A DNA stretch of 61,967 nt, counting the filler, from Dimargaris cristalligena (lineage: Eukaryota), in the NCBI GenBank assembly GCA_003614675.1. It is 15 parts of 15 records of this genome, joined end to end, with 100 filler letters (N's around TTAATTAATTAA, not from the genome) between each part and the next. Parts side by side here need not be neighbours in the genome. Positions count along the whole stretch, not along the records: positions 1 to 4,075 come from ML003833.1; 14 more parts are not named here. One strand, written 5' to 3'. Both the position numbers and the translations under genes were made by a program. Shown piece after piece: positions 1-61,967 of this stretch (the stretch's first letter is position 1; each line of letters opens with the position of its first letter). The notes beneath the pieces were generated by a model. It did not search any database, was not told where the DNA came from, and saw only the letters and a list, made by a program, of their open reading frames with translations.

Positions 1-165
1 GAAATCAAAGGGAAAATTTGTATGGAAAGAATGGGTTAAAGGGGAGGGAAAAAAAACTGGTTATACCAGAAAAAAAAGCAACTTCATACCCTGCATAATA
101 ATAATAATAGTAATATAATTAGTGTGGCTTATAGGGGGATAGTACACCTTGCCACACCGTCTAGT
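1..165. repeat. Unclassified interspersed repeat (family I); second copy at about 33745-33885
   Basis: aaatcaaagggaaaatttgtatggaa...cttcatacc...caccttgccacacc aligns colinearly with aaatcaaaggaaaaatttgtatggaa...cttcatacc...caccttgccatacc in contig 9. Confidence 0.75.
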
Positions 166-179
166 CCAAGAACATCTTT

Positions 180-644
180 ATGGTCTACTTTTATAATCCC
201 GTGTTGGGTGCATTTGGGCAGTGAATTTTGGCTATCTACAACACAATGGATAACCTACATAAAGTGCTGGCTATCTGCTTACAGATGGGAAAAGAACACG
301 ATGTGAGCGGACTTGCACTTGGTATTCTTGAAAACGCCAGCAAAACTCTTGCTAACGGACACATTGTTTGTAGCGAATCAAATATTTATAATGGTCAATG
401 TGATATTATCATAGAGATCCAACACGGCGGGAAGCCGATAATAATCATTGAGTGTAAAAGTAACAAAGCTTGTGGGGGGATTGAAAGAATACAATTAAGT
501 GGGTATATGCTCAATGGTAATTTTCCCCATGGCCTGTTGATGTATCCCGACTATACTCTCCACTTTTTTCTGGGCAATGAGGGGGTACCCATACCAATCA
601 ATACATATACCCATGTTAACAACTTGGATGCACTTGTATTGTAA
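180..644 (+). pseudogene. Disrupted PD-(D/E)xK restriction-endonuclease-like gene, paralog of 3421-3945
   Basis: Motifs E...CDIIIE...IIIECK...QLSGY...HGLLMYP; about 53 of 134 residues identical to the 3421-3945 protein by hand. ATG at 180 aligns without gaps to the paralog start, but there is an in-frame TGA at 222-224. The 3' end is cut by an LTR starting at 640. Confidence 0.75.
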
Positions 645-1021
645 CCAGATTAGGCCGAGAAGGACCGGAAATTAGTAGTGCGCCGAGTAGGGCAAGAACT
701 GAAGATAGATAATAAATGTATAAGTATTTATTTAGAAGACAAGGTGTAAATAGTCGGCCACTCTAGACAGTCTGTCTTATCCCTCCGAGATGAGGTGTTG
801 TTCTAGTGCTGTCGGGGTAGACGCACCCTCTTCCAACGGGTAGTCCATGTCCTCGTCTAGTGGTTCTCCCTCACTCGGGTGAGGGGTACTGTGGGGAGGA
901 TCGGCCTCCTGCCGGTGGGTGATGGTGGCCTCCCTCGGTTGCAGTATCTGCCATGTGGTATATGTAGGGTATTTGAAGTGCCATCTGGCATACCATGATT
1001 GATTATCAGCAATGGGTTACA
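640..1021. mobile_element. LTR-like element (family B, 382 bp) inserted in the 3' end of the nuclease-like gene
   Basis: Termini TGTAACC...GGTTACA form a 7-bp inverted repeat with TG...CA ends; internal AATAAA; homology to the paralog stops exactly at 640. No TSD found. Confidence 0.65.
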
Positions 1022-1036
1022 AATCCCGTCTATGAC

Positions 1037-1606
1037 TGTCACCCCTCCTAATCTGACCTAATCTGTCCGCTAATGATCACCGTCATAGCAGGCCTTATAG
1101 TGCCATATTGAACACCCTGGTCCTAACCGGGTGCCACATATTATATATATCACCTCACCAGCCGGACCCCTCGGAGTTCGCACTACTCACTCCTTAAGGT
1201 GATCCCAGTGTCTTCTGGTTCCCATGGAAGCCTCCGTCCATACGAGGACCATCTGGCCCTTCCGAACGTTACCTTCGTTATATAGTCTCCCCCTTTTGGG
1301 ACTTCCCCTTGAAGTAGTCCCCGGCGTATATATAACTGGGCCCCATTGGGACTGGTTAGTTCCCTTAGCTTATTCCTATCTTCAGTTTACCCTCAATAAA
1401 CTCTATATACGCTCACCGCCCTCGTACTGACTAGTAAGTGTGCATCGGTGCACGTCCCCCACATATACATTGACACTTGCTTTATTTAGTTAGTCCAAGC
1501 CATCCTAATGCTAGTAGCCCACTTGGCCATGCCCAACGCCCCGCCTACCGTTAGAAGCCTATCCCCAAGACTCTTGATGGATTAAGAGTGGTTAACCTGG
1601 GCGACA
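1037..1606 (+). mobile_element. Solo LTR, family A (Ty3/Gypsy-associated, 570 bp)
   Basis: Ends TGTCACCC...GGGCGACA; flanks ATGAC/GTGAC (5-bp TSD with one transition); TATA-like motif and AATAAA; many homologous copies in this window. Confidence 0.9.
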
Positions 1607-2954
1607 GTGACTCATCAGTCAGTTTTATGTGTAGCTTGCTTATCTGTTATTGCTACAATTAATAATAAGCAACTTTATAATCATTGCTTTACTGGAAACG
1701 AATCCATCAATCATAGCTTTTTATTTTAATCTTTTGGTATCTATACTGCGTAACAAATAGCGAATATATAGTGCTCGAATTTTCACATCAAAAAAATGCA
1801 AGAATCCTGAAAATGAACAGCCAACAGTCCTCTACTAATAAAAGGGAATTATATTGTCTTATACCATTATCCTTACAAAATAAAGATTTTCTATATTTCG
1901 CTAATATTTTCAAGCACTCTGGTGGGCATAGTCCCTTGTACCCCACAAATTGAACCAGCACCCATTTTGCGTAATGAACCACCTGAAACCAACCGATCAG
2001 TGTCCTTGAACATCCCTGAACCTGTTAGCCGGGGGCCCTCCATGGCGTAGAGGAATCCCAAAATGAAGGTCAAGACGGTTTCACAGCTTCCTAAACCTAG
2101 TGTCGACAATGTAGTACCCCCACACTACAATTACTCCATTGAATACCACTTTTCCACCGCCTATAGCTATTGAGGGATTTTATCACTGATGCTCAAATTT
2201 GCCAGTTATGTTTACTTAACCAATTCACTGATAAACATTTACTTTCGATGCCATTCGTTGTGACCACTCCACTTACACATAACCCCAGTTTCATATTGCC
2301 CATGGCAGATTCGACCGTTTGCCTGGAGTTCCAATAAGATAATCGTAGTGCAATGAATTGGAACGTGAGAGTTGGGAAGGGCCCTGAGTTCAAGCTAGTG
2401 GGGGCTGCGTATTGGAATACCCGAATTTTACAGGCATTAGGAGTATTTATGACGGTTACGGTACATGCCAATTGAATGATGTACGCACCTCTTTATCCCC
2501 TCTACTACAAGGAAAATAGTACAAGCTGGGCAGTCCCGTTGGTTAAAGAGAATTAACAAAGTTGAAAGCAGTCATCCCTTTTCACCCAGGCCTTCCTTCC
2601 CAACAGAATCACACCCAATCTCTGAGAAAGATAGCTACCGATAGTCACATGTTAATGCCTATTAGAATTTAGATTTAGATGGTCAAACAGTGCATTTATA
2701 ATACATCAACTAAATTACACTAAAAGGATGAAGTAATCACCCCTTTGTCCATCCAAGCAGCTCACGCATCACAATAGTTTTCTATTTGCTCTAAACCGTG
2801 TGACCAGTTTCTATTTAATTTAGAATTCGTTACTACCAATAGACGACAGCACCCACGGCCTACGCTAATACCAGAAGGCCCGCGCTTGTGGTCACCATCA
2901 CTGAGTCGGATTTTAGACTGCAGAATTTGCAATAATTATATAAGGCCACTAGAA

Positions 2955-3096
2955 TATGGGTAAAATTCAAACCAGCTGTATAAGGTTTTACAATATACGT
3001 GTATGGGCGAATATATGTGAGAATATCTTTTAACCAGTAATATTGGCCGCATCCAATGGATTTTTCATTATACAGCCTAAATGAACTTCTCCCATA
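2955..3096. mobile_element. MITE, about 142 bp (family F); other copies at 12661-12802, about 15446-15586 and 50366-50506
   Basis: Imperfect terminal inverted repeats TATGGG..TTCA..CTGTATAA / TTATACAG..TGAA..CCCATA; four dispersed copies of equal length in AT-rich sites; non-coding. Confidence 0.8.
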
Positions 3097-3420
3097 TCAG
3101 TAATGAATAATCCCCCAATGACCTTGGCTTGGTTTTAACTCAAAGGTGTCACTTGTCCTTTATTCTATGGGTGTGCTACTAGTTATTGCAATATGATTAG
3201 TGGTAGAGCGAGCTTTATTAAATAATAGTATAGTAAAATAACATGAAACCAAATGCTGCAAGGTGATAAAAAGTCCCAATCAAGGTGTATAATATTGTAG
3301 CGCGTCCCGAGAAATGGAGGGGCGGTCGTGGCTAATCGATGGTAAGTAAGCAAGAGCCTCGGAAGCTATTTGTAAACAATCAGCGAATACGATGATTCCC
3401 AGTACGACTCAGTTAGAGGG

Positions 3421-3945
3421 TTAGGAATTGGGAATAGTATGAAGATTATAAACGAATTCAATCCTCTGAATAAATGATACAAGTTCGTCCAGGTCATCTT
3501 CATGGGTATAAGTACAGGACTCTTGTAGAACTCCGTCATAATTCCAGCCGAAATAGATCGTGCACTCAGGGTACATTACGAATCCGTGGAGATAATTCCC
3601 GTCCCACATGTACGCAACCATTTGCGATCTAGCTATCAGCTTATTTCGCTCATTTTCTCCACGCCCCTTGCATTCGATAATAAGTCTCGGACGACGGCCA
3701 TATAGAACCTCTACAGAAATATCAACTCGACGACGTAAAATATAGTGTTCACGGCGAATAGTGTACCCGTTACTATGAGTTTTACCAGAAGCATCGAGGA
3801 TAGCCAAAGCAAGTTCACTCACGTCTTGTTTTTCCCCCGACTCCAAGGCGCGCGCCGCTAATCTGCGCAGCCCCTCCATAATGTTGCGCGAGGCCACTAA
3901 TTGGTGACCAGAAGTGCCCGACCCAGGATCGTTATAATCGTCCAT
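3421..3945 (-). CDS. Stand-alone PD-(D/E)xK restriction-endonuclease-like protein, 174 aa
   Basis: Intact intronless ORF. RRE...RVDISVE...LIIECK...SQMVAY...HGFVMYP matches the E / D / ExK / QxxxY layout of PD-(D/E)xK nucleases. A paralog lies on the same contig. Confidence 0.75.
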   Translation of the reverse strand: MDDYNDPGSGTSGHQLVASRNIMEGLRRLAARALESGEKQDVSELALAILDASGKTHSNGYTIRREHYILRRRVDISVEVLYGRRPRLIIECKGRGENERNKLIARSQMVAYMWDGNYLHGFVMYPECTIYFGWNYDGVLQESCTYTHEDDLDELVSFIQRIEFVYNLHTIPNS

Positions 3946-4175
3946 CGAAACAAAAACTTAGAACTCGAACATGTCGATGTTGAAACCGAAAGGGGGCGGA
4001 CAAATGTCGCAACGTACGATGGTAATGTAAAATAATATATAGAAGATAAGCGTTAGAAACGAAACAAAAAGAAGCNNNNNNNNNNNNNNNNNNNNNNNNN
4101 NNNNNNNNNNNNNNNNNNNTTAATTAATTAANNNNNNNNNNNNNNNNNNNNNNNNNNNNNNNNNNNNNNNNNNNN

Positions 4176-4312
4176 GGCTTCCTCTTTCAAGTATAAATAC
4201 TCCCACTTGCTGCCACCTCTTGGAACAGTAAGTCTATCATCACCTTTCCCTTTTATCACCTATCTTTTTAAATAAAGTTCAGTTTTCAAGGATTTGATTT
4301 CAGTTCTTTACA
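4176..4312 (+). mobile_element. 3' end of LTR family C; other copies at 24989-25050 (+) and 41276-41454 (-)
   Basis: TATAAATA, AATAAA and terminal ...TTTACA; near-identical sequence in three contigs. Confidence 0.75.
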
Positions 4313-4690
4313 GTAAGTCCTTTGCACACTCCCTTGTATTGCTATTGGGCCTATTCCATGATGGTATCCTGGCCCACATCCTTAACCCCCAGTTTCTTTT
4401 ACCAGTGTGGTTCCAGTTTGGGAGTTCACAGCCAATGCTCCAATGATTTTGGGACATGGTCCACAAACCTATTAAAGGATAATCCCGAGAGGATGTACTA
4501 CTTGGGACCCTCAAAGCAGAGTTCAGCAATGGGTGGTGGAAGCTGGGGCTGCTGCTCATTGGCTCACTGGATGATGTTAATAGGCTGAGGGCTGGTAACT
4601 GCTTCCAGCTGTTGGCATAGTGCAGAGATGATTTCTTGGGTATCCTCCTGGGGTCAAGTTTTGAATTGGTGGGATGTTGATTCATCATCA
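4313..4690 (-). pseudogene. Decayed ORF, probably transposon-derived; family not recognised
   Basis: One frame reads DDESTSHQFKT*PQEDTQEIISALCQQLEAV...KKLGVKDVGQDTIME*. All stops are TGA, TAG or TAA explicable by C->T change, and the region is almost CpG-free. Confidence 0.35.
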
Positions 4691-4941
4691 GCAGATATAA
4701 CATATTTAAGATACCCATCAGTTATGTATAAGTAGTAGTATAATATCCCAGTGTATATATTTATATAAGAAAATACACTAGTTTCAATTATATAGTTTAT
4801 TATTATTAAGTTAATATGTGTAAAAATAATAAAAATATAAAGAAAAGGCAGGCTCTCTTTTTAAAACACAGTAGTTGCAGCTTCAAAAGGGTCTAAGGCT
4901 ACTAGTGAGGTAGGCCCAATCTATATATTTGGTTATATGTA

Positions 4942-6040
4942 CTGCTGTAGGCAGTTGGGCAGAAGCCAAGTAAGCCCCAGTACCCATCACTAATCCAAGA
5001 AATGGTCATACTTTGGATGGATTCAAGGTCCCTGGATGATTGACAAGTTATTTCCATGGGAATAGTCCGGGGCCAAAAGTATTACTTTATTTATTTATGC
5101 TAGCTGATTCTCTCTTCCTTCAGCTTTCCAAATCATATTTTCATTTGCTTTTCTGTTTATTATTGATGAAGTCATAGGCTGTAGAAATTAATAGTAATTT
5201 TAGCTATGATGATGGACTACTTCACATCACTACTTTTATACTATTGATGATCCTTTATGAGTGGGGCTTAGGAATAACTAGCCTCCAGTGTATTCCTTCT
5301 TGGAATTACGCCATACAACTACTTAGTATGAATTATTTTTTAGTTTTATCAATATCCAATATGAAGGAGAACTAGGAAGACTGTATCCTCCAACCTTCCA
5401 ATCCCTACATTTTTCTTCTATTTAATATATTCATGACCATAGTTTAGCCAGTAGGTCAGTTTTTTCCCTATTGCAGGTTTTTATGACCTACATTTATCAC
5501 CGTTTTATTCTTAGCTATAGTTATTTAGTCTGGCCAATTTCTTATATATACCCTAGTAGTGTCCCCTCAGTTGAAGGGACAAGTTAGTTTTGAGATAAAT
5601 GAATAAATATGTTTTAACTTCACCAGACTATACTGATGATTAACCTAAACCCAGTTTTACATGATTATTATTATCACTATTTCCTATCTCACTTTATTCT
5701 ATTATTATTTTTTTAGTTCGAAGTTTTGGTATCCCCGAGTACTGAATTGATTATACTGTTCAATTATAGCGTTTTTTTTCATAACGTTTTTTAGTAATTT
5801 TATCTTCGTATCAACTGACGACGCGAGACGACGACATACGATGCAATGGAATACCCGAAGATCAGCAGTGACTTCCCCAAGGCCACCTCAGTCTCAACCA
5901 CCACAAACCCAGCAAAGCCCAACCCTCCACACTATATGACGAAATATGGTGACCCGTCCAGTGGAAAGAAACCGGAGGTTTCCCCTCCTACGGACACTCC
6001 CATAGACAAACCAGCGGAGCCCCTGGAATGGTTGGCAACA
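4942..6040 (+). repeat. Long unclassified repeat (family H); inverted copies at about 41556-41695 and about 44762-45570
   Basis: Colinear homology including tgtcccctcagttgaagggaca and the shared peptide MxKYGDPSSGKKPEVxPPxDTPxDKPAEPLxWLAT; both copies end at ...TGGTTGGCAACA. Confidence 0.85.
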
Positions 6041-6129
6041 TATATGAGTACCCATAAAAAAAAACTAAATAAAGCAGTGCGCGGCCTCAAAAGCCGTCAT
6101 TCCCATGATGAAAGGCATAACTCAGGTTA

Positions 6130-6282
6130 AACGAGCCGGGCGATGTTTAATGGTAGTAATAACGATTAGGAGGAAGTCCTGGGTATAGAATGATATAGCA
6201 AAGGCTAGAATATAGTCCCGAGTATAGGACGAGCCAATTACAAAGATGGAATCAGTGGGACGGGGGAAATGCATTTCCAACA
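6130..6282 (-). mobile_element. Diverged partial copy of Copia-like LTR family G
   Basis: tatagtcccgagtataggacgagccaat...gaaatgcatttccaaca matches the right halves of 12859-13119 and 48099-48358. Left boundary approximate. Confidence 0.7.
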
Positions 6283-6630
6283 CCTTCTGGCCCGCAGAAC
6301 AAGGTCAGTGGTAATAAGGTTAATTTTCAAGGTGCCGGTTTAAATAACTATGCTGCCCGCCGTATATCCTCTCCTCAGATGCAGTCTGGTCAGCAGAACA
6401 AGGCTACTGGTATTAAACCCACTGTTCAAGGTACTGCCTCTAACAACAGTCCTGGTCGTCCTAACACCGCTCTTCAGGCTGCTCGCGCCAATACCACTCC
6501 TCAGGTGCTACCCAGTCAACATAACAAGCCCGTCGGCAATAATAAGCCCGTTGTTTAAGGTGGTGATTTAAAGAAATTTCAAGGGCAACTCGGTAACACT
6601 AACAAATCCTATGTATACTACCAGCGTTGA
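6283..6630 (+). pseudogene. 3' part of a gene for an internally repeated Q/N/K/G-rich protein, cut off by the family G LTR
   Basis: 116-codon frame with three repeats (QNKVSGNKVNFQG / QNKATGIKPTVQG / HNKPVGNNKPVV*G). The single TAA sits where the other repeats have CAA (Gln). Confidence 0.5.
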
Positions 6631-9388
6631 TGGTCTCCGTTTCCTGCTTCATCCGCATCAATACTTACAGTCCTTTTTCAACAGTGAACATACCTTGGCC
6701 GGCAGCATTTCCGAGGGCATGTACTCAACTACCCCATGTATTTTGCTGGCATATGTCTAATTTACACCCGACCCTATAGTTTTAAAGAATTATTGATACC
6801 CTGATCAATAAATTTGAACTTTAATGAATTCACCTTGTGGTCTAAACTGGAGAATATTACGAAACCCGCTGTAAATTATTTGCCTCTTGATTGCTTGAAA
6901 CTCCTGCTGACTATGGGCTATTCTACAATTAAACAATTCTCATCCAATCCAATGGTGTTTATTCTGGCACAGCATACCTCTATCGTTTGGCCGCTGATAT
7001 AGGTGAGATTCTAGCAGGCTGTATAGCGAATAATCCGTTTGAAGGGGCAGACATTACTGGCTGATATCTAATTTTCCGCGTATTTTCGCTTAACTATATT
7101 GTTGAAATCCTTTTAGAGGGGGCCGAGTTTTACCCATAGTCTAAATGACGGACTGGTGCTTAATCATATATCCCGTTAGCACTCGGAGGCCCACGAGGTA
7201 GGCGAAGCAATGCCAAAAAATAGAGGGGATATTACTATTATAATTGACATAGCCGCCGAAATATAACTGCGGCCCAGCAACAGGAGTGTTAATCGGAAGG
7301 GTCATGACAACAATGGTATAGTGTGAAGACTAGTCCAGAATGCTAATGTATTATTCAACCCATGAAAGCGTGATCTAGCTACTGGACCATGCGCCATCCA
7401 GTTTTGCCATACCCTTCCCAACTACTACGGGTAACAAAATCCAAAAAAATAAATTAATAATGCTAACTTAATTTATAAAATCCATCACAATTGCACTAGG
7501 GCAATTATCAGCAATTTCCGGGCCATCTGCAGCTACATAATACATCATTAAAGGTTGGAAGGCTTCACCTTTCCGATTAGGAGCACGGCTTTGGGCATTG
7601 TCCAAAATATAGTTAAACTGCGACCATTTGATCAGCAGCCCAGCTAGTCGAGCGAAGTACAACTAGATCCATCACCGTTACATTGTATTGACTGGCCAGG
7701 ATCCACCACCCCAAAATAAGGCATGCAGCCATTTCCACCACATGGTCGAATGGTCTTTATCGGGATAATTATCTAAGTGTAAAAACGTACCCGGTATTGT
7801 AGGGTGCTTTAATGAATTGTTCTTCGCAAATAGGAATTGTTGTAGAAAAGATCGCCCGCCAAAAAACCCCGGCTATGGGCGTATCCCACGATCGGGCTCC
7901 GTAAGTAGGGGATTTGGGCTGAAGTATTAATACGTTGTGCCTAATTATACACCCGTGCCTAGTTTTATTGCCAAATGACTTATGGCTGGCTTCCATGTTG
8001 TAATATGAACTGTCAACAAAGGGAATGGGTGGACATGAATACAACCCCTCGTCCCATTGCTAATACCCATTAGCAACTAGGTCATTGTGTCCCCATATAA
8101 GTCTATGGAATAGAACTAGAATCATACTTTATTTTGATGGGAGTAGTGGGGCCGCCCTATCCAGCACTTGATTAATAAAACCTTAGCTCAAGTTCTGTAT
8201 AAAAAGCAGACCAAAGTCCTGCCCAAATATACACTCATCATTTTTAATCANNNNNNNNNNNNNNNNNNNNNNNNNNNNNNNNNNNNNNNNNNNNTTAATT
8301 AATTAANNNNNNNNNNNNNNNNNNNNNNNNNNNNNNNNNNNNNNNNNNNNCATCCTCTGAATTTTGTGGTATTTTCCCTTATTAGAAACGGCCGACGCTT
8401 CTACTCCATTGTGGTTATGGTAAATATCGTTGAACCATTCTCGCCGACTAATAAAACTATTCAAGTTATTACTAGGCTTTAGTTGGGCGGTATTGGCCTA
8501 TGGATATATTCCCCGCTCCGCCTCCAAAACCCCTTCTTTACCAATCCTTTAACCGGCTTGCCTTTTTTCCGATCTAACCTGACGTGTTCCCCCCCTTACC
8601 TTATATAGGCATTATATCTGTACCATACTCGACCGGGCGACCTGTCCTTAGATGGTGAGTTTCATTTACTGGAATATGTCAATCACTCTAGGCTGTCTCT
8701 GCTTCGCTTCATTGCGCCTGCATTTTTCTTATACACTCACCACCCGCATTATTCTAACCCAAGCACTTCCCCCGCCACCTACACTATCTGCCTCCGACAT
8801 TGCCCTCATGATCAAAAGAATATTTGGAGTACCTGGCCATGTTTCAATTGGCCCAATCCGACAATTTAGGGGCCGGGTGGGCTAGAGGATCATATCGTCA
8901 CAGATCCAGTGAATCTGCCTTGGTACCAAGAGAGTCGGAACTTCAGCAGCTAACTGACCATGTAGAGGGCATTCAACAGCGTGTTAACCTTATGGAACAA
9001 GGTGGGCTGGCTTTTTCAAGGGATTGCCCTCACCTCTTTAACGAGTCCCTGTCCTATAACCCGCGATTCCAAAAATTACCTTATTAAGATAAAGTAATCC
9101 ATTAAACTAGTGATATACCATGTAAAACTGACCTGGAATTTGACCTGTTGTTACCCTTGGGTATCCCGGTCCATCTTTAGATCTAGATATGATGGTGGTC
9201 GTGTCTGCCCAGTCGGCCCGCCCCAAAAATAAACGGACCAAAACGCACCATAACCCGCTGGCGTGGCATGATTTAGCCAACACTCTATCCGGCTCCAACG
9301 ACGACATCGTAGATCAAGCTGGTAATCGAATAGCACACTCTGGCCAATACACGGTTAATCTACACCATAATTATTGCACCCCCACCCA

Positions 9389-9413
9389 ATATATATATAT
9401 ATATATATATATA
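9389..9413. repeat. (AT)n microsatellite
   Basis: Perfect AT dinucleotide run. Confidence 0.9.
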
Positions 9414-11319
9414 TCAATAATAGCTTATTAATTGGCCTCGCCAGCCGCTTTTAGGTGCATGTCGTCTTTCCCCTAGCATCAACTAGTCGTCTGGTACGAA
9501 TGGCCCATTTATTCGCGAAGATAGATATGCTCACCCATATGCCGAAATGTGCACCGCCAGGTAATTCACGCCGGCTTTAGCCCTCCCCATTACACTCATC
9601 ACTCTTTATTGATGGATATTCATAATTAATACACGTATGGTTTGTAAATAAATGGCGATTCAAGATACTAAAGCTTGGGTTGCTGGGCGATATACTTTGT
9701 AATGACACTTTTGGATTTACCCATCGGCCCCCTGTATGTATTGTTAAGTACAGTCGTTTGGCGCGGCCTAATATCTGTATTCAATGAACTGGCCCATGGG
9801 TACGTGGTTAGCGTACACAATCGAATAGCCGCTATACAACCGACGACATATATAAGTTCCCTCGAGCGGCACTCTACGGCGTACACGTCAGCGCTCTCTC
9901 CGAACGAGTTCCGGGCAGGCCTAATGACCTGGCTGAGTAAGTAAATATGACCCCTGGCGGGCCTCTTTCCTCAGCATTTAGCTGCTTTGGCTTTATACTA
10001 CATTTGACACCTCCCCTAGTCGGGACTAAGCAGGCGGTACCAAAATGTACCCGTTATTCTAGGCATTGGTCGACCTGATCACCATTATTCCCACTGAATA
10101 ATTTAAATTTTCTTTGCCCGTCTATCCACCTACCACTCACAATTTCGCTATAATACGATACGGATCTAGATACCTTTCGGGAGTACTATTCCGTTGAACC
10201 ATGTGTCAATATGAGGCGACTTGCCTTGCAAGCTGTGGTGGCTGGTTTTGAGCGAATGTTCCAGATCACTGGCCATGGAATCGGTCTAGAAATCAGCCAT
10301 CTATGTGAGGTTCGTATATATATATCGCATCGAATCGAAATGGAATGGAGTACCAATTTAGTTAATTGTGGCGACTTGAGGTGGTTATTGTTTCCCATTG
10401 CTAAATTTATCCAATGCTTTTATAAATCAAAAATGAACGGGGTGTGACTACCACCATGTGACCGGACCGGTTTAGACCAGCCAAAGGGAATATAACCCCG
10501 ACAATACCGGATGTGGCGGGCACGCCATACCTGATGGCATGTCACTTCGAGCGAACATTGACTTGCTCACTGAATTAGTGTGGCATCAAGCACCCACCCT
10601 GGCGTATAGTTTGATCCCGTGTGTTTGTCATGCTTTAGAGCAACTGGCCTTGGATAACACTAATATATCTTTACCTGAAATGGCTGGCTCACCCTGTGGG
10701 ATCAATCAAAAGGGAGGGCCCGCAACCAGATCGCCCAGCAGCAATTATTCATTGAAAATGGATGCTCTGGACGATATCCGGGCTATAGTCCGGGCCTCCC
10801 GGGCCCACAGTTATCTTCAATTTCTGTATCAAATACCCCAGCACCTCACCGCTAGAGATGGTTTGAAAGGGGACCACACGTCACTGATCCACCTGGAAAG
10901 TAAGTCCAGGAGATCTATTAGATACCGATTAGTCCAGTAAATGCCGCTAACTTGGCCGGTCTTCTAGTATACATACTTCGGCTAAGCAACCGTACACCCC
11001 ATTCCTGTGCACCAAAAGTGCCCAAGATATACATTATTTTCTATCCATTAGTTAATACTGTCTCGTCTGGTTCCGTTATGCAATTTCAATCAACTCCAAG
11101 GGACAGCTCGCATCTGGCGCACCAACAATGCTGCACCTGGTGGCCTAGTACTGCCCTCTTTGACCAGTCTTATCCGACTAGTTACGATTACCCTAGGCCA
11201 TACTTCTGAATATTATTGATAAATGTGCACCTTTGCAATACAACCACACTATTTATTTATAAAATGAACAAAGGCCTGGGGAGCCATACAATAACGCATT
11301 TCTATTCAGGGCCGGGTGG

Positions 11320-12421
11320 CTAATACTGGTAGAATCCACGACCTGATTTCTTACCCAGCCAACCGGCATCAACGTATTTGACCAGCAGAGGAGAGGGGCG
11401 GTACTTGGAATCTCCCAGTTCGTTGTGGAGAACGCGCATGATGGCCAAGCAGGTGTCCAGGCCGATGAAGTCAGCCAGAGTAAGGGGCCCCATGGGGTTA
11501 TTGGTCCCCAACTTCATGGTGGTGTCAATATCCTCACGGGTGGCAATCCCCTCCTGTAGACAAATGACGGCCTCGTTGATGTAAGGCATGAGTAGGCGAT
11601 TGGCAATGAAGCCCGGCGTGTCTTGGGAGGTGGTGCAAACCTTAGCCATGGCTTCTGCCAGCTGTTTGGTTTTGGCCAGGGTCTCGGAGGAAGTGGCGAG
11701 TCCGGGGATGATTTCCACCAGCTTCATGACGGGTACCGGGTTCATAAAATGCATGCCGATAACATTTTCCGGGTGGGCGGTAGCCGCCGCGATCTTGGTG
11801 ATGCTGATGCTTGAGGTATTGGTGGCCAGGATAGTATCCGGCCGGGTCAAGCTTGACAGTTGACTGAACAGCCGTAGTTTCAGGTCGGTGTTTTCGGTGG
11901 CCGCTTCAATGACCACCTCACAATCGCCGAGGGTACCCAAATCGTCGGATGAGCTAATCCGGCTCTTGATGGTTTGGGCGGACGTCTCGTCGAGTTTACC
12001 CTTACTAATATCCTTGGCGAGTAGCTTGTCTGAATTTTCGAAGTGGCAGTAAAAACAAAGATTAGAACTAAATTGGGATGTGGGACAGCAGTCTTCCAAG
12101 TCTGCAACAGACCAAGGCGACAGCAAGGTGTCGGGGCTAGACAGTTCGAATAAGTAAATGTATATATATAGTGTGCGTGGGTGAGGGGTAGAGTTAACGG
12201 AAAAGGGGTACCAGGTGACGACTTACCGATGAACTGGGAACTCTTGGTTAACTGGGCGGCATTCTGGTCGTAGAAGCGAACGGCCAACCCGGCGTTGCGG
12301 GCTGCCACAAGGCCGATGCCCGTGCCCATCTGTCCGGACCCCACAACGCCAACAGTACGAATGGGTTCGGCGGCCGACGAAAAAGCCACCCTGCTGTCGA
12401 AAATCGCCGCCCTTCAACGTC
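11320..12421 (-). CDS. 3-hydroxybutyryl-CoA / 3-hydroxyacyl-CoA dehydrogenase, 5'-partial; exons 12421-12227 and 12029-11320
   Basis: Rossmann motif VGVVGSGQMGTGI, EAATEN, NTSSISI, HFMNP, PGFIANRLL, PMGPL, G.LGKKSGRGFY. A GTAAGT...TCAG intron (12226-12030) joins the two ORFs in frame. Confidence 0.96.
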
Positions 12422-12521
12422 NNNNNNNNNNNNNNNNNNNNNNNNNNNNNNNNNNNNNNNNNNNNTTAATTAATTAANNNNNNNNNNNNNNNNNNNNNNN
12501 NNNNNNNNNNNNNNNNNNNNN

Positions 12522-12629
12522 CCCCCCCTAACACTAGTAGCCCACTTGGCCATGTCCAACGCCCCGCCTACTGTTAGAAGCCTATCCCCGAGACTCTTGA
12601 CGGACTAAGAGTGGTTAACTCGGGCAACA
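12522..12629 (+). mobile_element. 3' end of family A LTR
   Basis: Matches 1500-1606 and ends ...GGTTAACTCGGGCAACA. Confidence 0.85.
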
Positions 12630-12660
12630 ATAAATAAATACTCTTTTTATGAACAGTACA

Positions 12661-12802
12661 TATGGGAGAGGTTCAACCAAGCTGTATAACGAAAAATCCG
12701 TTGGATGAAATAAATATTACTGGTTAAAAATAAATCTCCCATATATTATCCCATACACGTTTCATTTAAAACCTTATACAGCTGGGCCGCATTTCACCCA
12801 TA
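12661..12802. mobile_element. MITE family F copy
   Basis: 142 bp, TATGGG...CCCATA ends; reverse-complement homolog of 2955-3096. Confidence 0.8.
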
Positions 12803-12858
12803 TAAATGTCGATATACTAGCTGGTTTATAAATCAAACGGGATATTTATTTTTATTAC

Positions 12859-13119
12859 TCTTGGAATGATAAATTCGATGGTAAACGCAAGTACCTTCGG
12901 ATACAACTTAAAAAGATTTCAAGAAGAGAGAAAGAACCGCAAGGGGCAAAGCTAGATACCCGCAGATGGTTTTATTGAGTTGAATGAAAACAGTAATAAA
13001 TTTAAAAATGATGTCCCGAGTATAGGGAGATATAGCATTGGATATAATATAGTCCCGAACATAGGACGAGCCAATCCGAGAGATGGAATCGGTAGGGCGG
13101 TAGAAATGAATTTCCAACA
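12859..13119 (-). mobile_element. Solo LTR family G (Copia-like, 261 bp)
   Basis: Ends T(C)TTGGAA...TTCCAACA with a perfect 5-bp TSD ATTAC (12854-12858 and 13120-13124). Confidence 0.85.
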
Positions 13120-13936
13120 ATTACTTTGCAGACTAATAGAGACGCGATTAAAGCGAGTTGTACTATCTGCCTATTTTAACCAGGTGGCTAAATAGAGCAT
13201 TGCTGCTTTGGTGTGACAGTATTAGTTCGCCGCGATAAAAAAAAAAGGGCGCCCCACTCCATTTTTCCTGCGAAACTTTTGTCTGAAGGTATACAACGGC
13301 ACATTAATTACTTAAAGGTTTTTTGGATTGCTGTCAGTCTAACCTTCGGATACCTCACGGCAATTCAAGTCGAGCGGCAAATAAAGCAATGTATGCTTCT
13401 CCTTCGCTGCTCCCGCATGAAGCAATGCATGGTGTGCATATGCCGCTATCAACCAAGGCCCCACCGTCCGTTTATTGGCCATGCAGTTGCTTCACGCTAC
13501 CCAAATGCATAATGATGTGCTCCACTCCAAGCCTGGACTGAATGCTTGCCGAAAGACACACTTGCCGGTGAATTGGTTTTGTTTTTTCTCTTTATGTGAG
13601 CTATTAAAAGTTTAGCGAGTCACTTAAAAAAGAGAGAGTCTAGATATAAAACCCTCTAAATCGCCGCCTCTTCATCCTGTCACCCTATCCGCCTCCGTCC
13701 AAAACTCTACCGCACACACACTCTCACATTTACTAGGAATCCTACCATCGATATATCCCCTGCTCGTTACCCCTCATTACTTTTACGCCGACACTTCAGT
13801 GCCCTAAAACCATCCATCCCCCCGTGTTCGAGTAGTGTACCTACTATTTATAGTTTCCAATCCTTTGATTTGTGTCCGTGTTTCCAGATTTATATTCTAC
13901 TCGCCCTATTTTTACTCCCGCGCCTGAGAACTAGAA

Positions 13937-14896
13937 ATGCCCGCCCAATCCTTCACCAGCTTGCTTTCCAAGGCCAATCCCGCACCGGCTCTAAATACCT
14001 TAGGGAGACGCATCAAATCGGTAGTCACCGCCCACGTCTTTAAGCCCAAGAAGTCGGTTGGTGCCTATGCGGACACCCTTATCACCTCCGAGGAAAAGCC
14101 CCCAACCCATGCTGCCCCTCCCTCCTCGGCCACTCTACCACAGACCCCGGTTAATTTATCCCCGTTGACATTGTCCAAGCGATCTATCAAAGCGGCGATG
14201 GCCAGTCACACCAGTTTCCGGAGCGATAACCAGACGCTCCCCTCCCCTACCTCGACGGCAATCTATACTGCCCCGCTTTATGAAGAGCCGACCAGAGAAT
14301 CGCTGATCTGTTTATGCACCGTCGAAACCCGATCCGTACAAGTGCCCTACAATCCAGTAACCGATGGGCCTTGTCAGGAGCTCCCTGCCCCTGTTTCGGC
14401 CCCGACGGATACATGTCCATCTACACCGATCTTCGGGTTCAACCCCGCCCCCACCCCGATCCCGGAGGCCTGTCCGATCTACAAGATGGTTTCCACGACC
14501 TATATAGTCGATACGGACGATGTGCCGCTGTTCTTCTTGACCCTACTTTGCCCTACTAGATACAACGGTAGTAATGGCACAATGTCCTCTATTTGTCAAC
14601 GTCTGTACACATTCGCACAAGAAGAGAGGCTGGTTAACAGTGATCAACTCCCCGCCATTATCAGAGAAGACCAGTCAATTGATTATCAAGCAGTGGGCCA
14701 GCCGAAACCCGACCAAGCAGCCCCACTCCATATTGACCAACAGCTCCAACCTCGACGCCCTGTGACTAAGGCACCCTTCATTCCCCGCCAATGCACCCCC
14801 TCAACTAGTCTATGCCTGAGCGCGGCGACGGGTAAAATAGTCTGCTATTGCCAATATTCCGACGGAGGATTGATGATCAGCAACGCCCAGCTATAA
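13937..14896 (+). CDS. Hypothetical Pro/Thr/Ser-rich protein, 319 aa
   Basis: Long uninterrupted CpG-rich ORF with coding-like composition; TATA-like GATATAAA at about 13643; no recognisable domain. Confidence 0.6.
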   Translation: MPAQSFTSLLSKANPAPALNTLGRRIKSVVTAHVFKPKKSVGAYADTLITSEEKPPTHAAPPSSATLPQTPVNLSPLTLSKRSIKAAMASHTSFRSDNQTLPSPTSTAIYTAPLYEEPTRESLICLCTVETRSVQVPYNPVTDGPCQELPAPVSAPTDTCPSTPIFGFNPAPTPIPEACPIYKMVSTTYIVDTDDVPLFFLTLLCPTRYNGSNGTMSSICQRLYTFAQEERLVNSDQLPAIIREDQSIDYQAVGQPKPDQAAPLHIDQQLQPRRPVTKAPFIPRQCTPSTSLCLSAATGKIVCYCQYSDGGLMISNAQL

Positions 14897-15445
14897 CTGA
14901 CGTTCTATGTGATTAGGATAGGTTTTATATAAAACAGTTTATACTCAATAGTGACTTGGTCGATGTGATCGCTTCTACAATTTATTTTATCGATACTGAT
15001 TCAAACAAATGGTCTAAACGATTGTTTACTTTTAACGCTTATAATTTACTATGCCAATCATTATTTCCTTTTCCGTATTATTGTATAAATTCATTTCATA
15101 AATTATAAATTTCACGATGGTTATATCGGTAATGTGTAAAGTGTTGTAGATTTAAGAGGAGATACATGTCATAGGTAGCAATACTAGCAATAACTAGAAT
15201 GCCTACACCTAAGGCGAGTATCAGGTAGTAACATATATGAAAATGGTGCGAAAAGTGATTTATAGATAGCATGCCAGTGTAGATCGGAAGTATAAGATTA
15301 CTAATAACCCGGGTATCAAATGAATGCCAGTTAACTAAGGCGTCCTATGAATTGGTTTCACTATATTGGGCCGACCAGGCCAAGTATAAAGGTGTCGAAC
15401 CAGCGCTAAACCTGCTGGAAGGCACTAATCAATGATATACTGAAA

Positions 15446-15586
15446 ATTGGTGGAATTCAGTCCAGTTGTATAAGGTTTTAAATGATATGTGGATGTGATA
15501 ATATGCGGGAGATTCATTTTTAACCATTAGTATTTGCCTCGTTTAACGGGATTTTTGTTATACGGCCTGGTTAAACACCGCTCATG
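15446..15586. mobile_element. Diverged MITE family F copy
   Basis: gttgtataaggtttta...ttttaacca.tagtattt...ttatacggcctggttaaac is colinear with the other copies. Confidence 0.7.
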
Positions 15587-16448
15587 TGGAATATTTGAAA
15601 AGATGAATCAGATGGTGTGAATGGCTGAAGGAAGGCAATCCTTCAGCAGGGTTTAACAACCGCGCCTTGCAGATGGAACTAGGCGATGCTGCTACCTAGC
15701 TCTCAATCATCAGTCTCCTTAAATCACATTTATTATGAAGCATGGCAATACTAGCTATCAAAATTAATATAACAAACCTGGTCGTATATAGTCTATTGCA
15801 AATCCAGTTCAAATATTAGGAGTGACAAATGTAAATACTGCTAATAAGTTTACATATACAAACAATTTGTGTAACTAAACTAGATATTTATGGGCCCTGG
15901 GTGGGAGATTATTAATAGAGGGGTCGCCGAGGCACACCCTGGAGAAGCCGGGACTGATACCATTACCAGAGTTAACCCAGAGCTGACTCCCGCAGTTAAG
16001 CCAGAGGGATAGCTCTACTCCAATGATAAAAGAGATTCCTACTTGGCCTCTCCGACTACTCGGGTACCTCAACCTCTGTTAAAAAAAAGCAAGGGCAGTT
16101 CAGTATAACAATGTCCTCCAGATGACTATTATCCCCATTCGTCCGAAACCCATACTCGCTCTGTACTTACTTACCACTTCACCTAAATGCATTAATAAAC
16201 CTTATTATACTTATTTTGAACTCGCTACACTCGTTTATTAATAATATTACTGGTTAACAATAAATTTCCTATATAATCCAAATATCCAGCAGTCTCGAAA
16301 AATAATATATATATATTTTAACTGACCACAAAGTCCACTTGTGTCTATTGGTCAGATTAATTAATCCATTTATACCACAAGGACTCCACGGAGCGGTGAT
16401 GCCAAGATTAGATTACCTGGATTGGCAATAATGAAGAATAAAAGATAT

Positions 16449-16519
16449 TGCCGTTGGCAGGAATCGAACCTGCGTCGGCGCGGCCACAACGCGATGTACT
16501 GCCACTATACTACAACGGC
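16449..16519 (-). tRNA. tRNA-His (GTG)
   Basis: GCCGTTG TA GTAT AGTGGCA GTAC A TCGCG TTGTGGC CGCGC CGAC GCAGG TTCGATT CCTGC CAACGGC A folds as a cloverleaf. No encoded G-1 or CCA (eukaryotic type); T-tract downstream. Confidence 0.95.
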
Positions 16520-16686
16520 TTCTTATATTTGTGTTGTGCAATAGCAGGAGAATAGTGAAAAGGAAAGTTTAAACAGTAATAAACGTNNNNNNNNNNNNNN
16601 NNNNNNNNNNNNNNNNNNNNNNNNNNNNNNTTAATTAATTAANNNNNNNNNNNNNNNNNNNNNNNNNNNNNNNNNNNNNNNNNNNN

Positions 16687-19600
16687 CAGGTGTTGCAGAT
16701 AGGCCGGTCGGTCAGCGTAGGAGAGAATGTCCCGCATACGTTGAAGTTGGGCAGCGAATAGATTCCAGCTCCAGAGGTACATGGACCCGTGTTTGAGGTC
16801 CATGACCCGAACGGCGATGTAGGGCCGTTCCGCAAGCGGCAGGCCGGAAAGGGAGTCGTCGTCATAGTCGAAATCGTCGCCCCCGCCCATTCCACCACCG
16901 GAACCACCATTGTCAGCATCGTCGTCTTGACCAGCTCCGCTCAGGGCACTCATACCCACGATGCCCCCAGTGGCCCCATCTCCGCCGAATGCGAAAGCGG
17001 GCAGGTCGTCCACGGGTGTATCCCAATAGGAGAAGGGCTTAGTGGGGACTACCAACCCGGAACATCCCTGCCGTCGCTGCCGGCCCGAGGTCAATGCATG
17101 GGTAGTAGAAAACGAGGTTCGGTCACGTCGGGACAATACCCCTCCTCCCCCACCCACCATGGGTGCGAGAATCCGGTCCACCACTGTAAACTGATAAATC
17201 ACCTGCTTGTTCAATTCCTGGGCAACCACATTGGCCTCTTTCAGCAGGATGGCATTCTGGAGCAGCTGGCGGGCCATCTTCACAAACCGAGAGGAGCGCC
17301 ACTTGGCCACCATAGGGGTAAGCAATAGGCGCTGGTCGGTGGTAAAGTCGGTGTGGGGCACAAATTCGAGGAATTTATCATGGGCGATGGTCAAACTCCG
17401 CACGCGCTGTTCGTACTGGTCCCGTTGGGCTTCCAGTTCACGCTGCATATGGGCCATGGCGTCACGATATTGGCTGGCGAGGGCCGGCGCGCCCTCTAAG
17501 GAGGAGGGTGGGGGAGCGCTCGGGTCGGCCGAATCCTGCCACATGCGTAGTTTTTCCTCGTAGTTAAGGGTGTTACCGTTACCGTCGTCCCCGAGTAAAC
17601 GGTGGATCATGGGGCTAGAGTCGCGACGGGGGTGGAGGGGGTCGTCGTCGGAGTTGGGGGAGTCCGGGTTAGGTAGGTACATACGGGAAGCCGGGCGGGA
17701 CCCTAGTTCGCTGAAGCCACGGGAAAGGGTATCCACTGCCGTCGTGCTCCCTAGCCCGGCCTCTCGCCAGGCGTAATTCCAATCCACCATTTCCGAAGTG
17801 AGCGAAAAGATGGTGTCGGCTGGGGAAGATGGCCGGCGTTCGGGAGGTTCAGAATCATCGCCGCTGCCGGCGCCTAGGCCCGCGCCTAACATACTACTAC
17901 CCATGTCACCGCCGTCGTCCCCTGACACAGGAACGCCGGCCTGACGGTCCCGTTCCCGGCGGGCCTCTTCGGGATGGTTAAAGCGAAAAACGTGATTATC
18001 GCCAATAATAATACGATAACCACTACGTAAACGTTTGGGTCCAGTTAAGCGCCGGCCATTGACCAATACGAGGGAGTTCTCTTGCGGAACGAGGGTCACT
18101 CTGCCTTCATCGTTATCGAAATGGCAATGGTAGTTCTTAATAACCTTTCCCGTGAGTTTAATCTCAACGGAGGGTGCGTCTGTGGGGGGGTTAATGGGTT
18201 CGAGGCGTCCTACGCGGGTCAAGCCAGGCTTTAGATTGTAAATCAAACACTCAGACATCAGTGGGTCTTCATTCAGGTTGACCAGGTGAGGCATCCGCTT
18301 GGGGGTACGCAATCCAACCTGGTCCTGATCCAATGAGATACCAAGGTCCTCCAGCACTTTTTCTCTCTCCTGCTGGACATCCTGCGTCTTGCGCAGTTTC
18401 TCCTCCCACGTCTGGTTGAGCTCGGTCATAAGTTTCTCCGAGGCTACGAGTTGTTCTTTGATGGCGTAGGCCGGACTGCTTAGTGATTGGGGGAAGGAGA
18501 CCCCCTCGGGTGCACTCTGCAGCATAACCTGTTTTTCCTCTTCGGAGATGACCGACCCGTCCGGGCGTACGCCGGCACTGATGGGATCGAAAACGGCCAA
18601 TTTGACTCGGAGCTGTGAGAGTTCGTCCTTCAATTCGCGGATCAGACGGGCGTTGGGATCTTCGTTCACCACCGCCTTGTTCATAATGCGCTTGGCCCGG
18701 TCGGCGTAGCGCAGTGTGCTTAAGGTTTCTTCGTAGTCGGCAGGCGATATAGCGGCAATCATGGCCGTACGGGAGTTGCCCCCTAAGGAATCCTTTAGAA
18801 GCCAGGTGAGGACCGAGTCCCGGTAGGGAACGAAGGCGTCTTTGGGTTTTTTGGACGATGGGCCTGCCGTGGCCTGGTCGGCCAACGCGGATATTACCTT
18901 TCCCAGCGTAGTCAAGGATTTATTGATGTTGGCACCTTCTTTCAGCCGGGTCCCCGTTGCTCCAGTGGAATTGGCCCGCTCACTCCCGGCCAAATCAACC
19001 AGACTGATGCGGGACACTTTTTCGGTGGACAGATTAGTCTCTTGGTCGTAACGAATCTGGGTGAGGATGATAGTGAACACGGCGTGGGAGCGACTTGATG
19101 TGGCGTTCATTTGGGTGGCTGCCACCGTTCGGGCCTTATTACCGGCGTCCATGAGGTCTTCGATATCCTTGTGGGACGATACCACAAGCTTCGATAGATC
19201 TTCGACGTAGGGGCCTAGCGAGGGGTGCTCACGCACTTTGAGATTGCCTTTGCCATTGGGGTTAAGTAGATCCCGCACTTTCTCGCAGTAGATTTCAATA
19301 TAGGACACCTCGACATTGAATTTCAGGTGTGGGTCCGAATTGGCATCAATGCGTTCGAATAGGGCGCCGCAGGTCAATGGGGTCAACCCACGATCTTCAC
19401 CATACCCCACCTATTTAATGGCAGTAAGAAATCGGCATATTAGAGACGAAACAAAGGTCAGGAATTAGATAGCCGAGAGGTAGAATGTTACGGGATATAG
19501 AGAGTTGGGTTCTGTAAAAGTAAGCCCAGTAATAGCTGGGAATTTACTATTAAAACCTACCATTGTGTACGATTTACCACTGCCGGTTTGGCCGTCTGTT

Positions 19601-20407
19601 GGTGAATACAAGTAATACAAATGATCGAGAATACGCGGAAAAGGAAGTATAAATATGAATAAAATCCGATTTGCATACGTCAAGTAGATTGGTAGTTTCG
19701 TAAATGCTCCTAATCATAGTATAACTAGAATTCTAGCCGCGGATACCATATTAATGTTGGGCGAGCTCAGGGGTTTATATTGGGCTGAAACATATGTAGT
19801 AAGCTGGGGAGGGGGTGTACTCGAGGACTTACATGCAAAAATACAAGTGTTATACCCCTCAAAAGCGTGGTCCAGGAGCTGGCAGCCCAAATCATTGAAT
19901 ACATCCTGTTGAGATGTATAATTGGAAGCATCCTTATCGGCTGACCAGTAAGAGTAGTCAAAGGCGAAAGATTTGGTGGCCGTGGGATCGGGCTTGGCTT
20001 TGGGATCGGACGGCAACTTAGTGATGATAGTCTGGTTGCCTTCCATGCGAATCAAGCCAACGGCACCCCGGGCTTTCTCTGTTTAGGGAAAGGTAAAAAG
20101 GGCTAGAGATGTGATTAGATGAATAGAAGTAATGAAGGGGGGAGAGGTTCCAAACCAGGGGACTAGAGTTGCCTTGATATCAAATTATACCAAATCAAAT
20201 ATACCGAAGAATTATCCGAATTTTAATGCCATCTGCTTCGGTACAGCTGCGCAGTTCGGCAAATTAATTCAATGAAATGGGTAGTATGGACAACTACTGG
20301 GCGACTTGGCCCAGGAACATGGTTGTTCCAATGGGCACGCCAGTGTAATACTTACCCCGGGAGTTCATGGGCCGACATCGAACGGCGACGGTGATGCTGT
20401 TACTCAT
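16687..20407 (-). CDS. unc-104: Kinesin-3 (Unc104/KIF1-like) with FHA domain, 3'-partial; exons 20407-20356, 20078-19833, 19595-19561 and 19410-16687
   Basis: [75 protein letters not shown] ending FRFNHP; canonical GT-AG introns. Confidence 0.96.
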
Positions 20408-20673
20408 TAGGGACGTGCAAAGAAATGTAGGGTGGGATGCAAGCGTGGGGGATGTAGCACCGGATACAGAAAGCTGGGGCTTCTATAATCTGCGAGTGGT
20501 GACGGTGTGGGGGTATGGAAAGTTGAGAATGGGGGAAAAGCAGTATAAATAATAGGTGAAGTTAAAGCAACGAGCAGAGTTGAATGGGTAAAGAAGAAGA
20601 ATAGAAAAGAGCGAATGAAGAATGCCCAACGGGCAGAACAACAAGCAAGTGGACACGACAATCGGGGCTTAGA

Positions 20674-20681
20674 AAGAGAGA

Positions 20682-20739
<58 letters not shown>
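20674..20739. repeat. (AG)n microsatellite at the contig end
   Basis: About 32 AG units running into the spacer. Confidence 0.95.
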
Positions 20740-20839
20740 NNNNNNNNNNNNNNNNNNNNNNNNNNNNNNNNNNNNNNNNNNNNTTAATTAATTAANNNNN
20801 NNNNNNNNNNNNNNNNNNNNNNNNNNNNNNNNNNNNNNN

Positions 20840-21177
20840 TGACCCCTGTGTAGAACACTAATACCACCTTGGCTTCAGGTGACTATTAGCTAATACTCAG
20901 CTTACTCTCTGTTCTCCTTTTCTCTGTCCTCGGCAACAAGTCCCCTTTTATCACCTTGGCTTCAGGTGCTAATTAGACTTTCACCCAGTTCCAGCTAATT
21001 CGGCACCTCAAGGTGATTATTATTGAAAATAGAATGTTTTATAATCATACAAACTTGATTGTCAATAAATAATGGGTCTTTCGAGTTAAAATTGAAGTGC
21101 CAAACTGACAAAAAGTAAGGCCGTCACCTGAAGCCAAGGTGATATTGAGATACTCCAAGTAGGGGTTGCAGGGGTCA
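20840..21177. mobile_element. Fold-back or MITE-like element with repeated CACCTTGGCTTCAGGTG units
   Basis: Outer inverted repeat TGACCCCTG...CAGGGGTCA. The 17-bp unit occurs at 20865 and 20952 (direct) and at 21125 (inverted), with a deleted copy at about 21004. Confidence 0.6.
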
Positions 21178-22153
21178 AGGAAGTCAAGAAAATGTTATGA
21201 GGGCCAAGGTTGTCTGTCCTTCCAAGAGGGCAGACACAAGTTTATTTATAATTGATGGTTTAGGTTGGAAACAAGTGGAAAACAAGAGGGAACATGGTCC
21301 ATTAGTCATCAGCTAGGTGACTTAGTCATAAGACGCAAATATGGACCAATTGGGCTTAATTAAGTCATGGGAAAGGCTTAGCAAAGGAAGGGAAAGGAAG
21401 AACAATGGATCATGGGAATTCATGATGATCCCATGATAAACACAGAAGAGAACAAAAGGGAAAATCGGTAAAGGGAATTCCAGCCAGTGTGATGAGAACT
21501 GGGAATCATGGGGAACAATAGGAAGAAAGGGGAAATGGGGATTAGAGTAATGTGGTGGAGGCACCACACCCTCCCGCTGCCTGACTGAGTGCTTTAAAAA
21601 TCCTCATTCTTAGTTTGAGGTCTGGAGTATTTAAACCCACCAGTTTTGTTCCCCAAGTCAGGGAGCATAAAACCTAGCAGCATATATTATTCTCATTTGA
21701 TCCTTAGCATTCATTATACAATAAAAAACCCTTCTAGTCATTGTGTTTTGAAGAACTCTATTGAAGAAGTCGTTGAGGGTGAAACAGCAAGTAGCCCCCC
21801 CCCCAATTTCCTATTTTTCATTCATTATTCTACTATATTTTAAAAATCAATAACAATCATTGATCCCCTTACCATGTTACTAATAATTTGTAATATGTTT
21901 TGCTCCAGTCGCAGTCAATTAGTCTCTCCACAAGAGACTTTGACATCACTGTCACCCCTCCTGGATCCCTGGGGCAGGGCATTACACATTTACTTAGAAT
22001 GAAATAGGGCCATTACTCTGGGGCCCAACTATGTGGTAGACAAATCAAGGCTTCACTGTATTAAATGGGAATGTGTGTTGAATTTCACTCCTAAAATGCC
22101 ACAGCTAAGGTATACCTAGTGATTAGGCAAAACATCATAATCATTCTAAATAT

Positions 22154-22433
22154 TGTAAGGGTTAGAGAGGACTGACAACCCTAAGTTTGGACAATCTCAG
22201 ATGTCGACCAATGAGAAAGCACCACACAACTCCATTACAATAGCCGCCCCCCCAGAGCAAGCAATGAACAATAGTTACTTCAACCAGACATCGAAAATAT
22301 AGATATAAAAGGAGGCATAATCTATGTACTTAAGAGACCTTCATGATTCAATAAAACAATTATTATAATCGAAACTTTATTTTGACCTTACTCAGCCACA
22401 TTGATTACTTGTCACCCCACTTGACACATTACA
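22154..22433 (+). mobile_element. Solo LTR family J (280 bp); related partial copy at about 56656-56860
   Basis: TGTAA...TTACA ends with a 4-bp TSD ATAT; internal CCAAT, GATATAAAAGGAGG and AATAAA in LTR order. Confidence 0.7.
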
Positions 22434-22495
22434 ATATCGCCAAACGCCCTACCCATATATGCCGGGGGTGCTTAGCTTGTCTATTCCAATGACCC

Positions 22496-23920
22496 TTATA
22501 CAAACTAGATTATATTAATAGCACAAATAGGCATAGCGTCAATAGATTAGTCTTAAGATGGCAAGTGTATGCTATGATGGTCTTGAACAATCATGATCAA
22601 GTTGCGTGGTAAAAATAGATGGTCACATAAATAATCGGTGCAACTTACCTGGGACAGATAGGACTCGGCCACAATACGGGCACGGGCATTAAGGCTTAGT
22701 TTCATTTCACTGATTTCCTTGTCAACATCCTCCATAAACTGGATGATAAAGTCCACGAGTTTGTGCTTAAACATCAACTCGGTGTGGAAATTGGTGATCA
22801 AAAAACTGATGTCGTAGCCCTGTTGGTGATAATAATAAAAGGCAAGATCAGATGGTATCGAAGCGGTATTAGACGAGGGGAGATAAAAGGGGATACGGTT
22901 AGCTAAGTATTCGCCAATATCACTCATAGTGCAGTTCGGGTGCTCTCAGGACGACCATGTAAGCCAACTAGACGGACAAGTACGGCGACAGCTATTGGTC
23001 CGAAGCTATAGAGTGTGGTGTGGTCACTTACCTTGATCGGTTTGCGGCGAAGAATGATGAAGTTTTCGGCACGCTGCATAAGAAAGCGAGTGAATTTGTG
23101 GCATAGGATACGCTCGATATCGTCGGCCTGTTTAATACGGATGCTTACCCGCACGGAGTTGAACGAAGATTCGATTAAAACCTGTTCGTTCTCGTTGCGA
23201 CTAATAATAAGCGGGTTTAATAGCACCTCGTTGGTGGTTCTGGGGTTTAGCGAGTAGAGAAAAAGGAACAGTGATATAAATAAAAGGGTATAGTTAAGTA
23301 AAAGAGTTGGGGAAACGTGGACTGAAAAAAATAAGTAGGTGACCAGGATGGAAGAGACGAATTGCAGGGATAGGATCATTGATCATAAGTTGAGCCAGCT
23401 AGCCACCGGTGCGAACATAAGGCTCAGATCAGTGCATTGCTCATTTAGGATAATCAACTTACTGGGCTTCCACTTCGGGGATATTGTGTTTCTCCACAAC
23501 TTGGGAGGCGAAGTTTTCCACACAGAGGGCGGCGGTCAGGGTCGAGCGGACCGCCATGAGATACGGACGTAGAGTGTTGGACTAAATAGCGATTACCATG
23601 GGCGGTTTGTTGAACCAGGAATAGTGCAGGACAGGTACAAGTAGACTGGAGATTAGTGGACAATTCCCCAGTAGGCAGCGGAGTAGTCGGAGTGTACTTA
23701 ATAAGATGCCCAGCCTCTCCTGTGGGACTAGGGATGCGAGTTAGGTCGTACTGGAGTGTGGAGGGGTATTCGCAGAGCGAACGAATTAAGACTATCCCCA
23801 GCCGGTGGACCGGTTCCGTCTGGAATAATACCGAACCTGGCTAGATGCGCAGGCTCAGGTGGTCAGGACACCATCAGATGCACGCAGAACAAAGGAAAAC
23901 ACAAGCGGAAAGCTTACCAT
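22496..23920 (-). CDS. ARPC4: Arp2/3 complex subunit 4 (p20-Arc); exons 23920-23918, 23581-23463, 23239-23032, 22819-22649 and 22504-22496
   Basis: Spliced product [34 protein letters not shown]...[13 protein letters not shown]...[14 protein letters not shown]...[16 protein letters not shown]. Start context CCCACCATG|GTAAGC; all introns GT-AG and in frame. Confidence 0.96.
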
Positions 23921-24803
23921 GGTGGGCAAATGGGGAAGGCTGGGAATAACGGAAAAAGAATGCGAAACCAAGAAGGTAATATGTAGACCAAAAGAGAAGG
24001 GAGGGGAATCCTTATTTCAATCAGACGGTAGTGAATGGTACGATTGTTTCTGAGAAAGCCCACCACCGCCTTGGCAGACCAGTCGTAGTAGTAGTGATTC
24101 CCACCCAAACAAAGTAGAATATAGGGTAGGTAGCCGGTTTAACCCACTGCTCGCATTCCCTCTTCACTAGCACACAAGGCACCGCCATTGCGTGGCTTAG
24201 TACCCGCTATTTGAATACCCGCATAATGTCCACGGCCCAGCAAGCTTACAAAGGCTGGTCAAACAATCTCACCTGTACACCAGCACGCCTACACACACAT
24301 ACCCCAGGGCGCAATTGCTGGAAAACAGTCCAATCTTATCAGAACAACGCGTGTCAAGAAATACTTGGTAGAAAATCACCGTACACTTACACTAGTGGAG
24401 AATACCACCCTTCATATAGCAGGGTTTCGCCGGGGGCACCCAACCAATATTTCTGGGCTGGTCACTGGAGATTCTTGTATAGGTCATTGGAAGGTCGATT
24501 CTGTTAGAAAAGGGTAGGAACTAGACTATATCCGTTAGATAAGTGTGGATCTTTGTGTACCGAGTCACTTAAAGACTACCAAGGCGCTAGGGCATCCAAA
24601 GATGGGGGTGACTTTCCCGACACTGACGGCAATACAAAAACATACCAGCTGCCAATTACCTATTGACAATGCGAAAAACGTGCTATTTATTAGAACATTC
24701 GAATAGAAAGGGGATTGGATCAGAAGTATTTCATCGGGCACTTATTTTCGGATATTCTCCCAAGTACGTGCCTACGGAGTTGGGCCTTGAGTGGTAGTAT
24801 AAC

Positions 24804-24888
24804 TCACTCCCAATTGCCCCAATCGTCGTCATCCTCGGCGCTGCCGCCATTTTCCTTCTTGGTGTTAGCGGTAGCCGTATCCACTTTC
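24804..24888 (-). CDS. 3' end of a protein with an acidic C-terminal WxxW tail (possibly an ArfGAP or other COPI-binding protein)
   Basis: Reads KVDTATANTKKENGGSAEDDDDWGNWE*; the rest of the gene is beyond the contig end. Confidence 0.5.
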
Positions 24889-25374
24889 NNNNNNNNNNNN
24901 NNNNNNNNNNNNNNNNNNNNNNNNNNNNNNNNTTAATTAATTAANNNNNNNNNNNNNNNNNNNNNNNNNNNNNNNNNNNNNNNNNNNNTTTTATCACCTA
25001 TCTTTTCAAATAAAGTTCAGTTTTCAAGGATTTGAGTTCAGTTTTTTACATAGGCCACTCTATAACCTTAAATCTTTGCTTGGCAATCCATTTTTGGGCA
25101 GATTTAGCTATATATTTGGGGTTATTATCCTGTTATAAGATTATTTTATTAATGCTAATTTGATAATTTTCAACTATGGAGAGTAGATACTCCTTAAGGA
25201 CACTCTTATAGAGGTGCTGGTTAAGTATTTTGTCAATTTTAGCCATATAGCTAATACCACTGGATGTAATACAGCTTTAAAGCTTGATACCCCCACTTCA
25301 ATATTTGACAGTTTTATCAATATGGTACAGTTGTACCTTCTTAGTAATATATTTTCATATGTATTAGTCCCCAT

Positions 25375-26548
25375 TGTTGGACCATCTAATCTACCCTAAC
25401 CTAGCTGACTTAGTGTCTGATTATTTTAGGCCTTATAGTACCATATTAGCTTTCCCATAGTCAAACTCAGTACCATGGGATCACCATCTATTATGTAACC
25501 CACCCCTGGCTAAACTGCACCTTATTGCACTAATCACTTGAGTGCTAATCCAAAGACTCTTCCAGTTACCATCAGAGTCTTCTGGATACTAATAGACATC
25601 TGGTTGGCCTATTTACTTATCCATTAGTCTTAGTAGTATCCTTCCCTTAGGACCTCCCTCTGGAGTCATTCCTGTATATATATAACTGGACCCTATTAGG
25701 ACTTATTAATATCCTTAGCTAATTCTTTCCCCTCATTTATCCAATAAATATCTATATATACTTACCCCCTTATACTGACTATTAAGTATACTCTACTACA
25801 TACCCATTATATATATATTGTATCTAGCTGCTGGGCTATTTAATCCACCCTAATCCAGACACACTAGTATCTATCCCTATTAGACCTTTTAGTACCATAT
25901 TAAAATTCCCTTGGTCACCCCTGGTACTATAGTATTACCCTATATCATATAACTATTCCCCTTCCAGACTCCACCTTTTCACACTAATCACCCAGGTGCT
26001 GATCTGAAGACTCTTCTGGTTACCATCAGAGTCTTTCGGTTACTAGTAGCTATCTAGTTGGCTTATTCACCTATTTGCTAGCCTTAGTAGTATTCCTCCC
26101 TTGGGACCTCCTTCTGGAGTTATCTCCATATATATATAACCAAGCCCTATTGGGACTGGTTAGATTCTTTAGCTTATTCTTACCCCCCCAGGCTTACCCT
26201 AATAAACCCTATATATACTCATTGCCCTTGTATTAACTAGTAAGTGTGCTCACTACATTCCCTTGCCTGCACCTGTATTTGTAGCCTTTATTAGTTAGTA
26301 CCATACCCCTACCTAATGCTAGCAACCTGCTTGGCCAAGCCCAAGCCCTGTCTACCATCAGAAGCCTATCCTCGGGACTCTTGATAGACTAAGAGTGGTT
26401 AACCTAGGTGACACTAGCCTTTATTGTTTAGTACAGTGCCTTTGTACTTAATACTAGTAACCACTTAGCCAAACCTATGTGCACCCTACCATTGGAAGCC
26501 TATTACATGGGACTCTTGATGGGCTAAGAGTAGTTAACCTGTGTGATA
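25375..26548 (+). mobile_element. Tandem cluster of heavily mutated family A LTR copies (about 25375-25870, about 25880-26413, and a 3' piece at 26414-26548)
   Basis: Repeated ccatcagagtctt, tatataac, aataaa and gactcttga..ggctaagagtggttaacc blocks homologous to 1037-1606. Confidence 0.85.
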
Positions 26549-27467
26549 ACTGTGAAATATGCATTCTTTACCTTCCCTTAAACCATGAACCCATTCCTTG
26601 AACTCATCACTAATGGACATCACATCACTATACTGACACTGGGGTTTAGAGGGCTCACAGCCAGCCACATCCACTAGTAGTACTACTTATCCACTTAGTA
26701 CTAATTCAATATACATATGTAATTCAAAGGCAGTTAAGTGGCTAGGAATAGAGCAATACACTAAGTGTAGTAGGTATTATATATAATAGCCAGGTTGGGC
26801 AGGCAATGTGATGGTAGATAGATTACATTCTAATACATTCCAATACATAATAAAAATAATAGCAGTTTATTTAAGGACATGGGTCAATAATTCGCCATTT
26901 AGTTTGTTTTGTTTTATTCCTCTGGGGTGATGTGTTGTTATTGTACTGTTGGGGGAAGGCCACCCTCTTCCAGTAGAGCGGGGGGGGGGGGTTAATGGAC
27001 AACAGCATGTTCCAGCGAGTATCTCACCCCCAGGAGAGGAGTACTGCGGAGTAGACGATCCCCTCACCTATGCGGAGCAGTAGTCTCCCTCGGCTGCAAA
27101 ATAGCACAGAAAATTGTGACAAACCAGTTAAGAAAGGTATTATGTATATCGATGATATAAGACAGGGTAATTAGTAGTAATAGTATAGAAGTATTATAAA
27201 GATAAAATCGATGGTCATGAATAGTGGTTGTAACAAAAGCTTTCAATTAAGGTGGGAAGTTGCCAAACCGGAGGTGTCCACCTCTTCGGAAGAGTCCGGA
27301 GGTATGGTTCCTAAAAAGAAACAGAATCTAAATTAGATCAGTAAATACAGAAAATATATTATACCAATTACATGGGCTCAATTCGATGCTTGCTAGGATA
27401 ATAAACATATCGGGTAAGATACACTTCCACATGAAAGAGAGGGGCTACCATTTTACCAACTATTCGA

Positions 27468-29037
27468 TTAGCTGGTCCTACTCGGATCGGCGGCTACTTT
27501 CGTAATTTCAGCGAACATACGGCGGTTGATGCGAGGATGCCACGTAAAGGTGATCAGATAGGTGACGAAGGCAATAAGGGAGGCGACTATAAAGACAAAG
27601 TGGGAGTTCAAGGGGAACGGGTACCCATTCGCAAGGGACCAGCTCCAGAGAATGCCGGCCAGCATTGGGCCAATGGCCCGGGCCAACGAACCGACAGTCT
27701 GCGTGAATCCGTTGACGGTTCCCAAGGCCGCCCGATTCGGTACTGAGTTGCTGATAAGGATATTGGCGCTGGTAAAGCAAAGAGTTGCGCCACAGACTCG
27801 GGTAAAAAGAGCAGCGATGAGCGCAATCCAGGTGACGGTTCGGATGGGTTGGGGCTCCACTTCCGTTAAATTATGGAAATCCGCACTATGGTCAGTGCGA
27901 CGGTCGGCCTCCAGAAGGGAGATGAACGGGAAGATGAACAGCAAAACGGAGAAAAGGAGGGCACCGTAGCGGAAACAGAGAAGACTGCCCAAATAGCCCT
28001 GGACCTTAGGGTACATCACAATTTGAACGTATAATACCGATACCCCGGCAATGGATAAGGTAAGTCCAATCGTCTTGCTAGTTAGACCAATGCCGCCGAG
28101 ATCTGGGTCGGTGGCGGACCAGACGGGATAGAGTTCATCGACCATGGTGGCTAGTAGGGATAGACCAAAATAACCAGCGATACACTTCAGCGAATCCCGA
28201 TTGAAGGCAAGGGTCAGAGATGACCAAGCACCTAAATTACCCTGGGGGGACGGATTCAAAGGATCTTCTGAGCCGGTCTCTAGTGACTTGGTCAGCAAAG
28301 GTGTTGAACTATCTTCATCCAAATCACTATTAGTGTTATCCGTATCGATGTCGCAAATATCACAGTCAATACCCGTACCGGCTGACCGACAAGGTAGGTC
28401 ACTCACGGCATTGTAGTGGTTCGGCATGGCAGATGATGATGGGCCACGCGACGCACTGCCAAGCAGATGTTGGCGCTCATTGAATTCGGAAGCCGAGTCC
28501 AGAGAAGCGAGCGACACAGATGATGTGCTAAGATTGCCAGCGGTGGGTTTAACGGTGCCAGCTTCAGCATTTGATATCTGTTCATCCGCCAGTGTGGTCC
28601 CGGATGCCGACGCCAGATTCGGGACTTTGGGCATTTCCCGGTTGAGGGTTTCTTCCAGATAAAAGTAACCCAACATCCAACTACACATACTCAGAGCAGC
28701 ACAGAATAGACAGGGCAACAAATAAGGGTATTTGGCGAACAGTACACTGTCTCCAAAGATACTGGGGTAGTTGTCGACAGGGTTGGACAGGAGACCGCCT
28801 ATCATAGGCCCTACAATACTGCCCAAGTTCCAGCAAAGCGGCAGCAGACTAAACCCCTTGGCCTGGTTCATCTCGTCCGTGATTTCAGCCATAATAGTCT
28901 TGGCGGTACCGGCGTTGCCATTGAGAGAACCCCACAGGAGGCGCACCATCACCGCCCACAGGAGTGACTTACTCAGACCGAACAGAATGGAGCACACAAT
29001 GGTACCGAGGACCCCAATGAGTAGAATAGGTCGACGA
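27468..29037 (-). CDS. MFS transporter (ZIFL/YCR023C-like DHA1 type), 5'-partial
   Basis: RRPILLIG, LNGNAGTAKTIMAEITD, GPMIGGLL, YPYLLPC, LEETL, GTVNG...SLARAIGP; multiple TM segments and a long central loop. Confidence 0.92.
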
Positions 29038-32000
29038 NNNNNNNNNNNNNNNNNNNNNNNNNNNNNNNNNNNNNNNNNNNNTTAATTAATTAANNNNNNN
29101 NNNNNNNNNNNNNNNNNNNNNNNNNNNNNNNNNNNNNTCCCCGGTTGTCCTAGTTGTCCCTATCTGAAGATCAGATAAGAATTGTCCCCGCCAAAGTGCG
29201 TGTTTCCCTTAGCCAGTTAGTTTTTCCCACTAGACTGAGGCTGCTCCAGTTGGCCCTGATAAGGTTATCGGGCTATATTACCTTGTGGTATTAATTGTGA
29301 CCACAACAATGGTTGTTTTCTCAGAATAAAAATTACAACTTGGGTGTTAACTTTGCAAAGTCATGGAAATGTTTGCATACAGCTTATCATATCAGATAAA
29401 ATCTATTATAAACGTCAAAATAATTGAAAATCATTGGTGTCATCACAATTGGAGGGTAAACTGATAACCGAACGTTAAAGACTAATCACTGTGGTGCTCA
29501 CGGTACTACATATAGTATGTCATCAATATATCAGATATAAATACATAATAGCCAAATACTTGCTCCACTCTGGTTCAACTTGCACAATGACCATAACCCT
29601 GGTTGGTTTGCTATTGCCCGTGATTCATCGTCCAATAACGGATCATACTCGGGTTATTCATGCCGAACCCTTGATTTTCGCCCTTGACATTACATTTTAG
29701 TAGTAACCCTTAAACTCGCTGTCGCAGTATAAATACTGTCGGACCCTTCAACCTCTTAATAAACCGGATTACTTCAGAGCTACGTCTCTAGGAACAAGTA
29801 ATCATGCCCCTAGTATTATTATTGTGTTTTAGTATCACTCCTAGTATCATCAAGTGTGTTTTGAGTATCAGTATTATTGGGTATTTTCTAGTGTCTATTA
29901 TCCCTACATAATCGGTGGTAGGAAACTCTTCCGCCCTCCGTGTCCCTGTATCTCCCGAGCTCTCTACAAGAGACCCGTACCCCCACAGCCCTACAGGCAA
30001 TATGCGTATCAAATTGCAGCAAGACCGGTTGCGATGAAGGTCCTCCTCCAGCGTTAGCCCACTGCATCCAATCGAAGCCAATGAGTATCTTCCGGGGTAT
30101 TGCATTTGTATTGGGCAGCAGCATTGTCTCGGAGATGCTTAATGTCTCCCTTTTAAACCTATGACCATTGGTTGCCGAGGTATGGTTGGTGTCAGTGGAG
30201 CAAGTATAACCCCATTTTGTCTGGAGGAGGGGACTTACGCGGTGATATTGATTCAAGAAGGGGTAACGGGCCGGCCCCTCGAGTCCCCATGTCTCCCTGT
30301 CATAACCGTTACCGTCAGGGCCGAAGACAAGGGTTCAACCCCCGCCACCATCTTCGTCTTTCCCAGACATACACACGCAAAATATGGTGTGGAGGAGACC
30401 CTGGGTTTGGCAGCATAATGTACTATTCACCTTTGAATGATGGCTTTGGTGTGCCACCAATCATATTCACATGTTCGTGGTCTCGCCAGATCATACTGGA
30501 CAGTGGCTCCCCCATTCTGGTCAATCAGTATTTGGTTATCTCTTGTATTTCCAAGACAAACTGCGGAGTAGTACCGCCATCGGGCAAGAATGGTAAACGG
30601 GTGACGTGGGGCCAGGTCGCATTGTCAACCATTAGGTCGAATATAAGGGGCCTTGTGCAAGAATATGTCCAAATTGGACAATAAAAAACCTGTAAGATTT
30701 CGGGTTAAATTATAATTCAGGCCCTGTTGATGTCATTTTTAACAACGTAGTCTTGTGCTATTTCCCGGCAACTGGCTATTGCCAATTGTAAATATGGACT
30801 GGAGGTTATTCAGTGGTGGAATAATAGCAGTATAGATCGGTGTACCCTATATTATTGTTGACCACTCCTGTGCTGAACAAGAGGGAATTGGTATCAAGAA
30901 AATCCCCGGCACTGGCACGCTGCTAATGAAACGACTCTTATTACCAGAATTTCAGGGTGGGTGTTAAGGATACCCGTAGCTATAGCTATCATTCGGAAAT
31001 CTGGTTCCTGGTTAGTCGATTTCCATAGCTAGCCGTGTTTCGTTAAGCGCGAGGCTGGACTAGGAGGGACCATGAAGGCTTTAGTATTGTTGGTATTCAG
31101 TGGCCCATGTCCCTATGTGATTTTGGGACAATCCCGTGAGGCACATGGTCATGATGACCTGAATAGTCAATATTGGTAGAAATGTCAATCCAGGGTGCGC
31201 GGTAGCATGGATAATTTCCAAGAGTCAGTGCTGGACTGACGAGCTGTACCTCACAATGCACCCACAGATTAGTCATCCTCCATCTGCTTTTCTATCATCT
31301 TCCGAGCTCTAAACTGAATGGTCAACAAAGAGCAAAGTGAATCCGGTTTAAGCCACCAATCCTGTTCAAAGTAATGGCCATGAATGGCCCTTTTTGATAT
31401 CCTTCTGAATCCATTTTTTAGAAATTCCACCGTGGTATACTATAGTAAAATTGCCCAATATTGGCCTTACTTCTCCGACAGCAGTTTTTGCAAAAAAAAA
31501 ATCCAAGTATATAAGGAGCACCAGTTTTCCTCGGTTTATTCTCCAGCAATTTTATTTTCAGCCTCAGTAACTTTAATACGATGTCAATATTAAAATTGTT
31601 GTTACTTCAAATCCCATGTGGCCCAGCAAGCAACCGCCGGTCGCTCCCTGCTAAGTGGCAGAAAAAACACAATCTATTCCGCTCCCAAAAGAGCAAGAGA
31701 GATGATTCCTCTCATCATCTGGAGAGGGATTTTCCTGATTTCGATCCGAAGGCACCCCGCCTCGTGATCGAAGGTGGGTCTCCCCCACCCCCTCCACTAA
31801 CCTGGGATTAAATGTCCCCGGGATACCCGCCATTGTGTGGGGTTAGTACGCCATGGGAGGTAAATACCTGTATCCCATCGCGTTTTTAATAAATTGTATA
31901 TTTTTGTAATATCTAATAAATCAAGGACAGCTCCGCTATTTATACTGTCCGGATTTCTAACATTTATGCGTTGTTAATGTATATATCTATAATGGTATAT

Positions 32001-33069
32001 TGTGGGCGGTGTATTTCGTTAGAAGTGTAGTACTCGGACACTTAATTAATTAATCTGCGCTCGTGTGCTCTTTTATACTGATAATACCTCTGGGGCTGGG
32101 TGCATGAATCATGTAGTGGCGGTGGAGGTTAACTTTGGCTGGATTCAATGGAATTACATCCTTTGAGCAACTGGTATAGGTGACATAGATAAATAATTTG
32201 TAGGGTGTTGGTAAATATCCGAAGGTTGTCTTACTGGTATCCATCTTGGAAAAAGTGACATTTTCCACAACCTTTGTTAGCTGTGTGTCAACGGATTTTC
32301 ATAATAGCTAGTGGATATAACTAATACTCCATATTGGTGGGCTTTCCCCTTTTCCTATAAAAAAATATTCGACTGTCGTTTTGATCCTGTCAAGCCGGGC
32401 CAATATTCACCAATTCATTTGGCCTACTGGCACCATGACCATTATTTACATATACCTCTTGGCCTAATGGAAATCATAATGTTTAATCAAAGATTGGGTA
32501 TAATACTGAATATTGCTCTTCCAGTATGTTCACCGGCCTGAGAACGGCTGTAAGAGATCCAGATTTGTCTAATCGAATTAGCTACTTCTAATAAGCTTGC
32601 AACCATCCAATGGGGCCGGATGCCGCAATGCCCAAATACTGTAGAGATTACCTGACTCCTCCAACAAAAATGCACTGCTCGAAGGGCAATAAACAGTTAC
32701 GAATCCTATTAGCCATGTTAAACAAAGCAGTGTATAAATTTGGAAAACTACATCTTGGTTAAATTATATCTTAATAGAACACCAATAAAAAAATTATCAT
32801 GTCTAGTGTCTGAACCAAATGGCCCCCCTACTTGGCAATAATGGTAATTCCCACCCCCCACCCTCAATTTGAGTGTAAAAAATCACCTTTATTAGTTAAT
32901 AGGAGTATGTTATTGGCTGTTATGCTAAATATTCTAACCTATTATGGTCAGGGCCTTTCTACACTAGTCACTAGTATAAGGCTATATTATATCATAGCGC
33001 CTTTCCCATAGTGGTGTAACACACAGGGCAAGTTGGGCCAACTAACTATAATGTCAAGTGGGGGCTTTC

Positions 33070-33181
33070 TGTTGGAATACTAAGGACTTAAAGGAAATAA
33101 AACTGGAAGAAAGGGAAGAAAGCAGCTAGAGGATGGTAGGTGCCTCTAGGTGGTTAGTTTTATTGAACTGTAATTTTCTGT
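33070..33181 (-). mobile_element. Partial Copia LTR, family D
   Basis: Reverse complement of the 3' half of 36306-36528 and 40521-40743; keeps the canonical ...CCAACA end. Confidence 0.85.
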
Positions 33182-33281
33182 NNNNNNNNNNNNNNNNNNN
33201 NNNNNNNNNNNNNNNNNNNNNNNNNTTAATTAATTAANNNNNNNNNNNNNNNNNNNNNNNNNNNNNNNNNNNNNNNNNNNN

Positions 33282-33609
33282 GTAGTTCCCCCTTCAGGAC
33301 CTCCCCTTGGGAGGCATCCTCAGCGTATATATAACCGGGCTCCCCTTTGGGACCGGTTAGCACCTTAGCTTATTCTTACCCCCATAGTTTACCTCAATAA
33401 ACTCTATATACGCTCACCCCCTAGTACTGACCAGTAAGTGTGCATCCAGTGCACGGACCTCGCCTATGTCCTATACTTGCTTTATTCGGTTAGCCTCATC
33501 ACCGCCCCTAACACTAGTAGCCTGCTTGGCCATGTCCAGCGCCCTGCCTACTGTTAGAAGCCTACCCCCGAGACTCTTGATGGACTAAGAGTGGTTAACT
33601 CGGGCGACA
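33282..33609 (+). mobile_element. 3' half of a family A LTR, little mutated
   Basis: Homologous to 1290-1606; ends CGGGCGACA. Confidence 0.9.
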
Positions 33610-33879
33610 GTAAATAATAAATTTACATAATAAAACCAATAATAAAAAGAATAGTAATAAAATCAATAAACTACTAATAATTAAGCATGAACATGCATAT
33701 TCAATTATAGGGATAGTATGCATCCACTAATAGAAATATAAATAAAATCAAAGGAAAAATTTGTATGGAAGAAATGGATTAATAGGGAAGGGAAAAAAAC
33801 TGGATACACTAGATAAAAAAACTGCTTCATACCTGTGACAATCAAGGGGACACTCCACCTTGCCATACCATGCCCCACA

Positions 33880-35188
33880 TCACTGTGCAAGCCATCATCC
33901 AGTTTCTCATAGAGGACATTATCAGCATATATAGATACCCCTGGATCCTCATCTCTAACCATGGCAAACAATTCACTGCAAGCCTCCTCCAACAAACTCT
34001 GTAACTCCTAGGGGTAGACCACCATATGGCTATTCCCTACCATCCCCAAAGCAATGGAGCTGTAGAGCATCTCAATGGGACCCTTAAGCATATGATCACC
34101 AAACATTCCTCAGGGGATAACCCCCAATGGGACCAACACCTCACCCTCTACCTATTTGCCTACTGCACCCCCCACATCTGTGTGATCACCAACAAACCAT
34201 TCTTCCTGATGTACAGGCACAATCCCTATATGCAAGTCAATATTGCCTTAAATGTAGAACCCAGCACCCTGCAAGCCTCTACTGGCTCTGCCTATGCTGA
34301 CAAACTACACAACCAGCTTCATAAGGCCTACCAACATGTCCACCACAAGCCAGGACCCAAGTCAACTAACCCCATACAATATTACCCCGGTGACCACATT
34401 CTTGTCTGAGTCCTGCACAGGCTGCTATCCCTACAGGCCCCCTTTGAGGGACCTGTCTCCATTGAAGGTATCTGTGGGGATAATACCTACACCATTACTC
34501 TGGTGGTACATGACAAATGCTGCCCACAGGAACAAGTCTCCGGCAACTAGATCATTCCATTTGTTGAAGGCCTCAAGGATGAGGCTCTAGTAGAAGAGGG
34601 TGATATTAGCCCTCCTAATCTAACCTAATCTAGTTAGATGATTGTCAGTTATATCAGGCCTTATAGTACTATATCAAACCCCCCCATGGTCACCTCTGGT
34701 ACTATGGGTCTATCAATAATCATATATAACTCCTCCTTTTGGTCTCCCTGGTGCTCACACTAATCACTCCACCATCAATCTGAGAATTCTTCTGGTTCCC
34801 ATGAGAGTCTTCCAGATACAAGGACCACCTGGCTGGCCTACTAATCAATACCTTAGATATATAGTACTTTCCCTTGGGGACCTCCCTTTGAAGTTGTCCC
34901 CCACATATATATAACTAGGCCTGATTGGGACCAGTTAGGATCCCCAGCTTATTCCTACCCCTTAGTTTACTCAATAAACCCTATATATACTCACCTGCCC
35001 CTTATACTGACCAATAAGTGTGCATTGCTGCATATCCCTTACATTATTAACCACACTTGCCTTTATTTGGTTAGTACCTGACCATACCTAATACTAGTAG
35101 CCCACTTGGCTGAGCCTGAGCCCCGCCTACTATTTGAAGCTTAACCTCAAGACTCTTGATAGACTAAGAGTGGTTAACTTGGGTAACA
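33880..35188 (+). mobile_element. Decayed Ty3/Gypsy 3' end: integrase core, PPT and family A 3' LTR (about 34604-35188)
   Basis: ILISNHGKQFT...PYHPQSNGAVEHLNGTLK...W...L...LFAY...PFFLMY is a mutated rve core. A purine tract AGTAGAAGAGGG lies just before the family A LTR. Confidence 0.88.
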
Positions 35189-35634
35189 GCACTATTGATA
35201 CAGTTAAGTAGGCTATACATATAGTTAGTCAGTATACTCATGCAAGCAATTAATATATGGATTAGTATGTATGATTTCACATATAAGGGATAACTTTTCC
35301 CCCTCTTTTTTTTCTGTATGTTAAATTTTAGTATCTATTATTTAGTATTATTTTTCTCTCATCTTTTTTATTTATATAATAAAGTTGCTTTTACTACCAC
35401 TTTAGTTACTTAGATTTTATATACCTTTGAAGTTATAGTTACCATAGAAATGGTCCTTTTGAGCTTCCAGACTAGTATTACATTTACTTTGATTTAAACT
35501 AGTGAGTTTTATTATAAAAGTATAATATTTTAAGGAATTTCATAGAGTAACTAACCAGTTCACCTGGAGAAGCTACCCTACCATTTTGATAATGTTTGAT
35601 TATTTATTTTAGTGGCTTAACACTACCACATTAT

Positions 35635-36130
35635 GATAGCAGGGCTTAGGCTTAGCTAAGTAGGCAACTAGCATTAGGTATGGGGCACAGTAACAAACCA
35701 ATAAAGGCCAAGCAATTAGGATAGGTAAGGGATATATAGTGAGCACACTTACTAGTCAGTACAAGGGGGGTGAGCATATATAGAGCTTATTAGGATAAAC
35801 TAGGGGGTAAAAATAATCTATGGAAGCTAAATAGTCCAAATAGGGCCCAGTTATATATATACTAAGATAACTCTAGAGGGAGGTCCCTTAAAAAAGATAC
35901 TACTAAATGAAGGTATAGATAAATAGGCTAACTAGATAGTCATAAGTATCCAGAAGACTTAGTTAGTAGCCAGAAGACTCTTTAGATTAGCAAATGAGTG
36001 ATTAGTATAAAGAGGTAGTCTGGAAGGGGAAAAGTAATATGGTAAGGATAATCCTATGTTACTGGATGTGCCATAGGAAGACTATTATAGTGTGATGTGG
36101 CTTGATATTGTTGGATATCTAAGCCCATAA
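35635..36130 (-). mobile_element. Degenerate family A LTR, reverse orientation
   Basis: Reverse complement matches the family A body (cacacttactagtcagtacaag, gggcccagttatatata, agaagactc). Boundaries approximate. Confidence 0.75.
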
Positions 36131-36305
36131 GATTAAGGCATATTAGATAATTCAATACTGGCTCATGTAAGTTTTGAGTCACTCATTGGAAACAGTGTGA
36201 TTTTAAACAAAAGGGAATAGGGGAATATATAACTAGTTAAGGAACCATCAGTGTAAGGCATGCAACCCTTCTTAATTATTATTACAGTATCACATTTAGA
36301 CTAAA

Positions 36306-36528
36306 TATTGAAAAATATATTCCTACATGTTATTTTATCCTATCCTATTTCATGCAATTATGTTAGTTTATTCTGCTATCATGTGACTATTTATGTTAGC
36401 CACTTATATTTTATTCCATTAAAAATACAGTTTAATAAAACTAACTACCTAGAGGTACCTACTATCCCCTAGCTATTTTCTTCCCTTACTTCTAGTTTTA
36501 TTTCCTTTATGTCCTTAGTATTCCAACA
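36306..36528 (+). mobile_element. Solo Copia LTR, family D (223 bp)
   Basis: T(A)TTG...CCAACA with a perfect 5-bp TSD CTAAA; same length as, and homologous to, the Copia 3' LTR at 40521-40743. Confidence 0.92.
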
Positions 36529-37425
36529 CTAAATTCCTGGCCCTTAAATCTGGACAGCTTATTATAGGCTACTAATCTATTCCAGTTTTTATTATAACTG
36601 CCACCAGCCCAGCATAGTCAGTAAAATTTTACAACCTCCCAAGTAAGTAGACATTTAACCTCCTCCATCAACTGGGCACACTTAGATACAGGGTGTCCAT
36701 TTACTACCCAATGTACGATCAATAATCAATCACAATCTATCCCAAATCAATACTATGATAAAATAAGGCAAACTTCAATGCCTTCTTCAACAAGTATATA
36801 AACATCACCCTTTTTTTAGTAGGAAGGGTCAAACAAATATGGCATAGATCCAGCATAACTCCTCAAGATTTGTAATAATAATCAATTGTAGTAGAGTGTG
36901 AGGTAATTACTTTTAGGTAAATTGGCCTTTATTTATGAGACGGTTAATCAGACTATATAAAAATAAGTCAGATTGATGGGACAGGAGTTGCTTATTATTG
37001 TATACATATCCCACCCATTTAACCATATTTAGAACATTTAAAATGGTAGCTCATTTGACTAAATTCCATCTGCATAATTGAAAGAAAATTATACCATTAT
37101 AGCACCCGGCAATTCTCTTCCAGATGAAGGACACCAGATGAACTAACCTGGAAATTTAGACACAGTTGTTCCAGGTTGGCTATACTTTCTTTGTCACCAT
37201 ACACTCATCCGCCCTTAAATCCAGGACATTATCTAACCAATACCCACCTGTTGCATAGCCATTAGTCCCGTAAGTACACCACAGTCTAGGTAGACACCAA
37301 TGCAATGGTGCAACAGACCAGGGTGNNNNNNNNNNNNNNNNNNNNNNNNNNNNNNNNNNNNNNNNNNNNTTAATTAATTAANNNNNNNNNNNNNNNNNNN
37401 NNNNNNNNNNNNNNNNNNNNNNNNN

Positions 37426-37480
37426 CTTCCGATAAGTGCAAAAAATAGATAAAAAATAAAAGTAGGTAAAAAATGTGGTA
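37426..37480. mobile_element. Terminus of repeat family E (probable TA-targeting DNA transposon); other copies at 49532-49694 and 61913-61967
   Basis: cttccgataagtgc.aaaaatagataaaaa is shared by three contigs. Homology of two copies stops at the same ...AAAAAATGTGG-TA end. Confidence 0.6.
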
Positions 37481-40400
37481 TCCTGGACAAAATTTCACCC
37501 CCAAAGCCCTGATTTCAAAGGAGAATTCAATTCAACAGGCCCATATCAACTTAGGCCACAATTATTATCCCTTCCTGATTTAGGCAGCCAAGTCTGGCCT
37601 ACTGCCAGGTGTTGATTTAACTACTTCCAAGGATATCCAACCTTATGAAACCTGTTTAATTAACAAGGCAACTCACCTACCCTTCTCTGGTAGGCTGGAC
37701 CCTGTGTTCTCTATACTGGAGGTAATTTACACTGACGTAGCTGGTCCTATGCCTGTCAGAACAATGAAAGGACAATACTACTTTGTCTCTTTTATTGACC
37801 AGTTTTCAAGAATGGCTTATGTCAGTTTTATTAAACACAAATCTGATGTACCCCAGGTACTGGACTGGTATCTAAAGTATGTGAATAATCAGTTTGGTAA
37901 ATTCCCCAAAGAAATCCATTCTGATAATGATGGTGAGTATATCTCCCATCAATTCACTACTATCCTCAAGGAGCATGGAATTACTCATTCCACTACTGTA
38001 CCTTATTCCCCTCAACAAAATGGCATTGCTGAAAGGTTCAATCGAACTATTCACTCTACTGTGAAATGTATGCTTAATGAAAAGGGTTTACCTAAATCCC
38101 TTTGGGGGGAAGCCCTTCTGGCCGCTACCATGATTTGGAATAGAATCCCTAGTCCTAAAATTGGTAATGACACTCCCCATTTATGCTGGTATGGCCAACA
38201 GCCAGATCTTACACTATTTCACCAGTTTGGGTCTGAGGCAATCATCAAAACCAACAATCCTCACTCTCAAAAGTTACAACCAACTTTAAGGAAGCTCCTC
38301 TACGTGGGGCTGACTGCTAACCTGAAAAACTATAAGTTTTTTGACCCCCAGTCAAACAAGGTCATTATCAGTCGTGATGCGCATTTTTTGCCCAATTCCC
38401 TGGCTTCCTGGACTCTAGAACAGCCATCCCCATCAAAAACCATCCAAAATCAAGCCCAGAATACTTCCAGTCGCTACTTTTACCTCCCTGATGAGGACCC
38501 AGGCTTAAATTTACCTATTCATGTATCCCATGCATCTCATGCACCTCCTGCAGCAGTGATTGTACCCACGACAATGGATATTTCTAACTAATCCAACTAT
38601 AGTTCTGAAATTTATCCAGTAGTATCCACTGTACCCCAGGTCACCAATACAGATGATCTTAGCATGGAATTAAGCCCACACACTTTAAGTGGCATCCCTG
38701 TAGACCCAAATCTTGATCCAAATGACTGGGAACTCAAATCTGAACTCAGGGAATCCAATATATCCCAACAGGTCCCTGTACCTATCCAATTCAACTACAG
38801 AACACCTATCCCCAGCCCCCCAGTTATTCCCTTAAAAAGGAATCATTCCAAAAGGTCAAAACAACTCCAATTGGCAACTCCTTGACTATCTAAGCATATT
38901 TGTGGTATTCCTCCCTCTCCCAACTCTAACCCTCCTTCAAATCTAGCTTTTCTGGCCATGGATGGTCCACAATCTTACTCCCTGGCTATGAAGGATCAGT
39001 TCCATAAGGAATGGCAGTTGGCCATTGACCTTGAACTCAAATCTATGGCTGAAAATGAAGTCTGGGACTTAGTACCTTGCCCAAAAACCTCCAAAGTTTT
39101 ACCCTATTATTGGGTTTTTGTTACCAAGTTGTACCCTGATGGTACTATTGAGTATCACAAGGCTCAATTAGTTGTGAAGGGATTCCATTAGTGTGAAGGA
39201 ATTGACTACAATGAAACCTTTGCACCTGTAGTTCATTACTCTAGCATCAGGATTCTCTTGGCACTTGTTGCTAAGTATCACCTTTTTATTCATCAAATGG
39301 ACATAAAAACTGCATTTTTGAATGGTAAAATTGATAAGGAAGTTTTTATTGAACCTCCTGAGGGATCCCAGATCCCCAAACACTCTGTCTACAAGCTTAA
39401 CCATAGCCTATATGGACTTAAGCAATCTCCAAGACTCTGGAATCAAACTCTTGACGAGTTTTTGCTATCCTGTGACTTTTTAAAGTGTGAACTTGATCAT
39501 GGTATTTATGCCAAGATTCAAGGAAACCTATATACATACCTTGCTGTGTATGATAATGACATTCTGATTATCTCATCTGAGCTTTCTGGCATGAATTGGG
39601 TCAAACAACAACTCAATACCAGATTCTCAATGACTGATTAAGGGGAATTGAATTTCCTGCTTAAAATTCAAGTCTCCCAAATCAAGTCAACTAATGGCCA
39701 GCTATCATCCCTTTTTATCCACCTACAGAAATACATTTCTGACTTACTGGAGGACTATAGTATGGAATAGTGTAACTCTACAAGCACTCCCATGGAGCCT
39801 GGTTTCAAACCCTCACCTGCCACCGCCACTTGTGAGCTCACCAATGAACCTTACACCAATTTAATTGGGCCCCTGTTGTATTTATCAAATTGCACTAGAC
39901 CTGATATTACCTATGCTGTTCACAAGTTAAGTTCCTTTAATTCTAAACCCACAACTACCCACTGGCTTACTGCCAAAAGAATTCTACACTACCTTAAAGG
40001 TACCCTAGACTATGGAATTACCTTTGATGGTAAAAATTCAGGTTTAATTAGTTTTTGTGATAGCAATTTTGCCAATGATTCCTTTGATAGAAAATCCATT
40101 GGTGGCCATTTATTTCTACTGGCTGGTGGCCCTGTATCCTGGGCATCCAAGAAATAAACCCTAGTCACTACTTCTACTGCTGAAGCTGAGTAGATTGCTC
40201 TATCTGAAGCTACAAAGGAGGCAATTTAGATTAAACAGATCCTCCAATTTCTTGATTCTTTTTCTACATCTATTACTATTTACAGTGATAATATGGCATG
40301 TATCCTTATTGCAAAGAACCCTGTGAATTACAGTTACTCTAAGTATATTGATATTAAATTCCATATGGTTTGAGACTATATTGATGAAGGAATTATTGCC

Positions 40401-40743
40401 TTAAAACATGTACCTAGCACTGAACAAAAGACTGATTTTTTAATAAAACCTTTGAATATTCATCTCTTTTCATCCAACAAATAGGATATTATTACAATTC
40501 CCACTTGTAATAAAGGGGAATATTGAAGAATATATTCCTATGTATTCTTTATTCTATCCTATTTTTACCCAATTATGTTAGTTTATTCTGCTATCATTAG
40601 ATCATTCATGTTAGTCACTTATATTTCACCCCACAGAAATTACAGTTCAATAAATCTAACCACCTAGAGGTACCTATTGTCCTCTAGCTGCTTTCTTCCC
40701 TTACTTCCAGTTTTCTTTCCTTTACAACCTTAGTATTCTAATA
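37481..40743 (+). mobile_element. Decayed Ty1/Copia retrotransposon: GAG-pre-integrase, integrase, RT, RNase H, PPT and 3' LTR (40521-40743)
   Basis: Domain order IN-RT-RH. Motifs IYTDVAGP, HSDNDGEY, PQQNGIAERFNRT, HQMDIKTAFLNG, LYGLKQSPRLW, VYDND (from YVDD), TRPDI, FCDSNFA, SWASKK*. PPT TAAAGGGGAA; many premature stops. Confidence 0.97.
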
Positions 40744-41275
40744 AATGTGCCAAAATAGCCACCAGTTGGGCCCTCCAAATGGAGTCCCCAATGGTAGCTC
40801 TTATGAAAGAACAAAGCTCCCTTGGACTATGCTGTATTTACATTTAAGGTGGAGTCATTGATGCCAACTTCCATGGGGAAATCCAGGTACTCATGCATAA
40901 CCTCACAGCAGAGCCCGTCCACTTCCAACATGGTGATCATATTGCACAACTTGTCTTTCAATGTTACAAGTCCCCCCTACTCCTGGAAACCACCATGCTG
41001 AATGAAATGGAATGTGGTACTGCAGGTTTTGGCTCCACCAACACCCAGCCTACAGTTCTAGTGACCATGGTCCCCCCAGCCTAAATGTTACAAGACTAAC
41101 TGGATGACCCAGACATTAAGAACCTACATGATCAAATGGAGGATCAGACCTTTTGTAAATTCCACAGAAAAAATCAGACATTCATGATTGAAGAGTAACT
41201 CCTGTACCAGCAAGGCCCTGGTGGATGAAACTACCTAGTGTTACCTAAGTCCCACCGGGCTACCACCATTGATGC
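40744..41275 (+). pseudogene. dUTPase followed by the pre-integrase region of a Ty3/Gypsy-type pol, decayed
   Basis: KIATSWAL..EQSSLG..GGVIDANFHGEIQVL..GDHIAQLV..CGTAGFGST covers dUTPase motifs 2-5. It continues into FMIEE*LLYQQ...LVLPKSHRATTI, typical of the segment before the integrase zinc finger. Confidence 0.85.
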
Positions 41276-41454
41276 TGTAAAGAACTGAACTCAAATCCTT
41301 GAAAACTGAACTTTATTTGAAAAGATAGATAATAAAAGGGAAAGGTGATGATAGACTTGCTGTTCCAAGAGGTGGCAGCAAGGGGGAGTATTTATACTCA
41401 AAAGAGGAAGCCTAAATGAAAAGATAGATGAATAATAGAGAAAGGGAGAGAAGG
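41276..41454 (-). mobile_element. Family C LTR inserted into the dUTPase-bearing element
   Basis: Begins TGTAAAGAACTGAA; reverse complement of 4176-4312. Confidence 0.8.
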
Positions 41455-44400
41455 NNNNNNNNNNNNNNNNNNNNNNNNNNNNNNNNNNNNNNNNNNNNTT
41501 AATTAATTAANNNNNNNNNNNNNNNNNNNNNNNNNNNNNNNNNNNNNNNNNNNNTCTTGGCCCCAGACTGTTCCCATGGAAATACCTTGTCAATTGTCCA
41601 GGGACCTTGAATCCATCCAAAGTATGACCACTTCTTAGATTGGTAATGGGTACTGGTGCTTACATGGCTTCTGCCTAACTGCCCACGGCAGCACATATAG
41701 TGTGAAATAAGTAATGGAAGATCTAAGTGGTATGAATACTAGTAAACTAAGAGTATATTGGTTTCCTAACTGAGTACCCTTTATATAGTCTTATAAAGTC
41801 TATTGCATAGAGGTTGAGATGTTAGCCTTGTAACCCAGAGGACTGCATATAATTAGTTCTCTACCAAATGCAGCTGAGTTCATCATTCTTTGATGACTGG
41901 GGTATCTGACTGGTCAGCCCCCTGGTTAATTGTATTCATGGCTAAGTTATCCTCTGGCAAGGATACTACCTTGTCATAATTAGTAAGGCTAGTGTTGGCC
42001 ACTGGTGGGGAACTCATGTTTTCCTCAGCTGCTGGGATAGATGTAACATTGCCAACTGATCATAGGCAGAAGATCTAGTATAATGCCAATATCAAGTCAG
42101 ATTAAATTGAAGCATTTACTATAAGCTGAGCTGTTTCAATAAAAAAATGTGGCTGAACAGTGGGCTTGAGTGGCCAGTGTGGGGGGTTGCTATAGTTCCT
42201 GTGTGGTTACTTGAGCCCCTTAACCAATTCCAAAAATGACGCAAAGTGATTTCCAGCATACAACTGAGTTTCAATACCTCAACCTGACCCCAGTTGATAC
42301 AAGGGGGTGGGCTACTTTGGTACTACAATGGAGGGGTTTATTTTGTGAACTTCAAGAGCAGTAGAGCCATTGGCCATTTAATGCATGACTGGAGTAGATT
42401 ATATAATGTCTGGTTTTCTCTAGAGGGATTGATCTGGTGATTTAGCCAGTGGTGGTGATGGCTGTTGCCAGCTGCTATTTGTGGCTTACGATAACATCAT
42501 ATCACAGATAGCAGAAATTGAGGGTAGCTATTGTGAGGGATTTGCCGGCCTCTGAGTTATAGAATCTGTGGGACGAAATAAATGGATTTCAAATAATACA
42601 TAACCGCCACAGCATTGGCCACCAACGATAAACTCACCAAAGTGACCTCCAAAATACATGCCCATGAACCTCCTTTTAATATCCTTTATATATTATATTT
42701 GAACCACCATCAGGCCCATCAGTGTCTACGGCATGTATACGTTATAATAAATGTACACACACTCGAACATGGTCTCATGATTAACCGCAATTCCTTGGAA
42801 CTGTAGTAACTCTGGTAGGAGTTGCTGTCAATAGTCTAACCGGATATATTGCCTCGGGTTCTTCCTGCAGCAGTGCCAAAAAAAGACCACCAAATCCTCA
42901 GCCATGTGCCTATAAGACCGAGGCTTTGGGACACACATAGGCTATACATATAGTTTGATTGCATGCATCCATTCTGCCAGATATTCAGGTTTCCTCTCAA
43001 TACTGTCCTCTAGTGAGGGCTGATATCCACCTAGTGGGTCGAGGTAGGTCTCTAGTCCAAATTATGCATGGGCAGGAGTCAAGCCAATGGGATGCTGTGG
43101 TGGGTTGGGGAAGGGTGGGGAGAGGCATAAATCGAAGGGCGTAAGATAAAGGGGCGTCCTTCTGTACTGTCAGTTGCTGGACTAGGAGTTTGCTTTTATC
43201 AAGGTATAACAAGCTGCCGCCGGGATGGCCGACCAAAAACATATGAAACGAGACAACCATATTAAAAGGGAATTGAGAACAACAACCATGCAATAGAATT
43301 TTAGATGACTATATAAAGGGTGTTTAGCCAGGTATCCGCTATCCCCTTAGTTAACTAGCAATAATACCACTCCTATATTCCTTCATTCTATTATTTACGA
43401 TTTACATCCTATATAAAACCCGCTCATTATGTTTGTTTATCTAACAATAGTATTCCCTATTATTACATGTTTCAAAAAAATACGCCACACTAGACACTCA
43501 TTATTCATCAATAATTTATACACTCACTGACTCATTCATTAACATCATTTAAATGAGTTCAGAATACCCCTGTGTGATCTAAGAGAATCTCGGACCAGTA
43601 GTGAAGGTGGGTAGAGTAGACCTTCAAGTGTTAACTGTTGGGCCAGTGTTTTGAGGCCCCTCCCTTTCAGGGCTAAGGCTGGGGTTAGACCCATTGTTCT
43701 CCCCGGGATTGGCAGGGTCACTGGATGTCAGGTTTGGAGGGCTCAAGGCACTTGGGCGAATCATGGAGAACCTAGGAAATGGTCCCTCAGCTATTCGGGT
43801 TGGGTCATAACTGTGCTCAGAGGTTGAACTGGGATATGGTGCAAAATGTTCAAAGAGAAGCAGTCCTAAACTCCTGTCATCGGAGTTGGGCACTGGAGGA
43901 GCCACGGTGGCTACATGCTAAAAAAAAATAAGATAATGAAATTAAGAAAACAAAAAATTGACTTCCGGTTGAAGTGCTTGACTGATGCTGCGTAAAATAC
44001 TGAGTGAAGTTAAAGTAGATATTTATTCTGAATAATAAAAACTTATCTCAAAGATAACTTGCCATTTTAAGGGCCGACTGGAGAGACTATATATATGCAA
44101 AATAATACTATGAATTTGGAGCTATACTACGACTTCAGGACATTGTCCTCGGATGGACAGACAACTATAATACCACAAAGGGAAAAACTAGTTGGGTCTT
44201 CAAGTTTGAACACTGTGGAAAATTGGAAGAAAAAGATAAGTGGAAAAATAATGGAAAATGGATTCGCCTTGGATCTGTCAGGGCATTCCTTGAATGAAAA
44301 CAAGAATATGAGTAAATGGAAGATAAAGTTGCCTCAGATCCATCAGGGCATTTCTTCAATGTAGTTTATGGAAGACTTTGACATCACTCCCTCATCCCCA

Positions 44401-44761
44401 TGTGAGTGTTGTTCACTGCAAAGGCATAACTACGTATCTGGAGTGTGTGGCATCATGGGGTGGAGTATAATGACCAATTGGTCTCACAGAGAAGGAAAAT
44501 CATCCTGACCCTGGCAGTACATTAACCAGGAAGACTGGTATATGATTCCCATAATAAATGTATACCCAATTGGGTGGCAATAAAGGTAATTGGGCTGGTT
44601 TTAATAGGGTAAGTTAATCTGCAGCCAGAGGTTAATATCAATATTACCAATAAATTTTAGTTTTAAAAAATTATATGCAGCTATTAGTCATTGGTGAAAG
44701 GTATCTGTGTTGCTGTTAGATTAGAGGATAAAAGGAGTGGTTTTATTAGAGATATATAGTG

Positions 44762-45570
44762 TGTTGCCAACCATTTAAGGGGCTCTGCTGGTTTGTCTTT
44801 GGGAGTGTCAGCAGGAGGGGGAACCTCTGGTTTCTTTCCACTGGATGGGTCACCATATTTCATCATATAGTGTGGAGGGTTAGACTTTGCTGGATTTGAG
44901 GGGGGTCAAGACCAAGGTGGCCTTGGGGAAGTCACCACTGAATTTCTGGTCATCCATCACATTATATGTCATTGTCTTGCATTGACGGTTGATAAGAAAA
45001 ATAAAATAACCTAAATAGGTTATAATCAAACAGTATAACCAATTCAGTACTCAGAGATACCACAACTTTGAACTAAGTTAATGAAAGTGAACAAATAGGA
45101 GTAGTAGCAATAAAATAATCAATAATGGAACTGGGTAAAAGGTTAATTGTTAATATCATATGGTGAAGTTAAAACAGATATTTATTTATTTATCTTGAAA
45201 CTAACTTGTCCCTTCAACTGAGGGGATGCTGCTAAGGTATATATAAGAAATTGACCAGACTAAATAACTATAGCTAAGAATAAAACTGCAATAATTGTAG
45301 GTCATAAAAAACCTGTAATAGGAAAAAAATTGACCTACTGGCTAAACTATGGTCATGAATATGTTAAATGGAAGTAAAATGTAGAAATTGGAAGGTTGGA
45401 AGATGCAGTCTTCCCAGTCCTCCTTCATGTCGGATATTGATAAAACTAATAAAAAGAGTTCATGCTAAGTAGTTGTATAGTATAATTCCAAGAAGGAATC
45501 CACTGGAGGCTAGTTATTCCTAAGCCCCACTCATAAAGGATTGTCAATAATATAAAAGTAGTGATATGAA
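44762..45570 (-). repeat. Family H repeat, CpG-depleted copy; a further piece lies at 41556-41695
   Basis: Reverse-complement homolog of about 5225-6040. Confidence 0.85.
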
Positions 45571-46202
45571 CTATCGCANNNNNNNNNNNNNNNNNNNNNN
45601 NNNNNNNNNNNNNNNNNNNNNNTTAATTAATTAANNNNNNNNNNNNNNNNNNNNNNNNNNNNNNNNNNNNNNNNNNNNTTACAAAAATGGAAACGGAAGG
45701 ACGGTGGTCCATTTCTCCCAATGGGAGCAACATCGGTACGGCGGTGAAACCCCAAATTGAAAACTGAGTTGTACATGCCCCCATTCATCATGGAATATTC
45801 GAACTTTCACAGAATACTATGGCTAGTGTGATCCATTGGCGCTTTCCCTTTATCTAACTCCCAGTGGCCTGCACCAAGTCTACAACATTTATATATGCTT
45901 CTCTTCACCAAGACCCCTCCCCAGTTTTACTTTGTCAATTCCCTACAAAATTTACATTGCCACTACGCTATCTGCGAGGCCCTCACCCATAAACCACACT
46001 ACCTCCACTTAATCCCATATTTCCTATTCCACCAAGCCATCTACACCACAAAATGTCAACCAGTAAATTTTCCAGTGGTATTGTCACCACAGTCTACCTG
46101 CTGTCGCTTGTTGTCACCACTACGGCGTCCGATGCGAGTGGGTCCAACCCAAATTGACCAAATAAAGACTCGACCGAATACGGCGTTGGCGATGTTCATC
46201 CA

Positions 46203-47027
46203 ATGAAAGGTCTTGTCTCTTGGGTTCAGTCCCCAGTGAAACCCCAAGAATATCCAGCGGACTATGTGAGCCGCCAATATTATCCAAACTATTTAGCAGG
46301 CCAAACACCCCCGCCTCCATCCCCCGGATTTCCACCAGGGAACATATTGTCTGACACTATTCCCAACAATGGGGCCGCGGAGCCAGAGGTCATTGGCGAG
46401 GACATGCGTGATGTTTTTACTTTCAATCGGAACCCCCAAAGTGACTCATTTACCTCACAGTTTTATCCCATGAATCCCTCCACCTTTACTAGCACCAGTG
46501 ACTCGGACTACACATTTTCCAGCAATGAGCCGGACAGTATCCAAAGCAACAGTGGCATCGGACAATTCCAGTCCTCATTTTCGGCGAGCCATTCGAATAA
46601 ACTACAAAGCACTCGTAAGCGCAATTCTCTCAACGACTTTGACCGGGCCTCAAGAACTAAGCGTATCAATTCTAAAGCACTGGCAATGTCATCAAAGGAA
46701 AGTACTGCTCTGTGTGGTGAACTATCTTCAGCTGCCTTCCCAGATGGATTTGGCGGTTATACTCAAAAGGACATGAGAATATCCCCTAGGGTTGCTTTAG
46801 ACAGTTTCAAGGCCGACATCGATCGACGTCTACTGAATAGGGACATTACGGGCATCCCTGTTGAAAAATTACGCCCGAGAAGTTTCGACCAGAAATTATC
46901 CATTTTCTTTATAACTAATAAGGAAAAACTAATGTCACCCTCTCTTATCTATATCCTCGACGTGTCAGCCGAAGACAAATCTATCGTCCCTCATTTTTTT
47001 TACTGGCGAATTTGGCTACCAATGTGA
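46203..47027 (+). CDS. Hypothetical protein, 274 aa, probably frameshifted or truncated at the 3' end
   Basis: Long ORF with a low-complexity N-half and a globular-looking C-part (SLIYILDVSAEDKSIVPHFF) ending at a T8 run. Confidence 0.5.
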   Translation: MKGLVSWVQSPVKPQEYPADYVSRQYYPNYLAGQTPPPPSPGFPPGNILSDTIPNNGAAEPEVIGEDMRDVFTFNRNPQSDSFTSQFYPMNPSTFTSTSDSDYTFSSNEPDSIQSNSGIGQFQSSFSASHSNKLQSTRKRNSLNDFDRASRTKRINSKALAMSSKESTALCGELSSAAFPDGFGGYTQKDMRISPRVALDSFKADIDRRLLNRDITGIPVEKLRPRSFDQKLSIFFITNKEKLMSPSLIYILDVSAEDKSIVPHFFYWRIWLPM

Positions 47028-48098
47028 TCAATTAGGGAATAGTGGAACGCAAGTTTCCGACTCTGCTCGAATTAGTCTAATACCCGTCTACAATACTCTT
47101 AGTGGAATGGAAGCGGCATTTGAGGAGTCCATTGCCAAGTATATATCTAAGAATAATAATAATAATAATAATTAGTAGTAAATCATAAATGAAAGTATAA
47201 TGGAATGTCTCTTTCGTTTTATAAATGTTAGTCTATGGAGCTAATTGTTACATATATTGCCATGCAGTCCTAAACTAGTTTATAATAATGAATGGCATAG
47301 GCTGTATAAACCATTTATAATGCCTAGTGAGATTAGCACACCAATGGAAGTGAACATAAAATATGTACTGTTGGGAAAGGCGTGTCTAATAATTGTATAT
47401 ATGGGTGGCAACAGGCAGAGTATATGAATTTATCCCAGTAGCATGATGGGGGCATTTTTAAACAATTAGGCACTTTGCATAGTTGTAGTCCCTGAACTTG
47501 GGGAACCAGGGGGATTCATATGTGGTCCTGTCCGGTTGAGGAAAGCCGGGCCATAGTAGGAGGGGGTCAACCCAAACAGCCAGTCCACTGGGAATTGAGA
47601 CTGGGAAGTCAGGGACAATGTTGAAGTCTTCAGTGGGGAAACTGAACAATGATGGGAAGTACAAACTATGGTAATAGCAAAAAACAAGCAATACCTTATT
47701 TTCTAAAGGTAATATAATAATCCTATAAAGTTGAAACAAGAATAACATACATAGGGAATCACAGTTACTTGCAATCTCACCCTCGTCGATTCATTCTCTG
47801 AACCTATAAATAAAGGATGCCTTTTAAAGAGTTACTTATTTGCAAATGACGGTAGATCAATGGATATCGGAATTATGTATAAGACTACATTCCTTGTTTT
47901 CAAAATAAAATCAATGGATTTAAATACCAGGAATTGCAGAACTAGAATATATTTACCTGGTGACTGCCTGATCACCAGTAAAGTCTCTTTAATAGTGGTG
48001 ACCTCTACTGTCGAAACAGTTCCAATTTTGGTGGTTTACTATTTACCTATAGTTTCAGAGGTGACTATATAATAATTTGTTGGGGTCAATGGTGATTT

Positions 48099-48358
48099 TG
48101 TTGGAAATATAGATTTGATGGTAAACACAAGTGCCTTCAGATACAACTAAAATGATTGGAAGAAGCGAGAAAGAACTGCAAGGGGCAATACTAGATGCCT
48201 GTAGTTGGTTTTATTGTGTTGGAAATAGCAGTAATAATGATAAAAATGTTGTTCCGAGTATAGGGTGATATAATCATAGATGGAGTATAGTCCCGGGTAT
48301 TAGGATGGACTAATCAGAGTAAAGGATTTGGAGGGGCAGGAGAAATGAATTTCCAACA
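48099..48358 (-). mobile_element. Solo LTR family G (Copia-like, 260 bp)
   Basis: 10-bp inverted ends TGTTGGAAAT...ATTTCCAACA and a perfect 5-bp TSD GATTT. Confidence 0.92.
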
Positions 48359-48879
48359 GATTTCACTGCCACCACATTGTAAATGCTTATAGAAATAACT
48401 ATATTAATAAGAAATATATATTCCTCAATCTTTCACTTTGCAGTAATATATAAATACATTTCCATACAGTGCATGAGTTAATGTTATAAGTTCATTTCAC
48501 CTATCCTGATAACCCTATATCTCTTATTATATTGCCCTATACTGCGGTTGTTGCACCAGTGAATCTGACTTAATCAGGCTAAAACCTTACTGTGTAGCCT
48601 ACTGCTGTTAGGCTACACTGCACTGCATAACCTTACCAAGAAAATGTTGGAGATGTATTCTTGATAGAATTTGCAAGCTAACAAAATATATCAAAACAAT
48701 AACAAGAGGGAAAAGCTGTAAAGATATTCAAGAGAACCTCTTTACTTAGTTTTATTGAGAGACAACTGAATAGTTGATAGTAGAATATAGACAAAGTCAG
48801 GTAAGTAAAATAAATATGAACATGACCCCAGTTATGAGGTGTCCATTTTCTAGCTGAAAATACCTACTACAATAATAAT

Positions 48880-49320
48880 AACCTAGTTTATTACCCAGTT
48901 GCTACCATTATACCCCACCCTCTATACTCAGGTACTAATCCACATACCATCCCATTCCCATCAGAGTCTTCTAGGTACTAATAGCCTTTAATTGATATAT
49001 TCATTATTCCTTTGTATTCTTTAGTGTCCCTTTCTGGATAGCCCCACTGTGTCATTCAAGCATATAAATACCCCACCCAAGTTACAAACTGTTAGTTTGT
49101 CAATCTTTACATCCTTATACTTATCTAAATATACTATTATATATATAACCCCATAACCATAGAGGTGCATCAGTACTATCTATTACCACCATTATATTTG
49201 TTTATCCCCTATAACTATCAAGTAGTAAAGTATTAATCAAATGTTAATTCTGGGCTTGTATTTAATATGATACCCAACTATAGGGGTCTTGAGGGACTAG
49301 GGGTGATTAGCCTGTGCCAA
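48880..49320 (+). mobile_element. Highly degenerate family A-related LTR
   Basis: ccatcagagtcttctaggtactaatag and the terminal gggtcttgagggactaggggtgattagcctgtgcca resemble family A. Confidence 0.5.
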
Positions 49321-49531
49321 ATCTAGCAGAAATGCCCTAAATTCTGTAGCTTTTAGGTCTAGTATAGATTAATCCAAAAGTCATGTGGATATCTCCATAA
49401 ACCCAGAAATGATCAATATTTTGCAGCAGCTATGCAGTCATATTACTTGATCTATGATTAAGGCCCATCTCAAAGTGGCAGCAGCCACTGTGGTTATTTT
49501 ATCACATGGGCTATACTTAGTGTAGTGAACT

Positions 49532-49694
49532 TACCACATTTTTTACCTACTTTTATTTTTAATCCATTTTTCGCACTTATTGGAAGTACACCCCTGATGA
49601 GTGAATGAGCCCCTACCCCTACCCCTGACGAGTATGGTCATTTTACCTCCATTTTCATTATTATATTGTTTTTTCTATTATTATATTTTATACC
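49532..49694. mobile_element. Family E transposon end with subterminal CCCCTGA(C/T)GAGT repeats
   Basis: Starts TA-CCACATTTTTTACCTAC; reverse complement of 37426-37480 and 61913-61967. Confidence 0.6.
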
Positions 49695-49794
49695 NNNNNN
49701 NNNNNNNNNNNNNNNNNNNNNNNNNNNNNNNNNNNNNNTTAATTAATTAANNNNNNNNNNNNNNNNNNNNNNNNNNNNNNNNNNNNNNNNNNNN

Positions 49795-50073
49795 GCATCC
49801 CCAAAGGCGGCCCCGGTTGACAAGAAAGCCATCGCCCCACCCTCTAAAGCTTCTGCGAATGGCAAATCTAATAGTAGTAGCCTTCAAAAACCCACCGTTA
49901 GTAGCACGAGCAAGAGCACTGTCCCTAAGAAGAACGCTCCCGCGGCCGCAAAACCGAGGTGGGTTAATACGATGCGTGCATGATAGCCAGTCTTTAATCC
50001 TCTGAGCCTTGATTGGCCCGGACTTACTGACAACTCCTGGCGGTGCATATGACTCGAAAGCAGACCCAGGTAA
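49795..50073 (+). CDS. 3' end of an unknown K/A/S/P-rich protein; exons 49795-49958 and 50064-50073
   Basis: Open frame ASPKAAPVDKK...PAAAKPR, then a GTGGGT...ACTGAC...GCAG intron, then PR*. Confidence 0.55.
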
Positions 50074-50365
50074 CAATTGCACCTGCTCTCTGTCGTTCTT
50101 GCCCCCCAGCATCAACATATTCTCTTATGAATTCATATTTCATTAATATCTCTCCCAATATTTAATGCCGCTTCGGTATCTAATAATGGTATATTATAGC
50201 CCGGATAAGGAATTTCTGCATCTCCCACTTATATTTGAAGATTGGTATGTTGTTTGCAAAAATAAATGCATGGTTTAAATTGATTTCCGTAGAATGCGGT
50301 TTATTTTAAGGAACCTAAACTGGCGGATTTAGATAAATATACATCGGCTTGACTTTAGTTTAATA

Positions 50366-50506
50366 TATGGGTGAAGTTCGGCTTGGCTGTATAAGGTTTT
50401 AACTGATGTGTGTATGGGAAAATCGGTGGGATATGTTTTTCACCTAATAGTATTTGCCTTATCAAATGGATTTTTCATTTTACAGCCTGGTTGAACAGCT
50501 CCCATA
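50366..50506. mobile_element. MITE family F copy
   Basis: 141 bp, TATGGGTGAAGTTC...GAACAGCTCCCATA. Confidence 0.8.
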
Positions 50507-51613
50507 TGATGCCATTTGTCGATGCCTGATATGCATGAGTACCAGTTACCGGTTTAAACCATTCCCAGTATTACACCCACATATTATGAGTCTCCTCCAA
50601 TGGCTCTGGGTTTTTTCATATATCCATGTTAAGTTTTTAAGAAATTAATTAAATCTCGTCCAGCTGAGTGTGCATCTCGGGCTAACATCCTATACCCGGA
50701 CTATAATTTTATACTATTTAGCATTTTTACACCCAAAGCGCACTTAATAACATTGTATTTACTATTCAACTTTAATATTATAACATTGATGAGTACCATG
50801 TACTCACGGCCAGTTTTATCAATTTAGTTAACATTTTAATTAGGAACACTAACAAAAGCCATCGCCAGTCCACTTAGGGTAGGGACCGGGCGCATTTTAG
50901 AGAATATTGTGAAGTTGTGTGAAAGAGACTGCTTCAATGACTGTTGAATACTAGGTAGACGAGAGTGCTTAGCCACAGTGACAGCCCAGGTGGAAGGAAT
51001 GAAAAAAAGGATGTGTATGCCTACACAATATATGTTAAATGCATTTATTACTTTAATAATTTGACATGTTAGCTATAGTTGGCCCAGCTTTGATATATCC
51101 AGGTTAATTGCATGTAACTGAGGGTGTTGAGATCACTATCCAGAGGGAAATATGACAGTATTTCATGAGTTAACTAGCAATAGAATGCTGGCGGGAGATT
51201 CCAAGGGAGTGTAGTATAGGCTGGAATTGTCCACGTTAATTTAAGAGGGAGGACTAATATTCTGATAGTTAAAATTCGTTGGATTGAATGTGATTGATAT
51301 AAGTGTTTACTCCTTTGGTTTTTAAGTTGATATACCCAAATGGATAAAAGAGTAGCTACAAAAACAGAAAGGGTTGTCAAAATATGAAAGACATATTGCC
51401 CAGTGAAGTCAATGGAAAGCACTGTGCGTTACTATGGGCTATTTAGATATTATAGACTAACAGATATCACAGCTACACTACAAAACCATTCACCACTCAA
51501 ATACAGCTAGTTATACGTATTGGTTTCAGCGCCACAACTATGAATTTTGTGGTTCAATGTGTAATTTTAGGGCCCAACAGCTGCAACTAATCAACCATAG
51601 TTCCCATTTTACC

Positions 51614-52660
51614 ATGCCACCATATTTACATTTCTCATCCGTTTCATTCCGTGAATTGTTCGGTTCCGCCTCGTCGGACAGCGATACCGACGGCGGCGAT
51701 TCCGAGCATCCTTCCGATACTCCGCGGCATCCGTTTGCCGAATGGCGACTTCTACCGATTCCGGTCCCGGCCGTAGCAGACCTCACTGGCCCCCTGGGGC
51801 GGGGGGACCTGCCTTTGATAACACCCCACCCGGTCATTTTACAACCCCTGCCGGGACTGGTCATCGTTAAACGCTGGCTCGATCCCGACCGCCATCAGAT
51901 TCCCTTACTAGCGGCTTTGGTTCGTCTGGGCTATTTTGCAACATATTCCTGTAATCAAATGATGCATTTCGGGCCTCTGCCGGGGCCGCTCGCCTGGCTC
52001 AATGGTCTGTTCCGTACGCATACTGACACACTATTTCCTACCGGTATTGGTTCGGCGGATAGAGCCAAGGTCTGCGATTCGGACCTTGGGGAGGGTCAAC
52101 CCCCCTTTTCCCGGTGCTCTAACTCCGACAACCCCAATAACCCCGCATTATCAGTCTCGTCCTCCACCCAACCGCCGGCTACACTGAGACACCCCTTCTT
52201 CAACCAAATTATTGGGAATATGTATCGGCCGGGTGATGGCATTAAACCCCACGTGGATTTGGCCCGGTTCGAAGACGGGATTGGCATCATTTCCCTCGGC
52301 TCGTCCTGTGTCATGCAGTTTCGGCCGGCCACAGCCCAAGACCGGCTCGCCTCTGGATTTACGTCTACAGAGTCCACGATACCACCTTCCAATTCAACAA
52401 CGAATGTTGCGGAGTCTAGTGACCTGGTAAATGTTTTTCTGGAACCAGGGGATGTGCTAGCCATGAGTAAAGCGGCCCGCTACCACTGGACCCATGCTAT
52501 ACCCGAAACGGAAATGGACGTCTTCGACCAGGTTGCCTACCCTCGGGGACTGCGCATATCCCTAACGCTTCGGCGAGTATGCGATTGGGCGCTGACGGGG
52601 CCCGACACTGATACCCATGACACAAATATGGACGGCACCACCGCCATGTCCGCCTACTAG
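51614..52660 (+). CDS. AlkB-family 2OG-Fe(II) dioxygenase; alternative start at 51557
   Basis: FNQIIGNMYRPGDGIKPHVD (HxD), IISLGS, LEPGDVLAM...ARYHWTHAI (distal His), RISLTLR. Confidence 0.92.
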   Translation: MPPYLHFSSVSFRELFGSASSDSDTDGGDSEHPSDTPRHPFAEWRLLPIPVPAVADLTGPLGRGDLPLITPHPVILQPLPGLVIVKRWLDPDRHQIPLLAALVRLGYFATYSCNQMMHFGPLPGPLAWLNGLFRTHTDTLFPTGIGSADRAKVCDSDLGEGQPPFSRCSNSDNPNNPALSVSSSTQPPATLRHPFFNQIIGNMYRPGDGIKPHVDLARFEDGIGIISLGSSCVMQFRPATAQDRLASGFTSTESTIPPSNSTTNVAESSDLVNVFLEPGDVLAMSKAARYHWTHAIPETEMDVFDQVAYPRGLRISLTLRRVCDWALTGPDTDTHDTNMDGTTAMSAY

Positions 52661-53192
52661 TTAAATGGGAGAGAATCTCTACTATTTATAGTTGGGTAGT
52701 TCTCATGGAGCAAATCCAAAAAAGAGAAGCACTGCTTGCCACCATGGCCAATTCAAAGAAAAAAATATATAATAAATGTAAAATAAGTATGGTTGTTTAC
52801 CAAAATCGGGAACCCAAAGGGAAGAAAAAGTTAGCAAAACGTAAATGAATATTCATTAGTATCCACCACTTGATTGTGAATAATTTAGTGTTTTTCACTG
52901 GATAAAATAAAAATGAATACACTGCGTCAAATACAGCGAGCGGGGCTAATAAGGGTGGGACATTGGATAAAATGAATTACAACAGACGTTTGAAAACAAA
53001 GAGAGGCAAAAATAGGCCACTATTGCGCAGAAAAAAAATCAAATTCGTCGGTATATAAGTACTTGAAAGATACGCGATAGAAATCAGAGACAAAACGAAG
53101 GGCACGTATAGCATGGCTGTTATCATAGCAATGGCAACGTAGTAAAATACCCCCCCACACCCATTCCTTTCCCTCACCCTAGCTGCGCTATT

Positions 53193-53795
53193 TTAATTGC
53201 CACCAGGGTTCGGCCGAGGTCGGACAGGTGTAGCTGCGGGACCCGCTCCACCATCACCATCGTGCGGCCGTTTCTGATTTCCACCCGGCGGTCTAGGCTG
53301 CGGTCTTCCAACTCCACCTCCAGGCCCGTTAGCGGGTCGGGGCTGTTGGTTGGGTATCGGACGAGGCGGTCTACCCCCGGTGGTTTGAGGGTTGGCGCCC
53401 GGCTGGGGTCGGTTGGCGATACTGATACCCATGGGGCGGAAAGGAGCCGCGTTGGGTTGTAGATTGGCGGGCGGGTTACGAACACCGGTGGGCCGGGCCG
53501 GACGGGGAGTCGTGGCGGTGGGGTGCCCCGGTGTCGGCGCAGTCGCGGTTGTCGGCGTCGTCGCTGTGGAGTTCGCCGGGGGGTCCACGGGTTTACTTCC
53601 CAAATCCACCACCTGTTTCTTCAGTGTACGCACATAATTATCCAAATCCCGGTTCTTGGCCATGGTGTTTTGCAGTAAACTACGCTTGGCCGCATCGCGT
53701 TTGGTGTTCTCCTCCTGGCGCTTTTGCTGGGCCATATTGAAGATCGTCTTTTGCTCGGCTAAAGCGGCATCAATCGCGGCCTGGTTGGCCTTTCT
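53193..53795 (-). CDS. 3' end of a coiled-coil protein with a P/G-rich tail and terminal NLS, Mlp1/Tpr-like
   Basis: Coiled-coil segment, then a low-complexity tail ending QKRPHDGDGG...VRPRP, resembling fungal nuclear-basket Mlp1/Nup211 C-termini. The identity is tentative. Confidence 0.55.
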   Translation of the reverse strand, partial: RKANQAAIDAALAEQKTIFNMAQQKRQEENTKRDAAKRSLLQNTMAKNRDLDNYVRTLKKQVVDLGSKPVDPPANSTATTPTTATAPTPGHPTATTPRPARPTGVRNPPANLQPNAAPFRPMGISIANRPQPGANPQTTGGRPPRPIPNQQPRPANGPGGGVGRPQPRPPGGNQKRPHDGDGGAGPAATPVRPRPNPGGN

Positions 53796-54039
53796 NNNNN
53801 NNNNNNNNNNNNNNNNNNNNNNNNNNNNNNNNNNNNNNNTTAATTAATTAANNNNNNNNNNNNNNNNNNNNNNNNNNNNNNNNNNNNNNNNNNNNTTTCT
53901 AAACTAAAAATAGTTTGGCCGGGATATACTACTAAAGATTAAGTAGGCCCGGCCACAACACCGTATTATTACAACCGGGCCCTTTGCGTCAATCGCCACA
54001 TGATTTGGGTGTTATTATACCCCAGTGGATATCCCATGG

Positions 54040-54417
54040 CTGCGCCTGGTGCTATGATATTCAATTATATAACCCCAGCCTACACTTGAGAGGCTCTACC
54101 TCCACCATTGGTTTGAACGTTCTTCTGGTCCCATCATTACAATTCCAGGATTTCCCTCTAGTGTCGCGTCCAGGGTGAATATTCCCCCCCGGGTTAGGCC
54201 TTGTTATTTATTAACCGATAGGCACCTGGTTTATCCCAATAAACTCCCTTATAAGCTTACCCTTGGGTTATGTTACCTATTCTCTAGGGGCTCATACATT
54301 GGTAGCTCCTCTTGTGTCTAATGAATTAGTCGTGCTTGAGATGGCACCCGATACAGTATTTCTAGAAAGCCAACTCGTGAATACTCTGGCATGGCACTAT
54401 TGCGGTTAACCACCGCA
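54040..54417 (+). mobile_element. Old family A-related LTR relic
   Basis: ttcttctggtcccat, aataaactcc.ttataagcttaccc and ctagaaagcc...gcggttaacc occur in family A order. Confidence 0.4.
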
Positions 54418-55036
54418 AAAAAAACCATTTAAATTTTCTAGATTTAGATTGACTATCTATTCAATGGCATGTAGGCCTTTTCCCGGTACAATACCCATGA
54501 AATATCGGTATAACTCTTGACAATATCATATATCTAAAACCAGGAGCGAGTTGATTTTATACCGATGGCTAGACTAGGCGATTGGAGGTGAAGGTCGTGC
54601 TTATGGTGTACAGCACACTTCGACAACAGCCAATACCATCTGCTTGTCAACATTTTGTCACTAAGGGTATAATATGGATGCCCAATTTTCTTTGTCTTAA
54701 GATATGGTCTCTTTCTGTGACATTTCCTTTGTGACTAAATGCAATTATTTTAATAGTATGAGGATTGGGGGGAAGTGTAAAGTGCGGCATCATTACAAAA
54801 ATAGGATTAGATAATTCAACTGTCTGCAAATAATAAGCAGAAATTAGCCCTCCATCCCAGACAATAAAATAGGCATCCAATGCCAAAAATAATCGATATA
54901 TACAATTACCAGCCCAACAATAGTTCTAGTATTGTTGCTAAAAAAAGCCAGCACGCCAACACGAGATCGCACATAGGTCAGTGTGGGAATTTATCGGCGA
55001 TATAAATGACGGGGAAGGTCAGAGAATAATGCATTA

Positions 55037-56437
55037 TCAATTTCGAGACCGTTTCGGCCCGTTGGCTGGTGGCACAGCGGGAGCTCGCATGTCCCACTTT
55101 GATTTCCGGACTTTTTCTAATAGTATATTAATACGGTATGGAACCCATGCAGTTGGATAGCTTGAATATCGTATAGATTAGCTCACGAGGGAAGCACGGA
55201 AGGCATGTAAAGCAAAGACGGGTCCTTCAAAAAAGAAAAGAAGGCCTGCCCTGATAACTCAACTCAGGTAAGGTATATCGATAGTGTCGGTGGAACTTAC
55301 TCGTCGGCGGCGGGGCTTGGGATGCCGCAGTTGGTAATGAAGTTACAGTTTGAAAAGTACCCGTTGAAACGAAACGACCCGCCTTACCGTCATCGGCAGC
55401 TTCGGCTTTTTTGACTAATTCCTCTAGTTGCATAAAAAATAGAAACGTTCGAATATAAGTACACGTTAGATATATCCTTACCCTCAATACGAGTATGGCT
55501 GTATTGCCATTGGGGTGGAGTAGGGCATACTCGCCTTCCTTACATGGTAAATTGTAATGACAGTTAGCAAAAAAAATATGGAGTTACCCTTCCTTACAAT
55601 GGTAACCATTAACTTACCCATTTCCCGGGCATACGCCGCCGGGGTGAACGCCTGGGGATCGAACAAGGCGGTCGGATAATTCGACCCAATCTCTTCGATA
55701 GCGAGGTGGTCAATTAGTTTGGCGCAAATGTGGGGGTTGCGAAAGGCTTTGCTTTGGTACATTCGGGTATTGAAATTGGCCCCCTGTTGCATGAGATCAT
55801 GCCACTGCGCGAATTTGTGCTGGACGTCGGGGTCACCCTCGCCGGTGGGCTCGTCGGGGATTCCCCAGTTCGCGATACCCGGGAGGGTTGGTGGGATTAA
55901 GAGGCGTCGTAAATGGGCTTCATCGACATCTACGTCCTCAGGCGTATCTAGGGTGGTGAGAGCGGCCCCGTTTGCCAAAGGATCGGTGGGCTTGTCGGCT
56001 ATTGGTACCTCCTCTTGGGGGTTATCGGGTTCGGCTGGCGATGAATTCGGATGGGGTGAAATAGCATCGACCTTTGGAATCGACAGCGGTTTACATGTTA
56101 TCTGGTAAACAGAGCGAAACGCCAAGGAGGTGATCAATATGGGTGAGTTTAATAAGCAAGGCCCCCCCCATTATCCCGATTGAGTATGTTTGTTATTGTT
56201 AACAATGGCACCCCTAGTAAGCCTCGTCGCTCCTTCTGTTTTAAATAGTAAGCCATTTTATACATATTTATATGCACTTACTGAAGACGCGTTTTGTGGG
56301 GAGGCCGTGTCCGTATACTGGACAATGCGATTGTGACCGGCTGTGTTAGTCGGGCTATCCGAATCTGACCCTTCATCGCTGGTGTCAATGTAAGAAAGCA
56401 GCCCCGCCAGTGAATTTTTCTCCGACGCGTCGGCCAT
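55037..56437 (-). CDS. SAP30BP: SAP30-binding protein / HCNGP-like protein; exons 56437-56282, 56101-55618, 55423-55301 and 55116-55037
   Basis: N-terminal LAGLLSY.D..DE, core FN..MYQSKAFRNPHICAKLIDHLAIEEIGSNYP..LFDP, C-terminal RKSKWD; three in-frame GT-AG introns. Confidence 0.9.
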
Positions 56438-56655
56438 GGGAATGAGGTAATAGGAACGGGTTGACAGAGGAATGTCGGTTTGGAAAATAAAGTACAAGTA
56501 GGGAAAGATTCAACCCGGCTATATAGGGGATAATACCTAAGAATTCGTTGACCTATTCAAGACAGATGTAACAATAGAGGAGGACAGTTATGTCAGTATA
56601 GGTAGAATTGTGCCAATGAGGGCTGTGAATAAGTGTATTTTTGGTATATTGCTAG

Positions 56656-56860
56656 TGCAACCCTCAGCGAAGACGGACAACTTCAAGCTTGAACGATCTC
56701 TCATCTCGACCAATGAGGACGCACTGCTCAGCTCCAATACCACGACCGCCTCCATAAAGTAAGCCGCGCGCATTGTTCACTTGGGCCAGACGGCGGAGCT
56801 ACAAATGATATAAAAGGAGGTATTGTCTATGTGCTCGATATATCCTTATGTTTATGTCAC
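56656..56860 (+). mobile_element. Family J LTR relic
   Basis: gacggacaacttcaagcttgaacgatctc...tcgaccaatgagg...gatataaaaggagg aligns with 22165-22335. Confidence 0.6.
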
Positions 56861-58273
56861 AGGCGTATGGTACGTCAAGGCATATGGCATCCCCCATAAT
56901 ACATAACAAAGAAAATTCAGTATCTAGTTCATTAAAGAAATTTTAAAGCAAACGATCCTAAAATAATTAGTTTAATGTAAGGACATTAATACAGAAGAAC
57001 TAAAGAAGTTCAATAGCCAATTCGAATACGTAAATAGGCTCTTCGGCAATAGTATCGTGGGTTAAAAATAAATTGTCCAAGACAAGAAAGGTGCTATTTT
57101 CTAAGAACTAGTACATGTTACTTATTTAAAGTGAGCCACTCATGATTCCTAGTATCCCTAATAGTATAGGAGCATACATCGGAATGTCCCAAGTAGCCCT
57201 ATTGGGTTCTTATATGCAAATTACACAGCTTAACCATGCTACCAGGAGCCAGTATATATTAACTGGCATTTCATTACACATTACATGATACCGAATTTGA
57301 TATTTTTAAGCCCGGTATATATTTATCAATATAACCTTTAGGTAAATCCCATTAAAAAGTAGATTTATAGTATTGTGTCAATAGGAGTCAAATGGGATAG
57401 GGTGTAAACGGGTTATTATGGTATAATGGTTACCAAATGCCCAATGGGGAGTAATAAATGCCTAGAGATACCATACGCTAGTAACACATTTTTGTGAAAA
57501 TAAAATTTTGTGAAAGATCTGGCGGTTCCAAGAGTATATCCTCCCTACTTGGCCAATTTGCCCTCCTATCCGAATTAAAACCAAGCCAAATAGTACCAAT
57601 GTATGTATGCCACTATAACCACCGCCACATTCTCCTATTATATTTCAGATGGCCAATTTGGTGCCATGGTGGATGGGGCTATTTACAATGATGGGCCCGT
57701 GAATATTATACTGGACTCACGCCAGAAATAGCCCACAGTACTATCCGTAGACATTTCATAAATGAGTATTGCCTTTAATAACAGACGAAGACTTGGGAGA
57801 ACGATGATTGCAGCCGGGACCAACTAGTCCCGTGGCTAAAGTTCGAGAAAGTACATGGACAGCTGAATCATGTTTTAGAAAAANNNNNNNNNNNNNNNNN
57901 NNNNNNNNNNNNNNNNNNNNNNNNNNNTTAATTAATTAANNNNNNNNNNNNNNNNNNNNNNNNNNNNNNNNNNNNNNNNNNNNAAGCCACTTAAGGCTAT
58001 ATACTGCCCCAGAAAAGGGCATTTCCAACTAGTAATTTGTATTTATGTTTATCGCATTCCTTTAATGGTGCCACCTACATTGAACCACCAGTAGGTACAT
58101 GGCAGTAGACAGTGGTGTATGTATTAGTGACCGCTACTATCCCTAAAAAAAACATATATAGTATCCACAAATACAGCCAACTAATCATGTAAATGGATTT
58201 TTTATTATATTGCTATCTATATATATCTGCATCACAAAATATTGTATCATCATCGCATTGCTGCTTTATTCAG

Positions 58274-58474
58274 GATGCCCCAAGACGCCTGGATCTACAC
58301 CGATTCCCAGTCAATGAACGCATTCATCCACCACGCGTCTCAATTAACCGGGTCCGCTTCAATCCCAACCCCGGAGCGTTTCCGTGGGTAGCATCGGGTG
58401 GCAACAGTGGCTTAGTCCGGATAGAAAATATTCAACATGACTGGCCCACCAAACCCCGTAGCATACCTTTGTGA
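58274..58474 (+). CDS. Last exon of a WD40 protein, TFIIIC subunit Tfc6/GTF3C2-like
   Basis: TTTATTCAG acceptor followed by PPRVSINRVRFNPN..PWVASGGNSGLVRIE. Confidence 0.7.
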   Translation, partial: DAPRRLDLHRFPVNERIHPPRVSINRVRFNPNPGAFPWVASGGNSGLVRIENIQHDWPTKPRSIPL

Positions 58475-59180
58475 AATCGGCCGAGTGAACTACAAAGGTA
58501 CAGTCAGGGGGCTTTGGTATCCCCAGAAACGGGAATCCATCCCCAAATTTGGAAGTTCCCTGATCCCGAAAAACCTGTTATCCTTTTATGCGCGTGATTG
58601 ATAATGACAATACGTCATTCCCGATCCTATATGCATCCCCCTAACCAATTTTAACAGCCAGCCTGTAACTTATAAGGTAAACCTATAGCTATGTTATTGA
58701 CATGGAGTAGGGTAATAAATGTAAATGTAAATGTATATATATATATATAATATAAAAAGTAGAGTTGTCAAAGGAGGTGGTTTAAGCCAGGAATATGCAA
58801 AATGAGGCGAATGGCGCTTGTAACTACAATATTTACGCCAAATAGGGAATAAGATGGGTGGCCCGGTATTTAGGGAGGGCAGAGCGATGCGACCACGCCT
58901 TAACAGATGGTACATTGAAAATATATAATAGAAGAAGGTGGGTCAGTGGAACTTATATAAAAAAATAAGAGAATAAAATAGAAAGTAGGTCAATATCGAC
59001 TAACAATGGACATGCTAAGAGGGGGAGGGGGGAAGGGTGTACAAACCCTCGACCAGGAACTACAAACACGGATTCGGTGGGGTTGTGCTATACATAGTAA
59101 ATCAGATTGGGGCGGCAGGTACGTCGTGTACGACGACATATGTATCGCATATATATTTTTTTCTTTTTCCGACCCCTGAT

Positions 59181-60284
59181 TTACAGGTAGAGAACCGCCA
59201 GGGCCACCAGGCCGAGTAGGTTCGCGACCACCAGCTGGGGATAGGCGGGGGATCCCGCCGACGAAGCGACCTCAGCGGTTGAGCCACTGGGTTTCTGGAC
59301 GGCGCGACTGGGATCGAGCACACCGTCGATGATATGCATAACCCCATTCGCCAGCAGAATATCGGCACGGACCACTTTGACATTGTTCACGTAAATATCG
59401 TTGGAGGCGGAACGGTTCAGAATCAGGGAGCCTTCCTCGAGGGTCTGGACCTGGATAGTATCCTGGATGCGGGTGGAATAAAGGACGGTCTGGTCGACCA
59501 GGGCATGGAAACTCAGCAGGTCAGCCAGTTGGCTGGTATTGAGGGACGGCCGCGTGGGGGTCATGGTCGCACCATCGAGGATGATGTCCAATTTGGACAG
59601 GGCGGCGTTGTTGGGCACAAAGAGGGTCAGCCCCCGGGCCTGTTCTAAGCGGGGGAAGAGACCCGCCTGGTTGAGTAAGGCTGTGGCGGTGGTGATATCG
59701 GCGATCCGGGGGGCCACCAGGGAGGCCTTGGCGGGAATTTCGAGGACCCGATCGATGATTTGGATGATACCATTACTCGCGCGCAAGTCGGTCTGAATGA
59801 TCGAGACATCGGTGCCCACGGAACCGCCCGTCAATGTGACGCCCCCCGCGCCGGCCGTTTGGTTAGGCCGGAACACAATCGCCTGGCCCTCCTGATAACT
59901 GGGCAGCTGGGCCTGCGCAGTATCATACAGGAGGGTGGACTCGAGCTGGTAGGAGGCCGAGAGGTTGGCGGCAAGGGCCGAAGTGGCCAAAATATGGTAG
60001 CGGAGGAGGGCATTCCAGTCGAGGGGCTGCACCCCCTGGAGGGCCTCATTGGACGGGGCCAGAAAGGTGTAGCGGTTGGAGGTGTTATTGAGGAGATTGC
60101 GGAGGTCCAGGAGATTGATATTCTGCAGAAGTTGGTACAGCGAGACGGTGACGTTGAGGCGCCCGAGATTCTGGTAGATAGTCAGTGACCCATCGGCGAC
60201 GTTGGTGGTGGCGGCGGTTTGGGCCGTCGCGGGGGTTACTCCAACGACGGCGAGGGTAAGGCTAAGCAGACTAAGTACACGCAT
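59181..60284 (-). CDS. Secreted, probably GPI-anchored fasciclin (2x FAS1) protein, 367 aa
   Basis: Signal peptide; YTFLAPSNEA / LLRYHI / SNGIIQIIDRVL and LTLFVPNNAA / LLSFHA / NGVMHIIDGVL; hydrophobic C-terminus. Confidence 0.93.
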   Translation of the reverse strand: MRVLSLLSLTLAVVGVTPATAQTAATTNVADGSLTIYQNLGRLNVTVSLYQLLQNINLLDLRNLLNNTSNRYTFLAPSNEALQGVQPLDWNALLRYHILATSALAANLSASYQLESTLLYDTAQAQLPSYQEGQAIVFRPNQTAGAGGVTLTGGSVGTDVSIIQTDLRASNGIIQIIDRVLEIPAKASLVAPRIADITTATALLNQAGLFPRLEQARGLTLFVPNNAALSKLDIILDGATMTPTRPSLNTSQLADLLSFHALVDQTVLYSTRIQDTIQVQTLEEGSLILNRSASNDIYVNNVKVVRADILLANGVMHIIDGVLDPSRAVQKPSGSTAEVASSAGSPAYPQLVVANLLGLVALAVLYL

Positions 60285-61068
60285 GGTAGGCCAGCGGAGA
60301 ATAATAGCAATAATAATAGGAATTTTATTTTAAAAAAATGGATAAATTGGAAGGAAAATAAAGCAAGCGGCGTAGTTGAGCGGAGTTACTCTTGATATGG
60401 AGTGGGTGTGGGATATGGCGAACAAGGTAGGCAACAGAAAGACACAGCACTCAAGGCTTTTTTGAATTGCCGACTCCCCCCCCCCCAGGCTGACGAATAA
60501 TCCGGCGGCATGGCCTGGGGGGAGGCCGCGAATGTGGAAGGCGAATTAGGTGATTGGAGGAACACAATAAAACGCCGGTGGGATTGACGCGCCTGGTTCC
60601 TCTCACCAACTGTGATACGCGCGTATCTACGAATGATCTCTCCACCTCATTCGGATAATCAATACAAGGGGTTGACAGCTAGGACAATAGATGTGCCGCT
60701 GGCTGCGTTAATGAAGCCTATTCACCCCCTTAACCACAGTCCAGCCCAAACAAGTGGGGGCGGGCCCGGCCAATTATTGAAGATGGGGTGTATATATATA
60801 TATTATTGTCTTATTAAATATAAATATTAATGTTTGGTGAAGGAATGGGCGGGCCATATCCCACCTATACGATCCAATACCATTGGGGTTCACGAAGCAT
60901 CCACTAGTGAAAAACATAGGTGGGAACATAATAGGGGCAGGCGAAACGCAGTGTAAAGCAAAAAAAAATCAGACATCCTGCAGGTTAGAGTAAATCATCA
61001 ACCTGCGCCTCGCTCGGTCCAGTCCAGTCCTGTCGACTTGGACCGCAGTGACAACTGGGAGACAGCCA

Positions 61069-61915
61069 TTAATCCGTATTACCGAACGGTGCAATATCCA
61101 AAGCATCCAGGACGCCACCTGCCAGGTGAAGACTGCCCGTTACCAGGACGTGGGCCCCGTTGCAGTGGTTCTGAATCCAGTCTACCGCCTCGCCGATGGA
61201 GCCCACCACCTCAACGGCTCCGCTGCTGTTGCTGTCAGCAGGAACCAAGGTCCGCCAGACTCGTTCGTGGGCACGCTGGTCGCTGAGCAGGGAAAGCAAC
61301 TGTTGCTGATCCGGCTTTTGACTATCCGGCCGATTGGTGATGTTTGGGCAGAACACCGCATGAGCCACCAATACCTTTCGATCGATAAAGAATTGGGCCA
61401 ATTGGGCCAACATGGCTTCGCCCGCCCGCCCCCCCGTGCAATTAAAGAGTAGCACCAGGGCAGGCCGGGGTTGATGATCTTCACCAGCTGGCTGTTCAAC
61501 ACAACCCTCGTACCACCGGCAGCACGCCTCAATACTCTCACGGGTATGGGCCCCGTCGATAAACCATTTAAGGTTATGGGCATCATCCCGAATAATCTGC
61601 GATCGGCCAGGCCATTGGGTCCGAGTCACGCTACTCACCACGTACTGGGGGAGGCCAGTATCGGGGTCGACTCGGTCAAGAAGGGCCTGGTTAAATGTCC
61701 GGGCCGGAGGGGCATCCCGGATCCAGGTGGTCACCAGTTGGGCAGCTAGTTGCGCGTTCTCCTTTTGATGCACACCTTCCATCGTCATTGGAATGGCGCG
61801 GTAGGCCGGGTCCGGGGTAAGCCAGCTTAGTTGGGCCCCTACGGCCACTGCCGTTTTCCCAATGGCCTCCATGGCTTCGGGTAACTGGGGTGTGCTGATG
61901 AGAGGTACACCAGGC
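61069..61915 (-). CDS. FPGS: Folylpolyglutamate synthase, 3' part
   Basis: PGVPLISTPQ, GVHQKENAQLA, WPGRSQ, WFIDGAHTRESI, VLLFNCT, VLVTGSLHLAGG. Confidence 0.92.
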
Positions 61916-61967
61916 TCATTCACTCGTCAGGGGCATACTTCCGATAAGTGCGAAAAATAGATAAAAA
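61913..61967. mobile_element. Family E repeat abutting the FPGS exon
   Basis: ggctcattcactcgtcaggggcatacttccgataagtgcgaaaaat matches the reverse complement of about 49560-49612. Confidence 0.75.

Follow-up and report, generated by a model that had tools for sequence, protein, structure and literature searches.

Two small Dimargaris cristalligena proteins with a predicted free-standing PD-(D/E)xK nuclease fold

Cas4 nucleases carry a conserved four-cysteine cluster for iron-sulfur. Crinkler-type effectors place an N-terminal header or trafficking domain before the nuclease domain, and the Spok meiotic-drive proteins are large and multi-domain, combining a nuclease with a kinase. In the type IIG/IIL enzymes BpuSI (PDB 3s1s) and DrdV (PDB 7lo5), the nuclease forms the head of proteins ~870-1016 residues long, which also include methyltransferase and target-recognition domains. 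The catalytic residues of BpuSI are E21, D60, E76, and K78, with the spacing PD-x15-ExK (PMC3185434). The QxxxY motif of the RecB family has been shown in the HsdR protein of EcoR124I (PMC2475608). Bacterial free-standing HSDR_N/HSDR_N_2 proteins of ~170-185 aa consist of the domain alone; their function is not known.

Here we describe two genes within a window of 61,967 nucleotides (filler included) from Dimargaris cristalligena. We refer to the family as fungal because the named relatives of this small family are fungi, which is the sole basis for the label; a language-model search with a neighboring dehydrogenase of the window gave no pointer to a taxon. In our preferred reading, to which we assign a probability of about 0.7, both genes are genuine and present in single copy in the nuclear genome of a eukaryote, which is most likely an early-diverging fungus. 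They would be paralogs that separated long ago within a small family of proteins of 130-175 aa, each consisting solely of a PD-(D/E)xK domain that is inferred to be a nuclease. If active, they would be eukaryotic cases of a nuclease head otherwise known as a bacterial restriction-enzyme module. The outcome is a well-founded assignment of fold and family to a few 'hypothetical proteins', not a new system.

The two genes

Copy B (P0001), at 3421..3945 on the minus strand, encodes a 174-aa free-standing protein with a predicted PD-(D/E)xK fold, as judged from the ORF, the family alignment, and a structural model. Copy A (P0002), at 246..644 on the plus strand (stop codon 642-644), encodes a 132-aa free-standing protein assigned to the same fold. 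The two proteins are identical at 54 of 134 positions (40%) and positive at 82 of 134 by BLASTP (E 6e-34), with a single gap of 3 residues, which agrees with the original prediction of a convergent, paralogous pair of ORFs with almost gapless similarity near 40%. The motifs listed in that prediction are present pairwise, namely DI, IIECK, Q..(.)YM, GN(Y/F)xHGxxMYP, and TYTHxxLDxLV; TYTH is conserved between the two copies in the window but not in the other family members. When both proteins were searched against the whole window by tblastn, only these two loci were found (remaining matches all had E >3). The identity between the copies is about the same as that to relatives elsewhere (up to 45%), and the copies were not resolved as sisters.

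Copy A had been predicted as a gene spanning 180-644, but translation places an in-frame TGA at 222-224. A start at 180 is therefore untenable, and the predicted length was also wrong. The frame is open from the ATG at 246; the family alignment places this codon at M23 of copy B (ATG 3879-3877), where most relatives also begin. A tblastn alignment of 189-638 with copy B residues 4-156 crosses the TGA upstream of copy A. Given that the similarity continues upstream through the stop, an N-terminal extension appears to have been lost from copy A and retained by copy B. We annotate its putative remnant at 180..245 (plus strand), closed by the TGA and resembling copy B residues 4-22 by tblastn. At its other end, copy A stops ~10 residues before the final helix that its relatives show in the family alignment. 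Visual inspection raised a possible one-base frame shift close to this end (~640) that might give back a longer final helix, but the similarity was too weak to accept it.

Predicted fold and active site

An AlphaFold model of copy B, built on a 16-row alignment and thus dependent on just 16 sequences, reached pLDDT 89.2 and pTM 0.83; a single-sequence model (pLDDT 47) was discarded. The order of elements is alpha-alpha-beta-beta-beta-alpha-beta-beta-beta-alpha, within which H39-52, E61-69, E72-80, E85-92, H99-116, and E120-124 form an alpha-beta-beta-beta-alpha-beta core. In the model, D75 lies in strand E72-80, E91 and K93 are assigned to E85-92, and Q108 and Y112 are on helix 99-116.

The model was compared with 48,161 chains. 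The best structural match is the nuclease domain of BpuSI (Z 12.3, rmsd 3.5, 142 residues aligned, chain residues 6-170), with DrdV at Z 12.0 (rmsd 3.7, 142 aligned) and Vibrio vulnificus HsdR (PDB 3h1t) at Z 10.6 (rmsd 2.9, 119 aligned). Among the matches listed, nearly all others are likewise PD-(D/E)xK folds, as are the top 12 from Foldseek. Foldseek against the PDB returned none at E <=0.001 (best 1.6e-3). The viral structure library also had none at this threshold, and its best-covering match is a phage protein labeled 'Type I restriction enzyme R protein, N-terminal domain' (TMq 0.60). The model and its best structural matches point to the REase core, with no other fold predicted. A homodimer prediction scored 0.00, a value that carries no weight for or against dimerisation.

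Residues 21-167 of the 174 align to the nuclease domain of BpuSI alone. The minimal free-standing form first proposed is supported, the nuclease domain taking up the entire chain. The length given for copy A had to be corrected to 132 aa.

The catalytic motif block of copy A is at 402..506 on the plus strand, with D53 at 402-404, E69-C70-K71 at 450-458, Q83 at 492-494, and Y87 at 504-506, and has the spacing D-x15-ExK-x11-QxxxY (numbering verified against codons). In copy B the block is at 3610..3723 on the minus strand, with D75 at 3723-3721, E91-C92-K93 at 3675-3667, Q108 at 3624-3622, and Y112 at 3612-3610, as calculated from the ORF start; its spacing is D-x15-ExK-x14-QxxxY. Across the family alignment of 16 sequences (copy B numbering), E91, C92, K93, Q108, and G121 are each present in 16/16, D75 in all 15 sequences that cover it, Y112 in 14/16, and the first-helix Glu in 13/14. 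The D/E/K residues are thus conserved among homologs. Together, the model, the three Z scores, and the conserved D, ExK, and QxxxY bear out the HsdR/RecB-like QxxxY layout originally proposed, and support placing the family with the HsdR, type IIG-IIL, and RecB-like kind of PD-(D/E)xK domain. Copy B is the sole sequence of 14 without Glu at the conserved first-helix position, having E38-K39 versus x-E elsewhere, so its metal site may be altered.

We predict a layout in which the first core helix carries an acidic residue, strands 2 and 3 hold D-x15-ExK, and QxxxY lies on the helix that follows. The carboxylates of the putative active site would hold a divalent metal, and the lysine would activate or position water for phosphodiester hydrolysis. 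By analogy with what has been discussed for EcoR124I, Q and Y may help to hold the catalytic residues or DNA. We infer metal-dependent nuclease activity on this basis, and its substrate and role likewise. Given the lack of a recognition, motor, or methylase module, cutting would be sequence-non-specific, structure-specific, or directed by an unseen partner. For a 130-aa enzyme without a targeting module, the questions are how it would be directed and kept in check in a eukaryotic nucleus, and whether its origin was an ancient transfer.

Alternatively, the fold could be kept without cutting, in a nucleic-acid-binding or scaffold role as in several eukaryotic PD-(D/E)xK-fold proteins, or one or both copies could be decaying. 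Non-catalytic eukaryotic folds do occur among the structural matches (Z 9.0 and 8.3 for mitoribosomal proteins, Z 6.5 for a FASTKD4 RAP module), and the absence of the first-helix Glu from copy B, the stop in the former N-terminal extension of copy A, and the short C-terminus of the latter are also consistent with such a loss. Moreover, copy A differs between two haplotypes at 43 of 434 positions (~10%), no lower than nearby intergenic DNA (37/584 and 14/174), and of 11 listed differences that fall within the gene, 6 alter the protein. Copy A may thus be under little constraint. However, none of these 11 differences is at a motif residue, and the alternative haplotype is free of indels over 202-635, unlike the neighboring intergenic pieces. 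D, E, K, and Q are invariant in all covering members, both window copies included, which is not expected had catalysis been lost. We thus consider loss of cutting, or decay, unlikely, and retain the interpretation of these proteins as putative nucleases.

A small family and its counterparts

A phmmer search of 1.84 billion representatives returned 13 matches, of which 11 are true small relatives (66-163 aa); the matches to P0003 (937 aa, 9 stretches) and P0014 (1433 aa, 4 stretches) were discarded as repeat-driven after inspection. Named relatives are hypothetical proteins from Coemansia sp. RSA 2049, Coemansia sp. RSA 1200, and Conidiobolus coronatus, encoded in these genomes by annotated stand-alone genes of 141-142 aa. 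Judged from the sequences recovered, the family is small and little studied, and its named members are only from early-diverging fungi. We found no paper on it in the literature searched. To call the family undescribed, as was first proposed, is nonetheless too strong: the Conidiobolus relative already has the automatic name 'Type I restric...', and the bacterial free-standing HSDR_N clusters (172-185 aa) are large.

Neither window protein reached a Pfam gathering score, and P0001 had no match even at E 10. P0002 had weak matches below cut-off to HSDR_N_2, PDDEXK_9, PDDEXK_3, and HSDR_N, its scores for HSDR_N (PF04313) and HSDR_N_2 (PF13588) being 16.3 and 13.1 bits versus cut-offs of 25 and 25.1, with 16.3 its best overall. 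Over 12 members, matches at E <=1 were found to HSDR_N_2 in 8/12, HSDR_N in 8/12, and PDDEXK_9 in 6/12. No member reached the gathering score for HSDR_N or HSDR_N_2 (best 24.1 for P0009 and 22.8 for P0008, versus 25 and 25.1). That of PDDEXK_9 (PF08011; 25.5) was passed by two of the 12 relatives, P0005 (27.6 bits) and P0008 (30.2 bits), in a match that spans only about the first 60-75 of 105 profile positions; P0002 scored 14.4 bits and P0001 had no match to this profile. NCBIfam and PHROGs gave weak generic matches only. With P0001 as query, a word-indexed search over 5.8 billion proteins yielded 334 candidates, none at E <=0.001. No longer fused forms were found among 7998 candidates of a family-profile search, which is a weak test.

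The resemblance to the type IIG/IIL enzymes extends over nearly the whole fungal protein, including its two N-terminal helices. The D-x15-ExK spacing and an acidic residue on the N-terminal helix are common to the fungal family and BpuSI (PMC3185434). The fungal copies differ in being eukaryotic, in having no adjacent methylase, and in corresponding to the nuclease domain alone, and the identity in the structural alignments is only 12-13%. With HsdR (EcoR124I, PDB 2w00, Z 8.3, and the V. vulnificus protein) the family shares D...ExK and, one helix further on, QxxxY. The fungal proteins have no helicase motor, HsdM, or HsdS at 132 and 174 aa, and they contain an invariant Cys inside ExK (16/16), of which we found no mention for HsdR.

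The bacterial free-standing HSDR_N/HSDR_N_2 proteins are of the same size class and were the nearest named clusters in a language-model search. The scores (0.87-0.88) are below the tool's 0.9 mark, so we treat this as a lead only. Named members of the fungal family are eukaryotic only, and phmmer found no sequence link to the bacterial clusters below E 1e-3. Against solved structures, the family profile best matched the Cas4 nuclease SSO0001 (PDB 4ic1; E 0.0037), and the alignment pairs up D, ExK, and QxxxY, but the Foldseek structural match is weak (TMq 0.25) and the fungal family lacks a conserved four-cysteine cluster, C92 being its sole invariant Cys. Unlike Spok proteins, both copies are single-domain. 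The header of Crinkler-type effectors is absent; with residues 21-167 aligned to the nuclease domain and most relatives starting at the M23 equivalent, there is no room for one.

Genomic setting and possible roles

Two interspersed repeats lie between the genes. The first, at 1306..1707, has 7 further matches in the window (75-90% identity) and a depth 10-100x that of its flanks; the second, at 2914..3181, has 4 further matches and the highest depth of the stretch. Units are about 150-300 bp. All four DNA runs show very high depth over both repeats and over 100-233, in line with the TE-rich region originally described. Both genes fall within a gene-poor, repeat-rich 11 kb. In the same four runs their depth equals that of unique flanks, indicating single-copy genes.

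A different role for the proteins would be as weapons in genetic conflict, possibly prokaryote-derived, whether as toxins or effectors, as killer or selfish elements, or in defence against viruses or transposons. The nearest folds are indeed nuclease heads of bacterial restriction enzymes, and a 2012 survey gives the HSDR_N cluster as 'Prokaryota' (PMC3424549). The family is patchy and fast-evolving, as reflected in the similar identities within and beyond the window, copy A exists on two haplotypes ~10% apart, and the gene-poor, repeat-rich location also fits. On the other hand, the chain is wholly nuclease domain, with neither a signal peptide nor a header, and the window ORFs include no evident candidate for an immunity or partner gene. 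As originally noted, no methylase was seen in the vicinity: Pfam found none in the 9 scanned ORFs of at least 150 aa (a set excluding an 837-aa kinesin-like ORF and copy B), nor was an HsdM/HsdS-type methylase or specificity gene found among the window ORFs scanned. Single-copy depth indicates no amplification, and no member matched PADLOC better than E 3e-4, such matches being generic PD-(D/E)xK modules. Transfer is not backed by close prokaryotic, phage, plasmid, or viral relatives. Single-protein scans found none in prokaryote genome contigs, viral contigs, or phage records, metagenome contigs scanned with P0001 and then P0017 contained no relatives, and a lone match in plasmid records (E 0.2) was regarded as chance.

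Nothing here shows that the proteins are part of a toxin or defence system, and we regard a weapon as rather improbable; a nuclease for the organism's own DNA or RNA transactions is more likely. More speculative still is a version in which early-diverging fungi keep fast-evolving, prokaryote-derived HsdR/type IIG-like nuclease heads for genome conflict, with a partner encoded elsewhere providing their targeting or restraint and the invariant ExK Cys as a possible regulatory switch. Such heads might act as killer or allorecognition toxins, or as nucleases against transposons, viruses, or foreign DNA.

The preferred reading, of single-copy nuclear genes for a putative nuclease, also has to be weighed against a transposable-element endonuclease, a transposase fragment, or a bacterial contaminant. 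Repeats flank both genes and the window includes a copia-type integrase ORF (37749-38591). However, the genes are unrepeated within the window at the DNA or protein level and have the depth of unique DNA, no family protein matched a transposase or reverse-transcriptase family in Pfam, and the relatives in three fungal genomes are stand-alone genes. Eukaryotic genes are also present in the window, among them ARPC4, the kinesin-like ORF, and an intron-split 3-hydroxyacyl-CoA dehydrogenase. These origins, which had been raised as a caveat to the original prediction, are largely refuted. The window also carries MFS and fasciclin ORFs.

Two convergent genes in fungal DNA

Two small open reading frames lie convergently at the left end of the window. 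One, copy B, is an open frame of 174 codons at 3421-3945 on the minus strand; the other, copy A, is an open gene on the plus strand that runs from an ATG at 246 to a stop codon at 642-644 and encodes 132 aa. They sit tail to tail, with 2.8 kb between them, within a gene-poor stretch of ~11 kb. The two are paralogs: their proteins align with 54 identities over 134 positions (40%), 82/134 positives, and a single 3-residue gap (E 6e-34). The original prediction placed a paralogous pair of stand-alone PD-(D/E)xK genes at 180-644 (+) and 3421-3945 (-). Both loci do hold open reading frames, but the frame proposed for 180-644 is not open, as it is interrupted by an in-frame TGA at 222-224.

A tblastn search of the whole window with both copies detected no third locus, with all remaining matches at E > 3. 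Similarity to copy B extends upstream of the ATG at 246, through the TGA, as far as copy B residue 4, so an N-terminal extension has apparently been lost from copy A. The copy A ATG, equivalent to M23 of copy B, is where most relatives begin, and 132 aa is therefore a normal size for a member of this family. Copy A ends ~10 residues short of the end of the last helix in relatives (window 636-675). Its +1 frame is open for 11 further codons that faintly resemble that helix, and a one-base slip or sequencing error near the end of copy A is possible.

The DNA carrying both copies is eukaryotic and nuclear. The window also encodes ARPC4, an MFS transporter, a copia-type integrase, a 2OG-Fe(II) oxygenase, a fasciclin protein, a kinesin-like ORF, and an intron-split 3-hydroxyacyl-CoA dehydrogenase. 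The 5' part of the dehydrogenase gene is truncated by one of two runs of N (~12420-12470 or ~16639-16685), and the other run truncates the end of the 837-aa kinesin-like ORF (16639-19152, -).

A conserved family and its motifs

Copy B retrieved nothing at E <= 0.001 in a word-indexed protein search. With phmmer, 13 matches at E <= 0.001 were obtained from 1.84 billion cluster representatives; two, long repeat proteins aligned in many short stretches, were discarded, and the remaining 11 are small (66-163 aa) and aligned end to end. A profile search added four further family members and was the sole source of named relatives, which include hypothetical proteins of Coemansia sp. RSA 2049 and Coemansia sp. 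RSA 1200. The UniRef name of the relative from Conidiobolus coronatus NRRL 28638 begins 'Type I restric'. The fungal assignment of the window is based on these named relatives. Closer relatives share 33-45% identity, and no close relatives were found in the prokaryote, phage, plasmid, viral, and metagenome collections searched. Neither copy carries a fused module, and the family profile recovered no longer fused relative, although this is a weak test. In a maximum-likelihood tree of 14 members, the window copies do not resolve as sisters, so either the duplication is old or the family is fast-evolving. The same tree contains a well-supported Conidiobolus-type clade and a Coemansia pair.

Neither window protein reaches a Pfam cut-off. 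When 12 members were scanned singly against Pfam, weak matches were to HSDR_N_2 (8 members), HSDR_N (8), PDDEXK_9 (6), and PDDEXK_3 (5). The sole cut-off passed was that of PDDEXK_9 (25.5 bits), and only by two relatives (27.6 and 30.2 bits). Compared with solved structures, the family profile has as its top match the Cas4 nuclease SSO0001 (4ic1), with E 0.0037 from alignment A1 and 0.017 from alignment A2, and the D, ExK, and QxxxY fall on the same motifs. Cas4 has a cysteine cluster that is missing in the fungal family. Searches of PADLOC, NCBIfam, and PHROGs gave weak generic matches only.

In the 16-row family alignment (copy B numbering), all rows share E91, C92, K93, Q108, and G121. The 15 rows that cover D75 all have it, and Y112 occurs in 14/16, with Cys in the other two. 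The spacing is D-x15-ExK, with QxxxY 11 to 14 residues further on. In all 16 family members, a Cys separates the catalytic Glu from the catalytic Lys (E-C-K; window 450-458 and 3667-3675). A Glu in the first core helix is found in 13/14 rows. Copy B is the sole exception, with E38-K39 (codons at 3828-3833, -) where every other row has x-E, placing its Glu one residue earlier than the family position. This position may be the counterpart of the metal-binding E21 of BpuSI.

Predicted fold and putative activity

An AlphaFold model from the single sequence was poor (pLDDT 47), and the model from the 16-row alignment reached pLDDT 89.2 and pTM 0.83. The latter predicts two helices, three strands, a long helix, three strands, and a final helix. 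In this model, the second strand carries D75, the third carries E91 and ends at K93, and the long helix holds both Q108 and Y112. Foldseek returned nothing from the PDB at E <= 0.001 (best 1.6e-3), and its first 12 rows are restriction-endonuclease folds throughout. A second structure search, independent of Foldseek and covering 48,161 chains, matched BpuSI (chain residues 6-170; Z 12.3, rmsd 3.5, 142 aligned), DrdV (Z 12.0, rmsd 3.7, 142 aligned), a V. vulnificus HsdR fragment (Z 10.6, rmsd 2.9, 119 aligned), and TT1808 (Z 9.6, rmsd 3.0, 114 aligned); nearly all further rows are PD-(D/E)xK proteins. Models without a true match typically score Z 7-8 in this search, so Z 12 is clearly above the baseline.

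Overall, the best-supported reading of the alignments and model is that each copy is a putative free-standing PD-(D/E)xK nuclease domain of the HsdR, type IIG-IIL, or RecB-like kind, which would function as the nuclease head does in BpuSI, DrdV, or HsdR. As described for BpuSI, the endonuclease domain runs from residue 6 to 174, the catalytic residues are E21, D60, E76, and K78 within PD-x15-ExK, and activity is lost in D60A and E76A (PMC3185434). On that description, the layout is the same as the fungal D-x15-ExK plus helix Glu. The QxxxY after motif III is described as a RecB-family feature, represented in EcoR124I HsdR by Q179 and Y183 (PMC2475608). By analogy with the superfamily, the carboxylates would coordinate Mg or Mn, with the phosphodiester cleaved by the lysine and a water molecule. 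Because there is no recognition module, cutting may be non-specific, structure-specific, or partner-directed. The window ORFs scanned include no methylase, specificity subunit, helicase, or other candidate partner.

Crinkler effectors have a header ahead of the nuclease that is absent from the fungal proteins, and Spok proteins are large, a size that the fungal proteins do not share. The conflict roles raised in the original prediction (toxin, selfish element, or defence), and transfer, seem improbable. The fungal proteins are not part of a type I restriction system, and by the cut-offs of HSDR_N and HSDR_N_2 the family lies outside both. Bacterial free-standing HSDR_N proteins are of similar size and form large clusters, but with match scores < 0.9 in a language-model search they are a lead only. 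The same search hinted at Ascomycota clusters named 'hypothetical protein'. In the account of a 2012 superfamily survey, the HSDR_N cluster is given as prokaryotic (PMC3424549). One fungal relative already bears an HSDR_N-type automatic name, and our literature search found no paper on this fungal family.

Repeats and haplotype variation

Interspersed repeats lie between the genes at 1306-1707 (7 further matches in the window) and 2914-3181 (4 further matches). Both have very high depth in four of four DNA runs. Read depth over both genes equals that of unique flanking DNA; the genes are therefore single copy rather than transposon cargo. The two repeats belong, with 100-233, to a short interspersed family (~150-300 bp) whose window copies are 70-90% identical, and other copies include 33317-33611, 34885-35189, 26131-26413, 12527-12629, and 12660-12803. 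The family, including 100-233, has very high depth in all four DNA runs. Elsewhere, 37749-38591 holds a copy or remnant of a copia-type retrotransposon, a 280-aa ORF in which a retroviral-type integrase core (rve) is combined with SH3-like domains (SH3_retrovirus).

A second form of copy A is present in two of the four DNA runs. It differs from the window at 43 positions, with zero gaps, over 202-635; nearby intergenic pieces differ at 37/584 positions with two gaps and at 14/174. The repeat-bearing 636-1614 is missing from the second form. Reads from other runs join across it, and one or more of the insertions separating copies A and B are therefore polymorphic.

In the case of copies A and B, partial decay or a role other than catalysis has to be taken seriously as an alternative to an active nuclease, because the Glu of copy B is displaced and copy A has lost its extension, has a short C-terminus, and diverges fast. 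Among the 11 in-gene differences examined in copy A, 5 are synonymous and 6 protein-changing, and D, E, K, Q, and Y are untouched. The evidence that this gives for modest constraint is weak, as it covers only 11 of the 43 differences. Copy B, in the stretch 3070-3857, differs at 1/580 positions in the second-study run. The second haplotype extends over 202-2518 in two runs, ~6-10% divergent across copy A and the spacer, and its boundary seems to lie between ~2518 and 3070.
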